From NCBI RefSeq assembly GCF_036507355.1, contig NZ_AP027877.1: a stretch of DNA of 64,000 nt. One strand, given 5' to 3'. A program made the translations under genes and the position numbers. The notes under the pieces were generated by a model. It had not been told where the DNA came from. It was given only the letters and a program-made list of their open reading frames with translations, and did not search any database. The DNA comes from Escherichia coli (lineage in GTDB: Bacteria > Pseudomonadota > Gammaproteobacteria > Enterobacterales > Enterobacteriaceae). Numbering within the stretch: the stretch's first letter is position 1; the number at the start of each line of letters is the position of its first letter. This document shows positions 1-64,000 of this stretch, piece by piece.

Positions 1-1
1 G

Positions 2-61
2 GCGGATCTCGGCGTTAGCGTACGTCCGCGCTGGCCGCTGGCGGAGTTACCGGCTGCGTAA
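2..61 (+). CDS. tsaD: 3' end of tRNA threonylcarbamoyladenosine synthase TsaD (partial, runs off window start)
   Basis: In-frame tail ...ADLGVSVRPRWPLAELPAA ending at TAA 59-61; convergent with ttdT as expected from E. coli gene order; too short for the ORF track; identity recalled, not searched. Confidence 0.5.
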   Translation, partial: ADLGVSVRPRWPLAELPAA

Positions 62-70
62 AACTATTGG

Positions 71-98
71 GTGCCGGAGAGCAATTTCCGGCACCGTC
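71..98. terminator. Hairpin between convergent tsaD and ttdT
   Basis: Inverted repeat gtgccggagagcaatttccggcac in the 42-bp gap between two convergent stop codons. Confidence 0.45.
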
Positions 99-103
99 CT
101 TAC

Positions 104-1567
104 TTAAAGCAACACCACGGGCATCCACAGTAAGCCGGTAATCACCAGCAATACGAGGAATATCAGCCCAAAAATCGCCCCCAGTCGCCAGTAATCCACC
201 GTTGGCAGATAACCACTACCGTAGTAAATCGGACTGGGTCCGGTGGCGTATGGTGTAAGAATGCTCCCCAGACCAATTGCCGCGCCAACCATCAGGCAGA
301 ACACCGGCAGCGGGATTTCCGGCATCGCCAGCGCGGCGGCGATCATCATCGGTGCGAGGGCGGAGGTATACGCCGTGGCGCTGGCGAAAAAGTAGCGCAG
401 TAGATAAAACACCACAATCAACGCCACCATCACCACCGTTGGCGAATAACCGCTTAAGCTGCCTGCTAACAGTTTGCCAAACCAGCTAATAAAACCGGTG
501 TTGTTGAGTCCGGTCGCGAGGGTGATAAGCGAGGCCAGCCAGAAGAAAACGTTCCACGCCGCTTTATTACTGACAATATCGTCCCAACTGATAATGCGCA
601 GAAGCAGCATCAGCGCCACCACGCTGTAACCGACCATCGCGGCATCGATATAATCACCGCCGAAAATCCACAGCACCAGCGCGCCTACCATCAGCCCCAG
701 CATCCGTTTTTCACGCGAACAGAGCGGGCCCATTGCCTGCAGTTCCGTCTCTGCCCAGCGCGGTACCTGATCACCAGACTTCAGTACCGGCGGGTACAGC
801 ACGTAAGCCAGCCAGGGAACCAGCAGAACCAGTAAAATGCTGAGCGGCAACATCCCGAGGAACCAGTCGCCCCAACTCAGCGTGGCGCGAGATGCGCTTT
901 TCATCAGTCCAATTAACAGCAAGTTTGGTGCCATCGCCGTCAGGAAAATGGCGCTGGTCACGCAGTCGGCAACAATCCCCATCCACATGATGTACGAGCC
1001 AATGCTGCGTGAACTGCTGTCGTTTGGTTGTGATTGATAGAGCGGCGGCAGGTTACGGATGATGGGATAGATAATACCCGCACCACGCGCCGAGTTGGAC
1101 GGTGTTACAGGTGCGAGGATCAGCTCGGAGAACATCACCGCATAGCCGAGGAACAGCGTGCGATGCCCCATCTTTTTCACCAGAATCAGCGCGATACGTC
1201 GCCCCAGCCCGGTTTTTTCATAGCCTGTGCCAAACATAAAGGCGGCGAAAATCAGCCAGATAACCGAATTAGAAAAACCGGAAACCGCCCACGAGAGGGA
1301 TTTTGCAGTGAATTTAAAGCCTGGCTGGGCGAGCTGTTCGGGGCTGAACAGCAGCCAGGGAGAGAGTATGGCGATGATGGATATACCCACCATCGCCACC
1401 ACGGCACCCGGCACGGGTTCGAGGATCAGTCCAACGATTACGCCAGTAAAAACGGCAAAGTAGAGCCAGGTATGACTCTCCAGCCCTGCGGGAACCGGAA
1501 TTAGAGCAATAATGGCGATGACCGCCAGCGGCGCAAGGTATCGCCACCATTCAGTGGAAGGTTTCAT
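104..1567 (-). CDS. ttdT: L-tartrate/succinate antiporter (DASS family)
   Basis: 487-aa polytopic membrane ORF immediately downstream of ttdAB; matches TtdT length and hydrophobic profile. Confidence 0.9.
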   Translation of the reverse strand: MKPSTEWWRYLAPLAVIAIIALIPVPAGLESHTWLYFAVFTGVIVGLILEPVPGAVVAMVGISIIAILSPWLLFSPEQLAQPGFKFTAKSLSWAVSGFSNSVIWLIFAAFMFGTGYEKTGLGRRIALILVKKMGHRTLFLGYAVMFSELILAPVTPSNSARGAGIIYPIIRNLPPLYQSQPNDSSSRSIGSYIMWMGIVADCVTSAIFLTAMAPNLLLIGLMKSASRATLSWGDWFLGMLPLSILLVLLVPWLAYVLYPPVLKSGDQVPRWAETELQAMGPLCSREKRMLGLMVGALVLWIFGGDYIDAAMVGYSVVALMLLLRIISWDDIVSNKAAWNVFFWLASLITLATGLNNTGFISWFGKLLAGSLSGYSPTVVMVALIVVFYLLRYFFASATAYTSALAPMMIAAALAMPEIPLPVFCLMVGAAIGLGSILTPYATGPSPIYYGSGYLPTVDYWRLGAIFGLIFLVLLVITGLLWMPVVLL

Positions 1568-1615
1568 CGTGTTATGCCTGCGAAAAAGGAGAGGGGGCGA
1601 GCCTCTCCGGGAGGG

Positions 1616-2221
1616 TTATTTGATGTAATGGACGTGCTCGCAGATCTCTTCCACGATGGGATCGCGGCGTTCGGCGAACAGCTTTTTGTTTTCGGCTATC
1701 AGGTTGTTGCCGTGGGTATCAATAGAGACAATCAGCGGGCCGAACTCTTTGACCCGGCAGACCCACAGTGACTCCGGCATCCCGAGTTCTGTCCAGTGCA
1801 CTTCTTCAATCTCTTCTACCTGGGTTGCCGCCAGCACCGCGCAGCCTGCCGGGAAAATCACATGTAGCGCCTTGAATTTCTGGCAGCCTTCTTCGGTCAG
1901 CGGCCCCATTCCGCCTTTGCCGACCACCAGTTTCACGCCGGTCTGCTCGATAAATTCACGTTCAAAACTTTCCATACGCATACTGGTTGTCGGACCGACG
2001 GAGACCATCTCCCATTTGTCGCCGTTTTTGCGCACGATGGGGCCAGCGTGGAAAATCGCTTTGCCGTTGAGATCGTAAGGGATCGGACGTTTCAGTTCGA
2101 TCAAGCGGCGGTGACAAACGTCACGGCAGGTCACCAGCGTACCGGTCAGGTAGATCACATCGCCGACGCGAATATCTTGCAGATCTTCAGCTTTGATCGG
2201 GGTTGTCAGGATCTTTTTCAT
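1616..2221 (-). CDS. ttdB: L(+)-tartrate dehydratase beta subunit
   Basis: 201-aa ORF overlapping the ttdA stop by 4 nt; fumarase class I C-terminal-domain-like. Confidence 0.9.
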
Positions 2222-3129
2222 AACGCGCTCCGGGTGTGAGACAGATTTTCAAAGGAGAGATCGGCATGAACCAGCAGTGTGCCGCGACGATGCGCCCAGC
2301 AGCCTGTAGAAACAGCAACGCCGATGGTTGACGGATGGCGGGCGGCAGATTCGATATGCACGCCCATCACTGAACTGTTGCCAGTCAGCCCTTGTGGACC
2401 AATCCCCAGACGGTTGAGTCCTTCTTCCAGGCGTAGCTCCAGCTCTGCCGCTTTTGGATTGGGATGGCGGCTGCCAATCGGGCGCAAAATGGCTTTTCGC
2501 GAGAGCACGGCGGCGGTTTCCACCGAGGTGGCGATGCCCACGCCCACCAGTACCGGTGGACAGGCGTTTACGGCGAGGGTGGAGATATTTTCGAAGACGA
2601 ATTTCACTACGCCTTCGTAGCCTTCTGACGGCATTAACACTTTCGAGCGGCCTGGTAGCGTGCAGCCGCCGCCTGCCATGTAAACTTCGATTTCCGCATC
2701 GTCACCGTCGGGGACGATATCCCAGGTGACCCACGGTACGCCGCTGCCGGTATTTTTGCCTGTGTTCACTTCGTCAAAAATTTCTACCGCATTGTGACGT
2801 AGTGGCGCTTTGACGGTTGCCTCTTCCACGGCTTGTTTGAGTATGCTTTGCAGCTCGCCAAGCAGTGGGAAGCGGGAACCGACTTTAACGAAGAACATAA
2901 TCTCCCCGGTGTCCTGACAGGCAGGACGATTCAGGTCAATCGCTTTTTGCATGTTGTCGAACATCGTATGGTAGATAATTTTCCCCATCGACGACGTTTC
3001 GGCATCCTTTAGCTGTTTTAGTTTATCCACCACGTCATCAGGCATTCGGGTAGAAATCATGGCGGTAAAGTTAGCGACAATCTCCGTCAACTTATTCACT
3101 GCCTGTTGCTTATTACTTTCGCTCATCAT
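2218..3129 (-). CDS. ttdA: L(+)-tartrate dehydratase alpha subunit
   Basis: ORF 2218..3183; start placed at ATG 3129 (MMSESNKQQ..., 303 aa); Fe-S hydro-lyase alpha-type sequence. Confidence 0.9.
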
Positions 3130-3335
3130 GGCAACTCCAGTTTTTGTATTTGTCTGGAAAAATTCACCGCCACAAACTACCACTAAAAATGTGGTTTTAT
3201 ATTTTTTGCCACCGTGAATATGTAATTAACAGTTCGTGAATCAACGCGAAAATAAGAATGAATATTGCGCCAGAGCAGGGAATGGCAATGTTTTGCGAAA
3301 TACACTGCGCTTATCACAACTGCGGATAATTAACG
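3130..3335. promoter_or_regulatory. Divergent ttdR / ttdA control region
   Basis: AT-rich 206-bp gap between divergent LysR regulator and its target operon. Confidence 0.5.
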
Positions 3336-4268
3336 ATGCTGAATAGCTGGCCTTTAGCCAAAGATTTGCAGGTACTGGTAGAAATCGTCCACAGCGGGAG
3401 TTTTAGCGCCGCAGCGGCGACCCTTGGGCAAACGCCTGCATTCGTCACCAAGCGGATCCAAATCCTTGAAAATACGCTGGCAACAACGCTGCTGAACCGA
3501 TCCGCTCGCGGCGTGGCGCTGACTGAAAGTGGCCAACGTTGTTACGAACATGCGCTGGAAATCCTCACCCAATATCAGCGACTGGTCGATGACGTCACGC
3601 AAATCAAAACGCGCCCGGAGGGGATGATTCGTATTGGCTGTAGTTTTGGTTTTGGGCGCAGCCATATTGCGCCAGCCATTACCGAACTGATGCGCAATTA
3701 TCCTGAGTTACAGGTGCATTTTGAATTGTTCGATCGACAAATTGATTTAGTGCAGGATAATATTGATCTGGATATTCGTATTAATGACGAAATTCCTGAT
3801 TATTATATTGCGCATCTGTTAACGAAAAATAAAAGAATATTATGCGCAGCACCTGAGTATCTGCAAAAATATCCGCAGCCACAATCCTTACAGGAATTAA
3901 GTCGTCATGACTGTCTGGTGACCAAAGAGCGCGATATGACCCACGGAATATGGGAGTTGGGGAACGGTCAGGAGAAAAAATCGGTGAAGGTTAGCGGGCA
4001 TCTTTCCTCCAATAGCGGCGAGATAGTGCTGCAATGGGCGCTGGAGGGCAAAGGGATTATGCTGCGTTCCGAGTGGGATGTGTTGCCGTTTCTGGAGAGT
4101 GGCAAACTGGTGCGAGTATTGCCGGAGTATGCACAAAGCGCCAATATCTGGGCTGTTTACCGGGAGCCGCTCTATCGCAGCATGAAATTACGTGTCTGCG
4201 TGGAATTTCTGGCGGCATGGTGCCAGCAACGGCTGGGCAAGCCCGATGAAGGCTATCAGGTCATGTAG
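3336..4268 (+). CDS. ttdR: LysR-family transcriptional activator of the ttd operon
   Basis: 310-aa ORF with N-terminal HTH and LysR substrate-binding domain, divergent from ttdA. Confidence 0.9.
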
Positions 4269-4280
4269 ATCCACCAGAAA

Positions 4281-4898
4281 TCACTCGGGATCCTTTTCGC
4301 GCTTTCTTTTGAATTTCGTCCAGATTTTTGTCTCCTGACGACGCCACAGACGCTGGATGTTGTCATGATGACGCAGCAGGATCAGGCAAGAGAGCATCGA
4401 AACCGGGAAGGTGAATTGTGGCTTAAACCACCAGACATAAAACGGAGCAATCAGTGCACTGACAATCGCTCCCAGCGACGAGTATCCGCTCAATAGCACG
4501 GTCAGTAACCAGGTTCCCGCCATTACTCCGGTGAGATCCCAGCCAATGGGTGCGATGGCACCAAAAGCGGTAGCAACGCCTTTTCCTCCTTTAAAACCGA
4601 AGAAAACGGGCCAGATGTGTCCAAGACAGGCGGCGATGGCAATTAAGCCTAGCCAGAAGGGGCTGACACCTAATTCATACGCGCCCCAGACAGGCAACAT
4701 TCCTTTCAGAACGTCGAAAATCAGTACTGCTACGGCTGCTCCCTTGCCACCGATACGTAACACATTGGTTGCGCCAGGATTGCCGGAGCCGCTGGTTCGC
4801 GGATCGGGCAGCCCACACAAGCGGCAAACCAGAATGGCACTGGAAATGGAGCCGCAGAGGTACGCGATGAGGATCATTCCAGGCGCGATTGCACTCAT
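4281..4898 (-). CDS. plsY: Glycerol-3-phosphate acyltransferase PlsY
   Basis: 205-aa membrane protein, PlsY/YgiH family. Confidence 0.9.
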
Positions 4899-5002
4899 AA
4901 GCTGTTCCGTTTTGAAAATTCGTGTTCAACGATGAATCTGTGGATAATACGCACATTTCGCCGGAAGTGGTATCCGGTTAGCCAAAAAGCAGGCAGGACG
5001 TG

Positions 5003-5371
5003 ATGGATATTGTATTTATAGAGCAACTTTCGGTAATCACCACTATTGGTGTTTACGACTGGGAACAGACCATCGAACAGAAGTTAGTGTTCGATATCGA
5101 AATGGCGTGGGATAACCGTAAAGCGGCGAAAAGTGATGATGTGGCGGATTGCCTCAGCTACGCTGACATTGCAGAAACGGTGGTCAGCCACGTCGAGGGG
5201 GCTCGTTTTGCGCTGGTGGAGCGCGTGGCGGAAGAGGTGGCGGAGCTGCTGTTAGCACGCTTCAACTCGCCGTGGGTGCGTATCAAACTCAGCAAGCCAG
5301 GCGCAGTGGCGCGGGCGGCGAATGTTGGCGTAATCATTGAGCGTGGCAATAATCTGAAAGAAAATAATTAA
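5003..5371 (+). CDS. folB: Dihydroneopterin aldolase
   Basis: ORF 5000..5371; MDIVFIEQLSVITTIGVYDWEQ... typical FolB; start at second ATG. Confidence 0.9.
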   Translation: MDIVFIEQLSVITTIGVYDWEQTIEQKLVFDIEMAWDNRKAAKSDDVADCLSYADIAETVVSHVEGARFALVERVAEEVAELLLARFNSPWVRIKLSKPGAVARAANVGVIIERGNNLKENN

Positions 5372-5461
5372 TTTTACAGCTGTTAAACCAAACGGTTATA
5401 ACCTGGTCATACTGCAGTAGTTCGGACAAGCGGTACATTTTAATAATTTAGGGGTTTATTG

Positions 5462-6283
5462 ATGAGCGATATGCACTCGCTGCTGATAGCGGCAATATTG
5501 GGTGTGGTCGAAGGATTGACAGAATTTCTGCCGGTATCCAGCACGGGCCATATGATTATTGTCGGTCACTTGTTGGGGTTTGAGGGCGACACGGCGAAAA
5601 CCTTTGAAGTTGTGATCCAGTTAGGATCAATTCTGGCGGTAGTAGTGATGTTCTGGCGGCGTCTGTTTGGCCTGATTGGCATCCACTTTGGCCGCCCGTT
5701 GCAGCACGAAGGTGAAAGCAAAGGTCGTTTAACGCTGATCCACATTTTGCTGGGGATGATTCCGGCGGTGGTACTGGGGCTGTTGTTCCACGACACGATT
5801 AAGTCATTGTTTAACCCGATAAATGTGATGTATGCGCTGGTCGTTGGCGGTTTGTTGCTGATTGCCGCCGAATGCCTGAAGCCGAAAGAGCCGCGTGCGC
5901 CGGGTCTTGATGATATGACCTATCGTCAGGCGTTTATGATTGGCTGTTTCCAGTGTCTGGCGCTGTGGCCGGGTTTCTCCCGTTCTGGGGCGACCATTTC
6001 AGGTGGGATGCTGATGGGGGTGAGCCGTTACGCTGCTTCCGAGTTTTCGTTCCTGCTGGCGGTGCCGATGATGATGGGCGCAACGGCGCTCGATCTCTAC
6101 AAAAGCTGGGGCTTCCTGACAAGCGGCGATATCCCGATGTTTGCCGTTGGGTTTATCACCGCTTTTGTGGTGGCGCTGATAGCGATTAAAACCTTCCTGC
6201 AATTGATTAAGCGCATTTCGTTTATCCCGTTCGCCATTTATCGCTTTATTGTGGCGGCTGCGGTGTATGTCGTGTTCTTTTGA
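5462..6283 (+). CDS. uppP: Undecaprenyl-diphosphate phosphatase (BacA/UppP)
   Basis: ORF 5459..6283; 273-aa polytopic membrane protein, BacA family. Confidence 0.9.
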
Positions 6284-6289
6284 TTGAGG

Positions 6290-6372
6290 AATAGTGTCGG
6301 ATGCCTGGCGTTGTCCAAGATTGCGTAGGCCGAATAAGGCGTTCACGCCGCATCCGGCAAAATGCCCAATAC
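6290..6372. repeat. REP (repetitive extragenic palindromic) element
   Basis: gccggatgcggcgtgaacgccttattcggcctac-type palindromic unit between uppP and cca. Confidence 0.7.
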
Positions 6373-7611
6373 TCATTCAGGCTTTGGGCAACGTTGTTCC
6401 TTCCAGCTGGCTACCGCCGCAATCCGCCGTCGGGTCAGCTCCTCGCGAATCTCCACACCTTTAAATCCCGCTTCAACGACGGCTTTTGTCGGCACTGACT
6501 GCGCCACTTCCCAGGCTTCGCGCAACCAACGGCCTTGCGGGTAGTCCGCTGATTCAAAACCGGTTCTGCCGCGCACGTCAGCCTCGCTGGTCAGCGCCAG
6601 TTGCTCGACACGCTGCGGTTTACGCCAGGCATCGATGGAATCAAATAATTTGACGATGGTTTTTGGGTTCAGCATTGGGAAGGTGTGGATGAGATCGTGA
6701 AACTCAGCCACCAGTCTGGCTAAATCGCGAATTTCATTTGGCACGCGCAGACGCTGGCATAGTTGTTCCACTAACTTAACACCCGCCGGGCCATGACCAT
6801 GATGACGCGGCCAGAGTTCTGGCGGCGTCAGTCCTTTACCGAGATCGTGGCATAAAGTTGCGAAACGGACATCGACCTGCGGACTCAGCATCGCCGCCAT
6901 TGAGAGCGTCATTAAGGTATGAATACCCGTGTCGATTTCCGGATGCCACTTGGCAGGGGCCGGAACACCAAACAGGGCGTCAATTTCCGGGAATAAAACG
7001 CGCAGTGCGCCGCAATCGCGCAGTACCTGGAAGAACACCTGTGGATTGCGGGTGGTGAGGGCGTTTTCTGTCTCTTTCCATACCCGTTCAGGCGTCAGGT
7101 GTTCCAGTTCACCCGCATGGGTCATCTCGCGCATCAACGCCAGAGTTTCATCGGCAATACGAAAACCGAGGTGGGCATAACGCGCAGCAAAACGCGCCAC
7201 GCGCAATACGCGTAACGGATCTTCGCCAAAAGCGGGGGAAACATGGCGCAACAGACGATTTTGCAGATCGCCCAGACCGTTGTACGGGTCGATAATCTCG
7301 CCGTTATCGTCCTGGGCCAGCGCATTAATGGTCAGATCGCGACGCTTAAGATCATCTTCCAGCGTGACATCCGGTGCGGCATAGCAGGTAAAACCGGTGT
7401 AACCGGAGCCGGATTTCCGTTCGGTACGTGCCAGCGCATACTCTTCATGCGTTTGCGGATGCAGAAACACAGGAAAATCGCGGCCTACCTGCTGGTAGCC
7501 CGCGTCGAGCATCTCCTGTGGCGTAGTGCCGACCACTACCCAATCTCTGTCTTTGACCGGTAGCCCTAACAATGCATCCCGAACAGCACCACCGACCAGA
7601 TAAATCTTCAC
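6373..7611 (-). CDS. cca: CCA-adding tRNA nucleotidyltransferase
   Basis: 412-aa ORF, N-terminal GG.VRD nucleotidyltransferase motif and HD domain (LCHDLGKG). Confidence 0.92.
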
Positions 7612-7674
7612 GCCATCATCCCTTCGTCAAATACACAATTCCTAATAATAAGACAGTGCAACGAAGAAGGCGAT

Positions 7675-8295
7675 TTAGTTCATCCAGCGATCTTTGCGTT
7701 TGCGGCTTGGGATCAGGTGCGGCAGTACCAGACCGAGCAGCAAGCCAAGCCCCAGCACGCCACCGCCATACATAAACCATTGCATGATGATGGTGCGCTG
7801 TTTGTCATCCAGCTGTACGCTGGCGGCATCGACCTTTTTCTGTGCGACAATCAGCTCGTTTTTCAGTTTCTGATTTTCTTCTTTTAACCCGTTGATCACG
7901 CTGTCGCTCTGCGCCACTTTTTGCTGCATTTCTGCGGTGCGCTGATTCCAGGTGTTATCGATATTGGTGAGTTTATCGGTCAGGGTTTTGACCTGATTTT
8001 CCAGATCTGGCACACGGGAGCGCAGGCTTGGCTCAGTGCTAAGTTGTTTCAACGGGATCCAGGCGGTACGGCCAGAGCTGTCTTTCACCTGGGCATAATT
8101 GGTGTTGGCGTCAGTTTGTAATAAGGTCACTTCCTCGCCGGCGTTAACCGTGCCCACGAGGCGATAATGATCTCCCGGACCGCTGCGGACCCAGGTATTC
8201 AGTTCGTCGGAAACATAGCGCGTTTCTTCAGCGTGTGAGACGGCAGTCGCGCTAAGTGCGAGTAAAGTTAATCCGATCAGGCGTAATTTTGGCAT
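7675..8295 (-). CDS. ygiM: SH3-domain protein with signal peptide and C-terminal membrane anchor
   Basis: 206-aa ORF; signal peptide, coiled-coil, C-terminal TM helix. Confidence 0.85.
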   Translation of the reverse strand: MPKLRLIGLTLLALSATAVSHAEETRYVSDELNTWVRSGPGDHYRLVGTVNAGEEVTLLQTDANTNYAQVKDSSGRTAWIPLKQLSTEPSLRSRVPDLENQVKTLTDKLTNIDNTWNQRTAEMQQKVAQSDSVINGLKEENQKLKNELIVAQKKVDAASVQLDDKQRTIIMQWFMYGGGVLGLGLLLGLVLPHLIPSRKRKDRWMN

Positions 8296-8536
8296 CAGGC
8301 TGTCGTTATTGTCATGGAAAGTGGAACGATAGTAGTGGCATCAGTGTCGCTACGCAAAGCATTCGACATCAATCGGAATCCTCTGTGTCAGGTCTTGCCA
8401 CTGCTTCAAACTTTTACGCCCGTCAAATTGCCCGTTGCATGGCAATTTGGCGCAAAATACTATCTACTGACAAAAAAGATCGCATTAAGTTCGCCGTTCA
8501 TCGTCACTTATGTGACATAACCGATAAGTAAAGGCC

Positions 8537-9838
8537 ATGGCTCAGGAAATCGAATTAAAGTTTATTGTTAATCACAGTGCCGTTGAGGCGTTGCGTGACC
8601 ATCTCAATACGCTGGGCGGCGAGCACCATGACCCCGTGCAGTTGCTGAATATTTACTACGAAACGCCGGATAACTGGCTGCGTGGGCACGATATGGGCCT
8701 GCGTATTCGTGGCGAAAACGGTCGCTATGAGATGACCATGAAAGTCGCAGGAAGAGTGACAGGCGGCTTACACCAGCGCCCGGAATATAACGTGGCGTTG
8801 AGCGATCCGACGCTCGACCTGGCGCAGTTTCCCTCGGAAGTCTGGCCGAACGGCGAATTGCCTGCCGATCTCGCTTCCCGCCTACAACCGCTGTTCAGCA
8901 CCGATTTTTATCGCGAAAAATGGCTGGTGGCGGTCGATGGCAGCCGAATTGAAATCGCTCTCGATCAGGGGGAGGTGAAAGCGGGGGAATTTGCTGAATC
9001 TATCTGTGAGCTGGAACTGGAACTGCTTAGCGGCGACACGCGCGCGGTGCTGAAACTGGCGAACCAACTGGTATCGCAAACCGGATTACGCCAGGGCAGC
9101 CTGAGCAAAGCGGCGCGTGGCTATCATCTGGCGCAGGGCAATCTGGCGCGTGAAATCAAACCGACCACCATTTTGCATGTTGCGGCAAAAGCCGATGTGG
9201 AACAGGGGCTGGAAGCGGCGCTCGAGCTGGCGTTAGCGCAATGGCAGTATCATGAAGAACTGTGGGTACGCGGCAACGATGCGGCGAAAGAACAGGTGCT
9301 GGCAGCCATTAGCTTGGTCCGTCATACGCTGATGCTGTTCGGTGGTATTGTGCCGCGTAAAGCGAGCACTCACTTACGTGATTTGCTGACCCAATGCGAA
9401 GCGACCATTGCTTCTGCGGTTTCTGCCGTGACGGCGGTCTACTCTACCGAAACGGCAATGGCGAAGCTGGCGTTGACCGAATGGTTGGTAAGCAAAGCAT
9501 GGCAGCCATTTTTAGATGCCAAAGCGCAGGGCAAAATCAGCGACTCCTTCAAACGCTTTGCCGATATCCATCTTTCCCGCCATGCCGCTGAACTGAAAAG
9601 CGTTTTCTGCCAGCCGTTAGGCGATCGCTACCGTGACCAGTTGCCACGCCTGACGCGTGATATTGACTCAATACTGTTGCTGGCGGGTTACTATGATCCT
9701 GTCGTCGCGCAAGCCTGGCTGGAGAACTGGCAGGGGCTGCATCACGCTATTGCGACCGGGCAACGCATCGAAATTGAACATTTCCGTAATGAGGCAAACA
9801 ATCAGGAACCGTTCTGGTTGCACAGCGGAAAACGTTAA
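8537..9838 (+). CDS. ygiF: Inorganic triphosphatase (CYTH domain)
   Basis: 433 aa; N-terminal EIELKF CYTH signature. Confidence 0.9.
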
Positions 9839-9860
9839 TCAGGCAAGGATAAAATCGCTT

Positions 9861-12701
9861 ATGAAGCCGCTCTCTTCACCGTTACAGCAGTACTGGCAGA
9901 CCGTTGTTGAGCGGCTGCCAGAGCCTTTAGCCGAGGAATCACTTAGCGCACAGGCGAAGTCAGTACTTACTTTTAGTGACTTTGTGCAGGACAGCGTGAT
10001 TGCGCATCCAGAGTGGCTGACGGAACTGGAAAGCCAACCGCCGCAGGCCGACGAATGGCAGCATTACGCGGCATGGTTGCAGGAGGCGCTCATTAATGTG
10101 AGTGACGAAGCCGGGTTAATGCGCGAGCTGCGGCTGTTCCGTCGGCGCATCATGGTACGTATCGCCTGGGCGCAAACGCTGGCACTGGTTACTGAAGAGA
10201 GCATATTGCAGCAGCTCAGCTATCTGGCGGAGACGCTGATTGTTGCGGCGCGTGACTGGCTATATGACGCCTGCTGCCGCGAGTGGGGAACGCCGTGCAA
10301 TGCGCAGGGCGAAGCGCAACCGCTGCTGATTTTAGGCATGGGTAAGCTGGGCGGCGGGGAACTGAATTTCTCCTCTGATATCGATCTGATTTTTGCCTGG
10401 CCGGAACATGGTTGTACGCAGGGTGGACGCCGGGAACTGGATAACGCGCAGTTTTTTACCCGCATGGGGCAGCGGCTGATTAAAGTGCTGGATCAACCAA
10501 CGCAGGATGGCTTCGTCTATCGCGTGGATATGCGGCTGCGTCCGTTTGGCGAAAGTGGCCCGCTGGTGCTGAGCTTTGCGGCGCTGGAAGATTATTACCA
10601 GGAGCAGGGGCGCGACTGGGAGCGTTACGCGATGGTCAAGACGCGGATTATGGGCGATAGCGAAGGCGTCTATGCTAACGAGTTGCGTGCGATGCTGCGC
10701 CCGTTTGTTTTCCGTCGTTACATCGATTTCAGTGTGATTCAGTCGCTGCGCAACATGAAAGGAATGATTGCCCGTGAAGTGCGTCGACGCGGTTTGACCG
10801 ACAACATCAAACTTGGCGCGGGTGGCATTCGCGAAATTGAATTTATCGTCCAGGTGTTCCAGCTCATTCGCGGTGGGCGTGAACCGTCGCTGCAATCGCG
10901 CTCTTTACTGCCAACGCTCAGCACCATTGCCGCGCTGCATCTGCTTTCTGAAAACGATGCCGAACAATTACGAGTCGCATATCTGTTCCTGCGGCGTCTG
11001 GAAAACCTGCTGCAAAGCATTAACGACGAACAAACCCAGACGCTTCCTTCTGATGAGCTTAACCGTGCGCGGCTGGCGTGGGCGATGGACTTTGCTGACT
11101 GGCCGCAATTGACCGTGGCGCTGACCGCACATATGACCAATGTGCGCCGGGTGTTTAATGAATTGATTGGCGACGATGAAAGTGAAACTCAGGAAGAGTC
11201 GCTGTCGGAACAGTGGCGTGAGCTGTGGCAGGATGCGTTGCAGGAAGATGACACCACGCCAGTGCTGGCACATCTTAGCGAAGATGATCGCAAACAGGTG
11301 CTAATGCTGATTGCTGATTTCCGCAAAGAGCTGGATAAGCGCACAATCGGGCCGCGAGGACGTCAGGTGCTCGACCATCTGATGCCGCATCTGCTAAGTG
11401 ATGTCTGTGCGCGTGAAGACGCTGCTGTCACGTTGTCGCGCATTACCGCCTTGCTGGTGGGGATTGTTACCCGCACAACCTATTTAGAATTGCTCAGTGA
11501 ATTCCCTGCGGCGCTTAAGCATTTGATTTCTCTGTGTGCCGCATCGCCGATGATTGCCAGCCAGCTAGCGCGTTATCCATTATTGCTGGATGAACTGCTC
11601 GATCCAAACACGCTCTACCAACCGACGGCAACCGATGCTTACCGTGATGAGTTGCGCCAGTATTTGCTGCGCGTGCCGGAAGATGACGAAGAACAACAGC
11701 TTGAGGCGCTGCGTCAGTTCAAACAGGCGCAGCTGTTACGCATCGCCGCAGCGGATATCGCCGGTACGCTACCGGTGATGAAAGTGAGCGATCACTTAAC
11801 CTGGCTGGCGGAAGCTATGATAGATGCCGTCGTTCAGCAGGCGTGGGTTCAAATGGTGGCCCGCTACGGTAAGCCAAATCACCTCAACGAACGCGAAGGG
11901 CGTGGTTTTGCGGTGGTCGGCTACGGCAAGCTGGGCGGCTGGGAGTTAGGCTACAGTTCCGATCTTGACCTGATCTTCCTCCATGATTGCCCAATGGATG
12001 CGATGACTGACGGCGAGCGGGAAATCGACGGACGACAGTTTTATCTGCGTCTGGCGCAACGCATTATGCACCTGTTCAGCACGCGAACCTCTTCCGGCAT
12101 TTTGTACGAAGTGGATGCGCGGCTGCGCCCGTCCGGGGCGGCGGGAATGCTGGTGACATCCGCAGAAGCATTTGCCGATTATCAGAAAAACGAGGCCTGG
12201 ACGTGGGAACATCAGGCGCTGGTGCGTGCGCGTGTAGTGTACGGCGATCCGCAGCTCACCGCGCACTTTGACGCGGTGCGTCGTGAGATTATGGCGCTGC
12301 CGCGCGAAGGCAAAACCCTGCAAACAGAAGTGCGGGAAATGCGCGAGAAAATGCGCGCTCATCTCGGCAATAAACATCGCGATCGCTTTGATATCAAAGC
12401 CGATGAAGGCGGAATTACCGATATCGAATTTATTACCCAATATCTGGTGTTGCGCTACGCTCATGAAAAACCGAAGTTAACGCGCTGGTCAGACAACGTG
12501 CGCATTCTGGAACTGCTGGCGCAAAACGACATTATGGAAGAGCAGGAAGCGATGGCGCTGACCCGTGCTTACACGACGCTTCGCGATGAACTTCATCATC
12601 TGGCATTACAGGAATTGCCGGGCCATGTGTCGGAGGATTGCTTCACCGCAGAGCGTGATTTGGTGCGGGCAAGCTGGCAGAAGTGGCTGGTGGAAGAATG
12701 A
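9861..12701 (+). CDS. glnE: Glutamine synthetase adenylyltransferase / adenylyl-removing enzyme
   Basis: ORF track starts at 9657 but start placed at ATG 9861 ([13 protein letters not shown], 946 aa); two nucleotidyltransferase motifs GKLGG.EL..SD.DL. Confidence 0.92.
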
Positions 12702-12748
12702 AGTATGGTATTATCGCGCGCAAATTTTGAATCTCTCAGGAGACAGGA

Positions 12749-14182
12749 ATGAAAGTAACGCTGCCAGAGTTTGAACGAGCAGGAGTGATGGTGGTTGGTG
12801 ATGTGATGCTGGATCGTTACTGGTACGGTCCCACCAGCCGTATCTCGCCGGAAGCGCCGGTGCCCGTGGTTAAAGTGAATACCATCGAAGAACGCCCGGG
12901 CGGCGCGGCTAACGTGGCGATGAATATCGCTTCTCTCGGTGCTAATGCACGTCTGGTCGGGTTGACGGGCATTGACGATGCAGCGCGCGCGCTGAGTAAA
13001 TCTCTGGCCGACGTCAACGTCAAATGCGACTTCGTTTCTGTACCGACGCATCCGACCATCACCAAATTACGGGTACTTTCCCGCAACCAACAGCTGATCC
13101 GTCTGGATTTTGAAGAAGGTTTTGAAGGTGTTGATCCGCAGCCGCTGCACGAGCGGATTAATCAGGCGCTGAGTTCGATTGGCGCGCTGGTGCTTTCTGA
13201 CTACGCCAAAGGTGCGCTGGCAAGCGTACAGCAGATGATCCAACTGGCGCGTAAAGCGGGCGTTCCGGTGCTGATTGATCCAAAAGGTACCGATTTTGAG
13301 CGCTACCGCGGCGCTACGCTGTTAACGCCGAATCTCTCGGAATTTGAAGCTGTTGTCGGTAAATGTAAGACCGAAGAAGAGATTGTTGAGCGCGGCATGA
13401 AACTGATTGCCGATTACGAACTCTCGGCTCTGTTAGTGACCCGTTCCGAACAGGGTATGTCGCTGCTGCAACCGGGTAAAGCGCCGCTGCATATGCCAAC
13501 CCAAGCGCAGGAAGTGTATGACGTTACCGGTGCGGGCGACACGGTGATTGGCGTCCTGGCGGCAACGCTGGCAGCGGGTAATTCGCTGGAAGAAGCCTGC
13601 TTCTTTGCCAATGCGGCGGCTGGTGTGGTGGTCGGCAAACTGGGGACGTCCACGGTTTCGCCGATCGAGCTGGAAAACGCTGTACGTGGACGCGCAGATA
13701 CCGGCTTTGGCGTGATGACCGAAGAGGAACTGAAGCTGGCTGTAGCGGCAGCGCGTAAACGTGGTGAAAAAGTGGTAATGACCAACGGTGTCTTCGATAT
13801 CCTACATGCCGGACACGTCTCTTATCTGGCAAATGCCCGCAAGCTGGGTGACCGCTTGATTGTTGCCGTCAACAGCGATGCCTCCACCAAACGGCTGAAA
13901 GGGGATTCCCGCCCGGTAAACCCACTCGAACAGCGTATGATTGTGCTGGGCGCACTGGAAGCGGTCGACTGGGTAGTGTCGTTTGAAGAAGACACGCCGC
14001 AGCGTCTGATCGCCGGGATCCTGCCAGACCTGCTGGTGAAAGGCGGTGACTACAAACCGGAAGAGATCGCCGGGAGTAAAGAAGTCTGGGCCAACGGCGG
14101 CGAAGTGTTGGTGCTCAACTTTGAAGACGGTTGCTCGACCACTAACATTATCAAGAAGATCCAACAGGATAAAAAAGGCTAA
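12749..14182 (+). CDS. hldE: Bifunctional D-beta-D-heptose 7-phosphate kinase / heptose 1-phosphate adenylyltransferase
   Basis: 477 aa; N-terminal ribokinase-like domain and C-terminal cytidylyltransferase motif [12 protein letters not shown]. Confidence 0.93.
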
Positions 14183-14261
14183 CCGGAAAGCGGTTCACAG
14201 ATCTCGCTTCGTACATGGCAGGCCTATTGACGCTGTTGTTTTTTCAACCTAGAGTAAAGGA

Positions 14262-14410
14262 ACAAGGGTAAGGGAGGATTTCTCCCCCCTCTGATGAGTT
14301 GTTAGTAAGTCGGGAAACTTAACAGTAACAACACAACCAGTATGATGACGAGCTTCATCATAACCCTTTCCTTCTATAAGGCCCCTTCCTCGGGAGGGGC
14401 TTTCCCGTTT
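14262..14410 (+). ncRNA. sibE: Sib-family antisense sRNA (antitoxin), copy proximal to hldE
   Basis: Promoter TTGACG(14227-32)-17 bp-TAGAGT(14250-55); terminator hairpin gcccctTcc/ggaggggc + U-tract at 14380-14410; fully antisense to the ibs ORF; ends approximate; D/E naming by synteny only. Confidence 0.7.
14302..14361 (-). CDS. ibsE: Ibs-family type I toxin, 19 aa (MMKLVIILVVLLLLSFPTY)
   Basis: Hand-translated minus-strand ORF, ATG 14361 to TAA 14302-04; hydrophobic 19-mer typical of Ibs; below ORF-track size cut-off. Confidence 0.75.
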   Translation of the reverse strand: MMKLVIILVVLLLLSFPTY

Positions 14411-14637
14411 CAGCCCCTTGCTGTCTCCCCGATTGTTGATGAGCGCCGGACCCCGCGCAACGCTTTCCCTGAAGCAGTTTTGCCTTCCCCGAGCGGTCAC
14501 GCAAAACGCTGCAACGTCCTGAGCATTTGCACCTTTTAGCGGAACGCAGATATAAAAAATCCCCGGCTTTTTGGGCCAGGGATATGTGTTAATGAAACCT
14601 TCTTGACGCTGATTTTTTTTCAACCTAAAGTAAAGGA

Positions 14638-14786
14638 ACAAGGGTGAGGGAGGATTTCTCCCCCCTCTGATTGGCTGTTAATAAGCTGCGAAACTTACGA
14701 GTAACAACACAATCAGTATGATGACGAGCTTCATCATAACCCTTTCCTTCTGTAAGGCCCCTTCCTCGGGAGGGGCTTTCCCGTTT
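14638..14786 (+). ncRNA. sibD: Sib-family antisense sRNA (antitoxin), copy proximal to yqiK
   Basis: Promoter TTGACG(14603-08)-17 bp-TAAAGT(14626-31); same terminator hairpin at 14756-14786; antisense to second ibs ORF. Confidence 0.7.
14678..14737 (-). CDS. ibsD: Ibs-family type I toxin, 19 aa (MMKLVIILIVLLLVSFAAY)
   Basis: Hand-translated minus-strand ORF, ATG 14737 to TAA 14678-80; paralog of the copy at 14302..14361. Confidence 0.75.
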   Translation of the reverse strand: MMKLVIILIVLLLVSFAAY

Positions 14787-14929
14787 CAGCCCTTTGCTGA
14801 CTCCCCGATTGTTGATGAGCGCCGGACCTCGCGCAACGCTTTCCCTGAAGCAGTTTTGCCTTCCCCGAGCAGTCACGCAAAACGCTGCAACAGCCTGATC
14901 ATTTGCACCTTTTAGCGGAACGCAGATAT

Positions 14930-14965
14930 AAAAAATCCCCGGCTTTTTGTGCCAGGGATGTTCAT
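14930..14965 (-). terminator. Intrinsic terminator downstream of yqiK
   Basis: Minus-strand hairpin cccuggc/gccgggg followed by AUUUUUUAU directly after the yqiK stop; a near-identical copy lies at 14555-14590. Confidence 0.6.
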
Positions 14966-14975
14966 AGCTGAAAAT

Positions 14976-16637
14976 TTATTCTACGTTTTCGGCGACGGGA
15001 GTTGTTGAGGTTAAGGGTGAAGTCAATGCAGCCAGTGAGCCGCCTGAAACGCCAATTTCATTGAGCAAGGAGTCAATCAGTGGTGCCTGTGTGCGGTAAG
15101 AGAGTGCGGCTGATAATGCTTGTTCCGCCAGGTTTCCGCCCCCCACATTACCCGTGTTTGCATCCCCCGCAGTACCACCACGATTCAGTCCATCGACCTG
15201 TATGATCTTAATACCATCGATCGACTTCATCGGCTCAACGGATTTCTCAATTACCGCAGGCAGCGCCTGCAATAATGCCAGTTTGAATTTAAGGCTGGTT
15301 TGTTCATCAGAAAGTACGTTGATAGCATCGTTCAGCGCACGTTGCGCTTCTGCTTCCGCCAGACCCTTTTTACGTGTAGCTTCGGCTAACTCAACGATAG
15401 CCGCCGCCTGCATCTCTGCGGCTTCTTTTTCTGCTTTTGCCCGCACGGTCAGTTCAACCGCTTTGGTTTCTGCATCCTGCGCGGCAGCGATTAGGGCAAC
15501 TTGTTTAGCACGATCGGCTTCTGCGGTCTGGCGAGTGGTTCCAACGTTTTGTTGGGCGCTTACTGCTTCTGCGAGTGCAAGGTTAGCACGCGCTTCTGCC
15601 TGGGACTGTTGTTCCGATTTGGCGGCAATAGCGATCGATTTCGTCTGGTTAGCGATTTCGGTGACCTGCTGCTGTTCGATCTCTTTAATGCGAACTTCAC
15701 GTTCAGCTTCAACTTTTCTTGAGCGGACGGCCTGTTCGCGGTCGATTTCTGTTTCCTGAATCTGTCGTTCAGCCAGAATTCGCGTCTGCTCTGCTTCACG
15801 ACGACGTTCAGCTTCAAAAGCCGCAATTTTCGCATTCTGCTCAGCGGTACGGGTTTTAACCTGCTGCTCCTGCTCAAGCGTCATAAACGCTTCTTGTTGT
15901 TCAATCTCCAACTTGCGCGAAAGTGCATCACGGTTTTTCTCACGCACCGCAACTTCTACATCCTGTTCAACTTCGTTACGCTCGCGGCGACGGCGCTCCG
16001 TCTCCTGAGTCAGTTTGGTTAAACCTTCGGCGTCAAAGGCATTGTTCGGATTGAAATGTTCTTTCGAGGTCTGGTTAAAGTTGGTAAGTGAAACGCTTTC
16101 CAGTTCCAGGCCGTTTTTCGACAGATCTTCAGCTACGGTATTTTGTACTCCCTGCACGAAGTTCTCGCGGGTATCCTGTAACTCATGCATGGTCATTTGT
16201 GCAGCTGTTGCACGGAGGGCATCGACGAATTTATCTTCAACCAACATACGTAAATCTTCTGGTGATAGCGTGCGTTGCCCCAACGTTTGGGCAGCGGTGG
16301 CAATCCCTTCTACTGAAGGTTTTACCCGCACAAAGAAAGCGACTACTACATCGACGCGCATACGATCTTTCGTAATCAGGCTATCAATGGTTGAGCGGCT
16401 GACTTCCAGCTTCAGAGTATTCATATTGATGGGGATTATTTCATGAAAGATCGGCATCACGATTGCGCCACCGCTCATTACCACTTTTTGCCCACCTAAA
16501 CCAGTACGAACAAAAGCTTGCTCTGCCGAAGCTCGACGATAGAGCCTGGCGAAAATAATTCCAATAATAAACAGAATGCATACGGCAATAATCGCGGTAA
16601 ACATCCAGGAGGGCACAGAATTAACAATATCATCCAT
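14976..16637 (-). CDS. yqiK: Flotillin-like SPFH/band-7 family membrane protein
   Basis: 553 aa; N-terminal TM helix, SPFH domain, long Ala/Glu/Lys/Arg-rich coiled-coil. Confidence 0.9.
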   Translation of the reverse strand: MDDIVNSVPSWMFTAIIAVCILFIIGIIFARLYRRASAEQAFVRTGLGGQKVVMSGGAIVMPIFHEIIPINMNTLKLEVSRSTIDSLITKDRMRVDVVVAFFVRVKPSVEGIATAAQTLGQRTLSPEDLRMLVEDKFVDALRATAAQMTMHELQDTRENFVQGVQNTVAEDLSKNGLELESVSLTNFNQTSKEHFNPNNAFDAEGLTKLTQETERRRRERNEVEQDVEVAVREKNRDALSRKLEIEQQEAFMTLEQEQQVKTRTAEQNAKIAAFEAERRREAEQTRILAERQIQETEIDREQAVRSRKVEAEREVRIKEIEQQQVTEIANQTKSIAIAAKSEQQSQAEARANLALAEAVSAQQNVGTTRQTAEADRAKQVALIAAAQDAETKAVELTVRAKAEKEAAEMQAAAIVELAEATRKKGLAEAEAQRALNDAINVLSDEQTSLKFKLALLQALPAVIEKSVEPMKSIDGIKIIQVDGLNRGGTAGDANTGNVGGGNLAEQALSAALSYRTQAPLIDSLLNEIGVSGGSLAALTSPLTSTTPVAENVE

Positions 16638-17298
16638 TATTAAATTTCCTTTTGATTAATAAATTACAATATTTGGGGCCAGGGATTGTTTTCCGCCAAA
16701 TATCGCGTTGCAGAAAGTCGGCAAATAATTAACACTTTGTCTCCTTTAGTGAAAATTTTTCCTTCTTCAGGCTCCAGTAGTAAATAATGTATTTGGCCAA
16801 ATTGATCGGTGAGTTTTCCTTCGCAGGGATTACCTGAAGTGGCTTGATGACCGGTAATTAATGCCATGCTACCAATATATTCTTCTTCTGTAATAGCTGA
16901 ACTATGGTCGCGTGGAATCCAGGGCGCAACTATTTTACCGGTATAATGCACCGCAATAATCGTAAACAGTAAACTGACAGGAACCACGAACAGGTTCGAC
17001 AGTGGTGATTGCCAGACCATGATGCAGGCATGCTGCAACAGGATGCCAATAAGACCAAAAAAACCAGCCAGCAAGCAGAGAACGACGAGAGCTGGCAATC
17101 TTCCGATATTGAGATAATGAAGTGCCTGGCTAATATGACCTGTGGTTATGGAATCATAATGGTCAAGATGTGCATCAAGAGCACCGGAGAGCATGTGACC
17201 GCAGATAAGCGCTAAAATTTCTAAAAGGCCGATCAACAGTACAGGTGATGCTGCCAACTTACTGATTTAGTGTATGATGGTGTTTTTGAGGTGCTCCA

Positions 17299-17574
17299 GT
17301 GGCTTCTGTTTCTATCAGCTGTCCCTCCTGTTCAGCTACTGACGGGGTGGTGCGTAACGGCAAAAGCACCGCCGGACATCAGCGCTATCTCTGCTCTCAC
17401 TGCCGTAAAACATGGCAACTGCAGTTCACTTACACCGCTTCTCAACCCGGTACGCACCAGAAAATCATTGATATGGCCATGAATGGCGTTGGATGCCGGG
17501 CAACAGCCCGCATTATGGGCGTTGGCCTCAACACGATTTTACGTCACTTAAAAAACTCAGGCCGCAGTCGGTAA
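17299..17574 (+). CDS. insA: IS1 InsA (transposition repressor, zinc-finger/HTH)
   Basis: 91 aa, [40 protein letters not shown]... Confidence 0.95.
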
Positions 17575-17996
17575 CCTCGCGCATACAGCCGGGCAGTGAC
17601 GTCATCGTCTGCGCGGAAATGGACGAACAGTGGGGCTATGTCGGGGCTAAATCGCGCCAGCGCTGGCTGTTTTACGCGTATGACAGGCTCCGGAAGACGG
17701 TTGTTGCGCACGTATTCGGTGAACGCACGATGGCGACGCTGGGGCGTCTTATGAGCCTGCTGTCACCCTTTGACGTGGTGATATGGATGACGGATGGCTG
17801 GCCGCTGTATGAATCCCGCCTGAAGGGAAAGCTGCACGTAATCAGCAAGCGATATACGCAGCGAATTGAGCGGCATAACCTGAATCTGAGGCAGCACCTG
17901 GCACGGCTGGGACGGAAGTCGCTGTCGTTCTCAAAATCGGTGGAGCTGCATGACAAAGTCATCGGGCATTATCTGAACATAAAACACTATCAATAA
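17493..17996 (+). CDS. insB: IS1 InsB' frame (made as InsAB' transposase by -1 frameshift)
   Basis: 167-aa ORF in the -1 frame relative to insA; A6C slippery motif at 17550-17556. Confidence 0.9.
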
Positions 17997-18339
17997 GTTG
18001 GAGTCATTACCAACAGTACAAAGGAAATAGCGAAAAGATAAGGGGTATTATAGTCGGCGAATAAAATCATATGTCACTCCAATGTCCATTTAGTGACGCA
18101 ATATTTACTTTGGGATAGTTTCCTTGCTTGCATTTATCTTTGTTAATAATAACATATGTTAGAGAAGTTCTGGAAGAGAAAGTCTTTTAATATGGTTTTT
18201 TTATTTTTCACTAAAAAGTGTGATCGGGGACAATATATTTACGCACGTTATGTTTAAAGGCACTACACTGATTGGGGAATACTGAAATCAGAAAAAGCAT
18301 ATGGCCTTAAAAGGTATGCGATAACCGGAGGATGTGCTT

Positions 18340-18540
18340 ATGGATCATAGTCTTAATTCTTTAAATAATTTCGATTTCCTGGCGCGTAGTTTTGCCAGAA
18401 TGCACGCAGAAGGTCGCCCGGTCGATATTCTGGCCGTTACTGGTAACATGGATGAAGAACATAGAACCTGGTTTTGCGCACGTTATGCCTGGTATTGCCA
18501 ACAGATGATGCAAACCAGAGAACTTGAATTAGAACACTGA
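18340..18540 (+). CDS. glgS: GlgS (surface composition regulator, formerly glycogen synthesis protein)
   Basis: ORF 18334..18540; start at ATG 18340 gives the 66-aa [27 protein letters not shown]... protein. Confidence 0.9.
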
Positions 18541-18574
18541 TATGACGGGCCGTCTGGCCCGTTTTTGTGTTGCT
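18541..18574. terminator. Terminator hairpin between convergent glgS and ubiK
   Basis: cgggccgtctggcccg stem-loop followed by TTTTTG. Confidence 0.6.
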
Positions 18575-18874
18575 TTATTCTGCTTTATCAATAGGCGGGA
18601 TAGCCGGAGGAGATTGAAGATCTGCTATCGAATTATTGCGCGCTTCCAGTTCACTGATGCGCTGCTCCAGTAACGCCAGTTTTTCACGAGTCCGTAACAG
18701 GACTTGCGTCTGTACGTCGAATTCTTCGCGGCTCACCAGATCGAGACGCGTCAGCTGCGCTTGTAGGGTTTGGCGGATTTTTTTCTCCACATCTTCCCCG
18801 AACTCCCTGATTCCTTTAGGCATTGATTCGTGAACCTGGCGAGCGATTTGCTCAATTTTTTTCGGGTCAATCAT
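18575..18874 (-). CDS. ubiK: Ubiquinone biosynthesis accessory factor UbiK (YqiC)
   Basis: ORF 18575..18934; start at ATG 18874 ([21 protein letters not shown]...), coiled-coil BMFP family. Confidence 0.85.
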
Positions 18875-18989
18875 TGTAGTTTCCCTGTACTGATAGGTGT
18901 TGAGTGCCATTGTAGTGCGATAAGGGTAAGTCATAAACCAGAATTATGTGAAGCTATGCGTTGCTGCCGCTAATCATTAGCGTTATAGT

Positions 18990-19247
18990 GAATCCGCTTA
19001 TTCTCAGGGCGGGGCGAAATTCCCCACCGGCGGTAAATCAACTCAGTTGAAAGCCCGCGAGCGCTTTGGGTGCGAACTCAAAGGACAGCAGATCCGGTGT
19101 AATTCCGGGGCCGACGGTTAGAGTCCGGATGGGAGAGAGTAACGATTCTGTCGGGCATGGACCCGCTCACGTTATTTTGGCTATATGCCGCCACTCCTAA
19201 GACTGCCCTGATTCTGGTAACCATAATTTTAGTGAGGTTTTTTTACC
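18990..19247 (+). promoter_or_regulatory. ribB 5' leader with FMN riboswitch (RFN element / sroG)
   Basis: Conserved RFN segments aggGCGGGGCGAAATTCCCCACCGGCGGTAAA ... GCCCGCGAGCGC ... CAGCAGATCCGGTGTAATTCCGGGGCCGACGGT ... AGTCCGGATGGGAGAGAG directly upstream of ribB; ends approximate. Confidence 0.8.
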
Positions 19248-19901
19248 ATGAATCAGACGCTACTTTCCTCTTTTGGTACGCCTTTCGAACGTGTTGAAAA
19301 TGCACTGGCTGCGCTGCGTGAAGGACGCGGTGTAATGGTGCTTGATGATGAAGACCGTGAAAACGAAGGTGATATGATCTTCCCGGCAGAAACCATGACT
19401 GTTGAGCAGATGGCGCTGACCATTCGCCACGGTAGCGGTATTGTTTGCCTGTGCATTACTGAAGATCGCCGTAAACAACTCGATCTGCCAATGATGGTAG
19501 AAAATAACACCAGCGCCTATGGCACCGGTTTTACCGTGACCATTGAAGCGGCTGAAGGTGTGACTACCGGTGTTTCTGCCGCTGACCGTATTACGACCGT
19601 TCGCGCAGCGATTGCCGATGGCGCAAAACCTTCTGATCTGAATCGCCCGGGCCACGTTTTCCCACTCCGCGCTCAGGCTGGTGGTGTACTGACGCGTGGC
19701 GGTCATACTGAAGCAACTATTGATCTAATGACGCTGGCAGGCTTCAAACCGGCTGGTGTGCTGTGTGAGCTGACTAATGACGATGGCACGATGGCGCGTG
19801 CACCAGAGTGTATTGAGTTTGCCAATAAACACAATATGGCGCTCGTGACTATTGAAGACCTGGTGGCATACCGTCAGGCACATGAGCGTAAAGCCAGCTG
19901 A
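19248..19901 (+). CDS. ribB: 3,4-dihydroxy-2-butanone 4-phosphate synthase
   Basis: 217 aa, [10 protein letters not shown] signature motif. Confidence 0.93.
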
Positions 19902-19933
19902 AAACCGCTGCTTAATTTACTGCCTTAATCAAG

Positions 19934-19970
19934 AAACCGAAGTTGTAGCAGGCTTCGGTTTTTATTTTTC
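19934..19970 (+). terminator. ribB intrinsic terminator
   Basis: aaaccgaag/cttcggttt hairpin followed by T-run. Confidence 0.7.
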
Positions 19971-20162
19971 CCTGCTATGCAAGATGTTAATTCCGCTTCT
20001 CTTTCTATGAGAAAATTTCATTAATATCAGGCATTCTTTTTCATTATGATCAAAATCATATAATTGTTCCGTTATTATGCGACCATATGAATATATCCGA
20101 AAAAGGATATGTGAAATTTATGCGCTAAATGTTTAGTATTGTTAAATATTAAGGGTAAAAGG

Positions 20163-20333
20163 ATGTTTATCGCCTGGTACTGGATTGTATTGATTGCTCT
20201 TGTTGTGGTGGGTTATTTCCTGCATTTGAAACGTTATTGTCGGGCGTTTCGCCAGGACAGAGACGCACTGCTTGAAGCGCGGAACAAATACTTAAACAGT
20301 ACGAGAGAAGAGACAGCCGAAAAGGTAGAATAA
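20163..20333 (+). CDS. Small single-TM membrane protein (possibly YqiD)
   Basis: ORF 20139..20333; start at ATG 20163 gives MFIAWYWIVLIALVVVGYFL + charged tail; identity not confirmed. Confidence 0.4.
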   Translation: MFIAWYWIVLIALVVVGYFLHLKRYCRAFRQDRDALLEARNKYLNSTREETAEKVE

Positions 20334-20390
20334 GGCTTTAGTGAAGCTAGCAGAAGTTGTCCATGCGCTGGACAACTTCTGATGTTGCTT

Positions 20391-21164
20391 TTAACCAATT
20401 CCCGCCGTTTGTAGCAGCACTAAACTGAATCCCATCACTGACATTCCACATAGTACGCCATAGCTGGGGTTATTATTAGGGTCAATCTCTTTGGCGAGCG
20501 GCATTAATTCATCAACCGAGAGCGCCACCATAATTCCTGCAACCGCCGCCATGATTGCCGCCATGACCACGGGGGAAATCATGCTACCGAGGATTAACCA
20601 CGCCAGCACACCACCAAGAATTTCTGCTAGTCCAGAAATCCCCGCCCACAGAATCGCCGTGCGTTTAGACCCCGTTGCTGCGTAAACCGGGCCTGCCACT
20701 GCCAGACCTTCAGGAATATTGTGCAACGCTACGGCCAGAGCGATGCCAAATCCCAGCTCCAGGTTGCTGCTCGCCGTGACAAAGGTGGCAATCCCTTCCG
20801 GGAAGTTATGCAGACTGATGCCGAGAGTGAGCAGAATGGCTGTGCGCTTGATCGATTTTGGCAACGGCTGCACCGATTTTTGCATTAAATCCTGCGGATG
20901 CGCATGTGGCAACATGCGGTCCAGGCCAAAATAGCCAAGCAGACCGAAGATAAACATTCCATAACCCAACACAGGCGACATTCCTTCAGCTGCTAGTGCG
21001 GCAGGAAGCATTTCCATTAATGAGATGAGCAACATGATCCCCGCCGCAAATCCTAGCGAAAACGCCAGTAAGCGGTTCGAGGGTTTTTGCCCGAGAACGC
21101 CGAGAAACGCGCCAATAAACGTGGCTGCCCCCGCCAGTATGGTCAGAATGAGAGGTACTGACAT
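20391..21164 (-). CDS. zupT: Zinc transporter ZupT (ZIP family)
   Basis: ORF 20391..21206; start at ATG 21164 ([16 protein letters not shown]..., 257 aa) with AAGGAG RBS. Confidence 0.9.
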
Positions 21165-21279
21165 CGACAACTCCTTATAAATCTTCACCTTCAGGCAGAT
21201 CGTCAAAATAACTGATGATCATCATCATTGTTATCCGGGTTCTTACTCCGCCGAACAAGCGTATTGTGAGGATATCAAA

Positions 21280-22095
21280 ATGACACCTTTAGTTAAGGAT
21301 ATCATCATGTCTTCAACACGTATGCCAGCATTGTTTTTAGGTCACGGTAGTCCGATGAACGTGCTGGAAGATAATTTGTATACCCGCAGCTGGCAGAAGT
21401 TGGGGATGACATTGCCACGCCCGCAAGCGATTGTGGTGGTTTCGGCTCACTGGTTTACCCGTGGAACAGGAGTGACCGCGATGGAGACGCCGCCCACGAT
21501 TCATGACTTTGGTGGCTTCCCGCAGGCGCTATACGATACACATTATCCTGCTCCGGGTTCGCCTGCGCTAGCACAGCGTCTGGTTGAGCTGTTAGCGCCG
21601 ATCCCGGTGACGCTGGATAAAGAAGCCTGGGGCTTTGACCACGGTTCCTGGGGCGTGCTGATTAAGATGTATCCTGACGCGGATATCCCGATGGTGCAGT
21701 TGAGTATCGACAGTAGCAAACCTGCCGCCTGGCATTTCGAAATGGGGCGCAAACTCGCGGCGCTGCGAGATGAAGGAATAATGTTGGTCGCCAGCGGTAA
21801 CGTGGTGCATAACCTGCGCACAGTGAAGTGGCACGGTGATAGTTCACCGTATCCGTGGGCGACGTCGTTTAATGAGTATGTGAAAGCGAATCTGACGTGG
21901 CAAGGGCCGGTAGAGCAGCATCCTCTGGTGAATTATCTCGACCATGAAGGTGGCGCGTTATCGAACCCAACGCCAGAGCACTATCTGCCGTTGTTGTATG
22001 TGTTAGGTGCGTGGGATGGGCAGGAGCCAATTACCATTCCGGTCGATGGTATAGAAATGGGCAGTTTAAGTATGCTGTCGGTGCAGATAGGTTAA
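21280..22095 (+). CDS. ygiD: Extradiol ring-cleavage dioxygenase family protein (DOPA 4,5-dioxygenase-like)
   Basis: 271-aa ORF; alternative start ATG 21307 (MSSTRMPALFLGHGSPMN) would give 262 aa. Confidence 0.85.
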   Translation: MTPLVKDIIMSSTRMPALFLGHGSPMNVLEDNLYTRSWQKLGMTLPRPQAIVVVSAHWFTRGTGVTAMETPPTIHDFGGFPQALYDTHYPAPGSPALAQRLVELLAPIPVTLDKEAWGFDHGSWGVLIKMYPDADIPMVQLSIDSSKPAAWHFEMGRKLAALRDEGIMLVASGNVVHNLRTVKWHGDSSPYPWATSFNEYVKANLTWQGPVEQHPLVNYLDHEGGALSNPTPEHYLPLLYVLGAWDGQEPITIPVDGIEMGSLSMLSVQIG

Positions 22096-22132
22096 CAATT
22101 ACCGGATGGCGAATGCCATCCGGCATCATTGA

Positions 22133-23293
22133 TTACTCAACAAAAATATGTGGATAAAACCGAGACATATCCTGGGTGATCAATGCACGGTCTTCACGAA
22201 TGCCAATTCCGGCGGGTTGATCGTTCACCAGCCAGCTACCAATCAGCATATAGCTGTCGCCGAATTTCGGTAACGGGTGGAATTGCTGAACAATCATCCC
22301 TTCTTCGCCATACGGACCTTCCGCTGCTTCAATGGTTTTGCCGTTTTCAATGATCGACACGTTTGCGCCTTCACGGGAGAAGATCGGTTTAACCACATAT
22401 TTTTCCATTTGCGGATGATCATCTTCCGCAAAATAAGCGGGCAGCAGGTTCGGGTGATTCGGGAACATCTCCCACAGTAGCGGTAGAAGTGCCTTGTTGG
22501 AGATAATGCTCTTCCACGCCGGTTCCAGCCAGCGTACGCCTGCATCCTCCAGCTTGGTGGAAAACATCTCACGCAACATAAATTCCCACGGATACAGCTT
22601 GAACAGGTTGGAAATTACCTGATCCTGTAAATCCGTGAACTGACCTTTTTCACCTAACCCGATATCGTCAATGTAGAGGAACTCGGTAGCGATTTCAGCT
22701 TCCGTCGCGCAGTCCTGCAAATACTGAATGGTTCCGCGATCTTCCACCGTGTCGCGACAGCAGGTGAGATGCAGCAACTGGAAGCCATACTGTTCACGCA
22801 GCTCAACGAAGCGATCGATCAGTTTTTCTTGCAGACTGTTAAACTGGTCGCTGCCCTCCGGCAAGTTACCGGCGTTAAGCTGATCTTCCAGCCAGATCCA
22901 CTGAAAGAACGCCGCCTCGTATAGTGACGTTGGCGTATCGGCGTTATTTTCCAGAAGTTTAGGTTCGCCAGTGCCATCCCACGCCAGATCAAGACGCGAA
23001 TAAAGCGATGGCTGGTGCGTCAGCCATGACTGGCGCACAAAACTCCAGGTGTGTTTTGGAATGCGGAATTTGGTCATCAGCTCATCGCTGGCGATCACTT
23101 TTTCCACCACTTTCAGGCACATCTGGTGCAGTTCGGCGGTGACTTCTTCCAGCTTTTCAACCTGGGCGAGGGTCAACTTGTAGTAAGCATCTTCACACCA
23201 GTACGGCTCGCCGTACATGGTGTGAAAATTGAAACCGTATTCGTGGGCTTTCTCACGCCAGTCCGGGCGCTCGGTAATACTGACTCTTTCCAT
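22133..23293 (-). CDS. ygiC: Glutathionylspermidine synthase-like ATP-grasp protein
   Basis: 386 aa, homologous to the Gss synthetase domain. Confidence 0.88.
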
Positions 23294-23298
23294 CGGTA

Positions 23299-23970
23299 TC
23301 AGCCACCCATTGAACGAGAAGAGGTGCCGGTTGCGCTACGCTGCATAGTGCTTTGTTTGGCAACAGATTCACCAAAACCGCCACGGGTAATGGTAGTGGT
23401 GGTCGCCGGTTTTGGTGCCATTGCCGTCTTCGGTACGGTCATGGTGCGGCCTGGCTGGGCTGCGCCATAGTTTTTACCCGTCGCGTCGGTATATTTACCG
23501 TAAGCCGGACTGGCTGGGTTTTTCGAGGAGAACAGCGGCTGCTGTGCAAATCCCGCGCCGCCGCCCATCAGACGCCCCATCATGTAACCGGCCATCAGCG
23601 GCATCCAGAAACTCCCGCTGGATTGCTGAGCCTGCGCCTGGTTTTCTGGTGCCATGCCAGCCTGGGCTGGTGCTTGCTGGCACTGACCTTCACCAAATTC
23701 AGCAACACAGTCTTCACGGGTGGCGTATTTCGGCGCAGTACGTTCGGCTTCCTTCAGCGCATTGTTGTACGCGGTGGTACATTCGGCGCTTTTGCCTGGG
23801 TTTGCAGCTGAACAGTCGTCAGCATTTTGATAGAGAGACACTGTTTCATCACTCTTTTCACAGCCAGCCAGCATAAAAACAGTGGCAACCGCGAGAGCGA
23901 CTGGTGTCAGATGGCGTGCGCTCCAGTTTTTGCGGAACGATGCGTGGCGTATGGATTTTGTCCGTTTCAT
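23299..23970 (-). CDS. ygiB: DUF1190 lipoprotein-like protein
   Basis: ORF 23299..24003; start at ATG 23970 ([15 protein letters not shown]...); adjacent to ygiC. Confidence 0.85.
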
Positions 23971-24117
23971 TTTTGTCTTCCGGGACCAGTGGTAAATACC
24001 CATCAGAATAGAGGATGGCTGGTCGAAATTGAAGCGAGAAGGGGGAAGAATGCGGCAGATAACCCGTATCTTTACGTTGCCTTACGTTCAGACGGGGCCG
24101 AAGCCCCGTCGTCGTCA

Positions 24118-25599
24118 TCAGTTACGGAAAGGGTTATGACCGTTACTGGTGGTAGTGCGTGCGGATGTTTGCTGAACGACGGGTGCCGGGCTATCAGGCG
24201 CATAACCATCAGCAATAGCATTCTGTTCCGGCGTTTGCGGGGCAACGTTTTCCGGATTAGTGGAAACCGGTTTGCTCAGCGCATTGTTCAGTGCCAGCAG
24301 ATCCTGCTCGTTCAACGTACCCAGGGCTGACTTAATATTCAGCTGATTAATCAGGTAGTTATAACGCGCATTCGCCAGCTCTTGCTTGGCGTTGTACAGC
24401 GTGGTGGTCGCATCCAACACATCAACAATGGTACGCGTACCGACCGAGTAGCCCGCTTCCATCGCGTCTAATGAGCTTTGAGCGGAAACTACGGCTTGTT
24501 TGTAGGCGTTAATACTACTGATAGAAGCATTAATGTTGTTGAAGGAGGAACGTACGGTTTGCACGACGCTACGATGCGCGCTTTCCAGTTGCTCGCTGGC
24601 ACCAACAAAGTTGTACTGTGCCTGTTTCACCTGCGAGTTAACCATTCCGCCCTGATAAATCGGCAGCGAGAAGCTCAGGCCAACTTTGTTCTGGCCCATA
24701 TTGCTATCGTCATACTGGGTACCAGCGGCACCACGGGTTTTCGAACCGCTATAAGAGGTGTCAGAAATCCCGGTAGAAGCCGTTAAATCCAGCGTCGGTA
24801 AGTGACCATCCTGCGCCTGGCGAATTTGCTCGCGCGCCAGGTCCTGGCTCAAGCGTGCCTGTAACAGCGACAGGTTGCGTTTTTCGGCTTCTTTCAGCAG
24901 CGCGTTAACCGGCTGTGGTTTGTCGGTTTTAAAGTTTTCGACATTCAGCGCCGCCAGTTCCGGATAGTAGTTACCGGTGATCTGGCGCAGCTGCTCTACC
25001 GCGTTATCAAGGTTATTACGTGCGGTCACTTCGTTCGCCAGCACGGTATCGTACTGCGCGCGGGCGTTCTGCACGTCGGTGATCGCTACCAGGCCCACGT
25101 TAAAACGTTGGGTGGTTTGATCTAATTGACGGTAGATCGCTTCTTTTTGTGCCTGTGTATAGGAAAGAACGTCAATAGCATTCAACACGTTGAAATAAGC
25201 GGTCGCGGTGTTGAGGATCAAGGTTTGCTGATCGGTCTGATATGTGACGTCCTGAATCCCTGCTGCTTTTTCCTGCAGCGTTAACGCACGCCATTTCGAC
25301 ATATCAAAAATGGATTGAGTTAACTGCAGGGACGCACTGGTCGCGTTAGAGTTGATGCCGTTCGCGTCGCGGTAGCCGTTGCTATAGGTGTAATCTGCAC
25401 CTAAACCTAGCTGTGGCAGTAATGGACTGCGCGCTTCATTAATTTTTTCAAAGGCAGCATCACGATCGGCGGCAGACTTACGCAATTCCGGGTTACTAAG
25501 GCGTGCTTGCTGATAAACTTGCATCAGGTTCTCGGCCTGGCTCAACGAACTGAACCCAGAAAGGCTCAGGCCGATAAGAATGGGGAGCAATTTCTTCAT
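24118..25599 (-). CDS. tolC: Outer membrane efflux channel TolC
   Basis: ORF 24118..25638; start at ATG 25599 (MKKLLPILIGLSLSGFSSLSQAENLMQVYQQA..., 493 aa). Confidence 0.95.
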   Translation of the reverse strand: MKKLLPILIGLSLSGFSSLSQAENLMQVYQQARLSNPELRKSAADRDAAFEKINEARSPLLPQLGLGADYTYSNGYRDANGINSNATSASLQLTQSIFDMSKWRALTLQEKAAGIQDVTYQTDQQTLILNTATAYFNVLNAIDVLSYTQAQKEAIYRQLDQTTQRFNVGLVAITDVQNARAQYDTVLANEVTARNNLDNAVEQLRQITGNYYPELAALNVENFKTDKPQPVNALLKEAEKRNLSLLQARLSQDLAREQIRQAQDGHLPTLDLTASTGISDTSYSGSKTRGAAGTQYDDSNMGQNKVGLSFSLPIYQGGMVNSQVKQAQYNFVGASEQLESAHRSVVQTVRSSFNNINASISSINAYKQAVVSAQSSLDAMEAGYSVGTRTIVDVLDATTTLYNAKQELANARYNYLINQLNIKSALGTLNEQDLLALNNALSKPVSTNPENVAPQTPEQNAIADGYAPDSPAPVVQQTSARTTTSNGHNPFRN

Positions 25600-25803
25600 T
25601 TGCATTCCTTGTGGTGAAGCAGTATTTAGCGCGATCAAACTGTAAAATTATTGCGGATTCTAGCAGAAGCCGCTACCGCAAAAGGTTGGCGTTACGTGCC
25701 ATAGGGCGTTAATGTGCCTCAATTTAACACATGACTGCTCAAACGGCAGTCAAACGTCGCTGAAATTCACATTTAATTCACTATTAGTGCCAGGACATTA
25801 ACA

Positions 25804-26433
25804 ATGCTTAAGCCAGACAACCTGCCCGTTACATTTGGCAAAAACGATGTAGAAATTATTGCACGAGAAACACTTTATCGCGGCTTTTTTTCATTAGATC
25901 TTTATAGATTTCGTCATCGTCTATTCAACGGGCAAATGAGTCATGAGGTACGGCGGGAAATTTTTGAGCGCGGTCACGCCGCAGTCTTGCTACCCTTTGA
26001 CCCAGTGCGTGATGAAGTTGTGCTGATTGAGCAGATTCGAATTGCCGCGTACGACACTAGCGAAACCCCCTGGCTACTGGAGATGGTTGCCGGGATGATT
26101 GAAGAGGGTGAAAGTGTGGAAGATGTTGCCCGTCGCGAAGCGATTGAAGAGGCGGGGCTGATAGTCAAACGGACCAAACCGGTGTTAAGTTTCTTGGCAA
26201 GCCCGGGGGGCACCAGTGAGCGTTCGTCAATTATGGTGGGCGAAGTGGACGCCACGACCGCAAGCGGTATTCACGGTCTGGCTGATGAAAACGAAGATAT
26301 TCGCGTTCATGTGGTAAGCCGGGAACAGGCATACCAGTGGGTAGAAGAGGGGAAAATCGACAACGCAGCGTCGGTCATCGCTTTGCAATGGCTGCAGCTG
26401 CATCATCAAGCGTTAAAAAATGAGTGGGCATAA
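25804..26433 (+). CDS. nudF: ADP-ribose pyrophosphatase (Nudix)
   Basis: 209 aa with Nudix box ([22 protein letters not shown]). Confidence 0.92.
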
Positions 26434-26856
26434 ATGAAGCGTTACACACCTGACTTTCCTGAAATGATGCGCCTGTGCGAGATGAACTTTTCACAATTGC
26501 GCCGTTTGTTACCGCGCAATGACGCACCCGGCGAAACTGTAAGCTATCAGGTGGCAAACGCACAATATCGGCTGACGATTGTGGAATCGACCCGATACAC
26601 TACCCTGGTGACAATAGAACAGACTGCGCCCGCGATCAGTTACTGGAGCCTTCCGTCAATGACGGTGCGTCTGTATCATGACGCGATGGTGGCTGAAGTG
26701 TGTTCAAGCCAGCAGATTTTTCGCTTCAAAGCGCGGTATGATTATCCTAATAAAAAGTTGCATCAACGCGACGAAAAGCATCAAATTAACCAGTTTTTAG
26801 CGGACTGGTTGCGATACTGTTTAGCACATGGAGCGATGGCGATTCCGGTTTACTAG
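26434..26856 (+). CDS. yqiB: DUF1249 family protein
   Basis: 140-aa ORF starting immediately after the nudF stop. Confidence 0.85.
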
Positions 26857-26880
26857 CGTCGTGAAACCTAAGGACACCAT

Positions 26881-27708
26881 TTGGAAAGCCTGTTAACCCT
26901 TCCTCTGGCTGGTGAGGCCAGAGTCAGGATTTTACAAATTACCGATACTCACCTGTTTGCACAAAAGCACGAAGCCCTGTTAGGGGTAAACACCTGGGAA
27001 AGCTACCAGGCGGTGCTGGAGGCGATTCGTCCACACCAGCACGAATTCGACCTGATTGTCGCGACAGGTGATTTAGCGCAGGATCAATCCTCTGCGGCCT
27101 ATCAGCATTTCGCTGAAGGCATCGCAAGTTTTCGTGCGCCCTGCGTCTGGCTGCCGGGCAACCACGATTTCCAGCCCGCGATGTACAGCGCGTTACAGGA
27201 TGCGGGTATCTCCCCGGCGAAGCGGGTATTTATTGGTGAGCAATGGCAAATCCTATTGCTGGATAGCCAGGTGTTTGGCGTGCCGCACGGTGAGCTAAGC
27301 GAGTTTCAGCTTGAGTGGCTGGAACGTAAACTGGCTGATGCGCCAGAGCGCCATACGTTGCTGCTGCTGCATCATCATCCGCTACCTGCGGGTTGTAGTT
27401 GGCTTGATCAACACAGCCTGCGTAACGCGGGCGAACTGGATACCGTGCTGGCGAAGTTTCCGCACGTCAAATACTTGCTGTGCGGTCATATTCATCAGGA
27501 GCTGGATCTCGACTGGAACGGTCGCCGCCTGCTGGCAACGCCGTCGACCTGTGTGCAGTTTAAGCCGCACTGTTCCAACTTTACGCTGGATACTATCGCG
27601 CCCGGCTGGCGTACTCTCGAGTTACATGCTGATGGCACGCTGACCACCGAGGTGCATCGCCTGGCGGACACACGTTTCCAACCTGATACCGCTTCAGAAG
27701 GCTACTGA
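26881..27708 (+). CDS. cpdA: 3',5'-cyclic AMP phosphodiesterase (calcineurin-like metallophosphoesterase)
   Basis: 275 aa; motifs TGDLAQD, GNHD, CGHIH. Confidence 0.92.
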
Positions 27709-28289
27709 TGTCTACGCTTCTTTATTTACACGGTTTCAACAGCTCGCCGCGCTCTGCAAAAGCGAGCTTGTTAAAAAACTGGCTGGCGGAACATCACCCT
27801 GACGTTGAGATGATCATTCCGCAGTTGCCGCCGTATCCTTCCGACGCGGCAGAGCTGCTGGAATCCATTGTCCTGGAACATGGCGGCGATTCGCTGGGTA
27901 TTGTCGGTTCGTCACTGGGGGGATATTACGCCACCTGGTTGTCACAATGTTTTATGCTGCCCGCAGTGGTGGTAAACCCGGCTGTGCGCCCGTTTGAACT
28001 GCTGACGGACTATCTCGGTCAGAACGAGAACCCCTACACCGGGCAGCAATATGTGCTAGAGTCACGCCATATTTACGATCTTAAAGTCATGCAGATTGAC
28101 CCGCTGGAAGCGCCGGATTTGATCTGGCTGCTGCAACAGACGGGAGATGAAGTGCTGGATTACCGCCAGGCGGTGGCGTACTACGCTTCCTGCCGCCAGA
28201 CTGTCATAGAAGGCGGCAACCACGCATTCACGGGCTTCGAAGATTATTTCAACCCGATCGTCGATTTTCTTGGTCTGCACCATCTCTGA
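27708..28289 (+). CDS. yqiA: Esterase YqiA (alpha/beta hydrolase)
   Basis: 193 aa, GSSLGG nucleophile elbow; ATG overlaps cpdA stop (TGATG). Confidence 0.9.
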
Positions 28290-28314
28290 CGATCAACTCG
28301 AATTGCTAACTTAA

Positions 28315-30210
<1,896 letters not shown>

Positions 30211-30257
30211 AGGAAAGAACATTGCCCGGTCAGGATGGCCGGGCAAACAAGGCAGGT

Positions 30258-30572
30258 TTAAATCCCCGGTTGCAGGATGCGGATATTCATCTCCAGCACG
30301 TCACCTTTTACGGCTTCGCTATACGCCTTCATGTGCGGGGTTTGCAGATGCGCTTCAAGGTGCGCGATGCTTTCCCACTGCTCAATCATCACGATAGAAT
30401 CCGGTGCCATAGACTGGAAACTCACGCCAGCAGCGCAATCCACCATTGGCGCATAGCCGTGGCAACCTTCTTCTTTCAGTACGGTTGGAACGATTTTAGC
30501 AAACTGATCCAATACCGCTTGACGGTGATGTTGACCAGGACGAGTACGGATTTCTGCGATTACGGTAAGCAT
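30258..30572 (-). CDS. ygiN: Quinol monooxygenase (ABM family)
   Basis: 104 aa, MLTVIAEIRTRPGQHHRQAVL... Confidence 0.88.
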   Translation of the reverse strand: MLTVIAEIRTRPGQHHRQAVLDQFAKIVPTVLKEEGCHGYAPMVDCAAGVSFQSMAPDSIVMIEQWESIAHLEAHLQTPHMKAYSEAVKGDVLEMNIRILQPGI

Positions 30573-30602
30573 GGTTAACTCCTTCTAAAGCCTGAGCTCT
30601 AG

Positions 30603-31184
30603 TTAACCAAAAATTTCCACAAGATGCTTGCGATATTCTTCAGTATAGCGGGGAACATCAGGCATTTTTATCACGTCATTAGCGATAAATGTCGGCAGCG
30701 GTTCCATACCGAGGAATTGGTTTGCTTTATGGAACGGCAGATACACACCGTCGACGCCAACGCCGTGGAAGAATTGATCTTTTTCGGTGAAGGCTTCCAT
30801 TGGTGCGTTCCAGGTCAGAGAAAGCATATATTTTTTGCCCTGTACCAGGCCGCCGGAACCGTATTTTTTTGACGGATCTTTGCGGGTACGGCCATCGCTG
30901 GCATACAGCGTCCCATGACCTTCGGTGAATACATCATCAATATATTTTTTCACTGTCCACGGCGCGCCCATCCACCAGCCTGGCATCTGCCAGATCACCA
31001 CATCAGCCCAGAGAAAGTTTTGTACTTCCGCTTTGACATCGTAGTCGCTGTCGGCGCGAACGATGCGAACATCATGCCCGAGGTCGCGCAGTGTGCCATC
31101 CGCGACTTCGGTCAGGGTGTCGTTCAGTTGACCATTGGAGTGGGCGAATTTTTTCGCGCCGTTGATAATCAGGATGTTGCTCAT
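30603..31184 (-). CDS. mdaB: NADPH:quinone oxidoreductase MdaB
   Basis: 193 aa flavodoxin-like fold, MSNILIINGAKKFAHSNGQLN. Confidence 0.9.
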   Translation of the reverse strand: MSNILIINGAKKFAHSNGQLNDTLTEVADGTLRDLGHDVRIVRADSDYDVKAEVQNFLWADVVIWQMPGWWMGAPWTVKKYIDDVFTEGHGTLYASDGRTRKDPSKKYGSGGLVQGKKYMLSLTWNAPMEAFTEKDQFFHGVGVDGVYLPFHKANQFLGMEPLPTFIANDVIKMPDVPRYTEEYRKHLVEIFG

Positions 31185-31293
31185 TTTTTAACCTCAAGGT
31201 GAGACGTTTGCCGACTATAGTACGTCACAGAGCGGTACGGTGAAATTAGCAAAATGTGCAAAGTCTTTTGCGAATTTAGCAAAAGTCTTACCC

Positions 31294-32643
31294 TTACCAG
31301 CTTACTTTCGCCTCAAATCCACCTTGTTCCGCATTCCCAAACTCAACATTCATGCCATGCAGCTTGGCGATTCGCTGGACAATCGATAGCCCAAGTCCAC
31401 TGCCGGTAGCGGTTTGTCCGGGTGGGCGATAGAAGCGTTCGCCAATTCGCGCTAGTGCCTCTGGCGTCACACCGGGGCCGTTATCCCTCACGATGAAATT
31501 ATCGGCATTCAGCGTGACGTCTACCACGCTGCCCTGTGGACTGTAGCGCACGGCGTTATCCAGCAAATTTCGCACCAACAAACTTAGCAATAGCGGTTGC
31601 CCGGTGCGTTTGATGCTGTGGGCATTTAGTGTCAGTCGCACGTCAATTTTCGCCTGCTGCGCCGTGTGGTAAATATCCATCACCGACGATTGCAGGAGAT
31701 CTTCAAGCGGGATCTCCGCGACGTCCTGAAGGTTATCCAGTGAGTCCAGCCGCGATAGCGTGAGCAGTTGATCAACCAGACGAGTAGCGCGATCGATCCC
31801 GGAATGTAATTGGAGCAGTGCTTTTTTCCGCGCCTGCGGATCATCGTCAGAGAGCTGCGCAACTTCGGTTTGCACTTTCAGCGCCGTTAACGGGCTACGA
31901 AGTTCGTGAGCTGCGTCAGAGGTAAAGCGTCGTTCACGAACCATCATCGCATGTGTGCGGGCGAACAGTTGATTTAGCGACTCAACCAGTGGTCGCACTT
32001 CGCTGGGTACGCCAGTCGCGTTTAGTGGTTTTTCCGAGTCAGGGTCACGCATACGTAGTGCCAGCGCCAGTTTGTTCAGCGGCGCGAGTTCACGACCCAG
32101 TAGTACCATCATGATGATTAACATAATCGGCAGTGCGACCAACCACGGGATCAATTGCCCGGCAACAATCGCCAGCGCCATGTCTTCACGGTATTCCCAT
32201 TCCTGACCAACAACGATGCGATATTTGCCATCAGGTGAGGTCATCCAGACAAAACGCCATTGATCTTTATCGCCCACCAGTTGCCCGTCAGCAAAACCTT
32301 CCCGTTGATAGCTATAGGGAATATCTTCTCCGTTATCGCCATCGTTAAGGACCATTCTGCCGTCGTGGGTAAAGATGGCAAAGGTCAGCGCATCGTCATC
32401 AACATGACCGTGTTTTAATTTATTTGGCGTCTGTGCCATGCGATCCGCCGCGTTGATTTCGTTGAGATCGAGCGTACTTAACCGCTTGGCAAACAGCATC
32501 AGTTGGGTGTCGAACAATTCATCGACGTTATCCGTTGTTTGTTTCCAGGCGACAAAGCTGGAAAGCAGCCAGGTCACCGAGGCCAGAATTAAAAAGATTA
32601 GCGTCAGCCTGACGCGCAGACTAAGACGTTGGGTAAATTTCAT
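31294..32643 (-). CDS. qseC: Two-component sensor histidine kinase QseC
   Basis: 449 aa; two TM helices, H-box AHELRSPL, HATPase domain. Confidence 0.92.
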
Positions 32644-33299
32644 TTCTCACCTAATGTGTAGCCAATACCATGCACGGTACGAATAAAATCACTACCGAGT
32701 TTGCGTCGCAGATGATGCACATGCACTTCAACGGCATTACTGGTGACCTCTTCGTCCCAGGTATACAGTTTCTCTTCAATCAGTTTGCGCGGCAGTACCC
32801 GACCAGCGTTACGCATCAGTAATTCCAGCAGGGCAAATTCTTTTGGTTTCAGTGTTAAGGGTTCGCCAGCCAGCGTGGCGATACGTTTGCCGGGGTCGAG
32901 CATGACGTTACCGTGGCGCAGCTCGTTGCTGGCCTGGCCGTTGGTTCGGCGCATCAGAGCTTCCAGCCTGGCGGCGACTTCTATCAACGCAAAAGGTTTA
33001 CACAGATAATCGTCAGCTCCCAGACGCAGCCCTTCTACACGTTCCTCCAGCGCATCGCGCGCGGTCAGGATCAGTACCGGCTCACGCTGACCTTTTTCTC
33101 GCCATTCGCGCAAAATATCGCGACCATCCATGCCTGGTAAGGTTAAATCCAGGATCACCGCATCATAAGGTGCGCTATAAAGCGCCTCTTTTCCCTGACG
33201 ACCTTGTGTAAACCAGTCGACGCTAAAACCCATTTTACTAAGGCCCGTTTTGATGCCGTCGCCAATCAGCATGTCATCTTCTATCAGTAAAATTCGCAT
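32640..33299 (-). CDS. qseB: Two-component response regulator QseB (OmpR family)
   Basis: 219 aa; receiver domain (MRILLIEDD) plus winged helix; 4-nt overlap with qseC. Confidence 0.92.
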
Positions 33300-33450
33300 T
33301 TTTTCATCCCTGCGATAACCGTATTTGCTGCCAGTAAACCGTGTTGTAACGCGCTCTGTACAGCACTAAATTTTATTTTTTTCCCTTAAGAAGTTGTTAA
33401 GGACTATCTTGTTAAATGCTCGGAAACAGACATTAAAGGGAGTAATAAAC

Positions 33451-33843
33451 ATGAAAAAATTCGCAGCAGTAATCGCAGTAATGGCCCTGTGCAGCGCACC
33501 GGTGATGGCAGCAGAGCAGGGCGGTTTTTCTGGCCCATCGGCAACGCAAAGTCAGGCCGGAGGATTCCAGGGGCCGAACGGCAGCGTAACGACTGTAGAA
33601 AGCGCAAAATCCCTGCGTGACGACACCTGGGTAACCCTGCGCGGCAATATCGTTGAACGCATCTCTGACGATCTCTACGTGTTCAAAGATGCCAGCGGTA
33701 CTATCAATGTTGATATCGACCACAAACGCTGGAACGGCGTGACGGTGACGCCGAAAGATACGGTTGAGATTCAGGGTGAAGTCGATAAAGACTGGAATTC
33801 TGTTGAAATTGACGTCAAACAGATCCGCAAAGTAAATCCGTAA
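33451..33843 (+). CDS. ygiW: BOF/YgiW family periplasmic OB-fold stress protein
   Basis: ORF 33394..33843; start at ATG 33451 (MKKFAAVIAVMALCSAPVMA signal peptide). Confidence 0.88.
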   Translation: MKKFAAVIAVMALCSAPVMAAEQGGFSGPSATQSQAGGFQGPNGSVTTVESAKSLRDDTWVTLRGNIVERISDDLYVFKDASGTINVDIDHKRWNGVTVTPKDTVEIQGEVDKDWNSVEIDVKQIRKVNP

Positions 33844-33895
33844 TTGTTACCGCTCCCGGGATGCGTTCCCGGGAATAATTTCGCAGGGAGGCAAA

Positions 33896-34378
33896 ATGAC
33901 AAACCTGACACTGGATGTAAACATTATCGATTTCCCATCAATCCCTGTGGCGATGTTGCCGCACCGCTGTAGCCCTGAGTTGCTCAACTACAGTGTGGCG
34001 AAATTTATCATGTGGCGTAAAGAGACGGGGCTTTCTCCTGTTAACCAAAGCCAGACTTTTGGCGTCGCCTGGGACGACCCTGCCACCACCGCACCGGAAG
34101 CGTTTCGCTTTGATATCTGCGGCAGCGTTAGCGAACCGATTCCCGATAATCGTTATGGTGTGAGCAATGGTGAACTTACCGGTGGACGTTATGCCGTGGC
34201 CCGCCACGTTGGCGAGCTGGACGATATTTCACACACGATATGGGGCATTATTCGCCACTGGCTGCCTGCAAGCGGCGAGAAAATGCGTAAAGCACCGATT
34301 CTGTTTCACTACACCAATCTTGCCGAAGGGGTGACGGAGCAGCGACTGGAAACGAATGTTTATGTGCCGTTAGCGTGA
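33896..34378 (+). CDS. ygiV: GyrI-like domain transcriptional regulator
   Basis: 160 aa, AraC-effector/GyrI-like fold. Confidence 0.85.
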   Translation: MTNLTLDVNIIDFPSIPVAMLPHRCSPELLNYSVAKFIMWRKETGLSPVNQSQTFGVAWDDPATTAPEAFRFDICGSVSEPIPDNRYGVSNGELTGGRYAVARHVGELDDISHTIWGIIRHWLPASGEKMRKAPILFHYTNLAEGVTEQRLETNVYVPLA

Positions 34379-34486
34379 TGGGGAATCTTTACCGGAGTGT
34401 GAGCCAAATCACTCGCGATAAGTTTGAGCGAACAATGCCACAGGCGTATTGTTGTTGGGCTTATAATTTCTCCGGTAAGGAATACC

Positions 34487-36094
34487 ATGTATACGCGAAA
34501 TTTATTATGGCTGGTCAGCCTGGTAAGTGCGGCTCCTCTCTACGCTGCTGACGTTCCCGCCAACACACAGCTCGCCCCGCAACAAGTCTTTCGTTACAAC
34601 AATCATAGCGACCCAGGTACGCTCGACCCGCAAAAGGTGGAGGAGAATACTGCTGCGCAGATTGTGCTGGATCTGTTTGAAGGTCTGGTATGGATGGACG
34701 GTGAAGGCCAGGTGCAGCCCGCTCAGGCTGAACGCTGGGAGATACTGGACGGCGGCAAGCGCTATATTTTCCATCTGCGTAGCGGTTTGCAGTGGTCCGA
34801 CGGTCAGCCTCTGACGGCAGAGGATTTTGTCCTCGGCTGGCAGCGCGCGGTTGACCCGAAAACGGCAAGCCCTTTTGCTGGCTATCTGGCACAGGCGCAC
34901 ATTAACAATGCCGCGGCTATTGTTGCGGGTAAAGCAGATGTTACATCGCAGGGTGTCAAAGCGACGGATGATCGTACTCTTGAAGTTACGCTTGAGCAGC
35001 CGGTTCCTTGGTTCACGACGATGCTCGCCTGGCCGACGCTGTTCCCGGTTCCTCATCATGTCATCGCTAAACATGGCGATAGCTGGAGTAAGCCAGAGAA
35101 CATGGTTTACAACGGTGCCTTTGTGCTTGATCAGTGGGTAGTTAACGAAAAGATTACTGCACGCAAAAATCCAAAGTACCGCGATGCGCAACATACAGTA
35201 TTGCAACAGGTTGAGTATCTGGCGCTGGATAATTCGGTCACCGGCTATAACCGCTATCGCGCGGGAGAGGTCGATCTCACCTGGGTTCCGGCGCAGCAAA
35301 TTCCCGCCATTGAAAAATCACTGCCTGGCGAGCTACGAATTATTCCGCGTCTGAACAGCGAATATTACAACTTCAACCTTGAGAAACCGCCATTTAACGA
35401 TGTGCGAGTGCGTCGGGCGCTATATCTTACGGTTGATCGACAGCTTATTGCGCAAAAGGTACTGGGGTTGAGAACGCCCGCAACCACGCTGACGCCGCCA
35501 GAGGTAAAAGGCTTTAGCGCGACGAGGTTCGATGAACTGCAAAAGCCAATGAGTGAGCGCGTCGCGATGGCAAAAGCCTTGCTGAAACAGGCGGGATACG
35601 ACGCCTCTCATCCGCTACGCTTTGAGCTGTTCTACAACAAGTACGATCTGCATGAAAAGACCGCGATAGCGTTGTCTTCCGAATGGAAAAAATGGCTGGG
35701 TGCACAGGTGACGCTGCGCACAATGGAGTGGAAAACCTATCTTGATGCCCGACGAGCCGGTGATTTCATGCTGTCTCGGCAGTCGTGGGATGCGACGTAC
35801 AATGATGCTTCCAGCTTCCTGAACACGCTCAAAAGCGATAGTGAAGAAAACGTCGGTCACTGGAAAAATGCGCAGTATGACGCCTTACTAAACCAGGCCA
35901 CGCAGATCACTGATGCGACAAAGCGTAATGCGTTGTATCAGCAGGCAGAAGTGATCATCAACCAGCAGGCACCGCTGATTCCTATCTACTATCAGCCGTT
36001 AATCAAACTGCTTAAACCCTACGTTGGCGGTTTTCCGCTGCATAATCCCCAGGATTATGTCTACAGCAAAGAGTTGTATATCAAGGCACATTGA
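34487..36094 (+). CDS. ygiS: Periplasmic solute-binding protein (ABC substrate-binding family 5)
   Basis: ORF 34424..36094; start at ATG 34487 with signal peptide MYTRNLLWLVSLVSAAPLYA. Confidence 0.88.
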   Translation: MYTRNLLWLVSLVSAAPLYAADVPANTQLAPQQVFRYNNHSDPGTLDPQKVEENTAAQIVLDLFEGLVWMDGEGQVQPAQAERWEILDGGKRYIFHLRSGLQWSDGQPLTAEDFVLGWQRAVDPKTASPFAGYLAQAHINNAAAIVAGKADVTSQGVKATDDRTLEVTLEQPVPWFTTMLAWPTLFPVPHHVIAKHGDSWSKPENMVYNGAFVLDQWVVNEKITARKNPKYRDAQHTVLQQVEYLALDNSVTGYNRYRAGEVDLTWVPAQQIPAIEKSLPGELRIIPRLNSEYYNFNLEKPPFNDVRVRRALYLTVDRQLIAQKVLGLRTPATTLTPPEVKGFSATRFDELQKPMSERVAMAKALLKQAGYDASHPLRFELFYNKYDLHEKTAIALSSEWKKWLGAQVTLRTMEWKTYLDARRAGDFMLSRQSWDATYNDASSFLNTLKSDSEENVGHWKNAQYDALLNQATQITDATKRNALYQQAEVIINQQAPLIPIYYQPLIKLLKPYVGGFPLHNPQDYVYSKELYIKAH

Positions 36095-36231
36095 TGCCTT
36101 TATCGCCGTCGGAGCACGTCCGGCGGCGCTATTCACGCTGATCTCCTGTGACTCGACGCGGCAGATAATGTAGTATCTCCGGCAATATTGCCCCTTTGAA
36201 GGCTGGCGAATAAGTTGAGGAATCAGAATTA

Positions 36232-38490
36232 ATGAGCGATATGGCAGAGCGCCTTGCGCTACATGAATTTACGGAAAACGCCTACTTAAACTACTCCATG
36301 TACGTGATCATGGACCGTGCGTTGCCGTTTATTGGTGATGGTCTGAAACCTGTTCAGCGCCGCATTGTGTATGCGATGTCTGAACTGGGCCTGAATGCCA
36401 GCGCCAAATTTAAAAAATCGGCCCGTACCGTCGGTGACGTACTGGGTAAATACCATCCGCACGGCGATAGCGCCTGTTATGAAGCGATGGTCCTGATGGC
36501 GCAGCCGTTCTCTTACCGTTATCCGCTGGTTGATGGTCAGGGGAACTGGGGCGCGCCGGACGATCCGAAATCGTTCGCGGCAATGCGTTACACCGAATCC
36601 CGGTTGTCGAAATATTCCGAGCTGCTATTGAGCGAGCTGGGGCAGGGGACGGCTGACTGGGTGCCAAACTTTGACGGCACTTTGCAGGAGCCGAAAATGC
36701 TACCTGCCCGTCTGCCAAACATTTTGCTTAACGGCACCACCGGTATTGCCGTCGGCATGGCGACCGATATTCCACCGCATAACCTGCGTGAAGTGGCTCA
36801 GGCGGCAATCGCATTAATCGACCAGCCGAAAACCACGCTCGATCAGCTGCTGGATATCGTGCAGGGGCCGGATTATCCGACTGAAGCGGAAATTATCACT
36901 TCGCGCGCCGAGATCCGTAAAATCTACGAGAACGGACGTGGTTCAGTGCGTATGCGCGCGGTGTGGAAGAAAGAAGATGGCGCGGTGGTTATCAGCGCAT
37001 TGCCGCATCAGGTTTCAGGTGCGCGCGTACTGGAGCAAATTGCTGCGCAAATGCGCAACAAAAAGCTGCCGATGGTTGACGATCTGCGCGATGAATCTGA
37101 CCACGAGAACCCGACCCGTCTGGTGATTGTGCCGCGTTCCAACCGCGTGGATATGGATCAGGTGATGAACCACCTCTTCGCTACCACCGATCTGGAAAAG
37201 AGCTATCGCATTAACCTCAATATGATCGGTCTGGATGGTCGTCCGGCGGTGAAAAACCTGCTGGAAATCCTCTCCGAATGGCTGGTGTTCCGCCGCGATA
37301 CCGTGCGCCGCCGACTGAACTATCGTCTGGAGAAAGTCCTCAAGCGCCTGCATATCCTCGAAGGTTTGCTGGTGGCGTTTCTCAATATCGACGAAGTGAT
37401 TGAGATCATTCGTAATGAAGATGAACCGAAACCGGCGCTGATGTCGCGGTTTGGCCTTACGGAAACCCAGGCGGAAGCGATCCTCGAACTGAAACTCCGT
37501 CATCTTGCCAAACTGGAAGAGATGAAGATTCGCGGTGAGCAGAGTGAGCTGGAAAAAGAGCGCGACCAGTTGCAGGGCATTTTGGCTTCCGAGCGTAAAA
37601 TGAATAACCTGCTGAAGAAAGAACTGCAGGCAGACGCGCAAGCCTACGGTGACGATCGTCGTTCGCCGTTGCAGGAACGCGAAGAAGCGAAAGCGATGAG
37701 CGAGCACGACATGCTGCCGTCTGAACCTGTCACCATTGTGCTGTCGCAGATGGGCTGGGTACGCAGCGCTAAAGGCCATGATATCGACGCGCCGGGCCTG
37801 AATTATAAAGCGGGTGATAGCTTCAAAGCGGCGGTGAAAGGTAAGAGCAACCAACCGGTAGTGTTTGTTGATTCCACCGGTCGTAGCTATGCCATCGACC
37901 CGATTACGCTGCCGTCGGCGCGTGGTCAGGGCGAGCCGCTCACCGGCAAATTAACGTTGCCGCCTGGGGCGACCGTTGACCATATGCTGATGGAAAGCGA
38001 CGATCAGAAACTGCTGATGGCTTCCGATGCGGGTTACGGTTTCGTCTGCACCTTTAACGATCTGGTGGCGCGTAACCGTGCAGGTAAGGCTTTGATCACC
38101 TTACCGGAAAATGCCCATGTTATGCCGCCGGTGGTGATTGAAGATGCTTCCGATATGCTGCTGGCAATCACTCAGGCAGGCCGTATGTTGATGTTCCCGG
38201 TAAGTGATCTGCCGCAGCTGTCGAAGGGCAAAGGCAACAAGATTATCAACATTCCATCGGCAGAAGCCGCGCGTGGCGAGGATGGTCTGGCGCAACTGTA
38301 CGTTCTGCCGCCGCAAAGCACGCTGACCATTCATGTTGGGAAACGCAAAATTAAACTGCGTCCGGAAGAGCTACAGAAAGTCACTGGCGAACGTGGACGC
38401 CGCGGTACGTTGATGCGCGGTTTGCAGCGTATCGATCGTGTTGAGATCGACTCTCCTCGCCGTGCCAGCAGCGGTGATAGCGAAGAGTAA
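36232..38490 (+). CDS. parC: DNA topoisomerase IV subunit A
   Basis: 752 aa; GyrA-like with catalytic AAMRYTE motif. Confidence 0.95.
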
Positions 38491-38723
38491 TATGCCGGGG
38501 AGGGCGCTGTTTCCTCCCGCTTGCAAGGAACGCCGGATGAAACGTTAAGTCGTCATCCGGCAGCGTATTCAACCCCCGGAAACGATAAAAATTCCCTTGA
38601 AACCGTTGTTTATTCATGCGTTGCGATTAACAATACGCTTTTCCAGAGAGCGGCTTTTAACAATGCCCTAACCTGATTTCAGGTGACGTACAATGCCAGT
38701 CTCTCAGACCTTCAGAGGGTGTT

Positions 38724-39461
38724 ATGCTATATATCTTTCGTCTTATTATTACCGTGATTTACAGCATCTTAGTCTGTGTATTCGGCTCCATTTACTGCCT
38801 TTTTAGCCCGCGTAACCCGAAACATGTGGCCACCTTTGGGCATATGTTTGGTCGTCTTGCGCCGCTGTTCGGCCTGAAAGTTGAGTGCCGCAAACCTGCA
38901 GATGCTGAAAGCTACGGCAATGCTATCTATATCGCTAACCACCAGAACAACTATGACATGGTGACAGCATCGAACATTGTGCAACCGCCGACGGTGACGG
39001 TAGGTAAAAAGAGCTTGCTGTGGATCCCCTTCTTCGGGCAGTTGTACTGGTTAACCGGCAACTTATTGATCGACAGAAACAATCGCACTAAAGCTCACGG
39101 CACTATTGCGGAAGTAGTGAATCATTTCAAAAAACGCCGTATTTCCATTTGGATGTTCCCGGAAGGAACCCGCAGCCGTGGTCGCGGCCTGCTACCGTTC
39201 AAGACTGGAGCATTTCACGCGGCAATTGCAGCAGGCGTCCCGATTATTCCCGTGTGCGTCTCTACAACTTCGAATAAGATTAATCTTAATCGACTGCACA
39301 ACGGTCTGGTGATTGTCGAAATGCTGCCGCCAATTGACGTCAGTCAGTATGGCAAAGATCAGGTTCGTGAGCTGGCTGCCCATTGTCGTTCGATAATGGA
39401 ACAAAAAATCGCCGAGCTCGATAAAGAAGTCGCAGAACGCGAAGCCGCCGGAAAAGTTTAA
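38724..39461 (+). CDS. plsC: 1-acyl-sn-glycerol-3-phosphate acyltransferase
   Basis: 245 aa; acyltransferase motifs NHQNNYD and FPEGTR. Confidence 0.93.
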   Translation: MLYIFRLIITVIYSILVCVFGSIYCLFSPRNPKHVATFGHMFGRLAPLFGLKVECRKPADAESYGNAIYIANHQNNYDMVTASNIVQPPTVTVGKKSLLWIPFFGQLYWLTGNLLIDRNNRTKAHGTIAEVVNHFKKRRISIWMFPEGTRSRGRGLLPFKTGAFHAAIAAGVPIIPVCVSTTSNKINLNRLHNGLVIVEMLPPIDVSQYGKDQVRELAAHCRSIMEQKIAELDKEVAEREAAGKV

Positions 39462-39535
39462 GTCGGCAATCTGTATTTTTGCGGGGAACACTTTCCTGCA
39501 CGGTATTACTTTAGCCAGTTTTACATGGAGCAAAT

Positions 39536-40948
39536 ATGTCACTCAGTCGGCGTCAGTTCATTCAGGCATCGGGGATTGCACTTTGTGCAGGCGCTGTTCC
39601 CCTGAAGGCCAGCGCAGCCGGGCAACAGCAACCGCTACCCGTTCCGCCGCTGCTTGAATCTCGCCGTGGGCAACCGCTGTTTATGACTGTACAACGTGCG
39701 CACTGGTCATTTACGCCAGGGACACGCGCGTCGGTCTGGGGAATCAATGGTCGTTACCTGGGGCCGACTATCCGCGTCTGGAAGGGCGACGATGTTAAGC
39801 TTATTTACAGCAACCGCCTGACAGAAAATGTCTCAATGACGGTGGCCGGGCTACAGGTACCAGGTCCGCTGATGGGCGGTCCGGCACGGATGATGTCGCC
39901 AAACGCTGACTGGGCACCCGTACTGCCTATTCGCCAGAACGCAGCTACTCTGTGGTATCACGCCAATACTCCCAACCGCACGGCTCAGCAGGTCTATAAC
40001 GGCCTTGCCGGAATGTGGCTGGTGGAAGATGAAGTCAGCAAGTCGCTGCCTATCCCCAACCATTATGGTGTGGATGATTTTCCGGTCATTATCCAGGATA
40101 AACGGCTGGATAACTTTGGTACGCCAGAATACAACGAACCGGGAAGCGGCGGCTTTGTTGGTGATACGCTGCTGGTTAACGGTGTACAAAGCCCGTACGT
40201 TGAAGTCTCGCGTGGCTGGGTGCGCTTGCGACTGCTGAACGCGTCGAACTCTCGTCGCTATCAACTACAGATGAGCGATGGTCGCCCGTTACATGTGATT
40301 TCTGGCGATCAGGGATTCCTGCCTGCTCCTGTATCGGTGAAGCAACTTTCGTTGGCACCGGGCGAGCGCCGCGAGATTCTGGTGGATATGAGCAACGGTG
40401 ATGAAGTGTCGATCACCTGTGGCGAAGCGGCGAGCATTGTTGATCGTATTCGTGGCTTCTTTGAGCCATCCAGCATTCTGGTTTCTACCCTGGTGCTAAC
40501 GCTGCGCCCAACCGGCCTTCTGCCGCTGGTCACAGACAGTCTTCCGATGCGCCTGCTGCCAACTGAAATCATGGCCGGTTCGCCGATTCGCAGTCGCGAT
40601 ATCAGTCTGGGTGATGACCCGGGTATTAATGGACAACTGTGGGACGTCAACCGTATTGATGTCACCGCGCAGCAAGGAACGTGGGAACGCTGGACGGTAC
40701 GCGCGGACGAGCCGCAAGCGTTCCATATTGAAGGCGTGATGTTCCAGATCCGTAACGTGAATGGTGCGATGCCGTTCCCGGAAGACAGAGGCTGGAAAGA
40801 TACCGTTTGGGTTGACGGACAAGTGGAGCTGCTTGTTTATTTCGGTCAGCCTTCCTGGGCGCACTTCCCGTTCTACTTCAACAGTCAGACGCTGGAAATG
40901 GCGGACCGTGGCTCGATTGGGCAACTGTTAGTCAATCCGGTACCGTAA
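39536..40948 (+). CDS. ftsP: Cell division protein FtsP (SufI), multicopper-oxidase-like, Tat-exported
   Basis: 470 aa; twin-arginine signal MSLSRRQFIQASGIALCAGA. Confidence 0.93.
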   Translation: MSLSRRQFIQASGIALCAGAVPLKASAAGQQQPLPVPPLLESRRGQPLFMTVQRAHWSFTPGTRASVWGINGRYLGPTIRVWKGDDVKLIYSNRLTENVSMTVAGLQVPGPLMGGPARMMSPNADWAPVLPIRQNAATLWYHANTPNRTAQQVYNGLAGMWLVEDEVSKSLPIPNHYGVDDFPVIIQDKRLDNFGTPEYNEPGSGGFVGDTLLVNGVQSPYVEVSRGWVRLRLLNASNSRRYQLQMSDGRPLHVISGDQGFLPAPVSVKQLSLAPGERREILVDMSNGDEVSITCGEAASIVDRIRGFFEPSSILVSTLVLTLRPTGLLPLVTDSLPMRLLPTEIMAGSPIRSRDISLGDDPGINGQLWDVNRIDVTAQQGTWERWTVRADEPQAFHIEGVMFQIRNVNGAMPFPEDRGWKDTVWVDGQVELLVYFGQPSWAHFPFYFNSQTLEMADRGSIGQLLVNPVP

Positions 40949-41058
40949 TCTTCATACTCGCCCGAGGAGGGCGAGTATGGAATACTTTTCGATTTCTCTT
41001 TCGTTCCGGCTTATAATCCCCGGCCTTTGATTATTTTTTTATCATTTCTGGAAGCAAA

Positions 41059-43278
41059 ATGAGCTCTATCTCCCTGATCCAACCGGATCGCGACCTGTTC
41101 TCCTGGCCGCAGTACTGGGCCGCCTGTTTTGGACCGGCACCGTTTTTGCCGATGTCTCGTGAAGAGATGGATCAACTTGGCTGGGATAGCTGCGACATCA
41201 TTTTGGTTACTGGCGACGCGTATGTCGATCACCCAAGCTTCGGGATGGCGATTTGCGGTCGTATGCTGGAAGCGCAGGGCTTTCGCGTTGGGATCATCGC
41301 TCAGCCAGACTGGAGCAGCAAAGACGACTTTATGCGTCTGGGTAAACCGAATCTGTTTTTCGGTGTTACTGCTGGCAACATGGATTCGATGATCAACCGT
41401 TATACCGCCGATCGCCGTTTACGTCATGACGATGCCTACACGCCGGATAACGTCGCGGGTAAGCGCCCGGATCGCGCCACACTGGTTTATACCCAGCGTT
41501 GTAAAGAGGCGTGGAAAGATGTACCGGTGATCCTCGGTGGTATTGAGGCTAGTCTGCGCCGTACCGCGCATTATGATTACTGGTCCGATACCGTGCGCCG
41601 TTCCGTGCTGGTGGATTCGAAAGCCGACATGCTGATGTTTGGTAACGGTGAGCGTCCGCTGGTGGAGGTGGCGCACCGTCTGGCGATGGGCGAGCCAATT
41701 AGCGAAATCCGCGATGTGCGTAATACTGCGATTATCGTAAAAGAGGCGTTGCCAGGCTGGAGCGGTGTGGATTCTACTCGTCTTGATACCCCTGGGAAAA
41801 TCGACCCGATCCCGCATCCGTATGGCGAAGATTTGCCGTGTGCGGATAACAAACCGTTGGCCCCGAAAAAGCAGGAAGCTAAAGCTGTAACTGTGCAGCC
41901 GCCGCGCCCGAAACCGTGGGAAAAAACCTACGTATTGCTGCCTTCTTTCGAGAAAGTGAAGGGCGATAAAGTCCTGTACGCTCATGCTTCGCGCATTCTG
42001 CACCACGAAACCAACCCAGGCTGCGCCCGCGCATTGATGCAAAAACACGGTGACCGCTATGTGTGGATCAACCCGCCTGCTATCCCGCTTTCTACCGAAG
42101 AGATGGACTGCGTTTTTGCGCTGCCGTACAAGCGCGTGCCACATCCGGCCTATGGCAATGCCCGTATTCCGGCTTACGAAATGATCCGTTTTTCGGTCAA
42201 CATTATGCGCGGCTGCTTTGGCGGCTGCTCTTTCTGTTCTATCACCGAGCACGAAGGGCGCATTATTCAGAGCCGTTCCGAAGATTCGATCATTAATGAG
42301 ATCGAAGCGATCCGCGACACCGTTCCAGGTTTTACGGGCGTAATTTCCGATCTCGGTGGGCCAACTGCCAACATGTATATGTTGCGCTGCAAATCGCCAC
42401 GCGCTGAACAAACCTGCCGTCGTTTGTCCTGCGTTTACCCGGATATTTGTCCGCATATGGACACTAACCACGAACCGACGATCAACCTCTATCGCCGCGC
42501 TCGCGATCTGAAAGGCATTAAAAAGATTCTGATTGCCTCAGGCGTACGTTATGACATCGCCGTGGAAGATCCGCGCTATATCAAAGAACTGGCGACCCAT
42601 CACGTCGGCGGTTATCTGAAGATTGCTCCGGAACATACCGAAGAAGGGCCGTTGTCGAAGATGATGAAGCCGGGCATGGGCAGTTATGACCGCTTTAAAG
42701 AGCTGTTCGATACCTACTCGAAACAGGCAGGTAAAGAGCAGTATCTGATCCCGTATTTCATCTCTGCGCACCCCGGTACGCGTGATGAAGATATGGTGAA
42801 TTTGGCGCTGTGGCTGAAAAAGCATCGTTTCCGTCTCGACCAGGTACAGAACTTCTACCCATCGCCACTGGCTAACTCGACCACCATGTATTACACCGGG
42901 AAAAACCCGCTGGCGAAGATTGGTTATAAGAGTGAAGACGTCTTCGTACCGAAGGGCGACAAACAGCGTCGTTTGCATAAAGCGTTGTTGCGTTACCACG
43001 ATCCGGCAAACTGGCCGTTAATCCGTCAGGCGCTGGAAGCAATGGGTAAAAAGCATCTGATTGGCAGCCGTCGCGATTGCTTAGTGCCTGCGCCAACCAT
43101 TGAAGAGATGCGTGAGGCTCGTCGTCAGAACCGCAATACTCGTCCAGCGTTGACGAAACATACGCCGATGGCGACCCAGCGTCAGACGCCTGCTACGGCA
43201 AAAAAAGCGTCGTCTACGCAATCTCGTCCGGTGAATGCTGGGGCGAAGAAACGCCCTAAAGCGGCGGTTGGACGTTAA
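41059..43278 (+). CDS. ygiQ: Radical SAM protein YgiQ (UPF0313)
   Basis: 739 aa; CFGGCSFC radical-SAM cysteine motif; Lys/Ala-rich C-terminal tail. Confidence 0.9.
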
Positions 43279-43320
43279 AAAAAATCCCCGGCAACTGACA
43301 TACTGCCGGGGATTTTTTTA
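43277..43320. terminator. Bidirectional intrinsic terminator between ygiQ and yqhH
   Basis: aaaaaaaatccccggca ... tgccggggatttttttat perfect hairpin with A-tract / T-tract flanks. Confidence 0.8.
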
Positions 43321-43578
43321 TCATTCTGCGTACATACGCAAGCAGCGCAGGCAATCAAAATAGTCCTGTGCATCAAGACGCGTATTGGCTCTGTTAGCTT
43401 CGGATTTGGCAGCATAGATTTGTGGGCGTAGTGCTTTCATATCCTGCTCAAGCCGGGCGATTTTGGCATTTAATGTTTGTACATTGCTCGCCAGTTGATT
43501 GACCTTTTGCTCATTGACGCAGCCACTGAGCAAGCAGGTTGCCAGAACAACAGCTCCCACGGTGAAAATCGTTTTCAT
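43321..43578 (-). CDS. yqhH: Lpp-like outer membrane lipoprotein
   Basis: 85 aa; lipobox LLSGC, heptad coiled-coil like Braun lipoprotein. Confidence 0.85.
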
Positions 43579-43628
43579 ATAGTGTTCCCTTTTATTTATT
43601 GTTCCGGCTAATTGTTATTTAATTCAGC

Positions 43629-44555
43629 TCATTGCTTTAATCTGGCGGCGGTTTTTGCCTCAATCTGCTTAAGTAGGCTGCCGCTGTTCGGGCGGATAAA
43701 ATCAGCGATTTCCCACTTACCTTCGCGCCGCTGTAAAACCAGTTCTTGTTCTTCGTTGTTGCCATTGGTCAGCGTAAAACGAACATGAATGCGGGCGGAA
43801 TCGGCGGTTTTCTCCAGGACACGAATTTCATCAACGCGTGAAAATAGCGACTCTTCGCCAAAACAGATCGGATTGTCGTAAATAAATTGCCGTTCTATTT
43901 GCATATCTTCTTCGGGATTGTTGGCCGTCTTGAAGGTGGTTTTATAGAAGGCGTTAACCGCCTGGCGGTAAGAGTCGGAAACCACCCACGTCCACGGCCA
44001 GCTATAATCGGCAATATGTTCAAAGAGTTCGGCAACAAAGGCTTCCGGCTGTTCTTTTTGCAACGAAGCTAAAGCGGCCAGCGTTTTTTCATTCTCGTTA
44101 TTAACTGCTTGTAAGACGCTGCCATGATTGCTGACAATATCGTCAATGACCCAACGACCATTTTCCGCCACCATTTTCAGTGTCTGCGTGGTCTTTTCTT
44201 TATCATCTTTAAAGATACGAAAGCGCACAACGGCATCGGCATGATCGGCGTCAGTTTGAGTTATCGCTACGCTTTCTAGCACCAGATCGCCAAAATCCTG
44301 ACAATCACAAACCGGATCATAATCCAGCCAGCCAATATTGCCCGGCAGCGTAAGATTGTCGTTCAGGGTAAGCGCCTGTTGAATACGCACAGAAGTTATC
44401 GCCCGCTCTCCGGTTTCACCAAAATAAGGGGCAGTGGCATCTGATTTATAGTTCTGATAAATATGCCGGACTGTTTGTTCTACGGTCTGTGAGGGGGGCT
44501 GTGCGTGTACGGTAAAACTTGCCAGGGCTGCTAAAAACAGAAGTATTATTTTCAT
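43629..44555 (-). CDS. yqhG: DUF3828 periplasmic protein
   Basis: 308 aa; signal peptide MKIILLFLAALASFTVHA. Confidence 0.85.
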   Translation of the reverse strand: MKIILLFLAALASFTVHAQPPSQTVEQTVRHIYQNYKSDATAPYFGETGERAITSVRIQQALTLNDNLTLPGNIGWLDYDPVCDCQDFGDLVLESVAITQTDADHADAVVRFRIFKDDKEKTTQTLKMVAENGRWVIDDIVSNHGSVLQAVNNENEKTLAALASLQKEQPEAFVAELFEHIADYSWPWTWVVSDSYRQAVNAFYKTTFKTANNPEEDMQIERQFIYDNPICFGEESLFSRVDEIRVLEKTADSARIHVRFTLTNGNNEEQELVLQRREGKWEIADFIRPNSGSLLKQIEAKTAARLKQ

Positions 44556-44754
44556 CTGTTTTTCACCTCTCCGTTGCGTTTATCCCGGATATAGATGAGT
44601 TGTTCTTTTAAGAGCTTCCGGCTCTGCATGATGATGTCCTTATATTTGGTATTCCTGAACAAGGAAGAGTAACAACGGGCGGGACGCGAGGGGAATAAAT
44701 GATTTCTGAAAAGTCCGGTAGCGGAACATTACCGCCACCGGGAGAATTTGCACG

Positions 44755-45582
44755 TTAGCCGCCGAACTGGTCAGGATCGGGACCGAGACGCTTGCCCTGA
44801 TCGAGTTTTGCAATTTCGCCGAGTTCGTCTTTGTCGAGACGGAAATCCCAGACATCAAAGTTTTCGGCAATACGTGAAGGTGTGACCGATTTCGGGATCA
44901 CCACCAGGCCGCTATCCAGATGCCAGCGGATAACAATCTGCGCCGGGGTTTTGCCGTATTTATCTGCCAGATCGCGAATGACTTTCTGATCGAAAACGCC
45001 TTTCCCTCCTTGCGCTAATGGGCTCCAGGATTCGGTCTGGATTTTGTGTGTCGCGTTCCAGGCGTGTAGCTGGCGTTGTTGCATCAGCGGATGAAGTTCG
45101 ATCTGGTTTATCACAGGCGTCACGCCAGTTTCATCAATCAGGCGTTGCAGGTGATGGATCTGGAAGTTGCACACGCCGATGCTTTTGATTAATCCCTCTT
45201 TTTGCAATTCGATCATGCCTTTCCATGCTTCGACATAATGGTCGATAGCGGGAACGGGCCAGTGCATTAAGTAGAGGTCGATATAATCAAGCTGTAGTTT
45301 TTTCAGGCTGTCGAGCAGGGCTTCGCGGGGGCGCTTGTGGTCGTCGTTCCACAGCTTAGTGGTGATGAACAGTTCTTCTCTGTTGACTGAGGCATTTTTC
45401 AGGGCTTTGCCGACACCTTCTTCGTTCTTATAGGCCGCGGCGGTATCAATCGAGCGATAACCCACTTCTAACGCTTTTTGAATGGCGGTGATTACTTCCT
45501 CATTACTTGCTTGCCAGACGCCCAGTCCCAACTGGGGCATGACATTGCCATCCTGTAGCTTAATAACGGTTGGATTAGCCAT
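44755..45582 (-). CDS. dkgA: 2,5-diketo-D-gluconate reductase A (aldo-keto reductase)
   Basis: 275 aa AKR-family sequence. Confidence 0.92.
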   Translation of the reverse strand: MANPTVIKLQDGNVMPQLGLGVWQASNEEVITAIQKALEVGYRSIDTAAAYKNEEGVGKALKNASVNREELFITTKLWNDDHKRPREALLDSLKKLQLDYIDLYLMHWPVPAIDHYVEAWKGMIELQKEGLIKSIGVCNFQIHHLQRLIDETGVTPVINQIELHPLMQQRQLHAWNATHKIQTESWSPLAQGGKGVFDQKVIRDLADKYGKTPAQIVIRWHLDSGLVVIPKSVTPSRIAENFDVWDFRLDKDELGEIAKLDQGKRLGPDPDQFGG

Positions 45583-45686
45583 ACGTTCCTCCTTTATATG
45601 AACTCACCGGAGCAGGCTCCGGTGAGGTGTTGTGAACTTAAGTCTGGACGAAATGCCCGAAAACGAAAGTTTGAGGCGTAAAAAGC

Positions 45687-46850
45687 TTAGCGGGCGGCTT
45701 CGTATATACGGCGGCTGACATCCAGCGTAATGTCATGATTTTCGCCCAGTTGGGTCATGCCGTGCTCTTCCAGTTTTTTCAGCAAAGCCGGGATGGAGCT
45801 GCCGTCCAGACCGTAGTCGGAGAGGTGGGTCGGCACGCCTAATTGCTCAAAGAAATTGCGGGTTGCGGCAATCGCGGCGTCAATACGCTCATCGTCGGAA
45901 CCTTCAGTGATGTTCCAGACGCGTTCAGCATATTGCAGCAGCTTAGCGCGCTTGGTATCGCGTTTTTCATTCCACAGTGCAGGCAGGACGATAGCCAGTG
46001 TTTGCGCGTGATCCAGACCGTGCATCGCAGTCAGTTCGTGGCCCAGCATATGCGTTGCCCAGTCCTGCGGTACGCCAGCGCCAATCAAACCGTTCAGCGC
46101 CTGAGTCGCCGCCCACATGACGTTGGCGCGCACATCGTAGTTTTCTGGCTCTTTCAGGGCTTTCGGACCATCTTCGATCAGCGTCAGCAAAATGCCTTCT
46201 GCGAAACGGTCCTGAATTTTGGCATCAACCGGTTTGGTAACATACTGTTCCACGGTGTGTACAAAGGCGTCCACTACGCCGTTAGCCACCTGACGCGGCG
46301 GCAGGGTGTAGGTATAAACCGGATCGAGCACGGCAAATACGGGCTGAACATGGGCAGAATGGAACGCCTGCTTATCGCCTGTGGTTTTACGGGAGATCAC
46401 CGCACCGGCGTTGGATTCTGAACCGGTTGCTGGCAGCGTCAGCACACAGCCCATCGGGATGGCGCTTTTAATCTCTTTACCACCCGTTTGCAGAATGTGC
46501 CACGGATCGATATTTTCCGGATAGTTAGCCGCTGCGGCGATAAATTTGGTGCCGTCCAGTACAGAACCGCCGCCAACCGCCAGCAGGAAAGTCACTTTCT
46601 GTTCGCGAACCAGTTTCACGGCGTTCATCAGCGTTTCATAAGCCGGGTTTGGCTCAATACCGCCAAATTCCAGCACGTCCATGCCTTTCAGGGCATCCAG
46701 AACTTGATCGAGAACGCCGGTTTTTTTCACGCTGCCGCCACCGTAGGTAATCAATACGCGAGCATCGTGAGGAATTTGTTCGCGTAAACCAGCGATTGCG
46801 CCTTTACCAAACAGAATGCGGGTTGGGGTGTGCAGATTAAAGTTGTTCAT
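45687..46850 (-). CDS. yqhD: NADPH-dependent aldehyde reductase (iron-containing alcohol dehydrogenase family)
   Basis: ORF 45687..46874; start at ATG 46850 ([22 protein letters not shown]..., 387 aa). Confidence 0.92.
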
Positions 46851-46986
46851 TACTTGCTCCCTTTGCTGGGCCAATATGAGGGCAGAGAACGATCTGCCTG
46901 ATGTTTTTCATTGTGATCGCCAGCGCCCTGGCTCTCAATGCTCATTTCTGCCAATGTCTTGCCTATTTCTCCAGAGTGCTGGAGAA
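46851..46986. promoter_or_regulatory. Divergent yqhD / yqhC control region
   Basis: 136-bp gap between divergent AraC-type regulator and its target reductase operon. Confidence 0.5.
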
Positions 46987-47943
46987 ATGCTACAAAATTG
47001 CGCACAATCAAATTGCCGCATTATTCCTAAGAAATTACGCGATATGAAACGTGAAGAGATTTGCCGCTTGCTGGCGGATAAAGTTAATAAACTGAAAAAT
47101 AAAGAAAATAGTTTGTCAGAACTGTTGCCCGATGTGCGTTTGTTGTATGGCGAGACGCCTTTCGCACGTACACCGGTGATGTACGAGCCTGGCATCATAA
47201 TTCTCTTTTCCGGACATAAAATCGGTTATATCAATGAACGCGTGTTTCGTTATGATGCCAATGAATACCTGCTGCTGACGGTGCCGTTGCCGTTTGAGTG
47301 CGAAACCTATGCCACGTCAGAGGTGCCGCTGGCAGGGTTGCGTCTCAATGTCGATATTTTGCAGTTACAGGAACTGTTGATGGACATTGGCGAAGATGAG
47401 CATTTCCAGCCGTCGATGGCAGCCAGCGGGATTAACTCCGCCACGTTATCAGAAGAGATTTTATGCGCGGCGGAGCGGTTACTCGACGTGATGGAGCGAC
47501 CACTGGATGCGCGTATTCTCGGCAAACAGATCATCCGCGAAATTCTGTACTACGTGCTGACCGGACCTTGCGGCGGCGCGTTACTGGCGCTGGTCAGTCG
47601 CCAGACTCACTTCAGTCTGATTAGCCGCGTGCTGAAACGGATTGAGAATAAATACACCGAAAACCTGAGCGTCGAGCAACTGGCGGCAGAAGCCAATATG
47701 AGCGTATCGGCGTTCCACCATAATTTTAAGTCTGTCACCAGCACCTCGCCGTTGCAGTATTTGAAGAATTACCGTCTGCATAAGGCGCGGATGATGATCA
47801 TCCATGACGGCATGAAGGCCAGCGCAGCAGCGATGCGCGTCGGCTATGAAAGCGCATCGCAATTTAGCCGTGAGTTTAAACGTTACTTCGGTGTGACGCC
47901 GGGGGAAGATGCGGCAAGAATGCGGGCGATGCAGGGGAATTAA
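46987..47943 (+). CDS. yqhC: AraC-family transcriptional activator of yqhD-dkgA
   Basis: ORF 46816..47943; start at ATG 46987 (MLQNCAQSN..., 318 aa); C-terminal AraC HTH. Confidence 0.88.
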
Positions 47944-47982
47944 ATACGTTCCCGGTACAGCAGCCGGGAACGGGGAAAATCG

Positions 47983-48642
47983 TCAGGCGTTACAGTATTT
48001 TTTTTTAATCACCACAAACAGCGTGCCTAACAAGCCAGCGGTTAACAAGGCAATTGGCAGGATCATCAGGAACGTCATTACCTGATCTTCATGGCGTTTA
48101 ACGAACGGAATCATACTTAAGGCATAGCCGAAACTGGTTACCACGCTGACCCACAGCAATCCGCTTAACCAGTTGAAAAACTGGAAACGGCGGTTTGGCA
48201 GACCGGAAATTCCCGCCATGGTTGGCAGCAGCGTACGGACAAATGCAAGAAAACGTCCAGCCAGCAGCGCCAGCAGACCGTGGCGGTCAAACATGCAGGT
48301 GGCGCGCTGATGATATTTAGCAGGAAGCTGTGCCAGCCAGCCTTTCACCGTTTTGGTATTCCCTAACCAGCGCCCCTGAATATAACTTAGCCAGCAGCCC
48401 AGACTTGCTGCGGCGGTCAGAATCGCAATCGTAGGCAGAAAATCCATAACCCCCTGGGCAATCAATGCGCCTGCCAGTATCAACAAGCTGTCGCCTGGCA
48501 AAAATGAGGCGGGCAGCAGGCCGTTTTCTAAAAACAGCGTGGCAAACATGACAAAGTAAACAACGCTAACAATATGAGGATCCGCCAGCGCGGCAAAGTC
48601 GTGTTGCCAGAGAGCAGCGATGATATCTTGAATAACAGCCAT
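47983..48642 (-). CDS. yghB: DedA-family inner membrane protein
   Basis: 219 aa polytopic membrane protein. Confidence 0.9.
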
Positions 48643-48781
48643 GGACTTTCCTGTGGAACAGCGTTTAAGCCTTTATCTGCCTATTGTACTCCTGAATCGT
48701 CCGGGACGCCTTGATCCCGGACGCAACAATTTAAGACTTTTCACAATAAAATGTCTGCAAAATTGTCCAAAAGTGGCAATG

Positions 48782-49969
48782 TTATACAATCCGCGCAAAA
48801 CCGGCGTCCAGATCGGCAATCAGATCGTCGACATCTTCCAGACCAATATGCAGGCGAATCAAGGTCCCGCTAAAATCGATCTCGCCTTGTGGGCGAATGG
48901 CGGCGATATGTTCTGGTTGATTTGCCAGGATCAACGATTCATACCCGCCCCACGAGTAGGCCATGCTGAATAAACTGAAGTTATCCAGATAGTTCGCCAG
49001 CTCTTCATCATTGAGTTTTTTCTTAAGCACAAAGGAAAATAGCCCGCTGCTGCCTGTAAAGTCTCGTTTCCAGAATTCGTGTCCTTTACTGCCTGGCAGG
49101 GCAGGGTGGTTAACTCGCGCAACTTGCGGATGTTCTGCCAGCCATTCGGCCACTTTCAGACTGCTTTCATGATGTTGACGCAAACGCACACCTAATGTGC
49201 GCAGGCCACGGCTGGTTATATAGGCGGTATCAGCATCGACCATTTGGCCCATCAGATAGGCATTTTCCCGTAGCTGCTCCCAGCAACGGGCATTGCACAC
49301 CGCAGTGCCAATCATCGCATCTGAATGCCCAACCAGATATTTGGTGGCGGCCTGAATAGAAACATCGATGCCAAAATCCAGCGCCTTAAACAGCACACCG
49401 GCTGCCCAGGTGTTGTCGATCATAATGATGGCATCCGGCACCACACTGCGCACGGCGGCAACAATCGCCGGAACGTCGTGGACTTCCATAGTGATGGAAC
49501 CCGGCGATTCCAGAAATACGATTTTAGTGTTTGGCTGCAGATGCTTAACGATATCGGCACCAATCAGCGGATCAAACCATGATGTCGTTACGCCCAGTTT
49601 GCTGAGGATTTTGCTACAGAAATCCTGACTCGGTTCATAGGCGGTGTTGGTCATCAACACATGATCGCCCTGTTCGACAAAAGCAAGAATCGAATTAGCA
49701 ACCGCTGCCGCCCCGCAGGGAAATAGCGCGCAGCCTGCGCCACCTTCCAGTTCACACATCGCTTGTTGTAAGGAAAAATGGGTTAACGTTCCGCGCCGTC
49801 CATAGAACAACTCGCCATTGGCGCGATTGCGCGTCGCGTGCTTTTTGGCTTCCATACTGTCAAATACCAGCGAAGAAGCGCGCTGAATCACGCTATTTAC
49901 CGCGCCGAGAGTGTATTTTTTGCTGCGTCCTGCATTCACCAGTTGAGTATCAAGCTTTTTGTCCGCCAT
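48782..49969 (-). CDS. metC: Cystathionine beta-lyase
   Basis: ORF 48782..50104; start at ATG 49969 ([25 protein letters not shown]..., 395 aa); PLP-dependent Cys/Met metabolism family. Confidence 0.93.
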
Positions 49970-50220
49970 GTCGGGATTCCTGTTTTTATACGTCTGGATG
50001 TCTAAACTAGCATGAATATTCGCGGGCGCATCCTGAAGAATTGGCATAAAGCAGAAAATTTTCGCAAATGGCGTGCTGGTGACTTTTTTACTGCGTAAAC
50101 GCAAGGAAAAGAAAGCAAAGGTACGGCAGTATGCAAATAGTAATGAGAACGACTATCAATTCGACGTCGTTTTGATATTATTATGCGCAGATTTTGTGAC
50201 TTGCGTCCTGGAGATACACA

Positions 50221-50955
50221 GTGGGTAATAATTTAATGCAGACGGACCTTTCCGTCTGGGGTATGTATCAGCACGCCGATATTGTCGTTAAGTGCGTGAT
50301 GATTGGGCTTATTTTGGCCTCCGTAGTCACCTGGGCAATCTTCTTCAGTAAGAGCGTAGAGTTCTTCAATCAGAAGCGTCGCCTTAAGCGCGAGCAGCAA
50401 CTGCTGGCTAAAGCGCGTTCCTTAAACCAGGCCAACGATATCGCCGCTGATTTTGGTAGCAAAAGCTTAAGCCTGCATTTGCTCAATGAAGCGCAGAATG
50501 AGCTGGAACTGTCAGAAGGCAGCGACGATAACGAAGGTATTAAAGAACGTACCAGCTTCCGTCTGGAGCGTCGGGTCGCCGCAGTAGGTCGTCAAATGGG
50601 CCGCGGTAACGGCTATCTGGCAACCATCGGCGCGATTTCGCCGTTCGTTGGGCTGTTTGGTACGGTCTGGGGCATCATGAACAGCTTTATTGGTATCGCG
50701 CAAACGCAGACCACTAACCTGGCAGTCGTTGCGCCGGGTATCGCAGAAGCTCTGTTAGCAACGGCAATCGGTCTGGTGGCAGCGATTCCGGCGGTCGTTA
50801 TCTATAACGTATTTGCACGCCAGATTGGCGGCTTTAAAGCGATGCTGGGTGATGTTGCAGCGCAGGTATTGTTGCTGCAAAGCCGTGACCTGGATCTGGA
50901 AGCCAGCGCCGCTGCGCATCCGGTTCGTGTCGCACAAAAATTACGCGCAGGATAA
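50221..50955 (+). CDS. exbB: TonB-system energizer ExbB
   Basis: 244 aa, MotA/TolQ/ExbB family. Confidence 0.95.
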   Translation: MGNNLMQTDLSVWGMYQHADIVVKCVMIGLILASVVTWAIFFSKSVEFFNQKRRLKREQQLLAKARSLNQANDIAADFGSKSLSLHLLNEAQNELELSEGSDDNEGIKERTSFRLERRVAAVGRQMGRGNGYLATIGAISPFVGLFGTVWGIMNSFIGIAQTQTTNLAVVAPGIAEALLATAIGLVAAIPAVVIYNVFARQIGGFKAMLGDVAAQVLLLQSRDLDLEASAAAHPVRVAQKLRAG

Positions 50956-50961
50956 TGTCCG

Positions 50962-51387
50962 ATGGCAATGCATCTTAACGAAAACCTCGACGATAACGGC
51001 GAAATGCATGATATCAACGTGACGCCGTTTATCGACGTGATGTTGGTTCTGCTGATTATCTTTATGGTGGCGGCACCGTTAGCGACGGTAGATGTGAAGG
51101 TTAACTTGCCTGCTTCTACCAGCACGCCGCAGCCGCGCCCGGAAAAACCGGTTTATCTGTCGGTGAAGGCAGACAACTCGATGTTTATCGGTAACGATCC
51201 GGTCACCGATGAAACAATGATTACGGCGTTGAATGCGTTAACCGAAGGTAAGAAAGACACCACCATCTTCTTCCGAGCGGACAAAACCGTCGATTACGAG
51301 ACGTTGATGAAGGTAATGGATACGCTGCATCAGGCGGGTTATCTGAAGATAGGCCTGGTCGGCGAAGAAACCGCTAAAGCGAAGTAA
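50962..51387 (+). CDS. exbD: TonB-system energizer ExbD
   Basis: 141 aa, single N-terminal TM helix. Confidence 0.95.
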   Translation: MAMHLNENLDDNGEMHDINVTPFIDVMLVLLIIFMVAAPLATVDVKVNLPASTSTPQPRPEKPVYLSVKADNSMFIGNDPVTDETMITALNALTEGKKDTTIFFRADKTVDYETLMKVMDTLHQAGYLKIGLVGEETAKAK

Positions 51388-51396
51388 AGTAGAATT

Positions 51397-51615
51397 GCCT
51401 GATGCGCTACGCTCATCAGGCCTACAAAATCTATTGCAACATGTTGAATCTTCGTGCGTTTGTAGGCCGGATAAGGCGTTCACGCCGCATCCGGCATTAG
51501 GTGCTCAATGCCTGATGCGCTACGCTTATCAGGCCTACAAAATCTATTGCAACATGTTGAATCTTCATGCGTTTGTAGGCGGATAAGGCGTTTTCGCCAC
51601 ATCAGGTAAGAGTGA
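51397..51615. repeat. BIME-type REP cluster: two tandem ~113-bp units
   Basis: gcctgatgcgctacgctYatcaggcctacaaaatctattgcaacatgttgaatcttcRtgcgtttgtaggc... repeated at 51397 and 51510. Confidence 0.85.
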
Positions 51616-51625
51616 ATTCACAATG

Positions 51626-51662
51626 ATGCCCGGTTGCTTTTCACAACCGGGCATTTTTTTAA
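51626..51662. terminator. Bidirectional terminator between exbD and yghA
   Basis: atgcccggttg/caaccgggcat hairpin followed by T7; overlaps the yghA stop codon. Confidence 0.75.
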
Positions 51663-52543
51663 CCTAAATGCTCGCCGCCGCACACGCCGTGCACTTCTGC
51701 GGTGACGTAGCTCGACTCCTGACTTGCCAGATAAACATATACAGGGGCCAGTTCCGCCGGTTGCCCCGCACGCTTCATCGGCGTTTTCTGACCAAACTGC
51801 GGGATCTTATCCTGCGTTTGTCCGCCGGAAATTTGCAGTGCTGTCCAGATCGGGCCTGGCGCGACAATATTCACCCGAATACCTTTCTCTGCGACCTGTT
51901 TTGCCAGGCCACGGCTGTAGTTCAGAATTGCCGCCTTCGTAGCTGCATAGTCCAGTAAATGCGGGCTTGGCTGGTATGCCTGGATTGACGAAGTGGTGAT
52001 GATACTTGCACCTTTCGGTAGCAGGGGTATCGCTTCCTGGGTTAGCCAGAACAGTGCGAAAACGTTAATGGCAAAGGTCTTTTGAAACTGTTCGCTGGTG
52101 AGGTCTGCAATATCAGGAATGGCAACCTGTTTCCCGGCGACCAGCGCCATAATATCCAGCCCACCTAAGGCCTTATGCGCTTCGTGAACCAGCGAACGGG
52201 CAAATTTCTCATCGCTTAAATCGCCTGGCAGCAGAACGGCTTTGCGTCCGCATTCTTCAATGATCTTTTTCACATCCTGAGCGTCTTCTTCTTCTACGGG
52301 AAGATAACTGATCGCCACGTCAGCCCCTTCACGCGCGTAAGCGATGGCGGCAGCGCGACCGATTCCGGAATCGCCCCCTGTCACCAGGGCTTTACGATCT
52401 TTCAGGCGACCGCTACCAACATAGGTTTTCTCGCCGCAATCCGGTACCGGTGTCATCTTCGCCTGGATGCCTGGCGTCGGTTGTTTCTGTTTGGGATATT
52501 CACCAGTGTAATACTGCGTGGTCGGGTCTTTTAAATGAGACAT
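51659..52543 (-). CDS. yghA: Short-chain dehydrogenase/reductase
   Basis: 294 aa; [10 protein letters not shown] Rossmann motif. Confidence 0.9.
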
Positions 52544-52664
52544 CGTTTTTCTCCCTTCAGGTTCAACGTCCTTTAAGGGTAGACGCTCTCGATGCGTTGA
52601 TAAGGGAACCAGGAAGATCCCTAACCCTCAGAATTATGCGACAAAGATTTAACGGATATGTTGA

Positions 52665-53228
<564 letters not shown>

Positions 53229-53267
53229 TCTGATTCGGGCGCGGTTCTCGCGCCCGTTATTAACAGG

Positions 53268-54308
53268 TCATTTATCGGAAGACGCCTGCCACAGATTCAG
53301 CTCGCCATCGGCGATATGCTGATCGATCTGCGCCAGCTCCTCGGTGCTAAATGTCAGATTATTCAGCGCCTGCACGTTCTCCTCAAGTTGCTCCGCGCGG
53401 CTGGCACCAACCAATACCGACGTCACTCGCTCATCTTTCAGCAACCAGCTTAACGCCATTTGCGCCATTGATTGTCCACGCTGCTGTGCCATGTCATTCA
53501 ATAATCGCAGGCTGTTGAGGTTGGCTTCGGTGAGCATTTTCGGCGTCAGACCACGAACTTTATTCCCTTCACGATGCATCCGTGAATCTTGCGGAATGCC
53601 GTTGAGATATTTTCCGGTCAGCAATCCCTGAGCCAGAGGAGTAAAGGCAATGCAGCCCACGCCGTTATTTTGCAGGGTATCCAGCAGGCCGCTTTTATCC
53701 ACCCAGCGGTTCAGTAAATTGTACGAAGGTTGATGAATTAACAGCGGAATTTTCCACTCGCGCAGTAACTCGACCATTTTTTGCGTCCGCTCTGGCGAGT
53801 AAGAGGAGATCCCGACATACAGCGCCTTACCGCTTTGTACCGCATGAGCCAGCGCAGAGGCGGTTTCTTCCATCGGCGTATTTTCATCGACGCGATGAGA
53901 GTAAAAGATATCGACATACTCAAGCCCCATACGCTTCAGGCTTTGGTCGAGGCTGGCGAGCAGGTATTTACGTGAACCGCCAGAGCCGTAAGGGCCGGGC
54001 CACATATCGTAGCCAGCCTTGGTAGAGATAATCAGTTCATCGCGATAAGCGGCAAAATCCTCCCGCAGCAGGCGACCAAAGTTCTCTTCTGCGCTTCCTG
54101 GAGGCGGCCCGTAATTGTTGGCTAAATCAAAGTGCGTAATGCCCAAATCAAACGCTTTGCGCAGGATCGCACGCTGTGGTTCCAGCGCGTTAACGTGACC
54201 GAAATTGTGCCATAAACCGAGCGATAACGCGGGCAGGCGTAAACCGCTTTTTCCGCAATAGCGGTATTGCATCTGCCCGTAACGTTCGGGATTCGCTAAC
54301 CAGACCAT
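53268..54308 (-). CDS. yghZ: L-glyceraldehyde 3-phosphate reductase (AKR family, Kv-beta-like)
   Basis: 346-aa aldo-keto reductase. Confidence 0.9.
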   Translation of the reverse strand: MVWLANPERYGQMQYRYCGKSGLRLPALSLGLWHNFGHVNALEPQRAILRKAFDLGITHFDLANNYGPPPGSAEENFGRLLREDFAAYRDELIISTKAGYDMWPGPYGSGGSRKYLLASLDQSLKRMGLEYVDIFYSHRVDENTPMEETASALAHAVQSGKALYVGISSYSPERTQKMVELLREWKIPLLIHQPSYNLLNRWVDKSGLLDTLQNNGVGCIAFTPLAQGLLTGKYLNGIPQDSRMHREGNKVRGLTPKMLTEANLNSLRLLNDMAQQRGQSMAQMALSWLLKDERVTSVLVGASRAEQLEENVQALNNLTFSTEELAQIDQHIADGELNLWQASSDK

Positions 54309-54464
54309 GACCTCTCCTTTCCACCGTTCAATTTCGAAACAATGTTTCTAGTTTAGCGATTCGCCAGCGCGTATCCCGTAGTCTGGCTCACAGAGTGACG
54401 AAAAACTGGGCAAAAACACGTGCTTATGCTTTGCTTAAAAAAACACCAACTGAGGAGTGCAACG

Positions 54465-55352
54465 ATGCCGCGTTTAACCGCCAAAGATTTCCCACAAGAG
54501 TTGTTGGATTACTACGACTATTACGCTCACGGGAAAATCTCGAAACGTGAGTTCCTCAACCTGGCGGCGAAGTATGCGGTGGGCGGGATGACGGCATTAG
54601 CGTTGTTTGATTTGCTCAAGCCAAATTATGCGCTGGCGACTCAGGTAGAGTTTACCGACCCGGAGATTGTTGCTGAGTACATCACGTATCCTTCGCCAAA
54701 TGGTCACGGCGAGGTACGGGGTTATCTGGTGAAACCCGCAAGGATGAGCGGCAAAACGCCAGCCGTGGTGGTGGTGCATGAGAATCGTGGACTGAATCCG
54801 TATATCGAAGATGTGGCACGGCGAGTGGCGAAGGCGGGGTATATCGCCCTGGCACCTGACGGCTTAAGTTCCGTTGGAGGTTATCCGGGAAATGATGATA
54901 AAGGTCGTGAGCTGCAACAGCAGGTTGATCCAACCAAACTGATGAATGATTTTTTTGCCGCAATTGAGTTTATGCAACGCTATCCGCAAGCGACAGGCAA
55001 AGTGGGTATTACCGGATTTTGCTATGGCGGTGGCGTATCGAACGCGGCGGCTGTCGCGTATCCGGAACTGGCCTGCGCGGTGCCGTTTTATGGTCGTCAG
55101 GCACCCACTGCCGATGTGGCGAAGATTGAAGCGCCTTTACTACTCCACTTCGCGGAACTGGACACCCGAATCAACGAGGGCTGGCCTGCTTACGAGGCGG
55201 CGTTGAAAGCCAATAATAAGGTTTATGAGGCGTATATCTATCCGGGGGTTAATCACGGATTCCATAATGATTCCACGCCCCGTTATGACAAATCTGCCGC
55301 CGATCTTGCCTGGCAAAGGACACTGAAATGGTTCGATAAATATCTCTCCTGA
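54465..55352 (+). CDS. yghX: Dienelactone hydrolase family protein, intact
   Basis: ORF 54420..55352; start at ATG 54465 behind GAGGAG RBS; GFCYGG nucleophile motif; putative signal region SKREFLNLAAKYAVGGMTALALF...ALA. Confidence 0.8.
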   Translation: MPRLTAKDFPQELLDYYDYYAHGKISKREFLNLAAKYAVGGMTALALFDLLKPNYALATQVEFTDPEIVAEYITYPSPNGHGEVRGYLVKPARMSGKTPAVVVVHENRGLNPYIEDVARRVAKAGYIALAPDGLSSVGGYPGNDDKGRELQQQVDPTKLMNDFFAAIEFMQRYPQATGKVGITGFCYGGGVSNAAAVAYPELACAVPFYGRQAPTADVAKIEAPLLLHFAELDTRINEGWPAYEAALKANNKVYEAYIYPGVNHGFHNDSTPRYDKSAADLAWQRTLKWFDKYLS

Positions 55353-55470
55353 TAGGTTTATCTCTTACGGGATTACGTCTTAAACAAGCATGAAAAAATA
55401 GCGTGCGCAAAAGTCGTTCTTTGCCTAAAATATCGCTATATATGACAATATATAGTGAATGAGGTGAACG

Positions 55471-55758
55471 ATGAATAACCATTTTGGTAAAGGCTTAATG
55501 GCGGGATTAAAAGCAACGCATGCCGACAGTGCGGTTAATGTGACAAAATTCTGTGCCGATTATAAACGCGGTTTTGTATTAGGCTACTCACACCGGATGT
55601 ACGAAAAGACCGGAGATCGCCAGCTTAGCGCCTGGGAAGCGGGTATTCTGACGCGCCGCTATGGACTGGATAAAGAGATGGTAATGGATTTCTTTCGTGA
55701 GAATAATTCCTGTTCTACGTTGCGCTTTTTTATGGCCGGTTATCGCCTCGAAAATTGA
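55471..55758 (+). CDS. yghW: DUF2623 family small protein
   Basis: 95-aa ORF upstream of the hyb operon. Confidence 0.8.
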
Positions 55759-55946
55759 TCAAACATACGTATTATCTTGCTTTAATTAATTACACTAATG
55801 CTTCTTCCCTTCGTTTTAGCGCCCCGCCGCAGTATCATGATATCGATAACCATAATAAATGTGTGGTAAATGGCGCATCGATCGCATTATTGATTTTGCG
55901 ATTGAGGCAAAATATATGCCAGGTCTTCGCAACGGAATAACTATAA

Positions 55947-57065
55947 ATGACTGGAGATAACACCCTCATCCATTCTCACGGCATTAACCGTCGTGATTTC
56001 ATGAAGCTTTGTGCAGCATTAGCCGCCACCATGGGGTTAAGTAGCAAAGCCGCTGCAGAGATGGCCGAATCGGTTACTAACCCGCAGCGTCCGCCAGTTA
56101 TCTGGATTGGCGCTCAGGAGTGCACCGGTTGTACGGAATCTCTGCTTCGTGCAACGCATCCAACGGTAGAAAATCTCGTGCTGGAGACTATCTCTCTGGA
56201 ATATCACGAAGTGCTTTCCGCCGCCTTCGGTCATCAGGTCGAAGAGAACAAACATAACGCTCTCGAGAAGTACAAAGGGCAGTATGTGTTAGTGGTGGAT
56301 GGTTCCATCCCATTAAAAGATAACGGTATTTATTGCATGGTTGCCGGTGAGCCGATTGTGGATCACATCCGCAAAGCGGCGGAAGGCGCAGCAGCCATTA
56401 TCGCTATCGGTTCCTGCTCCGCGTGGGGCGGTGTTGCCGCAGCTGGAGTTAACCCAACTGGCGCAGTCAGCCTGCAAGAAGTTCTGCCAGGCAAAACCGT
56501 TATCAATATTCCGGGCTGCCCGCCGAACCCGCACAACTTCCTCGCGACCGTTGCGCACATCATCACTTACGGCAAACCGCCGAAACTGGATGACAAAAAC
56601 CGTCCGACCTTCGCCTATGGCCGTCTGATTCACGAACACTGCGAACGTCGCCCGCACTTCGATGCTGGTCGTTTTGCCAAAGAGTTCGGTGATGAAGGCC
56701 ACCGCGAAGGCTGGTGCCTGTACCACCTCGGCTGTAAAGGGCCAGAAACTTACGGCAACTGCTCAACGCTGCAATTCTGCGATGTTGGCGGTGTGTGGCC
56801 GGTGGCGATTGGTCACCCGTGCTATGGCTGTAACGAAGAAGGTATCGGCTTCCATAAAGGCATCCATCAGCTTGCCAACGTCGAAAATCAGACTCCGCGT
56901 TCACAGAAACCGGATGTTAACGCTAAAGAGGGCGGCAACGTCTCTGCAGGCGCTATTGGTTTGCTCGGCGGTGTGGTTGGGCTGGTTGCCGGTGTCAGCG
57001 TGATGGCGGTGCGTGAACTGGGTCGTCAGCAAAAGAAAGATAACGCTGACTCACGGGGAGAATAA
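55947..57065 (+). CDS. hybO: Hydrogenase-2 small subunit (Tat signal)
   Basis: 372 aa; twin-arginine signal [16 protein letters not shown]; Fe-S cysteine clusters; C-terminal TM anchor. Confidence 0.95.
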
Positions 57066-57067
57066 CC

Positions 57068-58054
57068 GTGAACAGACGTAATTTTATTAAAGCAGCCTCC
57101 TGCGGGGCATTGCTGACGGGCGCGCTGCCGTCTGTCAGTCATGCGGCTGCTGAAAACCGCCCGCCAATTCCGGGATCGCTGGGGATGTTGTACGACTCGA
57201 CCTTGTGCGTAGGCTGCCAGGCTTGCGTCACCAAGTGTCAGGATATCAACTTCCCTGAACGTAACCCGCAAGGGGAACAGACCTGGTCGAACAACGACAA
57301 ACTGTCGCCGTATACCAATAACATCATTCAGGTGTGGACCAGCGGCACAGGGGTCAACAAAGACCAGGAGGAGAACGGCTACGCGTACATTAAGAAACAG
57401 TGTATGCACTGCGTCGATCCGAACTGTGTCTCTGTGTGCCCGGTCTCTGCACTGAAAAAAGATCCGAAAACCGGCATTGTCCATTACGACAAAGACGTGT
57501 GCACCGGTTGCCGTTACTGCATGGTCGCCTGTCCGTACAACGTGCCGAAGTACGACTACAACAACCCGTTTGGTGCGCTGCATAAGTGCGAGCTGTGCAA
57601 CCAGAAAGGTGTGGAACGTCTCGATAAAGGCGGTCTGCCTGGCTGCGTAGAAGTGTGCCCGGCGGGCGCGGTGATTTTCGGTACGCGTGAAGAGCTGATG
57701 GCGGAGGCGAAAAAACGTCTGGCGCTGAAGCCTGGCAGCGAATACCACTATCCGCGTCAGACGCTGAAATCTGGCGACACTTACCTGCATACGGTGCCGA
57801 AATATTATCCGCATCTGTACGGCGAGAAAGAGGGCGGCGGTACTCAGGTTCTGGTACTGACGGGTGTGCCTTATGAAAATCTCGACCTGCCGAAACTGGA
57901 CGATCTTTCTACCGGTGCGCGTTCCGAAAATATTCAACACACCCTGTATAAAGGCATGATGCTACCACTGGCTGTGCTGGCGGGCTTAACCGTGCTGGTT
58001 CGTCGCAACACCAAAAACGACCATCACGACGGAGGAGACGATCATGAGTCATGA
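57068..58054 (+). CDS. hybA: Hydrogenase-2 4Fe-4S ferredoxin-type subunit
   Basis: 328 aa; several C..C..C...CP ferredoxin motifs. Confidence 0.95.
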
Positions 58055-59222
58055 TCCACAACCGCTGGGCGGCAAAATCATCAGTAAACCGGTCATGATT
58101 TTTGGACCGTTAATCGTCATCTGTATGCTCCTGATTGTGAAGCGTCTGGTGTTCGGTCTGGGCTCTGTCTCCGACCTGAACGGCGGCTTTCCGTGGGGCG
58201 TGTGGATCGCGTTTGACCTGCTGATCGGCACCGGCTTTGCCTGTGGCGGCTGGGCGCTGGCGTGGGCGGTATACGTCTTTAACCGTGGGCAATACCATCC
58301 GCTGGTGCGTCCGGCGCTGTTGGCGAGTCTGTTTGGTTACTCACTGGGTGGCTTGTCGATCACTATCGACGTGGGTCGCTACTGGAACCTGCCGTACTTC
58401 TACATTCCGGGTCACTTCAACGTGAACTCGGTACTGTTCGAGACGGCGGTCTGTATGACCATCTACATCGGCGTGATGGCTCTGGAGTTTGCTCCGGCAC
58501 TGTTTGAACGTCTGGGCTGGAAGGTGTCGCTACAGCGTCTGAACAAGGTGATGTTCTTCATCATCGCGCTCGGTGCGCTGCTGCCGACCATGCACCAGTC
58601 TTCAATGGGGTCGCTGATGATCTCGGCGGGCTACAAGGTGCATCCGCTGTGGCAGAGCTATGAAATGTTGCCGCTGTTCTCGCTGCTGACGGCGTTCATC
58701 ATGGGCTTCTCGATTGTCATCTTTGAAGGTTCACTGGTGCAGGCGGGTCTGCGTGGCAACGGTCCGGATGAAAAGAGCCTGTTCGTCAAGCTGACCAACA
58801 CCATCAGTGTGTTGCTGGCGATTTTCATCGTGCTGCGCTTTGGCGAGCTTATCTATCGCGACAAGCTGTCGTTAGCGTTTGCCGGTGACTTCTACTCCGT
58901 GATGTTCTGGATTGAAGTCCTGCTGATGCTCTTCCCGCTGGTCGTTCTGCGTGTGGCGAAGCTGCGTAATGATTCCCGCATGCTGTTCCTGTCAGCACTG
59001 AGCGCACTGTTAGGTTGTGCAACCTGGCGTCTGACCTATTCGCTGGTGGCATTCAACCCGGGCGGCGGTTACGCCTACTTCCCGACCTGGGAAGAACTGT
59101 TGATTTCTATTGGTTTTGTGGCTATTGAGATTTGCGCTTACATCGTACTCATTCGTCTACTGCCGATACTTCCTCCTTTAAAACAAAACGATCATAATCG
59201 TCATGAGGCGAGCAAAGCATGA
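58044..59222 (+). CDS. hybB: Hydrogenase-2 integral membrane subunit
   Basis: 392-aa polytopic membrane protein; overlaps hybA by 11 nt. Confidence 0.93.
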
Positions 59223-60922
59223 GCCAGAGAATTACTATTGATCCGGTAACCCGTATTGAGGGGCATTTACGCATCGATTGCGAAATCGAAAATGGCGTCG
59301 TTTCGAAAGCATGGGCTTCCGGTACCATGTGGCGCGGCATGGAAGAGATCGTGAAAAACCGCGATCCGCGCGATGCATGGATGATTGTGCAACGTATCTG
59401 TGGCGTATGTACTACCACTCACGCGCTGTCTTCCGTTCGTGCGGCAGAAAGTGCGCTGAATATCAACGTTCCGGTTAACGCGCAATACATCCGTAACATC
59501 ATTCTGGCTGCGCACACCACGCATGACCATATCGTTCATTTCTATCAGCTTTCGGCGCTGGACTGGGTGGACATCACTTCTGCACTGCAAGCTGACCCAA
59601 CCAAAGCCTCCGAAATGCTGAAAGGCGTTTCGACCTGGCATCTGAACAGTCCGGAAGAGTTCACTAAAGTTCAGAACAAGATCAAAGATCTGGTTGCCAG
59701 CGGTCAGTTGGGTATTTTCGCCAATGGCTACTGGGGTCACCCGGCGATGAAACTGCCGCCGGAAGTGAACCTGATTGCGGTAGCGCACTACCTGCAGGCG
59801 CTGGAGTGCCAGCGTGACGCTAACCGCGTCGTGGCGCTGCTGGGCGGTAAAACGCCGCACATTCAGAACCTGGCGGTAGGTGGTGTCGCGAACCCGATCA
59901 ACCTCGACGGTTTGGGCGTGCTGAACCTTGAGCGCCTGATGTACATCAAGTCTTTCATCGACAAGCTGAGCGACTTTGTTGAACAGGTTTATAAGGTTGA
60001 TACCGCAGTTATTGCCGCGTTCTACCCGGAATGGCTGACGCGCGGTAAAGGTGCGGTGAACTACCTGAGCGTGCCGGAATTCCCGACCGACAGTAAAAAC
60101 GGCAGCTTCCTGTTCCCGGGCGGCTACATTGAGAATGCGGATCTGTCCTCGTATCGTCCGATCACTTCTCATTCCGATGAATACCTGATCAAAGGCATTC
60201 AGGAAAGCGCGAAGCACTCCTGGTATAAAGACGAAGCGCCGCAGGCACCGTGGGAAGGTACCACCATTCCGGCTTATGATGGTTGGTCTGACGACGGGAA
60301 ATATTCCTGGGTGAAATCACCGACTTTCTACGGCAAAACGGTAGAAGTGGGTCCGCTGGCTAATATGCTGGTGAAACTGGCGGCAGGTCGCGAATCTACC
60401 CAGAACAAACTGAATGAAATCGTTGCGATTTATCAGAAACTGACTGGTAACACGCTGGAAGTGGAGCAACTGCACTCTACGCTGGGCCGTATTATTGGTC
60501 GTACCGTTCACTGCTGTGAATTGCAGGATATCCTGCAAAACCAATACAGTGCACTGATCACCAATATCGGCAAAGGCGATCACACCACCTTTGTGAAGCC
60601 GAACATTCCGGCAACGGGTGAGTTCAAAGGTGTTGGCTTCCTCGAAGCGCCGCGCGGTATGCTCTCTCACTGGATGGTTATTAAAGACGGTATCATCAGC
60701 AACTACCAGGCGGTTGTTCCATCAACCTGGAACTCTGGTCCGCGTAACTTCAATGATGACGTCGGTCCTTACGAGCAGTCGCTGGTGGGTACACCGGTTG
60801 CCGATCCGAATAAACCGCTGGAAGTGGTGCGTACCATTCACTCCTTCGACCCGTGCATGGCCTGTGCGGTACACGTAGTGGATGCTGACGGCAACGAAGT
60901 GGTTTCAGTGAAGGTTCTGTAA
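59219..60922 (+). CDS. hybC: Hydrogenase-2 large subunit [NiFe]
   Basis: 567 aa; N-terminal RIEGH...CGVC and C-terminal DPCMACAVH Ni-binding motifs. Confidence 0.96.
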   Translation: MSQRITIDPVTRIEGHLRIDCEIENGVVSKAWASGTMWRGMEEIVKNRDPRDAWMIVQRICGVCTTTHALSSVRAAESALNINVPVNAQYIRNIILAAHTTHDHIVHFYQLSALDWVDITSALQADPTKASEMLKGVSTWHLNSPEEFTKVQNKIKDLVASGQLGIFANGYWGHPAMKLPPEVNLIAVAHYLQALECQRDANRVVALLGGKTPHIQNLAVGGVANPINLDGLGVLNLERLMYIKSFIDKLSDFVEQVYKVDTAVIAAFYPEWLTRGKGAVNYLSVPEFPTDSKNGSFLFPGGYIENADLSSYRPITSHSDEYLIKGIQESAKHSWYKDEAPQAPWEGTTIPAYDGWSDDGKYSWVKSPTFYGKTVEVGPLANMLVKLAAGRESTQNKLNEIVAIYQKLTGNTLEVEQLHSTLGRIIGRTVHCCELQDILQNQYSALITNIGKGDHTTFVKPNIPATGEFKGVGFLEAPRGMLSHWMVIKDGIISNYQAVVPSTWNSGPRNFNDDVGPYEQSLVGTPVADPNKPLEVVRTIHSFDPCMACAVHVVDADGNEVVSVKVL

Positions 60923-61416
60923 TGCGTATTTTAGTCTTAGGGGTCGGCAATATTTTGCTGACCGATGAAGCCATCGGTGTGCGGATTGTCGAAGCGTTAG
61001 AGCAACGATACATTCTGCCGGATTATGTTGAGATCCTCGATGGCGGCACGGCGGGAATGGAGCTGCTTGGCGACATGGCAAATCGCGATCATCTGATTAT
61101 TGCGGATGCCATTGTGTCGAAGAAGAGCGCGCCGGGAACGATGATGATCCTGCGGGATGAAGAAGTTCCGGCGTTGTTTACCAACAAAATCTCTCCGCAT
61201 CAGCTTGGCCTGGCCGACGTCTTGTCGGCCCTGCGCTTCACCGGCGAGTTTCCGAAAAAGCTGACCCTGGTCGGCGTAATTCCGGAATCGCTGGAGCCAC
61301 ACATCGGCTTAACGCCGACGGTTGAAGCAATGATTGAACCTGCGCTTGAGCAGGTTCTGGCTGCGCTGCGCGAATCAGGCGTGGAAGCCATCCCACGGGA
61401 GGAAGCTCATGACTGA
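60922..61416 (+). CDS. hybD: Hydrogenase-2 maturation endopeptidase
   Basis: 164 aa, MRILVLGVGNILLTDEAIG. Confidence 0.93.
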   Translation: MRILVLGVGNILLTDEAIGVRIVEALEQRYILPDYVEILDGGTAGMELLGDMANRDHLIIADAIVSKKSAPGTMMILRDEEVPALFTNKISPHQLGLADVLSALRFTGEFPKKLTLVGVIPESLEPHIGLTPTVEAMIEPALEQVLAALRESGVEAIPREEAHD

Positions 61417-61897
61417 AGAGATAGCAGGCTTCCAGACCTCCCCGAAGGCGCAAGTACAGGCAGCATTTGAAGAAATTGCCCGGCGTTCGATGCACGATCT
61501 CTCTTTTCTGCATCCTTCAATGCCGGTGTATGTTTCTGATTTTACGCTGTTCGAAGGTCAGTGGACGGGGTGTGTGATCACCCCGTGGATGCTGAGTGCG
61601 GTTATCTTCCCCGGCCCGGATCAACTCTGGCCGCTGCGCAAAGTGAGTGAAAAAATTGGTCTGCAACTGCCGTATGGCACCATGACCTTTACCGTTGGCG
61701 AACTGGACGGTGTTTCGCAATACCTCTCCTGTTCGCTGATGTCACCGCTTTCGCACAGTATGTCGATTGAAGAGGGCCAACGCCTGACGGATGACTGCGC
61801 ACGAATGATCCTTTCACTGCCAGTCACGAATCCGGATGTACCACACGCAGGGCGTCGCGCCCTGCTGTTTGGTCGCAGGAGTGGCGAAAATGCATGA
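61409..61897 (+). CDS. hybE: Hydrogenase-2 operon chaperone HybE
   Basis: ORF 61334..61897; start at ATG 61409 (MTEEIAGFQ..., 162 aa), overlapping the hybD stop. Confidence 0.88.
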   Translation: MTEEIAGFQTSPKAQVQAAFEEIARRSMHDLSFLHPSMPVYVSDFTLFEGQWTGCVITPWMLSAVIFPGPDQLWPLRKVSEKIGLQLPYGTMTFTVGELDGVSQYLSCSLMSPLSHSMSIEEGQRLTDDCARMILSLPVTNPDVPHAGRRALLFGRRSGENA

Positions 61898-62231
61898 GTT
61901 GTCGCTTTGCCAGAGTGCCGTTGAAATTATCCAACGGCAGGCGGAGCAGCACGATGTTAAGCGCGTCACCGCCGTGTGGCTGGAAATTGGCGCGCTCTCC
62001 TGCGTTGAGGAGAGCGCCGTCCGTTTTAGTTTTGAAATTGTCTGCCACGGAACGGTGGCGCAAGGGTGCGATTTACATATCGTCTATAAACCCGCCCAGG
62101 CCTGGTGCTGGGATTGCAGCCAGGTGGTGGAGATTCATCAGCACGATGCGCAGTGTCCGCTCTGTCACGGCGAGCGGTTGCGTGTCGATACCGGCGATTC
62201 GCTGATCGTCAAAAGTATTGAAGTTGAATAA
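61890..62231 (+). CDS. hybF: Hydrogenase nickel-incorporation protein (HypA paralog)
   Basis: ORF 61836..62231; start at ATG 61890 (MHELSLCQSAVEII..., 113 aa); CxxC...CPLCHG zinc motif. Confidence 0.9.
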   Translation: MHELSLCQSAVEIIQRQAEQHDVKRVTAVWLEIGALSCVEESAVRFSFEIVCHGTVAQGCDLHIVYKPAQAWCWDCSQVVEIHQHDAQCPLCHGERLRVDTGDSLIVKSIEVE

Positions 62232-62243
62232 CCGGAGTTAACA

Positions 62244-62492
62244 ATGTGTATTGGCGTTCCAGGCCAGGTGCTGGCTGTCGGTGAAGATATTCACCAGCTT
62301 GCGCAGGTTGAAGTATGTGGTATCAAGCGCGACGTGAATATCGCCCTGATTTGTGAAGGTAACCCTGCCGATCTACTGGGCCAGTGGGTGCTGGTACACG
62401 TCGGATTTGCCATGAGCATCATCGACGAAGATGAAGCCAAAGCCACATTAGACGCACTGCGCCAAATGGATTACGACATTACCAGCGCGTGA
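62244..62492 (+). CDS. hybG: Hydrogenase maturation chaperone (HypC paralog)
   Basis: 82 aa beginning MCIGVPGQV. Confidence 0.92.
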
Positions 62493-62499
62493 TGATTAG

Positions 62500-62610
62500 C
62501 TTTCGTAGGTCTGATAAGACGCGGCAGCGTCGCATCAGGCATTGTGCTCGATTGCCGGATGCGGCGTGAACGCCTTATCCGGCCTGGATGGCTTGCTGCG
62601 ACGAACGCTA
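62500..62610. repeat. REP element(s) between hybG and yghU
   Basis: gtaggtctgataagacgcggcagcgtcgcatcaggc and gccggatgcggcgtgaacgccttatccggcc palindromic units. Confidence 0.75.
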
Positions 62611-62614
62611 ACCC

Positions 62615-63481
62615 TTACCCCTGACGCTTATCTTCCGTATTCGTCTCAAAATCACTGGCGTCATGGCGCTCATGCAACTGCTCGTTCAGCGGCCCGTTGG
62701 TGCGGTTAACAATACGCCCACGTTTCACCGCCGGACGTTCGCCCACTTCTTTTGCCCAGCGTTGCACATGCTTATAACTGCCCGCATCAAGAAACTCTGC
62801 GGCATCATATACGCCGCCTAATACCACATTGCCAAACCACGGCCAAATCGCCATATCCGCAATGGTGTACTCATCGCCCGCAACAAACTTATGCTGCGCC
62901 AGTTGCTTATCCAGCACGTCGAGCAGACGTTTGGCTTCCATGGTAAAGCGATTGATGGCGTACTCAATTTTCACCGGCGCGTAATGGTAAAAGTGACCAA
63001 AACCACCGCCGAGGAACGGCGCGGCACCCTGTAGCCAGAACAGCCAGTTCATTGCTTCAGTACGTTTAGCCAGATCCTGCGGCAAGAAGTAGCCAAATTT
63101 TTCTGCCAGATAAAGCAGGATCGAACCAGACTCAAACACGCGGATCGGCGGATTATGCGTATGATCGCGCAGCGCCGGGATCTTCGAGTTTGGGTTCACT
63201 TCGACAAAGCCGCTGGAGAATTGATCGCCATCGCCTATGCGTATCAGCCAGGCGTCGTACTCTGCACCAGTAACGCCCAGCGCCAGCAGCTCCTCAAGCA
63301 TAATCGTTACTTTCTGACCGTTCGGCGTTCCCAGCGAATAAAGTTGCAATGGATGTTTGCCAACGGGCAGCGTTTTTTCATGCGTCGGACCAGAAACCGG
63401 GCGATTGATATTGGCGAACGCGCCGCCAGCGGATTTATCCCACGTCCAGACTTTCGCGGGCTGATAAGTATTGTCTGTCAT
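62615..63481 (-). CDS. yghU: Glutathione S-transferase-like disulfide reductase (Nu class)
   Basis: ORF 62615..63529; start at ATG 63481 (MTDNTYQPAKVWTWDKSAGG..., 288 aa). Confidence 0.9.
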   Translation of the reverse strand: MTDNTYQPAKVWTWDKSAGGAFANINRPVSGPTHEKTLPVGKHPLQLYSLGTPNGQKVTIMLEELLALGVTGAEYDAWLIRIGDGDQFSSGFVEVNPNSKIPALRDHTHNPPIRVFESGSILLYLAEKFGYFLPQDLAKRTEAMNWLFWLQGAAPFLGGGFGHFYHYAPVKIEYAINRFTMEAKRLLDVLDKQLAQHKFVAGDEYTIADMAIWPWFGNVVLGGVYDAAEFLDAGSYKHVQRWAKEVGERPAVKRGRIVNRTNGPLNEQLHERHDASDFETNTEDKRQG

Positions 63482-63685
63482 AGTGAGTTGCCTTCTGAGT
63501 GGTAGTGTTGAAGCAGTGTAGCAGGTCACTTGCTGTACAGAATGTGAATTTTTTAACCCTTTGCGCCAGCCGCTGCGATGAGGTGTATGATTAGTCTGAC
63601 CTCTGTCCGGTTAATGTCGCTGAGCAGGTAATCAGAGCACAACAATTACGCCAACTGCTTAGGTTGTATTGTTAAAGGTAAAGTG

Positions 63686-64000
63686 ATGAGCAAAGGAACG
63701 ACCAGCCAGGATGCCCCGTTCGGGACATTATTGGGCTACGCCCCAGGTGGGGTAGCAATCTACTCTTCAGATTACAGTTCTCTCGATCCGCAGGAATACG
63801 AAGATGACGCCGTATTCCGTAGCTATATCGACGACGAATATATGGGCCACAAATGGCAATGCGTTGAATTTGCTCGCCGTTTTCTCTTTCTGAACTACGG
63901 TGTGGTCTTTACTGACGTGGGTATGGCGTGGGAGATTTTCTCGCTGCGCTTCCTGCGTGAAGTGGTTAATGACAACATCCTGCCATTGCAGGCATTTCCT
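63686..64000 (+). CDS. gss: Bifunctional glutathionylspermidine synthetase/amidase, 5' part (runs off window end)
   Basis: ATG 63686, MSKGTTSQDAPFGTLLGYAPGGVAIYSSDY...; CHAP-type amidase domain N-terminus; divergent from yghU. Confidence 0.88.
   Translation, partial: MSKGTTSQDAPFGTLLGYAPGGVAIYSSDYSSLDPQEYEDDAVFRSYIDDEYMGHKWQCVEFARRFLFLNYGVVFTDVGMAWEIFSLRFLREVVNDNILPLQAFP

Follow-up and report, generated by a model that had tools for sequence, protein, structure and literature searches.

A single y-type REP, left by a 91-bp deletion, as a probable generic 3'-UTR hairpin between the convergent genes uppP and cca in Escherichia coli

The gap between the convergent genes uppP (bacA) and cca in the 64,000-nt stretch of Escherichia coli contig NZ_AP027877.1 analysed here (the window) holds one y-type REP, belonging to the intergenic repeat family that is the most abundant in E. 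coli, together with the stump of a decayed neighbour. Both the kind of repeat and the locus are already known, K-12 carrying a REP array in the same place; what is new is confined to the allele of this genome, a rare form of the array with 91 bp deleted. The best explanation for the element, to which we would assign a probability of roughly 0.6, is that this deletion-derived REP acts as a generic 3'-UTR hairpin blocking exonucleases on both convergent mRNAs. The ordinary arrangement, the polymorphism of the locus and the read-through in K-12 argue against a special role. The coordinates of the features are collected in Table 1.

Table 1. Features of the uppP-cca gap and its borders (positions in the window; a dot marks features given without a strand)
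Feature	Position	Strand	Details and basis
uppP (bacA) stop codon, TGA	6281-6283	+	ORF 5459-6283; named bacA in matching E. coli records
Spacer from uppP stop to first pair of composite helix, 11 nt	6284-6294	+	From the sequence; predicted helix of uppP-sense fold starts at 6295
Composite hairpin (predicted)	6295-6359	.	Left arm of remnant (6295-6304) pairs with right arm of REP (6350-6359)
Decayed z-like REP remnant	6296-6322	+	6-nt deletion and substitutions relative to intact copy; from alignment
y-type REP	6325-6358	-	Consensus reads on minus strand; 33 of 34 bases match
REP's own hairpin (predicted)	6329-6358	.	8 bp, 1x1 mismatch, 4 bp, 4-nt loop
Crossover interval of 91-bp deletion	6345-6360	+	ACGCCGCATCCGGCAA; common to K-12 REP1 and REP3
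REP-to-cca-stop spacer	6359-6372	-	14 nt to REP's own stem, 13 nt to composite helix; same in K-12
cca stop codon, TGA on minus strand	6373-6375	-	ORF 6373-7611, 412 aa; named cca in E. coli records

The neighbourhood is of the E. coli type (plsY / folB-uppP(bacA) > < cca-ygiM), and the ends of both genes agree with those given by an earlier reading made from the letters alone (the sequence-only reading). Between the two stop codons lie 89 nt (6284-6372), made up in order of the decayed REP remnant, a 2-nt joint, the REP and a spacer. Several small ORFs overlapping the gap (56, 65, 60 and 125 aa) were regarded as fortuitous, lying within the known genes or antisense to them.

On the minus strand the REP reads GCCGGATGCGGCGTGAACGCCTTATTCGGCCTAC, with one mismatch to the y-type consensus GCCGGATGCGGCGTGAACGCCTTATCCGGCCTAC; no match to this consensus arose in 100 dinucleotide-preserving shuffles, giving an expectation of 0 by chance. 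The window contains three copies of the consensus, the other two being at 51462-51495 and 62554-62587, and the K-12 array used as a query matches at a median of 28 places in each E. coli genome. REPs are characterised by a length of 30-40 nt, by a GTAG tetranucleotide at the stem foot and by an imperfect palindrome whose stem contains a mismatch (Ton-Hoang et al., PMC3333891). Each of these is seen here in an element that is also extragenic and multi-copy: the GTAG occupies 6325-6328 on the plus strand directly before the first base of the stem, the element is 34 nt long, and its palindrome is interrupted by a stem mismatch. The assignment of a REP to this gap by the sequence-only reading is therefore borne out. 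Its delimitation requires correction, since it had taken 6290-6372 as one REP ending at the base before the cca stop codon and directly abutting it. That span is essentially the entire gap, comprising remnant, joint, REP and spacer, and the last base of the consensus is 6358 (6359 if the flanking T/A is included), so that 13-14 non-REP bases (AAATGCCCAATAC plus one) precede the cca stop. The spacer lies outside the repeat and reads U plus UUUACGGGUUAUG in the cca sense and AAAATGCCCAATAC on the plus strand. With the coordinates and the claim of abutment thus corrected, the position and spacing of the element are typical of the REP family.

Alignment of the remnant with the intact sequence GTCGGATATGACGC...GCGTCTTATCCGAC of strains ZJ3920, BEC1 and 315 identified it as a decayed copy of a REP-like palindrome, which in other strains occupies this position intact as GTCGGATATGACGCTTGTGCGTCTTATCCGAC. 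The decayed state, with a 6-nt deletion and several substitutions, is common to the window and K-12. In comparison with shuffles the remnant has no hairpin of its own (-5.4 kcal/mol, z +0.59). An Rfam scan at the gathering threshold recovered no match in the gap, and a relaxed scan recovered a match of a single-hairpin half-unit to naRNA4 (RF02564), at 36.5 bits against a gathering score of 59.5; the two complete naRNA4 units found at other places in the window reach 68 and 85 bits. The inverted z2 partner across a short linker that defines BIME-2 is present in the K-12 allele but lacking in the window allele. A degenerate z2 consensus pattern found no match in the window, the pattern being probably over-strict on spacing.

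The two other REP loci of the window have fuller architectures. A four-REP array at 51396-51615, between convergent ORFs at 50962-51387 (+) and 51659-52543 (-), consists of a 72-nt unit repeated at 113-nt spacing, with the first REP 10 nt after the stop codon and an above-threshold naRNA4 match at 51465-51535. The other locus, at 62500-62590, is a complete two-REP BIME unit (naRNA4, 84.8 bits, 62508-62584 on the minus strand); a stop codon at approximately 62489-62491 lies about 12 nt before its start, and its end is 27 nt short of the stop of an ORF at 62615-63529 (-).

Folding of a 39-nt segment gave the REP the structure ((((((((.((((....)))).)))))))), which in cca-sense RNA has a predicted energy of -18.4 kcal/mol (z -3.66, with 0 of 200 shuffles as good) and in uppP-sense RNA -14.0 kcal/mol (z -1.97). 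In longer segments of 71 nt the left arm of the remnant is recruited into a composite hairpin with the right arm of the REP, with energies on the two strands of -28.1 kcal/mol (z -2.67) and -24.0 kcal/mol (z -2.25). Pair probabilities in the composite helix are 0.93-0.99 in the uppP sense and 0.81-0.92 in the cca sense, against 0.01-0.07 for the outer stem of the REP itself. On these models the composite helix, which begins 11 nt past the uppP stop and 13 nt past the cca stop, is predicted to be the dominant structure at equilibrium in read-through RNA from either strand. The stable hairpin expected by the sequence-only reading is thus found both in the REP and in the composite helix, although the signal from the whole region is marginal, its 110-116 nt barely beating shuffles (z -1.1 and -1.2). 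The description of the REP as filling the gap is apt only in the sense that, taken in isolation, the 89 nt can pair from one end to the other in a single imperfect palindrome; the REP proper is confined to its 34 nt. Weak outer pairs of this whole-gap fold reach nucleotide 1 after the uppP stop and nucleotide 4 after the cca stop, and the arms at the gap ends (17 nt) are 76% complementary.

Comparison with K-12 (MG1655 and EPI300) provides considerable clues regarding the origin of the allele. The K-12 gap is 180 nt long (3203130-3203309 in MG1655) and contains, in order, the remnant, REP1 (y), REP2 (z2, inverted), REP3 (y), a 13-nt spacer and the cca stop, the RefSeq K-12 record having no REP feature annotated at the uppP-cca locus. 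In the alignment the window REP follows REP1 up to 6344, where it has C and REP3 has T, and follows the flank of REP3 from 6361 onwards. Together with the stretch shared by REP1 and REP3 between these two points (Table 1), this implies that the window allele is the K-12 allele with 91 bp removed, in agreement with the gap lengths (180 - 89 = 91 nt). On this alignment the 89-nt allele is a 91-bp collapse of the three-REP array through recombination or slippage between direct REPs. The reverse route, amplification from a single REP, is formally possible; it is disfavoured because it would need extra substitutions in REP3 and fits poorly with the distribution of the alleles. Variation between strains in the copy number of tandem BIMEs is a known property of the family (PMC3333891).

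This distribution was surveyed in 5,426 complete E. coli genomes, counting for each allele the genomes with one match covering at least 80% of the allele's query. The K-12-like array of 180 nt, taken together with a four-REP form of 187 nt, is found in about 2,707 genomes; it has three or four REPs, with a REP 13 nt from the cca stop. An 80-nt gap, in about 1,180 genomes, contains only an intact left REP, which begins 12-13 nt past the uppP stop; near cca it has nothing REP-like. A gap of 162 nt, in about 1,260 genomes, carries a different G+C-rich multi-copy repeat (median of 5 places per genome), and its first stable helix lies about 32 nt from the cca stop. In E. coli strain 0-4 (L006 485-646), where this gap was seen, a G+C-rich palindromic repeat ...CCCTCACCCTAACCCTCTCCCCGAAGGGGCGAGGGG... 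replaces the REPs; we take it to resemble the 'Box C'-type intergenic repeats. The 89-nt gap of the window, with its one REP and remnant, was recovered by single-piece matches to a 131-nt query in at least 6 of the 5,426 genomes among the matches listed. At least three SNP backgrounds are represented among its carriers, which differ in the uppP stop (TGA or TAA) and in the remnant (CCACG or CAACG). A 461-nt query matched 7 records at 99% identity or more, and an exact scan for the short-allele junction recovered no instance among the GTDB species representatives. Thus, roughly half of the complete E. coli genomes have a REP near the cca stop and about 45% have none, which implies that whatever the REP does beside this stop codon is dispensable. 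Of 7 aligned sequences, 6 retain the left arm GTCGGAT, situated 12 nt past the uppP stop. The 13-nt spacer to the cca stop is identical in K-12 and retains its length in strain ZJ3920.

Elsewhere in the window, a 300-nt tandem duplication (14227-14526 and 14603-14902, 93% identical) contains a pair of SIB RNA genes, at 14227-14376 and 14603-14752 (Rfam RF00113; 141 and 148 bits), and the region 14227-14902 looks like a Sib/Ibs-type antitoxin RNA pair. An FMN riboswitch (RF00050, 120.9 bits) at 18996-19144 (+) is, from the names of neighbouring genes in E. coli matches, probably the ribB leader. Overlapping IS1-like insA/insB frames of 91 and 167 aa at 17299-17996 (+) adjoin a 197-aa ORF at 16664-17257 (-); at 17243 the alignment with some E. 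coli chromosomes is interrupted, and the initial 20 kb of the window gives matches of at least 99% identity to more than 5,000 plasmids, probably because of the IS1 copy. The best E. coli matches to these 20 kb reach about 97-98% identity and are split into several pieces. An ES173 sRNA match at 45621-45684 (-) scores 99 bits against an Rfam gathering score of 90.

A terminator scan of 6284-6372 recovered no intrinsic site on either strand, and the tails that follow the hairpin, AAAAUGCCC and ACACUAUUCC, contain no U tract; an intrinsic (Rho-independent) terminator was rejected on both grounds. On the K-12 bacA strand a Rho termination region was mapped to NC_000913.3 3202814 (minus), with upstream/downstream counts of 55/11 without and 102/113 with bicyclomycin, a Rho score of 5.5 and p = 1.9e-7 (Adams et al. 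2021, Supplementary file 2). Measured from the cca stop at 3203129, this point is 316 nt into antisense cca, at the equivalent of about 6690 (+) in the window; the implication is that transcripts of the bacA strand pass through the K-12 array and run some 300 nt into antisense cca. The Term-seq tables of Adams 2021 list no curated 3' end at K-12 3203000-3203399, a weak negative in view of the low expression and the difficulty of mapping reads from repeats, and neither the RepRanger paper nor Dar and Sorek 2018 has an entry for cca or bacA in its supplement.

More generally, Rho-dependent transcripts have been found to end just past stable stem-loops without U tracts, 24% of them REPs, which shield the transcripts from PNPase and RNase II (Dar and Sorek 2018, PMC6061677). 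According to a recent preprint (10.64898/2026.03.23.713779), about 60% of REPs lie between convergent genes and 207 of 704 convergent gaps (about 30%) have one. The same preprint reports that both genes of convergent pairs with a REP are more highly expressed, with no global effect on half-life, and that REP325 attenuates transcription and also stabilises the upstream mRNA. In the supplement of the Harris 2026 preprint cca appears only in the differential-expression table and is not significant there. The reading of the element as an exonuclease block is the best supported because of the missing U tract and terminator, the Rho read-through in K-12, the stem-loops of Dar and Sorek and the observations of the 2026 preprint. 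On this model the REP would be transcribed into the 3' UTRs of both convergent genes, and its RNA would fold as a G+C-rich hairpin which, having no U tract, would not halt transcription there in the manner of an intrinsic terminator. Rho would terminate transcription downstream, in K-12 inside antisense cca on the bacA strand, and 3'-to-5' exonucleases would then trim the transcripts back to the hairpin, which might both set and protect the 3' ends of the mRNAs. Given the spacing of 13-14 nt from the cca stop and 11 nt from the uppP stop, the helix may also slightly hinder terminating ribosomes.

The main competitor is that the REP is neutral selfish DNA, a non-autonomous repeat spread by the REP-associated transposase (TnpA-REP/RAYT) that is harmless in a convergent gap and has no function for uppP or cca. 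We consider this somewhat improbable, while recognising that several observations fit it well: the rapid turnover of the locus, with alleles of 80, 89, 162, 180 and 187 nt carrying different repeats; the decay of the adjoining REP; the cleavage and recombination of BIMEs by TnpA-REP, with copy numbers that vary between strains (PMC3333891); and the missing global half-life effect in the 2026 preprint. It is opposed by the genome-wide association of REPs with higher expression of convergent pairs in that preprint, by the retention of the left arm noted above, and by the consideration that a transcribed 3'-UTR hairpin of -18 to -28 kcal/mol would almost unavoidably impede exonucleases. A role in attenuating translation appears less probable still, and we regard it as unlikely. 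It envisages that ribosomes stall at the helix 13-14 nt past the cca stop, with cleavage of the mRNA, rescue by tmRNA and a lowered yield of Cca, and that uppP is affected likewise at 11 nt. As summarised in PMC12306157, Liang et al. 2015 found translational down-regulation by a REP within 15 nt of a stop codon; the spacings on both sides of the gap are within this limit, and the cca spacing thereby makes stalling a possibility here, one for which the constancy of the 13-nt spacer in K-12 and ZJ3920 might also speak. However, by the same summary 260 of 496 REPs conform to the 15-nt rule, so that conforming to it is unremarkable and does not measure the size of an effect. At all three REP loci of the window a stop codon and a REP are 10-14 nt apart, the REPs at about 51398 and 62504 beginning 10-12 nt after such a codon. 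Furthermore, some 45% of strains are without a helix near the cca stop, the first stable helix lying 32-35 nt away in the 162-nt allele and in the 80-nt allele of strain 315. Now tmRNA needs the 3' CCA end that Cca repairs. A stop-proximal helix might conceivably make the synthesis of Cca depend on tmRNA-mediated rescue, forming a small feedback loop by which the alleles would set the Cca levels of lineages; this is a highly speculative idea, and the least probable of those raised here. If it were true, the presence of a REP by the cca stop in about half of the genomes and its absence from about 45% would translate into different Cca levels among E. coli lineages. Of the two roles that the sequence-only reading had proposed, stabilisation of the mRNA and stalling of ribosomes near the stop, both are published roles of REPs, but its premise of direct abutment gives way to the spacing of 13-14 nt.

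The remaining alternatives concern transcription and the DNA itself. The element might be a bidirectional transcription terminator for uppP and cca, in keeping with the 78 REPs that are reported within predicted bidirectional terminators between convergent genes (preprint 10.64898/2026.03.23.713779); in the present gap neither strand offers a U tract or a terminator-like site to the scan, and the distant Rho region in K-12 implies that even the larger array is read through, which makes such a function quite unlikely. A role at the level of the DNA is very improbable; the element would here be bound or cleaved by DNA gyrase, Pol I or HU, and positive supercoiling between the convergent genes would thereby be relieved. 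BIME-2 arrays of y plus z2 are targets of gyrase, as cited in PMC3333891 from its reference 9, and K-12 carries such an array in the form y-z2-y. With its z2 partner gone, the window allele does not make up a BIME unit, as its naRNA4 score of 36.5 against 59.5 bits also indicates, and a gyrase role is less likely for it; moreover, the 2026 study found no role of REPs in chromosome compaction or long-range contacts.

The window allele offers a clean example of a change in BIME copy number that is attributable to recombination between direct REPs. With at least four structurally different alleles across E. coli, the locus might also serve as a natural experiment on the tuning of expression by stop-proximal REPs.

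The element resembles several known systems. With the y-type REP or palindromic unit of E. coli (Stern 1984; Gilson, Bachellier; Ton-Hoang 2012, PMC3333891) the element shares the consensus, the GTAG, the palindrome, the length of 34 nt and the extragenic, convergent and multi-copy placement. It differs from the type in no essential respect, being a singleton only secondarily, through deletion from an array; singletons make up only 84 of the 584 K-12 REPs (PMC3333891). The K-12 uppP(bacA)-cca BIME has in common with it the flanks, the decayed left remnant, the 13-nt spacer and, in REP1, the identical REP sequence, and differs in holding three REPs (y, z2, y) in 180 nt where the window holds one in 89 nt, the missing 91 bp corresponding to one y-z2 period. 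In comparison with BIME-2 and the two-REP unit of Rfam naRNA4, the window retains the y half, whereas the z2 partner is missing or decayed. Stop-proximal REPs that attenuate translation, for which nth is the model (Liang, Rudd and Deutscher 2015, as summarised in PMC12306157), likewise have a helix within 15 nt of the stop codon; for cca the effect is a predicted one. Further parallels are the REP that stabilises malE-malF (Newbury 1987) and the stem-loops of Rho-dependent transcripts (Dar and Sorek 2018), with which the window element shares a stable 3'-UTR hairpin without a U tract and, in K-12, termination by Rho downstream, the hairpin of the window being a predicted protector of 3' ends.

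What the first reader, a model, noticed from the sequence alone, without database searches (positions are those of the whole stretch)
14227..14975. Tandem pair of Sib/Ibs type I toxin-antitoxin units with diverged toxin C-termini
Two ~377-bp units lie head to tail between hldE and yqiK. Each has a near-consensus sigma70 promoter on the + strand driving an sRNA that ends at a hairpin terminator, and on the opposite strand a 19-codon hydrophobic ORF (Ibs-like toxin), not in the ORF track because of its size. The two toxins differ at the C-terminus (LLLLSFPTY versus LLLVSFAAY) and the -10 hexamers differ (TAGAGT versus TAAAGT), while the rest of the unit is nearly identical. That pattern would be expected if each antisense RNA must stay matched to its own toxin mRNA.
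Basis: partly seen in the sequence, partly recalled or inferred. Interest (0 to 1): 0.5.

Follow-up and report, generated by a model that had tools for sequence, protein, structure and literature searches.

The report
Known E. coli sibE/ibsE–sibD/ibsD toxin-antitoxin pair

Summary
Window 14227-14975 is the E. coli hldE-yqiK intergenic region. It carries sibE/ibsE (unit 1) and sibD/ibsD (unit 2), two head-to-tail copies with a 376-bp period. Both units match Rfam SIB_RNA far above threshold (141 and 147.7 bits; gathering score 56). Both encode a 19-codon hydrophobic ORF on the opposite strand, with a Shine-Dalgarno sequence and an ATG start. NCBI's PGAP genome-annotation pipeline annotates both as Ibs toxins. 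From the sib promoters through the ibs ORFs the window is identical to K-12, where expression, toxicity and cognate-only repression have been shown experimentally. Primer sequences from Han et al. 2010 place SibD at 14638-14782 and the ibsD mRNA at 14801-14640. The D/E differences are not enriched across the antisense overlap as a whole (p=0.27). They cluster in one ~44-nt block around target-recognition domain 1 (TRD1) of the Sib RNA, and that block is fixed between the two paralogs in every strain sampled. The -10 difference is only a polymorphism. About 72% of 5,426 complete E. coli genomes carry the two-unit junction. A small strain-specific point is that SibE and SibD here differ by a single A/G in TRD2, which might weaken their discrimination. 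Interest is low.

The parts
14227..14255 (+). sibE promoter: -35 TTGACG (14227-14232), 17-nt spacer, -10 TAGAGT (14250-14255)
   Evidence: Promoter scan. Identical to K-12. The homologous 35-bp sibD minimal promoter is experimentally sufficient for transcription.
14262..14406 (+). SibE antitoxin RNA, about 145 nt, starting at +1 A in ACAAGGGTAAGGG and ending after the hairpin 14378-14403
   Evidence: The ends were transferred by homology from the SibD ends given by Han et al. primers. Rfam RF00113 scores 141 bits. The fold gives -51.8 kcal/mol, z=-3.2, with P1 stem, internal hairpins, single-stranded J1/7 and terminator.
14308..14330 (+). SibE TRD1 homolog (SibC +46..+68; P5 loop), antisense to ibsE codons 11-18
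   Evidence: Mapped from Han et al. coordinates and primers. It has 5 of 23 differences from SibD. Non-cognate duplexes are -17 to -19 kcal/mol against -37 to -39 for cognate pairs.
14361..14379 (+). SibE TRD2 homolog (SibC +99..+115; J1/7), antisense to the ibsE Shine-Dalgarno sequence and start codon
   Evidence: It differs from SibD at one position only (14376, A versus G). K-12 SibE differs from the window here (CTTATACAA versus CTTCTATAA).
14302..14361 (-). ibsE toxin CDS, 19 codons plus stop: MMKLVIILVVLLLLSFPTY
   Evidence: PGAP names it ibsE, WP_010723221.1, in the O145 strain and in K-12. GRAVY hydrophobicity index is 2.25; the Shine-Dalgarno GAAGGA lies at 14374-14369.
14264..14425 (-). 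ibsE mRNA, inferred by homology with ibsD: +1 at about 14425 and 3' end at about 14264. Its inferred promoter lies upstream at 14432-14460: -35 TTGCGC (14460-14455), -10 AACAAT (14437-14432).
   Evidence: Inference from the 376-nt register with the ibsD mRNA ends. The promoter hexamers were read directly from the sequence.
14559..14583 (-). Duplicated copy of the yqiK-type intrinsic terminator (ATCCCTGGCCCAAAAAGCCGGGGAT followed by TTTTTT), lying between the two units
   Evidence: Terminator scan.
14603..14631 (+). sibD promoter: -35 TTGACG, 17-nt spacer, -10 TAAAGT
   Evidence: Identical to K-12. [quoted passage not shown]
14638..14782 (+). SibD antitoxin RNA, 145 nt; TRD1 at 14684-14706, TRD2 at 14737-14755, terminator hairpin at 14754-14779
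   Evidence: Han et al. primers AatIID-F and SibDSmaIERI map to 14638 and 14782. Rfam scores 147.7 bits. The fold gives -54.7 kcal/mol, z=-4.1.
14678..14737 (-). ibsD toxin CDS, 19 codons plus stop: MMKLVIILIVLLLVSFAAY
   Evidence: PGAP lists it as WP_001387081.1 in the O145 strain and in K-12. The SibDKO1 primer maps here.
14640..14801 (-). ibsD mRNA, 162 nt here and 163 nt in K-12
   Evidence: Han et al. primers ERI-T7-ibsD (+1) and ibsD+163 were mapped onto the window. The fold gives -67.3 kcal/mol, z=-5.5.
14808..14836 (-). Inferred ibsD promoter: -35 TTGCGC (14836-14831), 17-nt spacer, -10 AACAAT (14813-14808)
   Evidence: Read from the sequence, placed 6 nt upstream of the primer-extension +1 used by Han et al.. 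It is weak (7 of 12 consensus positions) and was not picked up by the scan.
14935..14959 (-). yqiK intrinsic terminator. It insulates ibsD from yqiK read-through and marks the right end of the repeat.

Best explanation
The region holds two complete type I toxin-antitoxin modules of the Ibs/Sib family: sibE/ibsE (hldE-proximal) and sibD/ibsD (yqiK-proximal). They arose by a 376-bp tandem duplication that also copied the yqiK terminator.

In each unit a constitutive sigma-70 promoter on the + strand starts a ~145-nt Sib RNA at an A, and the RNA ends at an intrinsic terminator. On the - strand a weak promoter makes a ~162-nt ibs mRNA that is almost entirely overlapped by Sib. This mRNA encodes a 19-residue hydrophobic peptide.

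Sib contacts its own ibs mRNA first at two exposed sites. TRD1 is the P5 loop and pairs within the 3' half of the ORF. TRD2 is the single-stranded J1/7 segment and pairs over the Shine-Dalgarno sequence and start codon. Pairing then spreads, which blocks translation and leads to mRNA decay. [quoted passage not shown]

The two copies are kept apart mainly by the ~44-nt divergent block around TRD1. That block necessarily also changes the toxin C-terminus.

Shown here: the anatomy, the identity with K-12, the folds and the clustering of differences. Taken from published K-12 experiments: expression, toxicity, cognate-only repression, the TRD1/TRD2 roles and NAD capping at +1A. Inferred: the ibsE mRNA ends and the ibs promoter hexamers, that the same behaviour holds in this strain, and that selection for discrimination maintains the TRD1 divergence.
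For: - Rfam SIB_RNA scores 141 and 147.7 bits against a gathering score of 56.
- The direct repeat has a 376-bp period.
- Both 19-codon ORFs have a Shine-Dalgarno sequence and an ATG start.
- PGAP annotates both as Ibs toxins, with the same protein accessions as in K-12.
- The window is identical to K-12 over 14183-14373 and 14478-14757.
- Han et al. primers map exactly and fix the ends of SibD and the ibsD mRNA.
- The predicted folds reproduce the published P1 / J1/7 / terminator architecture, with z-scores of -3.2, -4.1 and -5.5.
- The literature covers five Sib/Ibs pairs, ~140-nt RNAs, 18-19 aa toxins and cognate-only repression. It also covers TRD1/TRD2 swaps that switch specificity to ibsD, the sibD 35-bp promoter and +1A start, and the presence of ibsD and ibsE in the yqiK-rfaE region.
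- TRD1 is enriched for differences (p=0.011 with coordinates fixed beforehand). The TRD1 block is 22.5% diverged between paralogs but only 1.4-2.0% between orthologs in 9 strains.
Against: - Nothing contradicts the identification.
- No expression or toxicity data exist for this particular strain.
- The terminator scan did not flag the Sib terminators.
- The ibs promoter is weak and is only inferred.
- Selection for discrimination is not proven. TRD2 differs by a single base here, and in strain MRSN346647 not at all.
- The a-priori TRD1 enrichment is modest. The stronger p=1e-4 uses a block I chose after seeing the data.
Confidence: 0.97

Rival explanations
1. The D/E sequence differences are neutral drift since an old duplication, with gene conversion homogenising other parts of the unit. 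On this view they are not maintained by selection for orthogonal Sib-ibs recognition.
For: - TRD2 is not consistently different. The SibE J1/7 alleles are CAT in the window, AAC in K-12 and CGT (identical to SibD) in MRSN346647.
- The overlap as a whole is not enriched for differences (p=0.27).
- The region upstream of ibs is mosaic, with a paralog/ortholog distance ratio of only ~1.4-3.2 against ~11-16 for TRD1. This is compatible with conversion erasing differences elsewhere.
Against: - The TRD1 block is fixed as E-type or D-type in all 9 two-unit strains while evolving very little within each type.
- The block includes synonymous and 3'-UTR changes as well as amino-acid changes.
- Swapping TRD1 or TRD2 changes specificity experimentally.
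Confidence: 0.3
2. One of the two units is a decaying, non-functional copy.
For: About 28% of complete E. coli genomes lack the inter-unit junction, so they manage with one unit.
Against: - Both units keep an intact promoter, +1A, fold, terminator, Shine-Dalgarno sequence, start codon and 19-codon ORF.
- Both are identical to the K-12 copies, which are expressed.
- Ortholog divergence is very low.
Confidence: 0.03
3. The real genes are the longer mechanical ORFs that cross the units: 65 aa on the + strand at 14342-14539 and 14718-14915, and 130 and 83 aa on the - strand.
For: These ORFs appear in the ORF list, and the two 65-aa copies are similar to each other.
Against: - The + strand ORF is 59, 27 or 96 aa long in other strains because of indels.
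- It has no Shine-Dalgarno sequence.
- It would have to read through the Sib terminator.
- PGAP does not annotate it in any of 13 genomes.
- The similarity of the two copies is explained by the DNA repeat.
Confidence: 0.01

Closest known systems
sibD/ibsD and sibE/ibsE of E. coli K-12 MG1655 (Fozo et al. 2008, Mol Microbiol 70:1076; Han et al. 2010, NAR 38:5851)
   Same: The locus (hldE/rfaE-yqiK), order and orientation are the same. Sequence is identical for both sib promoters, both Sib bodies up to J1/7 and both ibs ORFs. The toxin proteins are the same (WP_010723221.1 and WP_001387081.1).
   Different: - The SibE J1/7 (TRD2 core) is CTTCTATAA here and CTTATACAA in K-12.
- One base differs in each terminator loop.
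- K-12 SibD has one extra C in the terminator stem.
- About 20 substitutions lie in the ibs promoter and upstream regions.
- The yqiK 3' flank differs.
sibC/ibsC of E. coli K-12, the mechanistic model of the family
   Same: It has the same architecture of P1-P7, TRD1 in the P5 loop and TRD2 in J1/7, with an antisense 19-codon toxin.
   Different: It is a single copy at another locus. Its TRD1 and TRD2 sequences differ, and its transcript starts 2 nt further downstream (AAGGG rather than ACAAGGG).
Other tandemly duplicated type I loci: ldr/rdl in K-12 and zorO-orzO/zorP-orzP in EHEC
   Same: These are also small hydrophobic toxins with an sRNA antitoxin, duplicated within one intergenic region.
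   Different: The sequence families are unrelated. The Orz sRNAs are divergently encoded and pair only with the 5' UTR, not with the whole mRNA.
Salmonella ibsA in the same yqiK-rfaE region
   Same: It is the orthologous locus and encodes a 19-aa Ibs toxin.
   Different: It is a single copy. It is reported to inhibit FoF1 ATP synthase, which has not been tested for E. coli IbsD or IbsE.

Membership tests
Sib antitoxin RNA (Rfam RF00113 SIB_RNA) | Covariance-model match above the curated gathering score | tested here: met
   141 and 147.7 bits against a gathering score of 56, over the full model 1-147. Note that model positions 1-30 are the promoter, so the hit coordinates start ~35 nt upstream of the transcript.
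Sib antitoxin RNA (Rfam RF00113 SIB_RNA) | A ~140-nt transcript with its own promoter and intrinsic terminator, folding into a P1-closed multibranch with single-stranded J1/7 | tested here: met
   The promoters have 9 of 12 consensus matches. The 145-nt folds have z-scores of -3.2 and -4.1 and an 11-bp terminator hairpin. The ends were mapped from published primers. Actual transcription in this strain was not tested.
Ibs type I toxin | An 18-19 residue, highly hydrophobic ORF with a ribosome-binding site, encoded antisense to and wholly inside the sib gene | tested here: met
   The 19-codon ORFs lie at 14302-14361 and 14678-14737 with GRAVY 2.25 and 2.59, preceded by GAAGGA, 7 nt, then ATG. 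PGAP labels them 'type I toxin-antitoxin system toxin IbsE / Ibs family toxin'.
Ibs/Sib type I toxin-antitoxin system | Overexpressed Ibs is toxic, and the cognate Sib RNA rescues the cells | not testable with these tools
   This was shown in K-12 for identical toxin and Sib core sequences (Fozo 2008, as cited; Han 2010).
sibD/ibsD-sibE/ibsE locus specifically | Synteny between hldE (rfaE) and yqiK, with two units in tandem | tested here: met
   hldE lies at 12749-14182 (+) and yqiK at 14976-16637 (-). The literature states the same. The junction is present in 3,929 of 5,426 genomes.
sibD/ibsD-sibE/ibsE locus specifically | D- and E-specific recognition sequences (TRD1 and TRD2) as in K-12 | tested here: inconclusive
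   TRD1 of both units and TRD2 of SibD are identical to K-12. TRD2 of SibE differs from K-12 at 2 of 3 diagnostic bases and is only 1 nt from SibD.

The most novel reading that the evidence does not exclude
In this EHEC-like lineage the two modules may not be fully orthogonal. The J1/7 (TRD2) core of SibE differs from that of SibD by one A/G. SibD can therefore pair with the ibsE translation-initiation region through a G·U wobble as stably as SibE itself (-27.7 kcal/mol for both, against about -19 for the non-cognate K-12 pairs). Han et al. found that either TRD alone suffices for repression. SibD might therefore back up SibE in one direction, and strains with identical TRD2 (such as MRSN346647) would rely on TRD1 alone. 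More broadly, the locus would be a natural series of alleles shaped by gene conversion around a protected TRD1 block, with repeated loss of a unit through unequal crossover.
Probability: 0.25. Interest if true: 0.25.

Novelty: already known. Interest (0 to 1): 0.08.

Why it matters
It matters little as a discovery. The locus, both RNAs, both toxins, their cognate specificity and the sequence elements that set it were published in 2008-2010, and current genome annotation already names the toxins. The value here is as a positive control: a reader working from raw sequence found a 19-codon gene pair that ORF callers miss. The strain comparison adds minor points. The TRD1 block is the only part that is consistently paralog-specific. 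TRD2 and the -10 hexamer vary among strains. About a quarter of E. coli genomes have collapsed to one, often chimeric, unit.

Tried and rejected
1. Fozo et al. 2008 could not be retrieved by PubMed id or by my guessed PMC id. I relied on papers that cite it.
2. TRD2 alone is also not enriched (1/19).
3. I considered whether the changes at 14296/14297/14299 and 14337 are compensatory pairs in one stem. The two MFE folds use different registers there, so there is no clean covariation and I dropped the idea.
4. I considered the + strand 65-aa ORFs as genes and rejected them, because their length is not conserved.
5. I considered the promoter-like site inside SibE (14319-14346). It is absent from unit 2 and is probably chance.
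6. I considered that the single-unit state is ancestral. This is disfavoured: single-unit strains carry either E-type or D-type TRD1, and 3 of the 4 have an E-type left end with a D-type right end at different breakpoints.
7. I did not attempt allele-by-allele population counts of SibE TRD2. BLAST trims mismatches near query ends, and the neighbouring polymorphisms multiply the number of queries needed.

Full report
**Observation**

The window between hldE (12749-14182, + strand) and yqiK (14976-16637, - strand) contains a direct repeat at 14227-14526 and 14603-14902. It is 93% identical with a spacing of 376 bp. In ungapped register the homology runs 14227-14583 against 14603-14959, with 23 mismatches in 357. 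It decays in the 19-nt junction that follows.

Rfam's SIB_RNA model (RF00113) matches both copies end to end, at 141 and 147.7 bits against a gathering score of 56. The E-values are 4e-29 and 9e-31 for the whole 64-kb window.

The + strand promoters are TTGACG-17-TAGAGT and TTGACG-17-TAAAGT. On the minus strand, 14302-14361 encodes MMKLVIILVVLLLLSFPTY and 14678-14737 encodes MMKLVIILIVLLLVSFAAY. Each is preceded by GAAGGA, 7 nt, then ATGATG.

Small corrections:
- The period is 376, not ~377.
- The toxins also differ at residue 9 (V versus I).
- The simple terminator scan does not flag the Sib terminators because their T-run is interrupted. Folding nevertheless shows an 11-bp hairpin at the 3' end of each RNA.

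**Identity**

A 1-kb query across the region hits 5,425 of 5,426 complete E. coli genomes. The best match is 99.9%, to O145 strain RM9872, and K-12 derivatives match at about 95.7%. In both of those genomes PGAP annotates the two mini-ORFs as 'type I toxin-antitoxin system toxin IbsE' (WP_010723221.1, hldE-proximal) and 'Ibs family toxin' (WP_001387081.1).

A three-way alignment shows the window is identical to K-12 over 14183-14373 and 14478-14757. Those intervals cover both sib promoters, both Sib bodies up to the J1/7 segment and both ibs ORFs.

Primer sequences in Table 1 of Han et al. 2010 (PMC2943612) map exactly onto unit 2. These include the SibD-specific TRD1 primer (GTTAATAAGCTGCGAAACTTACGAG) and the sibD/ibsD knockout primers. 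Unit 2 is therefore sibD/ibsD and unit 1 is sibE/ibsE.

The same primers fix the ends:
- SibD +1 is at 14638 (ACAAGGGTGAGGG) and its 3' end is at 14782, giving 145 nt.
- The ibsD mRNA +1 is at 14801 on the minus strand and its 3' end is at 14640, giving 162 nt here and 163 nt in K-12.
- By the 376-nt register, SibE is 14262-14406 and the ibsE mRNA is about 14425-14264.
- Six nucleotides upstream of the ibsD +1 lies AACAAT, and 17 nt further upstream lies TTGCGC. This is a weak promoter that I infer from the sequence.

A 2025 preprint states explicitly that the yqiK-rfaE intergenic region of MG1655 contains ibsD and ibsE, citing Fozo et al. 2008. Fozo et al. 2010 note that ibs-sib loci are duplicated within one intergenic region.

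**Anatomy of the 376-bp unit**

Only about 200 bp of each unit is the sib/ibs module. The rest is the region upstream of ibs plus a minus-strand intrinsic terminator (ATCCCTGGC-loop-GCCGGGGAT followed by T6), found at 14959-14935 and again at 14583-14559. The copy next to yqiK is yqiK's own terminator, so the duplication carried that terminator with it. As a result each ibs promoter is insulated from upstream minus-strand transcription.

**Mechanism**

Both Sib RNAs fold better than shuffled controls (-51.8 and -54.7 kcal/mol; z = -3.2 and -4.1). The folds match the published architecture: a closing P1 stem, internal hairpins, a single-stranded J1/7 segment and the terminator. The ibsD mRNA folds at -67.3 kcal/mol, z = -5.5.

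The following comes from the literature on K-12:
- All five Sib RNAs are ~140 nt. The Ibs peptides are 18-19 residues and lethal when over-expressed, and repression is cognate-specific except for ibsA.
- SibC has two independent target-recognition domains. TRD1 (+46 to +68, P5 loop) pairs within the ORF. TRD2 (+99 to +115, J1/7) pairs with the translation-initiation region.
- Replacing either domain with the SibD version redirects repression to ibsD.
- The 35-bp sibD promoter is sufficient for transcription. SibD and SibE start with A and are largely NAD-capped in stationary phase, and ppGpp and DksA raise their transcription.

Because the window is identical to K-12 across these elements, I take the same mechanism to apply here. 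That step is an inference.

A cis-encoded antisense RNA is always complementary to its own target, so 'staying matched' needs no explanation. Discrimination from the sister copy is the real question.

With Han et al.'s TRD1 coordinates fixed beforehand, the count is 5/23 against 18/334 (p=0.011). TRD2 has 1/19. A block I chose after seeing the data, 14295-14338, holds 10 of the 23 differences (p=1e-4).

In the CDS the differences fall in six codons:
- Four codons change the amino acid (V9I, L14V, P17A, T18A).
- Two codons change only synonymously, and codon 17 carries an additional third-position change.
- Three more differences lie just 3' of the stop codon.

This argues that the divergence is at the RNA level and not only in the peptide.

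**Comparison across strains**

I compared 9 two-unit strains and 4 single-unit strains.
- The TRD1 block is 22.5% diverged between paralogs within a genome, but only 1.4-2.0% between orthologs.
- The region upstream of ibs is 7.7% diverged between paralogs against 2.4-5.7% between orthologs, and it is visibly mosaic.
- The -10 G/A difference is polymorphic in unit 1, so it is not a D/E character.
- The SibE J1/7 allele is CAT in the window, AAC in K-12 and CGT (identical to SibD) in strain MRSN346647.

Duplex calculations give strong TRD1 discrimination: -17 to -19 kcal/mol for non-cognate pairs against -37 to -39 for cognate pairs. For TRD2 in this strain, SibD×ibsE equals the cognate value (-27.7) through a G·U wobble. 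In K-12 the non-cognate TRD2 pairs are about -19.

This is the only strain-specific oddity, and it suggests possible one-way cross-protection. Against it, Han et al. note that SibA cannot repress ibsE although SibA and SibE share this region.

**Copy number**

A 54-nt query specific to the inter-unit junction is found in 3,929 of 5,426 genomes, at ≥99% identity in 3,866 of them. A few genomes hold two junctions. The duplication is therefore old and probably arose once, and about 28% of genomes have one unit.

Single-unit strains carry E-type or D-type TRD1. Three of the four have an E-type left end and a D-type right end, with different breakpoints. That is the product expected from independent unequal crossovers between the repeats.

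**Rivals**

- A decaying copy is unlikely, because all signals are intact and conserved.
- The long mechanical ORFs across the repeat are not conserved in length (59, 27 or 96 aa elsewhere) and are never annotated.
- Neutral drift combined with gene conversion remains a live alternative to selection for orthogonality, as an explanation of the pattern of differences. I rate it at about 0.3.

**Verdict**

The feature is already known as sibE/ibsE plus sibD/ibsD. Interest is low (0.08). The most novel reading still open is relaxed orthogonality through the near-identical TRD2 in this lineage (probability ~0.25, modest interest).

Noticed in passing
window 14227-14376 and 14603-14752: The Rfam RF00113 model begins at the -35 hexamer. 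Model positions 1-30 are promoter, and the model stops before the terminator. Rfam hit coordinates are therefore shifted about 35 nt upstream of the real Sib transcripts (14262-14406 and 14638-14782).
   Followed up: yes
window 14319-14346 (+): A promoter-like site, TTAACA-16-TATGAT (10 of 12 consensus positions), lies inside the SibE body. The homologous site in SibD is degraded (TTACGA). It is probably a chance match.
   Followed up: partly
window 14181-14195 (-): A terminator-like hairpin plus T-run on the minus strand overlaps the hldE stop codon. It would stop ibsE read-through into hldE antisense.
   Followed up: no
window 14342-14539 and 14718-14915 (+): Mechanical 65-aa ORFs start at the palindromic ATGATGA of the P6 hairpin. 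Their length is 59, 27 or 96 aa in other strains, so they are not coding.
   Followed up: yes
window 14960-14990; L002 1361-1400: The sequence just right of unit 2, which includes the yqiK 3' end, differs sharply between the window (GTTCATAGCTGAAAAT) and K-12 (TATTCCTGGAAGAGGGT). The YqiK protein accessions differ among strains. This may be a recombination boundary.
   Followed up: no
L003, L011, L012, L013 (single-unit strains): About 28% of complete E. coli genomes have a single ibs/sib unit at this locus, and the units are mosaic. S65EC has an E-type left end and a D-type right end. HCM-27C-1 switches type inside the promoter or 5' end. SCU-111 has D-type TRD1 with the K-12 E-type J1/7. Jnd12 has a third TRD1 type, with a toxin ending in SFQAY.
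   Followed up: partly
L004-L010 unit 1 (window equivalent 14352): In 7 of the 9 two-unit strains compared, IbsE has Phe at residue 4 (MMKFVIIL...). The window and K-12 have Leu, as IbsD does, which may reflect gene conversion from unit 2.
   Followed up: no
window 18996-19144 (+); 45621-45684 (-); 51465-51535 (+); 62508-62584 (-): Other Rfam hits above gathering score are an FMN riboswitch, the ES173 sRNA and two naRNA4 copies. No tRNA genes were found in the window.
   Followed up: no

What the first reader, a model, noticed from the sequence alone, without database searches (positions are those of the whole stretch)
14555..14965. The duplicated Sib/Ibs unit carries a copy of the yqiK terminator hairpin
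The minus-strand hairpin plus U-tract directly after the yqiK stop (14930-14965) has a near-identical copy at 14555-14590 between the two units, and the 3' ends of the two copies differ only in the last ~20 bp (14590-14603 versus 14965-14975). This places the duplication boundaries and implies that each ibs mRNA has a terminator-bounded upstream context, which could insulate the toxins from read-through out of yqiK.
Basis: seen in the sequence. Interest (0 to 1): 0.3.

Follow-up and report, generated by a model that had tools for sequence, protein, structure and literature searches.

The report
Duplicated yqiK terminator inside Sib/Ibs repeat
The E. coli sibD/ibsD–sibE/ibsE toxin–antitoxin pair is a 376-bp tandem duplication that copied the neighbouring yqiK gene's ordinary transcription terminator along with it, which is a tidy but unsurprising detail of a well-known locus.

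Summary
Two near-identical hairpin-plus-U-tract elements lie on the minus strand: 14935-14959 with Us to 14930, 16 nt after the yqiK stop, and 14559-14583 with Us to 14554. They sit exactly 376 nt apart and differ by one loop base. They are the right-hand ends of two 376-bp tandem units, 14227-14602 (sibE/ibsE) and 14603-14978 (sibD/ibsD).

Genome comparison fixes the unit. About 72% of 5,426 complete E. coli genomes carry the inter-unit junction, about 27% have one unit, and 15 have a second junction. One of those was inspected and has three units, each with its own hairpin.

The hairpin belongs to yqiK, not to the Sib/Ibs family. K-12 sibA, sibB and sibC lack it. Citrobacter, Kluyvera and Phytobacter have one unit and the same hairpin beside yqiK. 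Genomes without yqiK there have lost it or keep a decayed remnant.

So the duplication captured a conserved intrinsic terminator. The insulation idea fits the architecture and the low polymorphism of the internal copy, but no published 3' end maps to either hairpin. The sibA/B tandem has no such element, and one-unit strains are common.

This is a known locus with ordinary parts. Interest is low.

The parts
14227..14602 (.). Tandem unit 1 (hldE side), equivalent to K-12 sibE/ibsE; 376 bp
   Evidence: Direct repeat with period 376. K-12 annotation mapped onto the window. One-unit genomes lack exactly one unit.
14603..14978 (.). Tandem unit 2 (yqiK side), equivalent to K-12 sibD/ibsD; it ends at the yqiK stop codon
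   Evidence: The last 17 nt have diverged from the junction sequence.
14227..14255 (+). sibE promoter (TTGACG, 17-nt spacer, TAGAGT)
   Evidence: Promoter scan; positions 1-30 of the Rfam SIB_RNA model.
14262..14405 (+). SibE antitoxin RNA (boundaries transferred from the K-12 annotation)
   Evidence: Rfam RF00113, 141 bits; K-12 sibE 3195097-3195240; coordinate check.
14302..14361 (-). ibsE toxin ORF, MMKLVIILVVLLLLSFPTY*
   Evidence: Translation.
14432..14460 (-). Inferred ibsE promoter (TTGCGC, 17-nt spacer, AACAAT) with TSS near 14423-14424
   Evidence: Inferred. Han 2010 report an 18-nt 5' overhang of ibsC mRNA beyond SibC and a 163-nt ibsD mRNA; sequence shown. Not found by the consensus scan (8 of 12 matches).
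14554..14583 (-). Internal copy of the yqiK terminator: 9-bp stem 14583-14575/14567-14559, 7-nt loop, U tract to 14554
   Evidence: Identical in 3,817 of 3,931 junction-bearing E. coli genomes.
14586..14602 (.). Inter-unit junction (TGTGTTAATGAAACCTTC), probably a diverged copy of the yqiK 3' end
   Evidence: The same junction occurs in E. albertii and Escherichia sp. E1V33.
14603..14631 (+). sibD promoter (TTGACG, 17-nt spacer, TAAAGT)
14638..14781 (+). SibD antitoxin RNA
   Evidence: Rfam RF00113, 147.7 bits; K-12 sibD annotation.
14678..14737 (-). ibsD toxin ORF, MMKLVIILIVLLLVSFAAY*
   Evidence: Translation.
14638..14669 (-). Small GC stem after the ibsD stop. The published ibsD 3' end (K-12 3194855) maps to its base, about window 14648, with no U tract.
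   Evidence: Adams 2021 supplementary file 1; mapping; fold.
14808..14836 (-). Inferred ibsD promoter with TSS near 14799-14800
   Evidence: Han 2010; sequence; inferred.
14930..14959 (-). Terminal hairpin and U tract: the yqiK intrinsic terminator, 16 nt after the stop
   Evidence: Conserved next to yqiK in Citrobacter, Kluyvera, Phytobacter and an unnamed Enterobacteriaceae genome.
14976..16637 (-). yqiK (flotillin family), the gene that owns the terminator
   Evidence: ORF list; RefSeq annotation of matching genomes.

Best explanation
The hairpin is the Rho-independent terminator of yqiK. In the ancestral Enterobacteriaceae arrangement the order is hldE, one Sib/Ibs module, a variable spacer, the hairpin, then the yqiK stop. 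Because yqiK and ibs are co-oriented, this terminator also sits about 95 nt upstream of the ibs promoter.

In the Escherichia lineage a 376-bp tandem duplication copied everything from the Sib -35 box to the yqiK stop codon. A second, intact copy of the terminator therefore ended up between ibsD and ibsE. Unequal recombination between units has since made one- and three-unit alleles.

The internal copy is physically a competent terminator: a 9-bp stem of about -15 kcal/mol followed by U6-AU. It is the first canonical terminator downstream of ibsD. It should therefore stop ibsD and residual yqiK transcription before the ibsE promoter.

Shown here: the anatomy, the duplication unit, the link between hairpin and yqiK, and the low polymorphism. 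Inferred: that termination occurs in vivo, and that the internal copy is kept for that reason rather than as a passenger.
For: Anatomy: two canonical hairpin-plus-U-tract sites on the yqiK/ibs strand, sitting inside 376-bp units.

Duplication unit:
- Spans of 586 bp versus 961 bp in E. coli genomes.
- The single hairpin is retained next to yqiK in one-unit genomes.
- The junction is present in 3,931 of 5,426 genomes, and 15 genomes have two junctions.
- A three-unit locus has three hairpins, whose stem changes keep G-U pairing.

Ownership of the hairpin:
- K-12 sibA/B/C share homology only up to shortly after the Sib terminator and lack the hairpin.
- Citrobacter FP75, C. youngae, Kluyvera sichuanensis, two Phytobacter species and Enterobacteriaceae MGYG110 each have one unit plus the same hairpin beside yqiK. 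Both arms of the stem core (8 of the 9 pairs) and the U tract are invariant; only the loop and the outermost pair vary.
- Three Citrobacter genomes without yqiK at this locus lack the hairpin. S. arizonae keeps a decayed remnant with no U tract.

Age of the duplication: E. albertii and Escherichia sp. E1V33 have two units with the same junction.

Constraint: the 71-nt hairpin-junction-promoter block is identical to the window in 97% of junction-bearing genomes. An adjacent 71-nt spacer is identical in 40%.

ibsD's own 3' end (K-12 3194855) lies at the base of a stem with no U tract. The internal hairpin is therefore the next canonical stop.
Against: No in vivo evidence:
- The curated Term-seq list of Adams 2021, covering three conditions, has no yqiK-strand 3' end at 31945xx or 31949xx. 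This may only reflect low yqiK and ibs expression.
- Other data sets could not be read.

Weak evidence for selection:
- In a 15-unit Escherichia sample the internal hairpin is not significantly less variable than the spacer (3/24 vs 21/88 sites, p = 0.18).
- The low-polymorphism block also contains the sibD promoter.
- Gene conversion from the selected terminal copy could keep the inner copy intact without selection on it.

Not a general requirement: the sibA/B tandem has no inter-unit terminator, and about 27% of E. coli manage with one unit.
Confidence: 0.8

Rival explanations
1. Neutral passenger. The inner hairpin is simply what a duplication ending at the yqiK stop had to include. It may terminate whatever reaches it, but it is not maintained for insulating ibsE. 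Its intactness reflects the youth of the repeat and gene conversion from the terminal copy.
For: The sibA/B tandem lacks any inter-unit terminator. One-unit alleles are common and of several recombinant types. Variability of the internal hairpin does not differ significantly from the spacer in the small sample. No mapped 3' end at the inner hairpin.
Against: The block containing the hairpin is nearly invariant across 3,931 genomes, while the neighbouring spacer is polymorphic. The stems are intact in E. albertii and E1V33 internal copies although the flanking spacer has changed. The few stem changes seen keep pairing.
Confidence: 0.4
2. The hairpin mainly serves the opposite (Sib/hldE) strand. 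It would be the stable 3' structure, or a weak bidirectional stop, for transcripts reading through the Sib terminators. That would keep them from running antisense into yqiK, and in the inner copy from running into the sibD promoter.
For: Adams 2021 supplementary file 2 lists a strong Rho termination region on the Sib strand. Its peak is at K-12 3194538, 5 nt beyond the yqiK-side hairpin. Read counts are 1130 upstream and 53 downstream without BCM, and 1252 and 1439 with BCM; the Rho score is 24.5. The authors say such positions mark processed ends. The extension between the Sib terminator and the hairpin is C-rich on this strand, with C/G 1.43. E. albertii and E1V33 terminal copies also have a T5 run on this strand.
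Against: In E. coli the hairpin has no U tract on the + strand. The A6/U6 polarity is conserved for the yqiK strand in every genus. The hairpin disappears with yqiK while Sib stays. The Rho score uses 800-nt windows, so its resolution is coarse.
Confidence: 0.25
3. The hairpin is a dispersed palindromic repeat (REP/BIME-like) or a protein-binding site that happens to lie here twice.
For: Its sequence, not only its structure, is invariant across genera.
Against: Only two copies occur in the 64-kb window even with 3 mismatches allowed. In other genomes it was seen only at this locus, within the repeat unit. Its geometry is a textbook intrinsic terminator.
Confidence: 0.03

Closest known systems
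Sib/Ibs type I toxin-antitoxin repeats of E. coli (SibA-E, formerly QUAD/RygC-E; Fozo et al. 2008; Han et al. 2010, PMC2943612)
   Same: The window contains the sibD/ibsD and sibE/ibsE pair between hldE and yqiK, with full-length Rfam RF00113 matches and 19-aa Ibs ORFs on the opposite strand. Tandem duplication within one intergenic region is already described for ibs-sib (PMC2887945).
   Different: The family-wide homologous module ends shortly after the Sib terminator, apart from a short CGCAAA motif. The ~150-nt extension and the hairpin occur only at the yqiK locus, and the papers I could read do not discuss them.
Canonical Rho-independent (intrinsic) terminators
   Same: A G+C-rich 9-bp stem, a 7-nt loop and a U6-AU tail directly after the stem, 16 nt downstream of a stop codon, conserved with the gene it follows.
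   Different: Termination has not been measured here. One copy no longer follows a protein-coding gene of normal size; it follows the 19-codon ibsD unit.
Other tandemly duplicated type I TA loci (ldr-rdl LDR repeats; zorO-orzO/zorP-orzP; sibA/sibB)
   Same: Lineage-specific tandem duplication of a whole toxin/antisense module, with copy number varying between strains.
   Different: In the K-12 sibA/B tandem no inter-unit terminator was found. The D/E repeat has one only because its unit reached the neighbouring gene's terminator.
serA terminator upstream of ibsC
   Same: A co-oriented upstream gene (serA) is separated from ibsC by its own strong intrinsic terminator (12-bp stem). This is the same layout as yqiK, hairpin, ibsD.
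   Different: The sequence is unrelated and it is not duplicated.

Membership tests
Sib/Ibs type I toxin-antitoxin (Rfam RF00113) | Sib RNA covariance-model match above the gathering score | tested here: met
   141 and 147.7 bits against a gathering score of 56, full model length, + strand.
Sib/Ibs type I toxin-antitoxin (Rfam RF00113) | An 18-19-aa hydrophobic ORF fully overlapped on the opposite strand | tested here: met
   MMKLVIILVVLLLLSFPTY and MMKLVIILIVLLLVSFAAY; annotated as Ibs family toxins in RefSeq genomes.
Sib/Ibs type I toxin-antitoxin (Rfam RF00113) | Toxicity of Ibs and repression by the cognate Sib | not testable with these tools
   Known for K-12 from the literature (PMC2943612).
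Sib/Ibs type I toxin-antitoxin (Rfam RF00113) | The hairpin is part of the family's conserved module | tested here: not met
   Absent from K-12 sibA, sibB and sibC units and from hldE-linked units where yqiK is missing.
Intrinsic (Rho-independent) terminator | A stable G+C-rich stem-loop immediately followed by a U tract on the transcribed strand | tested here: met
   9 pairs, 6 of them G-C, 7-nt loop, about -15 kcal/mol, U6-AU tail, in both copies.
Intrinsic (Rho-independent) terminator | Position just downstream of a co-oriented gene end | tested here: met
   The terminal copy is 16 nt after the yqiK stop. The internal copy is 94 nt after the ibsD stop.
Intrinsic (Rho-independent) terminator | Structure kept across relatives | tested here: met
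   15 distinct variants from 4 genera all fold to the same 8-9-bp hairpin. The changes are in the loop or are C/U opposite G. There are no double compensatory changes, so this is conservation rather than covariation.
Intrinsic (Rho-independent) terminator | RNA 3' ends at the U tract in vivo | tested here: inconclusive
   No such 3' end in the Adams 2021 curated tables. Other data sets are not held.
Bidirectional terminator | U tract after the hairpin on both strands | tested here: not met
   The + strand tails are AUGUGUUA and GUUCAUAG in the window. Only the E. albertii and E1V33 terminal copies have T5 on the + strand.
Tandem segmental duplication with copy-number polymorphism | The same unit present once, twice and three times at the same locus in relatives | tested here: met
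   586-bp versus 961-bp spans; junction counts; a three-unit locus with 376-bp spacing.

The most novel reading that the evidence does not exclude
The captured terminator copy has been co-opted. It would be the real transcription stop for ibsD, whose mapped 3' end looks processed. It would also be an insulator that lets ibsD and ibsE be regulated independently, and purifying selection would keep it for that reason. Together with Rho acting on the C-rich opposite strand, it would form a two-way boundary between the toxin modules and yqiK.
Probability: 0.3. Interest if true: 0.3.

Novelty: already known. Interest (0 to 1): 0.15.

Why it matters
The result defines the repeat unit of a textbook type I toxin-antitoxin duplication. 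It shows which parts belong to the Sib/Ibs module and which were borrowed from the neighbouring gene. It also gives a simple, testable reason why transcription from yqiK or ibsD should not reach the next toxin promoter. This is useful for annotation and for anyone engineering or deleting ibsD/ibsE, but it opens no new question.

Tried and rejected
In vivo 3'-end evidence:
- Adams 2021 tables were searchable and list nothing at either hairpin on the yqiK strand.
- Supplements of Choe 2022, Dar & Sorek 2018, Grünberger 2022, the 3'-seq comparison preprint and Conway 2014 are not held.
- TERMITe supplements have no entry for this locus.
- Ju 2019 and Fozo 2008 are not held.

Formal covariation counting: the MAFFT alignment A2 shifted the E. 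albertii and E1V33 terminal copies by one base. I folded each variant instead. The stems are invariant or change only C/U opposite G, so there is no true covariation to report.

Selection on the inner copy: the 15-unit sample gave no significant result (p = 0.18). Only the cruder population contrast supports constraint.

The dispersed-repeat idea was rejected.

My first ibs ORF coordinates were out of frame and were corrected.

Full report
**What is in the window.** The region lies between hldE (12749-14182, +) and yqiK (14976-16637, -). It matches the hldE-yqiK intergenic region of E. coli, where RefSeq annotates two Ibs toxins.

Rfam finds two full-length SIB_RNA matches on the + strand, at 14227-14376 (141 bits) and 14603-14752 (147.7 bits), against a gathering score of 56. 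The opposite strand encodes MMKLVIILVVLLLLSFPTY (14361-14302) and MMKLVIILIVLLLVSFAAY (14737-14678). Comparison with the K-12 annotation shows that the hldE-side unit is sibE/ibsE and the yqiK-side unit is sibD/ibsD.

**The observation.** The consensus scan reports two minus-strand hairpin-plus-T-run sites: 14959-14935 and 14583-14559. Each has 9 pairs (6 G-C), a 7-nt loop and the tail TTTTTATATC. A 30-nt pattern with up to 3 mismatches finds only these two sites in 64 kb, and none in 100 shuffles. The hairpins fold at about -15 kcal/mol.

They differ at one loop base and lie exactly 376 nt apart. That is the period of the direct repeat, whose homology runs from 14227/14603 to 14585/14961. The last 17 nt of each unit differ. 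The junction and the yqiK 3' end still share 12 of 22 positions (P about 0.01-0.05). The duplication therefore probably ran to the yqiK stop codon and the junction later diverged.

**The unit, from copy-number variants.** A 961-nt query spanning the locus matches most complete E. coli genomes over 961 bp. About a quarter of an evenly spread sample matches over only 586 bp, which is one unit fewer. These one-unit genomes keep a single hairpin next to the yqiK stop.

A junction-specific 71-nt query hits 3,931 of 5,426 genomes (72%). Fifteen genomes carry the junction twice. One of them, NZ_CP024618.1, has three units spaced 376 bp apart, each ending in a hairpin copy. Its stem changes (G to A, T to C) keep G-U pairing.

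One-unit alleles are of several recombinant types. This is what unequal crossing-over between units would produce.

**Whose hairpin is it?** Aligning the five K-12 units shows that family-wide homology runs from the Sib -35 box to about 15 nt past the Sib terminator, plus a short CGCAAA motif. The ~150-nt extension and the hairpin are found only in D and E.

A scan of one genome per species with a Sib-core pattern returned 67 loci, of which 16 are linked to hldE.

- **yqiK adjacent.** Citrobacter sp. FP75, C. youngae, Kluyvera sichuanensis, Phytobacter ursingii, P. diazotrophicus and an unnamed Enterobacteriaceae genome each have one unit and the same hairpin beside the yqiK 3' end. Both arms of the stem core (8 of the 9 pairs) and the U tract are invariant. 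The loop and the outermost pair vary, and the spacer between the Sib/Ibs module and the hairpin differs in length and sequence.
- **yqiK absent, glgS next.** Three Citrobacter genomes lack the hairpin. S. enterica subsp. arizonae keeps a 75%-identical remnant that has lost its U tract.

The hairpin therefore travels with yqiK. It is yqiK's terminator, and the Escherichia duplication captured it. E. albertii and Escherichia sp. E1V33 already have two units with the same junction. The duplication is thus old within Escherichia, and one-unit E. coli are probably secondary collapses.

**How it relates to ibs transcription.** Han et al. 2010 mapped the ibsC and ibsD 5' ends. They report an 18-nt overhang of ibsC mRNA beyond the SibC 3' end and a 163-nt ibsD mRNA. 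Transferred to the window, this puts the ibs start sites near 14423 and 14799. The matching promoter is TTGCGC, a 17-nt spacer, then AACAAT (inferred).

Each hairpin's U tract thus ends about 94 nt upstream of the next ibs -35 box. The layout on the minus strand is:

1. yqiK
2. terminator
3. ibsD promoter and ibsD
4. small GC stem
5. terminator copy
6. ibsE promoter and ibsE

The only published ibs 3' end I could find (K-12 3194855) lies at the base of the small GC stem. It has no U tract and is 10 nt from the SibD 5' end. It looks like a processed or RNase III end. That makes the internal hairpin the first canonical stop after ibsD.

**Is the inner copy functional or a passenger?**

For function:
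- The 71-nt block made of the hairpin's 3' part, the junction and the sibD promoter is identical to the window in 97% of junction-bearing genomes. An adjacent 71-nt spacer is identical in 40%.
- If the 26 hairpin bases varied like the spacer, I estimate about 28% of genomes would differ there (my calculation). At most 3% differ anywhere in the block.
- The inner stems are intact in E. albertii and E1V33.

Against:
- The block includes a promoter.
- Gene conversion from the terminal copy could keep the inner copy intact.
- The small-sample test is not significant (p = 0.18).
- The K-12 sibA/B tandem has no inter-unit terminator.
- One-unit strains are common.
- No yqiK-strand 3' end is listed at either hairpin in Adams 2021.

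Insulation is therefore plausible and follows from the anatomy, but it is unproven. ibsC has the same layout through serA's own terminator. That fits the ordinary rule that a co-oriented upstream gene ends in a terminator.

**The other strand.** Adams 2021 lists a strong Rho termination region on the Sib strand. Its peak is 5 nt past the yqiK-side hairpin, with a Rho score of 24.5. The authors note that such positions mark processed ends. The extension is C-rich on that strand.

Read-through from the Sib or hldE strand is therefore probably stopped by Rho and trimmed back to this hairpin. This is a secondary role at most. The U-tract polarity is conserved for the yqiK strand, and the hairpin is lost together with yqiK.

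**Verdict.** The observation and the title claim are correct, and the duplication boundaries are now fixed by one-, two- and three-unit genomes. The parts are ordinary: a known type I TA duplication and a conserved intrinsic terminator. The insulation idea is reasonable but untested. Novelty and interest are both low.

Noticed in passing
window 14505-14513 and 14881-14889 (+ strand CACGCAAAA): A short motif (CACGCAAAA; CTCGCAAA in K-12 sibA/B/C) lies about 85-90 nt upstream of the inferred ibs start. It is shared by all five K-12 Sib/Ibs loci and by Citrobacter, Kluyvera, Phytobacter and Salmonella units, and it marks the conserved right edge of the family module. [quoted passage not shown]
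   Followed up: partly
window about 14964 (K-12 3194538, Sib strand): Adams 2021 list a strong Rho termination region (score 24.5) on the Sib/hldE strand, peaking 5 nt past the yqiK-side hairpin. The 148-nt extension is C-rich on that strand (C/G 1.43). Read-through of the Sib terminators seems to be stopped by Rho before it runs antisense into yqiK.
   Followed up: partly
window about 14648 (K-12 3194855, ibs strand): The published ibsD 3' end sits at the base of the small GC stem after the stop. It has no U tract and is 10 nt from the SibD 5' end, as expected for exonuclease trimming or RNase III cleavage of the Sib-ibs duplex rather than intrinsic termination.
   Followed up: partly
window 14960-15000 (yqiK 3' end): The last ~8 codons of yqiK and its 16-nt 3' UTR exist in at least three alleles among Escherichia: window type, K-12/ST131 type and E. 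albertii type. The hairpin right next to them is constant.
   Followed up: no
window 17299-17996: IS1 (insA- and insB-like ORFs) lies just beyond yqiJ.
   Followed up: no
window 14181-14195 (- strand): A weak terminator-like hairpin (5 pairs, then AGCCTTTTTT) straddles the hldE stop codon on the ibs strand. It would be the next stop for ibsE read-through before it runs antisense into hldE.
   Followed up: no
L044 about 395-430 of the oriented segment (S. enterica subsp. arizonae): Where yqiJK is missing and glgS follows, a 75%-identical remnant of the hairpin survives without its U tract. It is a relic of the lost gene's terminator.
   Followed up: partly
L073 (Escherichia whittamii contig): The Sib unit runs straight into CTGTCTCTTATACACA, which I recognise from memory as the Nextera/Tn5 mosaic-end adapter. 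This contig end is probably an assembly artefact.
   Followed up: no
L005 1130-1148 (K-12 sibA, - strand): The complement of the SibA terminator is itself flagged as a hairpin-plus-T-run on the ibsA strand, inside the ibsA 5' leader. The D/E units do not score this way.
   Followed up: no

Follow-up and report, generated by a model that had tools for sequence, protein, structure and literature searches.

A complete IS1A-type element inserted in the 5' end of yqiJ in Escherichia coli

The closest described relatives of the element that we analyzed are IS1A and IS1R, from E. coli K-12 and R plasmids. They are 768 bp long, have 23-bp terminal repeats, encode a 232-amino-acid transposase (InsAB') by way of an A6C frameshift motif, and leave a 9-bp target-site duplication. 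IS1 insertions with 9-bp duplications in dispensable genes are routine in E. coli. When IS1 inserts within an operon, as in the classical gal and lac insertions, the insertion is polar: downstream expression is lost via termination within IS1. (The polarity and the internal terminator were reportedly described by Hubner, Iida and Arber in 1987.) The ends of IS1 are also said, following Prentki et al. in 1986, to be able to donate a -35 hexamer to hybrid promoters. Among IS1 events, about 78% leave a duplication of 9 bp and 22% one of 8 bp, and the target preference is loosely AT-rich (PMC10359306).

We analyzed a 64-kb stretch of E. coli DNA, hereafter the window, which contains just one copy of IS1. 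This copy is the same as IS1 of K-12 and the R plasmids in all of the features listed above, and only its location, in codons 18-20 of yqiJ, is particular to the lineage. The layout matches the gal and lac insertions, with IS1 within the first gene of an operon; the differences are that polarity is predicted here from sequence and that yqiJK has no strong known phenotype (PMC10434171). The event is already known in kind and is in every respect consistent with what has been described for IS1. RefSeq already annotates an equivalent insertion for E. coli X14-3, at the same site.

An earlier note on this DNA had described a complete 768-bp IS1 with both inverted repeats, insA, insB' and the A6C motif, and direct reading and scripts confirmed every part of this description (Table 1). 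The element has the GGT...ACC ends of IS1, and its terminal repeats are imperfect: IRL and the reverse-complemented IRR agree at 18 of 23 positions. The insB' frame has no stop as far as 17996. The 232-amino-acid InsAB' scores 245 bits against the NCBIfam model for the IS1 family transposase (NF033558; the cut-off is 100), and the alignment covers positions 1-199 of the profile's 199. All 768 nucleotides of the element are identical to those of many copies, from both chromosomes and plasmids of E. coli, that carry the annotation "IS1-like element IS1A family". insA, insB' and both terminal repeats are undamaged, and the length, the terminal repeats, the insA/insB' frameshift, the profile score and the size of the duplication all agree with the IS1 family. 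A consensus scan also found a promoter-like site near the left end, which we take to be IS1's own inward promoter, pIRL. That promoter is weak and is repressed by InsA.

Table 1. Features of the IS1 insertion and its surroundings, in window coordinates.
Feature	Position	Strand	Details
yqiK, flotillin/SPFH homologue	14976..16637	-	553 aa; Band_7 and Flot domains; full length, no premature stop
3' part of yqiJ, codons 18-209	16664..17243	-	without promoter, ribosome-binding site or start codon
Hybrid ORF	16664..17257	-	197 aa; TTG start inside IRL; no Shine-Dalgarno visible upstream
Target-site duplication, left copy	17235..17243	.	AACAGTACA; identical to right copy
Complete IS1, IS1A-type	17244..18011	+	768 bp; direct reading, scripts and nucleotide comparison
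IRL, left 23-bp terminal inverted repeat	17244..17266	+	GGTGATGCTGCCAACTTACTGAT
Promoter-like site	17251..17278	+	CTGCCA-16-TATGAT; consensus scan only
insA	17299..17574	+	91 aa; GTG start
insAB' transposase coding span	17299..17996	+	232 aa, via -1 frameshift
A6C programmed -1 frameshift site	17550..17556	+	AAAAAAC; fuses insA to insB'
IRR, right 23-bp terminal inverted repeat	17989..18011	+	ATCAATAAGTTGGAGTCATTACC
Orphaned 5' fragment of yqiJ	17990..18070	-	20 native codons, 6 IS1-encoded codons (VMTPTY) and a stop
Target-site duplication, right copy	18012..18020	.	AACAGTACA; identical to left copy
Predicted glgS promoter	18160..18191	+	TAGAGA...TTTAAT; published prediction (PMC3946193) mapped to the window
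Predicted sigma-70 yqiJK promoter	18232..18258	-	TTTAAA-15-TATATT; published prediction (PMC3946193) mapped to the window; now cut off by IS1
glgS, intact	18340..18540	+	NF002793 equivalog; 148 bits (cut-off 105)

The earlier note also reported that the element is flanked by an intact 9-bp duplication, and both copies are indeed perfect. A script search found AACAGTACA nowhere else in the window, on either strand, and the probability that two given positions share 9 bp by chance is about 4e-6. The duplication seems to be 10 bp because the C at 17234 coincides with the last base of IS1 (the C at 18011); if the defined ends of IS1 are used, then it is 9 bp.

On both sides of IS1, the window is collinear with the IS-free E. 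coli PE164, whose yqiJ is intact (630 nt). Because the flanks are collinear and the duplication is perfect, this is a simple insertion, as the earlier note had proposed. A composite transposon or an IS1-mediated rearrangement in the window can be rejected, as this is a lone IS1 with a perfect duplication and collinear flanks, and so can the idea that a deletion, inversion or composite transposon ends at IS1. We also rejected an IHF site as the explanation for the choice of target: the target contains ATCAA but, by eye, mismatches WATCAANNNNTTR.

The note had claimed that excision would restore a 209-amino-acid reading frame. Deleting 17244..18020 in silico gave an uninterrupted yqiJ of 209 codons on the minus strand, with the sequence that the note had quoted. 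Its ATG is the reverse complement of 18068-18070, and its stop codon begins at 16664. YqiJ is an inner-membrane protein that is paired with a flotillin. The restored protein has Pfam hits to the membrane domain YqiJ_N (PF21001, 6e-16) and to the OB-fold domain at the C-terminus, YqiJ_OB (PF07290, 3e-14); the NfeD family itself was not among the Pfam hits, and the label "NfeD-like" for YqiJ comes from PMC10434171. The restored gene differs from yqiJ of PE164 at 1 of 630 nucleotides (R197Q), and yqiJ is the only disrupted gene among the 59 PE164 genes that we compared across the window. So, yqiJ is interrupted and shows no further decay. Many E. coli genomes contain the rebuilt 120-nt empty site without a single difference.

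How widespread is this insertion? The empty site is present in 5,397 of 5,426 complete E. coli genomes (matching the rebuilt 120-nt site at 80% coverage or more, often with 100% identity). When we compared 100-mers that span the junctions to the complete E. coli genomes, both junctions were contiguous in just one genome, X14-3. Among these complete genomes, the best match to a 12-kb flank from the window was 99.6% identical. This had raised the idea of a Shigella origin, which the window does not support, given its lone IS and the lack of any broken gene besides yqiJ among the 59. The exact left junction (a 26-nt pattern) was absent from the GTDB species-representative genomes and from JGI metagenome contigs, which is weak evidence because short-read assemblies break at IS copies. 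An exact-sequence look-up of the 200-amino-acid hybrid product described below led to one draft genome (GCA_021425525.1), whose contig DAFKWY010000018.1 is identical to window positions 13664..17367 at 3,703 of 3,704 nucleotides. This contig runs from yqiK across the left junction and stops 124 bp into IS1. The comparison to other lineages that the earlier note had suggested thus turned up a near-identical draft and the divergent X14-3, with a different IS1 variant. At least one further sequenced isolate of this lineage carries the insertion, which is very rare elsewhere. The note had also described the transposition as probably recent, which is borne out only in relative terms: the element matches common IS1A copies at every position, yqiJ is one nucleotide in 630 away from the intact gene, the site is mostly empty elsewhere, and the junction recurs in just that draft and X14-3.

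IS copies often cause misassembly, so we considered whether an IS1 copy was misplaced into yqiJ during repeat resolution. A perfect 9-bp duplication, though, is the biochemical signature of a genuine insertion; the draft contig, from an independent assembly, crosses the junction from yqiK into IS1; and the complete genome of X14-3 has the same junctions. An assembly artefact is almost certainly not the explanation. The junction is real in the source DNA, the event is an ordinary IS1 insertion, and the earlier note read it correctly.

X14-3 (NZ_CP084055.1) was isolated from crayfish in China. It has IS1 at the identical nucleotide of yqiJ, with the same duplication (AACAGTACA) and in the same orientation. 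These identities would be expected if X14-3 and the window shared a single insertion, either ancestral or horizontally transferred. The X14-3 element is of the IS1B type, with 8 differences from the window's copy, so a shared origin would require that these differences arose by gene conversion. The 5' end of yqiK in X14-3 contains another IS1 (target AACATCCAG, codons 10-13) whose sequence is the same as that of the yqiJ copy, as gene conversion would also give. On the other hand, the flanking sequences already differ close to the element (the 60 bp on the left have 2 mismatches and the 60 bp on the right have 1), and the locus as a whole is 2-4% divergent. The yqi fimbrial operon is present in X14-3 and missing from the window. 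Nearly all other genomes have an empty site, and, as discussed below, two other places in the locus were surely hit twice. We therefore view a shared origin as improbable. Because the IS1 variant, the flanks and the fimbrial operon all differ, the insertion in X14-3 is most likely an independent hit, judging from these sequences.

In many E. coli, such as X14-3, YZ3-11 and H1, the fimbrial operon (ygiL-yqiGHI) is located between glgS and ubiK. In the window, just 34 bp separate glgS from ubiK (18541-18574), and PE164 is alike.

What would the insertion do to gene expression? yqiK lies downstream of the insertion and begins 26 bp past the stop codon of yqiJ. yqiJK is described as a single operon, and a sigma-70 holoenzyme SELEX site and H-NS binding are reported in the spacer between glgS and yqiJ (PMC3946193). 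The predicted yqiJK promoter (18258..18232) lies beyond IS1, so the layout itself bears out the claim that the yqiJ-yqiK pair is cut off from its promoter and start codon. Transcripts from this promoter would contain about 50 coding bases before reaching IS1, and translation would end after 26 codons. yqiJ is split after codon 20, and the product of the 5' fragment would be MILFADYNTPYLFAISFVLL followed by VMTPTY, with the stop codon in IRR. The untranslated transcripts would then terminate within IS1, which is expected because the polarity and the internal terminator of IS1 are known. Codons 18-209 of yqiJ would have no credible start: the only in-frame starts are TTG and ATC, both in IRL, and no Shine-Dalgarno sequence is visible for either. 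yqiK would lose its promoter. The most likely outcome, as predicted from this arrangement, is that yqiJ is null and that yqiK is strongly reduced by polarity.

We considered whether IS1 might instead provide a promoter for the downstream genes. Like the IS1 ends that create hybrid promoters, IRL contains a -35-like hexamer (TTGGCA) that faces outward, toward yqiJ. The difference is that, by eye, it faces GATCGG, TGATCG or ATCGGC at a spacing of 16-18 nt, and these are poor -10 elements. A consensus scan found no outward sigma-70-like promoter on the minus strand, but this negative is weak because the scan also misses the published native promoter of yqiJ. With no acceptable -10 at 16-18 nt and no minus-strand promoter in the scan, activation from IRL is unlikely, and we rejected an outward or hybrid promoter, with the same caveat about the weakness of a negative scan. 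The scan says equally little about internal promoters, for the same reason, and an internal promoter for yqiK inside yqiJ is possible.

The broken gene is also a trap for annotation. Annotation pipelines call a 200-amino-acid "yqiJ" whose first codons are in the left end of IS1, with an apparent ATC start and no ribosome-binding site, so the broken gene is reported as an intact protein. This call spans 16664-17266 (minus strand) in the window and 3665-4267 and 102-704 in two related loci (L001 and L021, respectively). PGAP calls a 603-nt yqiJ in X14-3 (WP_430670662.1), and a 200-amino-acid product is likewise called in GCA_021425525.1. When we looked for exact sequences, the 200-amino-acid version of the hybrid ORF had one record, and no record was found for the 197-amino-acid version with the TTG start. 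Thus, yqiJ can be scored as present although it is broken.

On the other side of the insertion, glgS should be essentially unaffected, as predicted from its sequence and its surroundings. The gene is 100% identical to glgS of PE164. The end of IS1 is 329 bp from the ATG of glgS (the earlier note had said about 330 bp), and 149 bp of native DNA separates IS1 from the predicted glgS promoter, whose sequence is unaltered. (The promoter's spacer is 20 nt in the window and 19 nt in PMC3946193.) The transposase genes are oriented toward glgS and against yqiJ, so IS1's own transcription runs toward glgS, but this is unlikely to matter. Because H-NS binds the spacer between glgS and yqiJ, the replacement of DNA beyond 18011 could subtly alter the silencing of glgS. 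As a side note, the published predictions for the glgS and yqiJK promoters (18160-18258) are divergent and would begin transcription about 30 bp from each other, each on the side nearer the other gene, which may make the two 5' ends overlap.

The consequences for the cell are probably small. Deleting yqiK, or even all four SPFH genes, gave no phenotype for growth, adhesion or biofilm formation, and YqiK-GFP was undetectable at its native level (PMC10434171). As relayed in that paper, a separate study found effects of yqiK on motility and with ampicillin. The insertion is probably near-neutral (we infer this effect on fitness) and probably marks one lineage.

Putting these results together, we propose that a resident IS1A-type copy would have transposed into codons 18-20 of yqiJ. 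InsAB' transposase, made by the -1 frameshift at A6C, would cut AACAGTACA with a 9-bp stagger, and repair of the staggered cut would yield the flanking duplication. We think it very likely that this account is correct as a whole: a simple IS1A-type insertion that probably eliminates yqiJ, reduces yqiK by polarity, spares glgS and is near-neutral. The insertion is a clean lineage marker. It is also a natural knockout of yqiJ, and probably a knockdown of yqiK, that can be compared to IS-free relatives. Its practical value is modest, and it raises no new biological question.

We also asked if IS1 hits this locus unusually often. In other E. coli genomes, we located the IS1 copies at and around this locus and placed them on window coordinates, using queries with IS1 in both orientations. 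(The query with IS1 flipped matched 92 genomes, but this count is inflated by an unrelated mobile module.) Across E. coli, we found at least 13 insertion events in yqiJ, at 11 or more sites: 16711, 16722, 16748, 16768/9, 16822, 16888, 16965, 17092, 17117 and 17235. There are two sites in the spacer between yqiJ and glgS (18073 and 18164), three in yqiK (16087, 16578 and 16600), one in ubiK (18603) and several in yqiI. The duplications at these sites are 9 bp in most cases and 8 bp at three sites, in agreement with the split in PMC10359306.

Some sites were hit more than once. AACATCCAG, at 16600-16608 in the 5' end of yqiK, was hit in H1 (plus orientation) and in X14-3 (minus orientation), which are unrelated genomes. 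Similarly, CAGGCTCCA and AGGCTCCAG, which are one base apart (16768-76 and 16769-77), were hit in 19KM1863 (minus) and YZ3-11 (plus). Because the copies lie in opposite orientations, both places were certainly hit twice. AACAGTACA in codons 18-20 of yqiJ, where the two hits are most likely independent, would be the third such place in the 1.5-kb locus. Three of the targets in the locus begin with AACA (AACAGTACA, AACAGTAA and AACATCCAG). A preference of IS1 for certain sites is evident at this locus, and such preferences were already known.

For yqiJ as a whole, an excess is not clear. A rough calculation, in which the 59,332 chromosomal IS1 copies are spread uniformly (59,332 × 630 bp / ~4.9 Mb), predicts about 7.6 copies in yqiJ, and we observed IS1 in yqiJ in at least 13 genomes, which is less than a two-fold difference. 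Some excess is expected for a dispensable and fairly AT-rich gene, so we do not find this enrichment convincing, and we rejected a regional hot spot for IS1 or selection at yqiJ. In a narrower version of this idea, AACAGTACA itself would be a true site-specific hot spot, and there would also be selection in some niche to lose the NfeD/flotillin pair. The E. coli with IS1-disrupted yqiJK are unrelated, and many are from livestock, food or water. We consider this combination to be unlikely. If it were true, then the repeated disruption of yqiJK would reflect selection in some niche instead of neutral decay.

Could this particular insertion be adaptive or regulatory? It might have been selected for the loss of YqiJ and YqiK, or it might rewire the promoter region of glgS, for instance by displacing H-NS-bound upstream DNA or by transcription that reads out of IS1 toward glgS. 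The transposase does read toward glgS, but, as is well established, the promoter within IS1 is weak and InsA represses it, and the predicted glgS promoter retains its native upstream DNA. The many other IS1 hits in yqiJ, yqiK and the spacer, the second hit at this exact site in the divergent X14-3, and the binding of H-NS to the spacer (PMC3946193) would all fit with an adaptive role, but the hits in yqiJ are less than two-fold above the uniform expectation and deleting yqiK has little phenotype (PMC10434171). Overall, an adaptive or regulatory insertion seems very unlikely, and we favor a near-neutral insertion in yqiJ.

While examining other genomes, we noticed a module, bounded by IS1, that contains a 3'-truncated yqiJ (a 594-nt ORF), glgS and a variable length of the fimbrial genes yqiI-yqiH-yqiG. 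Its left boundary corresponds to window position 16722. The junction between IS1 and yqiJ is constant, while the right-hand IS1 varies. The module is found on many plasmids, of 19-229 kb, and at non-native sites in chromosomes; carriers include CP062902.1 (a P1-like plasmid), pYLPD7c (where it adjoins strA/strB), the XYEH3934 chromosome and VE-F5. The 5' region of yqiJ is present at 31 places in plasmids, and an identical 1,569-bp span is present in dozens of records. From its sequence and distribution, the module looks like an IS1 composite transposon that captured the chromosomal glgS and spread. We found no description of a glgS-carrying IS1 module in the literature that we searched. In another genome, E. 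coli 23AR1101 (NZ_CM132250.1), IS1 abuts the start of yqiK (equivalent to window position 16578), the DNA on its other side is from next to qseC, and there is no duplication. This indicates that yqiK and the genes around it were lost or moved in a deletion or inversion mediated by IS1.

The comparison to PE164 also revealed a few differences elsewhere in the window. The gap between parE and ygiN (30206-30258) is without the 7.3-kb island that PE164 has there, which encodes a TonB-dependent siderophore receptor, an iron-siderophore ABC transporter and a MurR/RpiR regulator. Between cca and bacA (6325-6360), the BLAST segments overlap by 36 bp and about 57 bp are skipped on the PE164 side, which suggests a small indel associated with a repeat. 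As for noncoding RNAs, the gap between yqiK and hldE (14227-14959) contains two tandem units of a Sib antitoxin RNA and an ibs toxin, in 357-bp repeats (Rfam RF00113), and there is an FMN riboswitch upstream of ribB (18996-19144).

Follow-up and report, generated by a model that had tools for sequence, protein, structure and literature searches.

Organization of the yqiJ–yqiK locus

The 64-kb stretch of Escherichia coli DNA analysed here (the window) carries on its minus strand the gene pair yqiJ–yqiK, described as one operon (PMC2636767), with its first gene interrupted by a copy of IS1 (Table 1). The element lies in the plus orientation and splits yqiJ at codons 18–20. Read along the minus strand, an AT-rich upstream region is followed by a GGAG Shine–Dalgarno sequence (18077–18080), the yqiJ ATG at 18070, 20 native codons, IS1 and the remainder of yqiJ. 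On this strand, the right end of IS1 is entered at GGTAATGACTCC and its left end is exited, 768 bp on, at GGCAGCATCACC, after which the yqiJ remainder resumes with a repeat of TGTACTGTT. The downstream gene, yqiK, follows the yqiJ stop codon after a gap of 26 nt and has its own Shine–Dalgarno sequence, AAGGAA, at 16646–16651. Given this gap, its own ribosome-binding site and its intact frame, yqiK could be translated from any mRNA that arrives. Deletion of yqiK has been found to cause no growth or stress phenotype, and native YqiK is barely detectable (PMC2636767; bioRxiv 10.1101/2022.07.25.501378; PMC6788730).

Table 1 Features of the interrupted yqiJ–yqiK locus (window coordinates)
Feature	Position	Strand	Basis and remarks
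yqiK, flotillin/SPFH, 553 aa, intact, downstream operon partner	14976..16637	-	ORF list; Band_7 and Flot domains
yqiJ remainder ORF, 197 aa, TTG start	16664..17257	-	ORF list; native codons 18–209 (16664–17242) plus 14 nt of IRL
Target-site duplication, copy 1, AACAGTACA on plus strand	17235..17243	.	Sequence
Complete IS1, 768 bp, IS1A-like	17244..18011	+	IRL match, inverted-repeat pair, length, Pfam domains
IRL (left inverted repeat)	17244..17266	+	Exact canonical 23-mer; abuts yqiJ remainder
Outward −35-like hexamer TTGGCA in IRL	17252..17257	-	PWM score 6.0; opens with the TTG proposed as start codon
insA, 91 aa	17299..17574	+	ORF list, Pfam
insB′ frame	17493..17996	+	ORF list, Pfam
IRR (right inverted repeat)	17989..18011	-	18/23 identical to IRL; abuts yqiJ 5′ stub
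yqiJ 5′ stub ORF, 26 residues	17990..18070	-	Sequence; native ATG (18070), 20 native and 6 IS1 codons, TGA
Target-site duplication, copy 2, AACAGTACA on plus strand	18012..18020	.	Sequence

The element has the features that define the IS1 family, namely a length of about 768 bp, imperfect terminal inverted repeats beginning with GGT, an A6C frameshift site and a 9-bp target duplication, and its anatomy is that described for IS1 (PMC12428005). A domain search of its two open reading frames returned the Pfam domains Zn_ribbon_InsA, HTH_Tnp_IS1 and DDE_Tnp_IS1, and a computed −1 frameshift at TTAAAAAAC (17548–17556) yields a 232-aa InsAB′ transposase. The first 358 bp are 100% identical to an annotated IS1A-family element, and the 23-mer of IRL occurs once within the 64-kb window, with 0 occurrences expected by chance. 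Judged from these features, the copy looks structurally intact and potentially active. In silico removal of IS1 and one duplicate restored a 209-aa YqiJ that matches exactly a public protein present on at least 1,000 contigs. Because the element is complete, is accompanied by a 9-bp duplication and leaves a common YqiJ on removal, we attribute the insertion to a standard IS1 transposition event.

Translation signals are distributed unevenly between the two halves of the split gene. The stop codon of the 5′ stub (TGA, 17990–17992) lies six codons into IRR. Of the products of the split gene, only this hydrophobic 26-residue peptide has good signals for translation, the native GGAG Shine–Dalgarno sequence and upstream region having been kept.

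A reading frame extended into the left end of IS1

The first-pass annotation had raised the possibility that the rest of yqiJ forms an IS1-fused gene with an altered N terminus, and its account of the reading frame agrees with ours throughout. The ORF list and the sequence confirm that the yqiJ frame is open for exactly 14 nt into IRL (17244–17257). The TTG at 17255–17257 is the sole canonical start codon in the IS part, with an in-frame TAA at 17267–17269 and the codons ATC AGT AAG between the two. Comparison with the IS1-deleted, 209-aa YqiJ likewise confirms that the 17 native N-terminal residues are swapped for MAASP, the P codon of which consists of CC from IS1 and T from the target.

This arrangement is generic to the element. 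Read outward, both ends of IS1 have, in one of the three frames, an AAG TTG shortly past a stop codon, and every in-frame IS1 insertion therefore gives an ORF of this kind. The 14-nt extension is a mechanical by-product of in-frame insertion and is no special signal in itself.

Anti-Shine–Dalgarno pairing, calculated for the 16S 3′ end and the 20 nt upstream of each start, was −0.2 kcal/mol for the TTG at 17255–17257, as against −5.9 at the start codon of native yqiJ and −5.6 at that of yqiK. Within the first 103 codons, all other in-frame starts, among them TTG 17236, ATG 17194 and TTG 17098, paired at −3.5 or weaker. A translated IS–host fusion gene should be transcribed from a point upstream of a start codon that has a ribosome-binding site, and this combination appears to be lacking in the remnant. 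As a coding sequence, the remnant is still recognizable as a member of the YqiJ family, with both domains above the gathering score (YqiJ_N, 52.2 bits, profile positions 11–115 of 116; YqiJ_OB, 54.2 bits) and an operon shared with the SPFH/flotillin gene yqiK. The hydrophobic core of the first helix is kept and the N-terminal half of that helix is lost; over 19 residues, hydropathy still peaks at 2.32, versus 2.81 in the native protein.

Promoter signals at the IS1 left end

IS1 supplies an outward −35 box only (PMC8764528, PMC8876359), and a neighbouring gene is activated only when a correctly spaced −10 element is present; otherwise, expression is unchanged or lower (PMC8764528; PMC9330008; PMC8876359). 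The best outward −35-like hexamer in IRL is TTGGCA, which agrees with the consensus at five of six positions and lies 8 bp from the IS end. We take this hexamer, on the strength of its sequence, to be the published IS1 −35 box. No −10 element was found in the yqiJ flank at spacers of 15–19 from TTGGCA, the five hexamers concerned (TTGATC, TGATCG, GATCGG, ATCGGC and TCGGCC) scoring −4.9 to −12, and a consensus scan found no promoter-like site on the minus strand between 16400 and 18400. The left end thus offers an outward −35-like hexamer for a hybrid promoter, and the flank lacks the −10 hexamer at a spacing of about 16–18 bp, which bears out the earlier remark that this end has no convincing −10 element. 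Moreover, a promoter in the IS1 end and a TTG start are mutually exclusive, because transcripts from TTGGCA would begin about 30 nt downstream of the TTG. Machida et al., in J Mol Biol in 1984, reportedly described promoter activity in both ends of IS1. In our literature search, no paper set out the sequence of the IS1 −35 box or the polarity of IS1 at first hand.

A relaxed position weight matrix (PWM) scan of the minus strand returned candidates at chance level: TGGAGC-18-TACACT within IS1 (ending at 17269), TTATTG-17-GATAAT near IRR, and TTCAGC-16-TATATT inside yqiJ (16901–16874). Some transcription over the remnant and yqiK may arise from such sites. Intrinsic terminators were also considered and set aside: two weak minus-strand hairpins were found (18014–17997 and 17384–17370), compared with 2.1 expected by chance.

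IS1 insertions in yqiJ of other E. coli genomes

None of the complete RefSeq E. coli genomes was identical to the window across the junction. In the draft assembly GCA_021425525.1, one contig breaks off in IS1 at this junction, with a single difference from the window in 3,300 nt. The draft belongs to the lineage of the window and lends independent support to the junction. Fourteen search matches that covered the site were considered as carriers of the same allele and rejected with one exception: only E. coli X14-3 shares the junction. Thirteen of the 14 regions were fetched, and those from genomes other than X14-3 have IS1 elsewhere in yqiJ, at the yqiJ–yqiK junction or beyond glgS.

In the unrelated background of X14-3 (NZ_CP084055.1), an IS1 shares the exact site, orientation and 9-bp duplication of the copy in the window (positions 3336–4121 of the fetched region), and a second IS1 lies at the yqiJ–yqiK junction. 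Compared with the window, there are 8 differences in the 768 positions of the first IS1 and 7 in the 580 of the yqiJ remainder. IS1 is absent here from by far the larger part of 5,426 genomes, which makes an independent insertion in X14-3 more parsimonious than shared ancestry, and the two insertions apparently arose separately. In another draft assembly, IS1 lies at yqiJ codons 3–5 in the opposite orientation (positions 1640–2407 of the fetched region); the first 60 nt of yqiJ are a probable hot spot for IS1. Other strains have IS1 in the middle and 3′ parts of yqiJ, at the yqiJ–yqiK junction and at an IS1-associated rearrangement. This occurrence at several positions, together with the lack of a yqiK deletion phenotype, suggests that the yqiJ/yqiK locus is expendable.

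We also tried an exact 176-aa, ATG-start YqiJ product, found on about 110 contigs, as a marker of a widespread IS1 lineage and rejected it, as IS1 adjoins only 1 of the 10 loci listed. In the gene calls of several of the others, a short ORF without an IS covers the start of yqiJ ahead of the 176-aa call, which may point to 5′ frameshifts or to sequencing errors in these assemblies. Truncated YqiJ entries are common in databases.

Neither the exact 197-aa product nor the exact YqiK of the window has an entry in the gene-position index, and this YqiK is represented by a single record in the protein collection (BED20882.1). Compared with the sister assembly and other strains, it has a private substitution at codon 366 (E366G), a single event that may or may not reflect relaxed constraint.

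Probable insertional inactivation of yqiJ and the fate of yqiK

The insertion anatomy, the missing Shine–Dalgarno pairing and the missing −10 element are features of the DNA itself, and in our judgement the locus is very probably a case of insertional inactivation of yqiJ by IS1, with polar reduction of yqiK and with a 197-codon ORF that is not a translated fusion gene. In this reading, a structurally intact IS1 transposed into codons 18–20 and duplicated 9 bp of the target. Translation from the native start would then stop six codons inside IRR and produce only the 26-residue stub, with the 192 remaining native codons cut off from their promoter-proximal context and ribosome-binding site. Transcripts over the remnant and yqiK would come from weak internal promoters, or from polymerase reading through IS1, where about 750 nt of RNA antisense to insB/insA go untranslated. 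In classical genetics, IS1 is reported to be polar in both orientations, through Rho. Read-through across the element in the window would probably be strongly polar too, with little transcript reaching the remnant and yqiK, and yqiK would be made at a reduced level from its own Shine–Dalgarno sequence; it is in this way that we infer the polarity of the insertion and the expression state of yqiK.

Because the native promoter, the Shine–Dalgarno sequence and 20 codons are kept upstream of IS1 (18012–18070 and beyond), read-through across IS1, rather than a promoter in the IS1 end, is the likeliest source of any such transcript. The first-pass annotation had the insertion anatomy right, but it left out the native 5′ half of yqiJ that lies upstream of the element. 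Western blotting or proteomics alone would be a weak test of yqiJ–yqiK expression, as even the unbroken K-12 operon gives hardly any detectable YqiK.

The strongest competing account concerns yqiK, and we regard it as a possibility with the balance against it. It holds that yqiJ alone is lost and that yqiK stays near its normal, very low level by way of a promoter inside yqiJ or residual read-through, which would leave a flotillin without its NfeD-like partner. The intact frame, own Shine–Dalgarno sequence and 26-nt gap imply that yqiK does not depend on translational coupling, and some 240 nt upstream of yqiK is the best PWM match in yqiJ, TTCAGC-16-TATATT, at the 99.99th percentile. However, a PWM score this high is reached by chance about once every 2 kb, the two genes are described as one operon (PMC2636767), and our literature search found no internal transcription start. 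The private E366G substitution would fit relaxed constraint on YqiK, which counts against this account, but it is a single event.

A second account, which we judge unlikely, is that a MAASP–YqiJ fusion lacking residues 1–17 is made from the TTG, with its mRNA supplied by read-through from the native promoter or by a promoter near IRR that reads into IS1. An open frame and a TTG are present, and the native promoter region and the whole of IS1 lie upstream on the same strand. The protein itself would keep the hydrophobic core of its first helix, with a hydropathy peak of 2.32 against the native 2.81, as well as both Pfam domains above threshold, and a product of this kind was accepted in X14-3 by the annotation pipeline PGAP. 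E. coli does show a low rate of initiation without a Shine–Dalgarno sequence and at TTG codons. Against this stand a weak start codon with next to no pairing upstream, the generic presence of the TTG in both IS1 ends, and the loss of ten N-terminal YqiJ_N profile positions and half of the first helix. By analogy with classical IS1 polarity, the roughly 750 nt of untranslated RNA ahead of the TTG would favour Rho-dependent termination. The idea of an IS1-fused, N-terminally altered YqiJ, raised by the first-pass annotation, is therefore unsupported: its TTG has no Shine–Dalgarno pairing and sits inside the −35-like hexamer, with no −10 element at a workable spacing.

Two further accounts are both very improbable. 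In one, TTGGCA in IRL and a −10 element in the yqiJ flank would form a hybrid promoter that drives the remnant and yqiK, possibly raising yqiK expression. Such IS1 promoters are documented (PMC9330008, PMC8764528, PMC8876359), and TTGGCA is both close to consensus and close to the IS end. However, all five flanking hexamers have strongly negative −10 scores and lack a TG extension, and the consensus scan of the minus strand was empty. InsA binds both IS1 inverted repeats (PMC12428005), and InsA on IRL would further occlude the candidate site. Furthermore, with its transcription start downstream of the TTG, this promoter would be unable to express the proposed fusion. In the other, codons 18–20 would be a true hot spot, where two or more lineages independently took up IS1 at the same base and in one orientation, and a MAASP–YqiJ made at a low level by read-through would be selected, remodelling rather than abolishing the NfeD-like partner of YqiK. 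Finally, misplacement of the IS1 copy into yqiJ during assembly can be dismissed for practical purposes: E. coli genomes carry multiple IS1 copies (at a median of 10 places each) and repeats are often misassembled, but the full-length element is flanked by a perfect 9-bp duplication, the same IRL junction ends a contig of an independent draft of the same lineage and both junctions are present in the complete X14-3 genome.

Taken as an inactivation of yqiJ, the event is ordinary and is already in public data. Its biological weight is small, as it adds one IS1 knockout in an operon that is dispensable, poorly expressed and without a reported deletion phenotype. Strains of this lineage would nevertheless be natural yqiJ nulls with an intact yqiK and could be of use for asking whether a bacterial flotillin needs its NfeD partner.

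Comparison with known IS1 insertions and with database annotation

The insertion resembles the classical IS1 polar mutations of gal and lac and the IS1-disrupted pseudogenes of E. coli and Shigella in that a 768-bp IS1 with a 9-bp duplication sits in the first gene of a two-gene operon. As in the classical mutations, the downstream gene is intact and cut off from its promoter, and we find no substantial difference, the polarity being something we infer here. The IS1 hybrid promoters of bla TEM-1, acrEF and afaA in ST131 (PMC8764528; PMC9330008, which cites Prentki 1986) likewise have an outward −35-like hexamer in the inverted repeat, but the −10 element that they require at 16–18 bp is absent from the yqiJ flank. 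In this respect, the yqiJ case is closer to osmB and ugd in ST131, where IS1 lowered transcription or left it unchanged (PMC8764528). The disrupted gene belongs to the group of NfeD–SPFH pairs (YqiJ–YqiK, YbbJ–QmcA and YuaF–FloT), in which an NfeD-like membrane partner with an OB fold is encoded upstream of a flotillin gene; in the window, the gene for the NfeD-like partner is broken.

In X14-3, PGAP annotates the remnant (LCR13_RS10780, WP_430670662.1) as an intact yqiJ coding sequence of 200 aa, at positions 2765–3367 of the fetched region on the minus strand. The start chosen is a non-canonical ATC within the inverted repeat, the first codon past the TAA in IS1 and three codons upstream of the TTG. 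The same 200-aa product, with the sequence found in the window, has been deposited from the sister draft GCA_021425525.1 as HBM8675065.1. Annotation is inconsistent in this respect, as remnants of a similar kind carry a pseudogene flag in other strains. The 'fusion protein' in public databases is a product of annotation and no proof of expression. Pipelines that turn remnants of this type into seemingly intact proteins allow IS–host chimeras to pollute protein databases.

Neighbouring features

Between yqiK and hldE, the plus strand carries two tandem Sib antitoxin RNAs at 14227–14376 and 14603–14752 (Rfam SIB_RNA, 141 and 148 bits). In related genomes, the corresponding positions bear annotated ibs genes for type I toxins, and the long overlapping ORFs listed at the Sib RNAs are repeat artefacts. 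On the other side of the locus, glgS is followed directly by ubiK (18334–18934); the yqi fimbrial operon of K-12-like strains is absent, as it is in 2,067 of 5,426 complete E. coli genomes. Upstream of ribB, an FMN riboswitch occupies 18996–19144.

Follow-up and report, generated by a model that had tools for sequence, protein, structure and literature searches.

An IS1A-type insertion sequence with an intact A6C frameshift site in yqiJ of Escherichia coli

The question raised by this locus is how much can be concluded about the activity of an IS1 copy from an intact frameshift motif. The initial annotation of the window (the whole 64-kb stretch of DNA that was analysed) described a slippery sequence near the end of insA, with insB' open in the -1 frame, and proposed from this that the copy makes functional InsAB' transposase and is competent for transposition. 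That IS1 carries an A6C frameshift site is already known biology. The points to be settled are whether the element is complete, whether the site lies in the correct register, and how closely the copy resembles those that are known to move.

A complete IS1 of the IS1A type, 768 bp in length, occupies positions 17244-18011 on the plus strand, as judged by reference comparison, terminal repeats and target-site duplication. Members of the IS1 family are recognized by their length (about 768 bp), by imperfect inverted repeats of some 23 bp at the two ends (GGTGATGCTGCCAACTTACTGAT / GGTAATGACTCCAACTTATTGAT), and by a direct target-site duplication of 8-9 bp. The size and the ends of the element at 17244-18011 conform to this description. 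The left terminal inverted repeat (IRL, 17244-17266) and its partner arm, the right terminal inverted repeat (IRR, 17989-18011), are each 23 nt long on the plus strand and 78% complementary, and both are identical to the ends of K-12 IS1A. A 9-bp direct repeat, AACAGTACA, is present on both flanks, the left copy at 17235-17243 and the right copy at 18012-18020. A search of the 64-kb window for further IS1 copies or pieces of at least 100 nt found none. A consensus scan picked out a promoter-like sequence (CTGCCA-16-TATGAT, 17251-17278, plus strand) that overlaps IRL and matches at 9 of 12 positions, which is no more than shuffled sequences give. Because the weak IS1 promoter, PIS1, has been placed partly over IRL (PMC12428005), the segment was assigned as a putative promoter, and it is consistent with the weak IS1 promoter.

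The insA gene (17299-17574, plus strand) begins with GTG, ends with TAA at 17572-17574, and encodes a repressor of 91 aa with a zinc ribbon plus a helix-turn-helix (HTH). Both domains are recognized by Pfam at scores well above the cut-offs (Zn_ribbon_InsA, 1.3e-21, and HTH_Tnp_IS1, 4.7e-31; PF03811, PF12759), and the protein is identical to InsA of K-12 IS1A. The insB' frame (17472-17996, plus strand) lies at -1 relative to insA and, as the initial annotation had stated, is open, running from 17472 to a TAA at 17994-17996. Joining 17299..17553 to 17553..17996 gives an InsAB' protein of 232 aa that reads ...RHLKKLRPQ... at the junction on the A run. The fused protein scores 245 bits against the NCBIfam equivalog NF033558, 'IS1 family transposase' (cut-off 100), and the Pfam domain DDE_Tnp_IS1 (PF03400) is covered over positions 1-131 of 131 (2.3e-78, 261 bits), so that the zinc-ribbon, HTH and DDE matches span InsAB' from end to end. 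For exactly this InsAB' there are records from 255 contigs under the name 'IS1-like element IS1A family transposase', and on identical DNA PGAP annotates a two-piece CDS with a 'programmed frameshift'.

The open reading frame list also contains an ATG-initiated frame at 17493-17996 (167 aa), one base behind insA in phase, and the annotation of K-12 shows insB as a CDS of its own. It could thus be supposed that InsB is made alone, from the ATG at 17493, and that the slippery motif is irrelevant. This is extremely improbable. An InsB made in this way would be without the DNA-binding domains, which reside in InsA; the PGAP model for the identical DNA is a join across a programmed frameshift; and insB is reported to encode no separate protein, the frameshift being required (PMC12428005).

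The expression of a fused InsAB' therefore turns on the slippery site. The 11-mer TTAAAAAACTC lies at 17548-17558 on the plus strand, exactly where the initial annotation had put it, near the end of insA. It occurs once in the 64-kb window, against 0.02 occurrences expected from dinucleotide-preserving shuffles of the same 64 kb. Within it, the A6C heptamer A-AAA-AAC (17550-17556, plus strand) is the -1 slippery sequence. The codons of insA across the motif are TTA AAA AAC TCA GGC CGC AGT CGG TAA, so that the heptamer stands in the X-XXY-YYZ register with insA and the insA stop follows six codons later. The overlap between insA and the -1 frame is 100 nt long, and a scan of this overlap found no second slippery heptamer in register. 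A chance occurrence of the motif is ruled out by its uniqueness, its register and the complete IS1 around it.

In IS1 coordinates the A6C occupies positions 307-313, and it is found at the same place in all six of the K-12 and R100 reference copies examined. Neither motif nor position changes among K-12 IS1A, IS1B, IS1C and IS1D and R100 IS1R, and IS1F, at only 90.5% identity, likewise has both unaltered. With the form of the heptamer and its conservation both as described for such sites, 17550-17556 is predicted to be a programmed -1 ribosomal frameshift site. A6C has been reported as required for IS1 transposition, and bypassing the frameshift raised transposition about 1000-fold (PMC12428005).

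A frameshift stimulator downstream of the heptamer is not supported. The minimum free energy RNA fold predicted for 17548-17640, with a tool that is blind to pseudoknots, does not improve on shuffled sequences (z = -0.62), and Rfam, scanned with 17100-18150 at E<=1, returned zero matches. A possible pseudoknot in IS1 has been mentioned (PMC12428005), a kind of structure that is beyond the reach of the fold tool, and IS1 has been cited as a user of a low-efficiency frameshift motif (PMC4066793). Sites of a related kind are known from the IS3-family elements IS911 and IS150, where the heptamer is of the A-AAA-AAG type and the -1 slip takes place on an A-rich X-XXY-YYZ sequence as in IS1 (PMC5009743, PMC4066793), and from dnaX, which likewise has an A-AAA-AAG type site, an A-rich X-XXY-YYZ heptamer with a -1 slip. 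The IS3-family frameshift, like that of IS1, fuses an upstream DNA-binding reading frame to a downstream catalytic one. IS1 differs from the IS3 family and dnaX in using the less efficient A-AAA-AAC and in its transposase family, and the IS1 of the window differs further from these sites in that no convincing downstream stimulator is seen.

Sequence alone does not distinguish slippage by the ribosome from slippage by RNA polymerase. If the polymerase, rather than the ribosome, changed the frame on the A6 run, an mRNA with seven A residues would encode the same InsAB' with the same LKKL junction, as a reading of 17548-17560 shows. A run of only six A residues, however, is short for efficient slippage by the polymerase. 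Some IS elements do rely on slippage during transcription (reviewed in PMC5009743), but the literature on IS1 itself describes ribosomal frameshifting at A6C (PMC12428005, PMC4066793, PMC5009743), and a polymerase-based change of frame is most unlikely here. Slippage of the ribosome remains the preferred reading.

The arrangement of the element suggests the following course of events. A single transcript would start at the weak promoter region in IRL and carry insA followed by insB' in the -1 frame. Most ribosomes would terminate at the insA stop and release InsA, which would repress the promoter and compete for the ends of the element, while about 1-2% of ribosomes would move back one base at the A run, so entering insB'. 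The slip would yield the 232-aa InsAB' transposase, which would bind IRL and IRR and catalyse mainly replicative transposition, preferentially in cis. For IS1 in general, the promoter, the repression by InsA, the slip at A6C and the cis-acting, replicative mode are established (PMC12428005, PMC4066793, PMC5009743), and by analogy the copy in the window probably works by the same mechanism.

Whether the copy is competent depends on more than the motif, and the comparison with reference copies is informative in this respect. Alignment to the IS1 references places the window copy 2 nt from IS1A and 7 nt from IS1R, and revealed neither a stop in insB' nor an altered A6C, the two changes that the initial annotation had singled out as damaging to its claim. 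Relative to K-12 IS1A, 766 of the 768 nt are identical, and the two differences are T444G, which produces S130R in InsAB', and T486G, which is silent. K-12 IS1A and IS1E, the 'consensus' IS1, share with the window copy the length of 768 bp, IRL, IRR, insA and the context of A6C (305-315); they are inserted elsewhere, whereas the window copy sits in yqiJ. IS1R, the classical IS1 of plasmid R100, with its 7 nt differences, has the length, the ends, the A6C and Arg130 in common with the window copy, and its InsAB' (WP_095033700.1, named 'IS1B family' by PGAP) differs at residue 81 only, in the HTH region, where it has Phe81 and the window copy has Leu81, as in IS1A. Judged by its residues, the pairing of Leu81 with Arg130 in the window copy resembles a mosaic between the IS1A type and the IS1R type.

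The remaining K-12 copies all retain A6C. IS1B and IS1C carry L81F, S130R and L217Q, and IS1D carries L81F, S130R and H193Y. IS1F, an insB pseudogene, has 73 mismatches and an InsAB' truncated at 162 aa. The window copy has R130 in common with IS1B, IS1C and IS1D, but is without L81F, L217Q and H193Y, and without the truncation of IS1F; H193 and L217 are thus retained in its InsAB'. L217Q and H193Y are exactly what separates K-12 IS1B, IS1C and IS1D from R100 IS1R. According to Chen et al. 1998, His193 and Leu217 are said to be responsible for differential transposability among IS1 copies, and the comparison of the K-12 sequences agrees with these two residues.

In strain BW25113, IS1A and IS1E account for >99.9% of IS1 transposition, and for the other four K-12 copies the rate is about 1 per 10^10 cells (PMC12428005). 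For K-12 IS1B, IS1C and IS1D, small differences (9 nt) are enough for near-immobility despite A6C (sequence comparison; PMC12428005). Since A6C is also retained by the immobile K-12 copies and by the IS1F pseudogene, mobility needs the motif but is not guaranteed by it. This divides the proposal of the initial annotation: the requirements that can be checked in the sequence, on the way from motif to functional InsAB' and competence, are all present, but the motif by itself does not carry the conclusion, as IS1B, IS1C, IS1D and IS1F illustrate. The case for competence is a broader one. Because the ends, both frames, the slippery site and the key residues match copies that do transpose, the window copy, a textbook IS1 with a textbook frameshift site, is very probably transposition-competent, at the very low rate usual for the native element. 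Two copies were tested in PMC12428005, and the exact variant (L81 and R130, with the silent G486) is not among them.

It is conceivable, though improbable, that the window copy is structurally intact and yet effectively immobile, like K-12 IS1B, IS1C and IS1D. Those three copies keep A6C, both frames and both inverted repeats, yet move at the rate of about one in 10^10 cells given above (PMC12428005). Causes that might, at the same low probability, be responsible are S130R, T486G, the surroundings of the insertion, or InsA supplied by other copies and acting as a repressor. S130R is common to the three immobile K-12 copies, but it is also present in R100 IS1R, and the immobile copies have in addition L217Q or H193Y, absent from the window copy, at the two residues that reportedly mattered in Chen et al. 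1998. As for context, transcription of yqiJ runs into the IRR end of the element in the antisense direction, and flanking context has been reported to alter activity about 2-fold (PMC12428005). The distribution of the sequence itself also speaks against immobility. Full-length (768 bp) copies with 100% identity occur in E. coli chromosomes, where their neighbours are many unrelated genes, and on at least 15 plasmids, a spread which argues that this exact sequence has been mobile recently. The annotation given to such identical copies in many chromosomes and plasmids of E. coli is 'IS1-like element IS1A family transposase'. A 51-mer spanning G444 and G486 has an exact match in about 1,800-2,100 of 20,395 records (roughly a tenth), where the lower bound is taken from the spread of the matches listed and the upper bound, 2,137, is an identity band that may include partial matches. 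Competence thus remains the favoured reading.

The copy in the window has itself inserted into a gene. The insertion lies 59 nt into yqiJ, which is on the minus strand, after about codon 19. The disrupted 3' part of the gene occupies 16664-17243 (from the open reading frame list and the annotation of homologous loci), and the 5' 59 nt are cut off at 18012-18070, with the start codon at 18068-18070 (from the alignment to the empty site of strain PE164). In E. coli PE164, yqiJ is uninterrupted and has one copy of AACAGTACA. Given this empty site with a single copy, the IS1 in yqiJ is a genuine transposition product: the element at 17244-18011 has transposed into yqiJ with a 9-bp target duplication. 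The gene is annotated as encoding an OB-fold-containing protein and adjoins the flotillin gene yqiK; glgS is downstream of the insertion locus. On the minus strand, a predicted open reading frame of 197 aa (16664-17257) starts at a TTG within IRL and continues from the element into the shortened yqiJ. Comparable IS1-yqiJ hybrid frames are annotated by PGAP in strains X14-3 and BUCT2930.

At the same base of yqiJ, an unrelated strain, E. coli X14-3 (NZ_CP084055.1), holds another IS1 variant, of the IS1R type and 8 nt apart from the one in the window. This IS1 (2801-3568 of the compared locus) is oriented as in the window and flanked by the same duplicated 9 bp, AACAGTACA, and in both the window and X14-3 a frame can be traced from IRL into the truncated yqiJ. 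With a divergence of about 1.7% between the flanks of X14-3 and those of the window, the site in yqiJ looks to have been hit twice independently. Whether the site AACAGTACA, at about codon 19, is a nucleotide-level hot spot for IS1 or the insertion was selected is a more speculative matter, and that either applies, together with the notion, prompted by its presence in about a tenth of the records, that the L81/R130 form is an 'especially successful variant', is rather doubtful. As a gene, yqiJ was rejected as a general hot spot for IS1: the six positions found in 13 genomes are close to the number expected by chance, an estimate based on about 75,000 IS1 places in 5,426 genomes and on a junction query that favoured one orientation. 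Among the insertions in yqiJ, only the one at the same site in X14-3 stands out.

A probably active IS1 has thus knocked out yqiJ, and the value of the observation lies mostly in annotation. Further insertions, deletions or cointegrates could arise from this copy in the genome of its host. The locus also carries a caution: an intact A6C does not predict mobility. Since all K-12 IS1 copies, including the immobile ones, keep this motif, calls of competence should also consider the ends, both frames, and residues such as H193 and L217.

Several features of the surrounding region may be noted. The best complete RefSeq E. coli genomes are 99.4-99.6% identical to the flanks of the IS1. None of the GTDB species representatives contains the 41-mer across the left IS1-yqiJ junction, and for the exact YqiK protein of the window there is no identical protein on record. 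In the window, glgS (18334-18540) directly adjoins ubiK/yqiC (about 18575-18934, minus strand); the ygiL-yqiGHI fimbrial operon, found between glgS and ubiK in K-12-like strains, is absent here and in PE164. An IS1 near glgS/ubiK in E. coli ampC_0069 measured 767 bp rather than 768 in an end-to-end scan, and could be a copy with a 1-bp indel. Between hldE and yqiK there is a tandem-like direct repeat of 300 nt (14227-14526 and 14603-14902, 93% identity), the two units of which are adjacent ibs/sib type I toxin-antitoxin loci.
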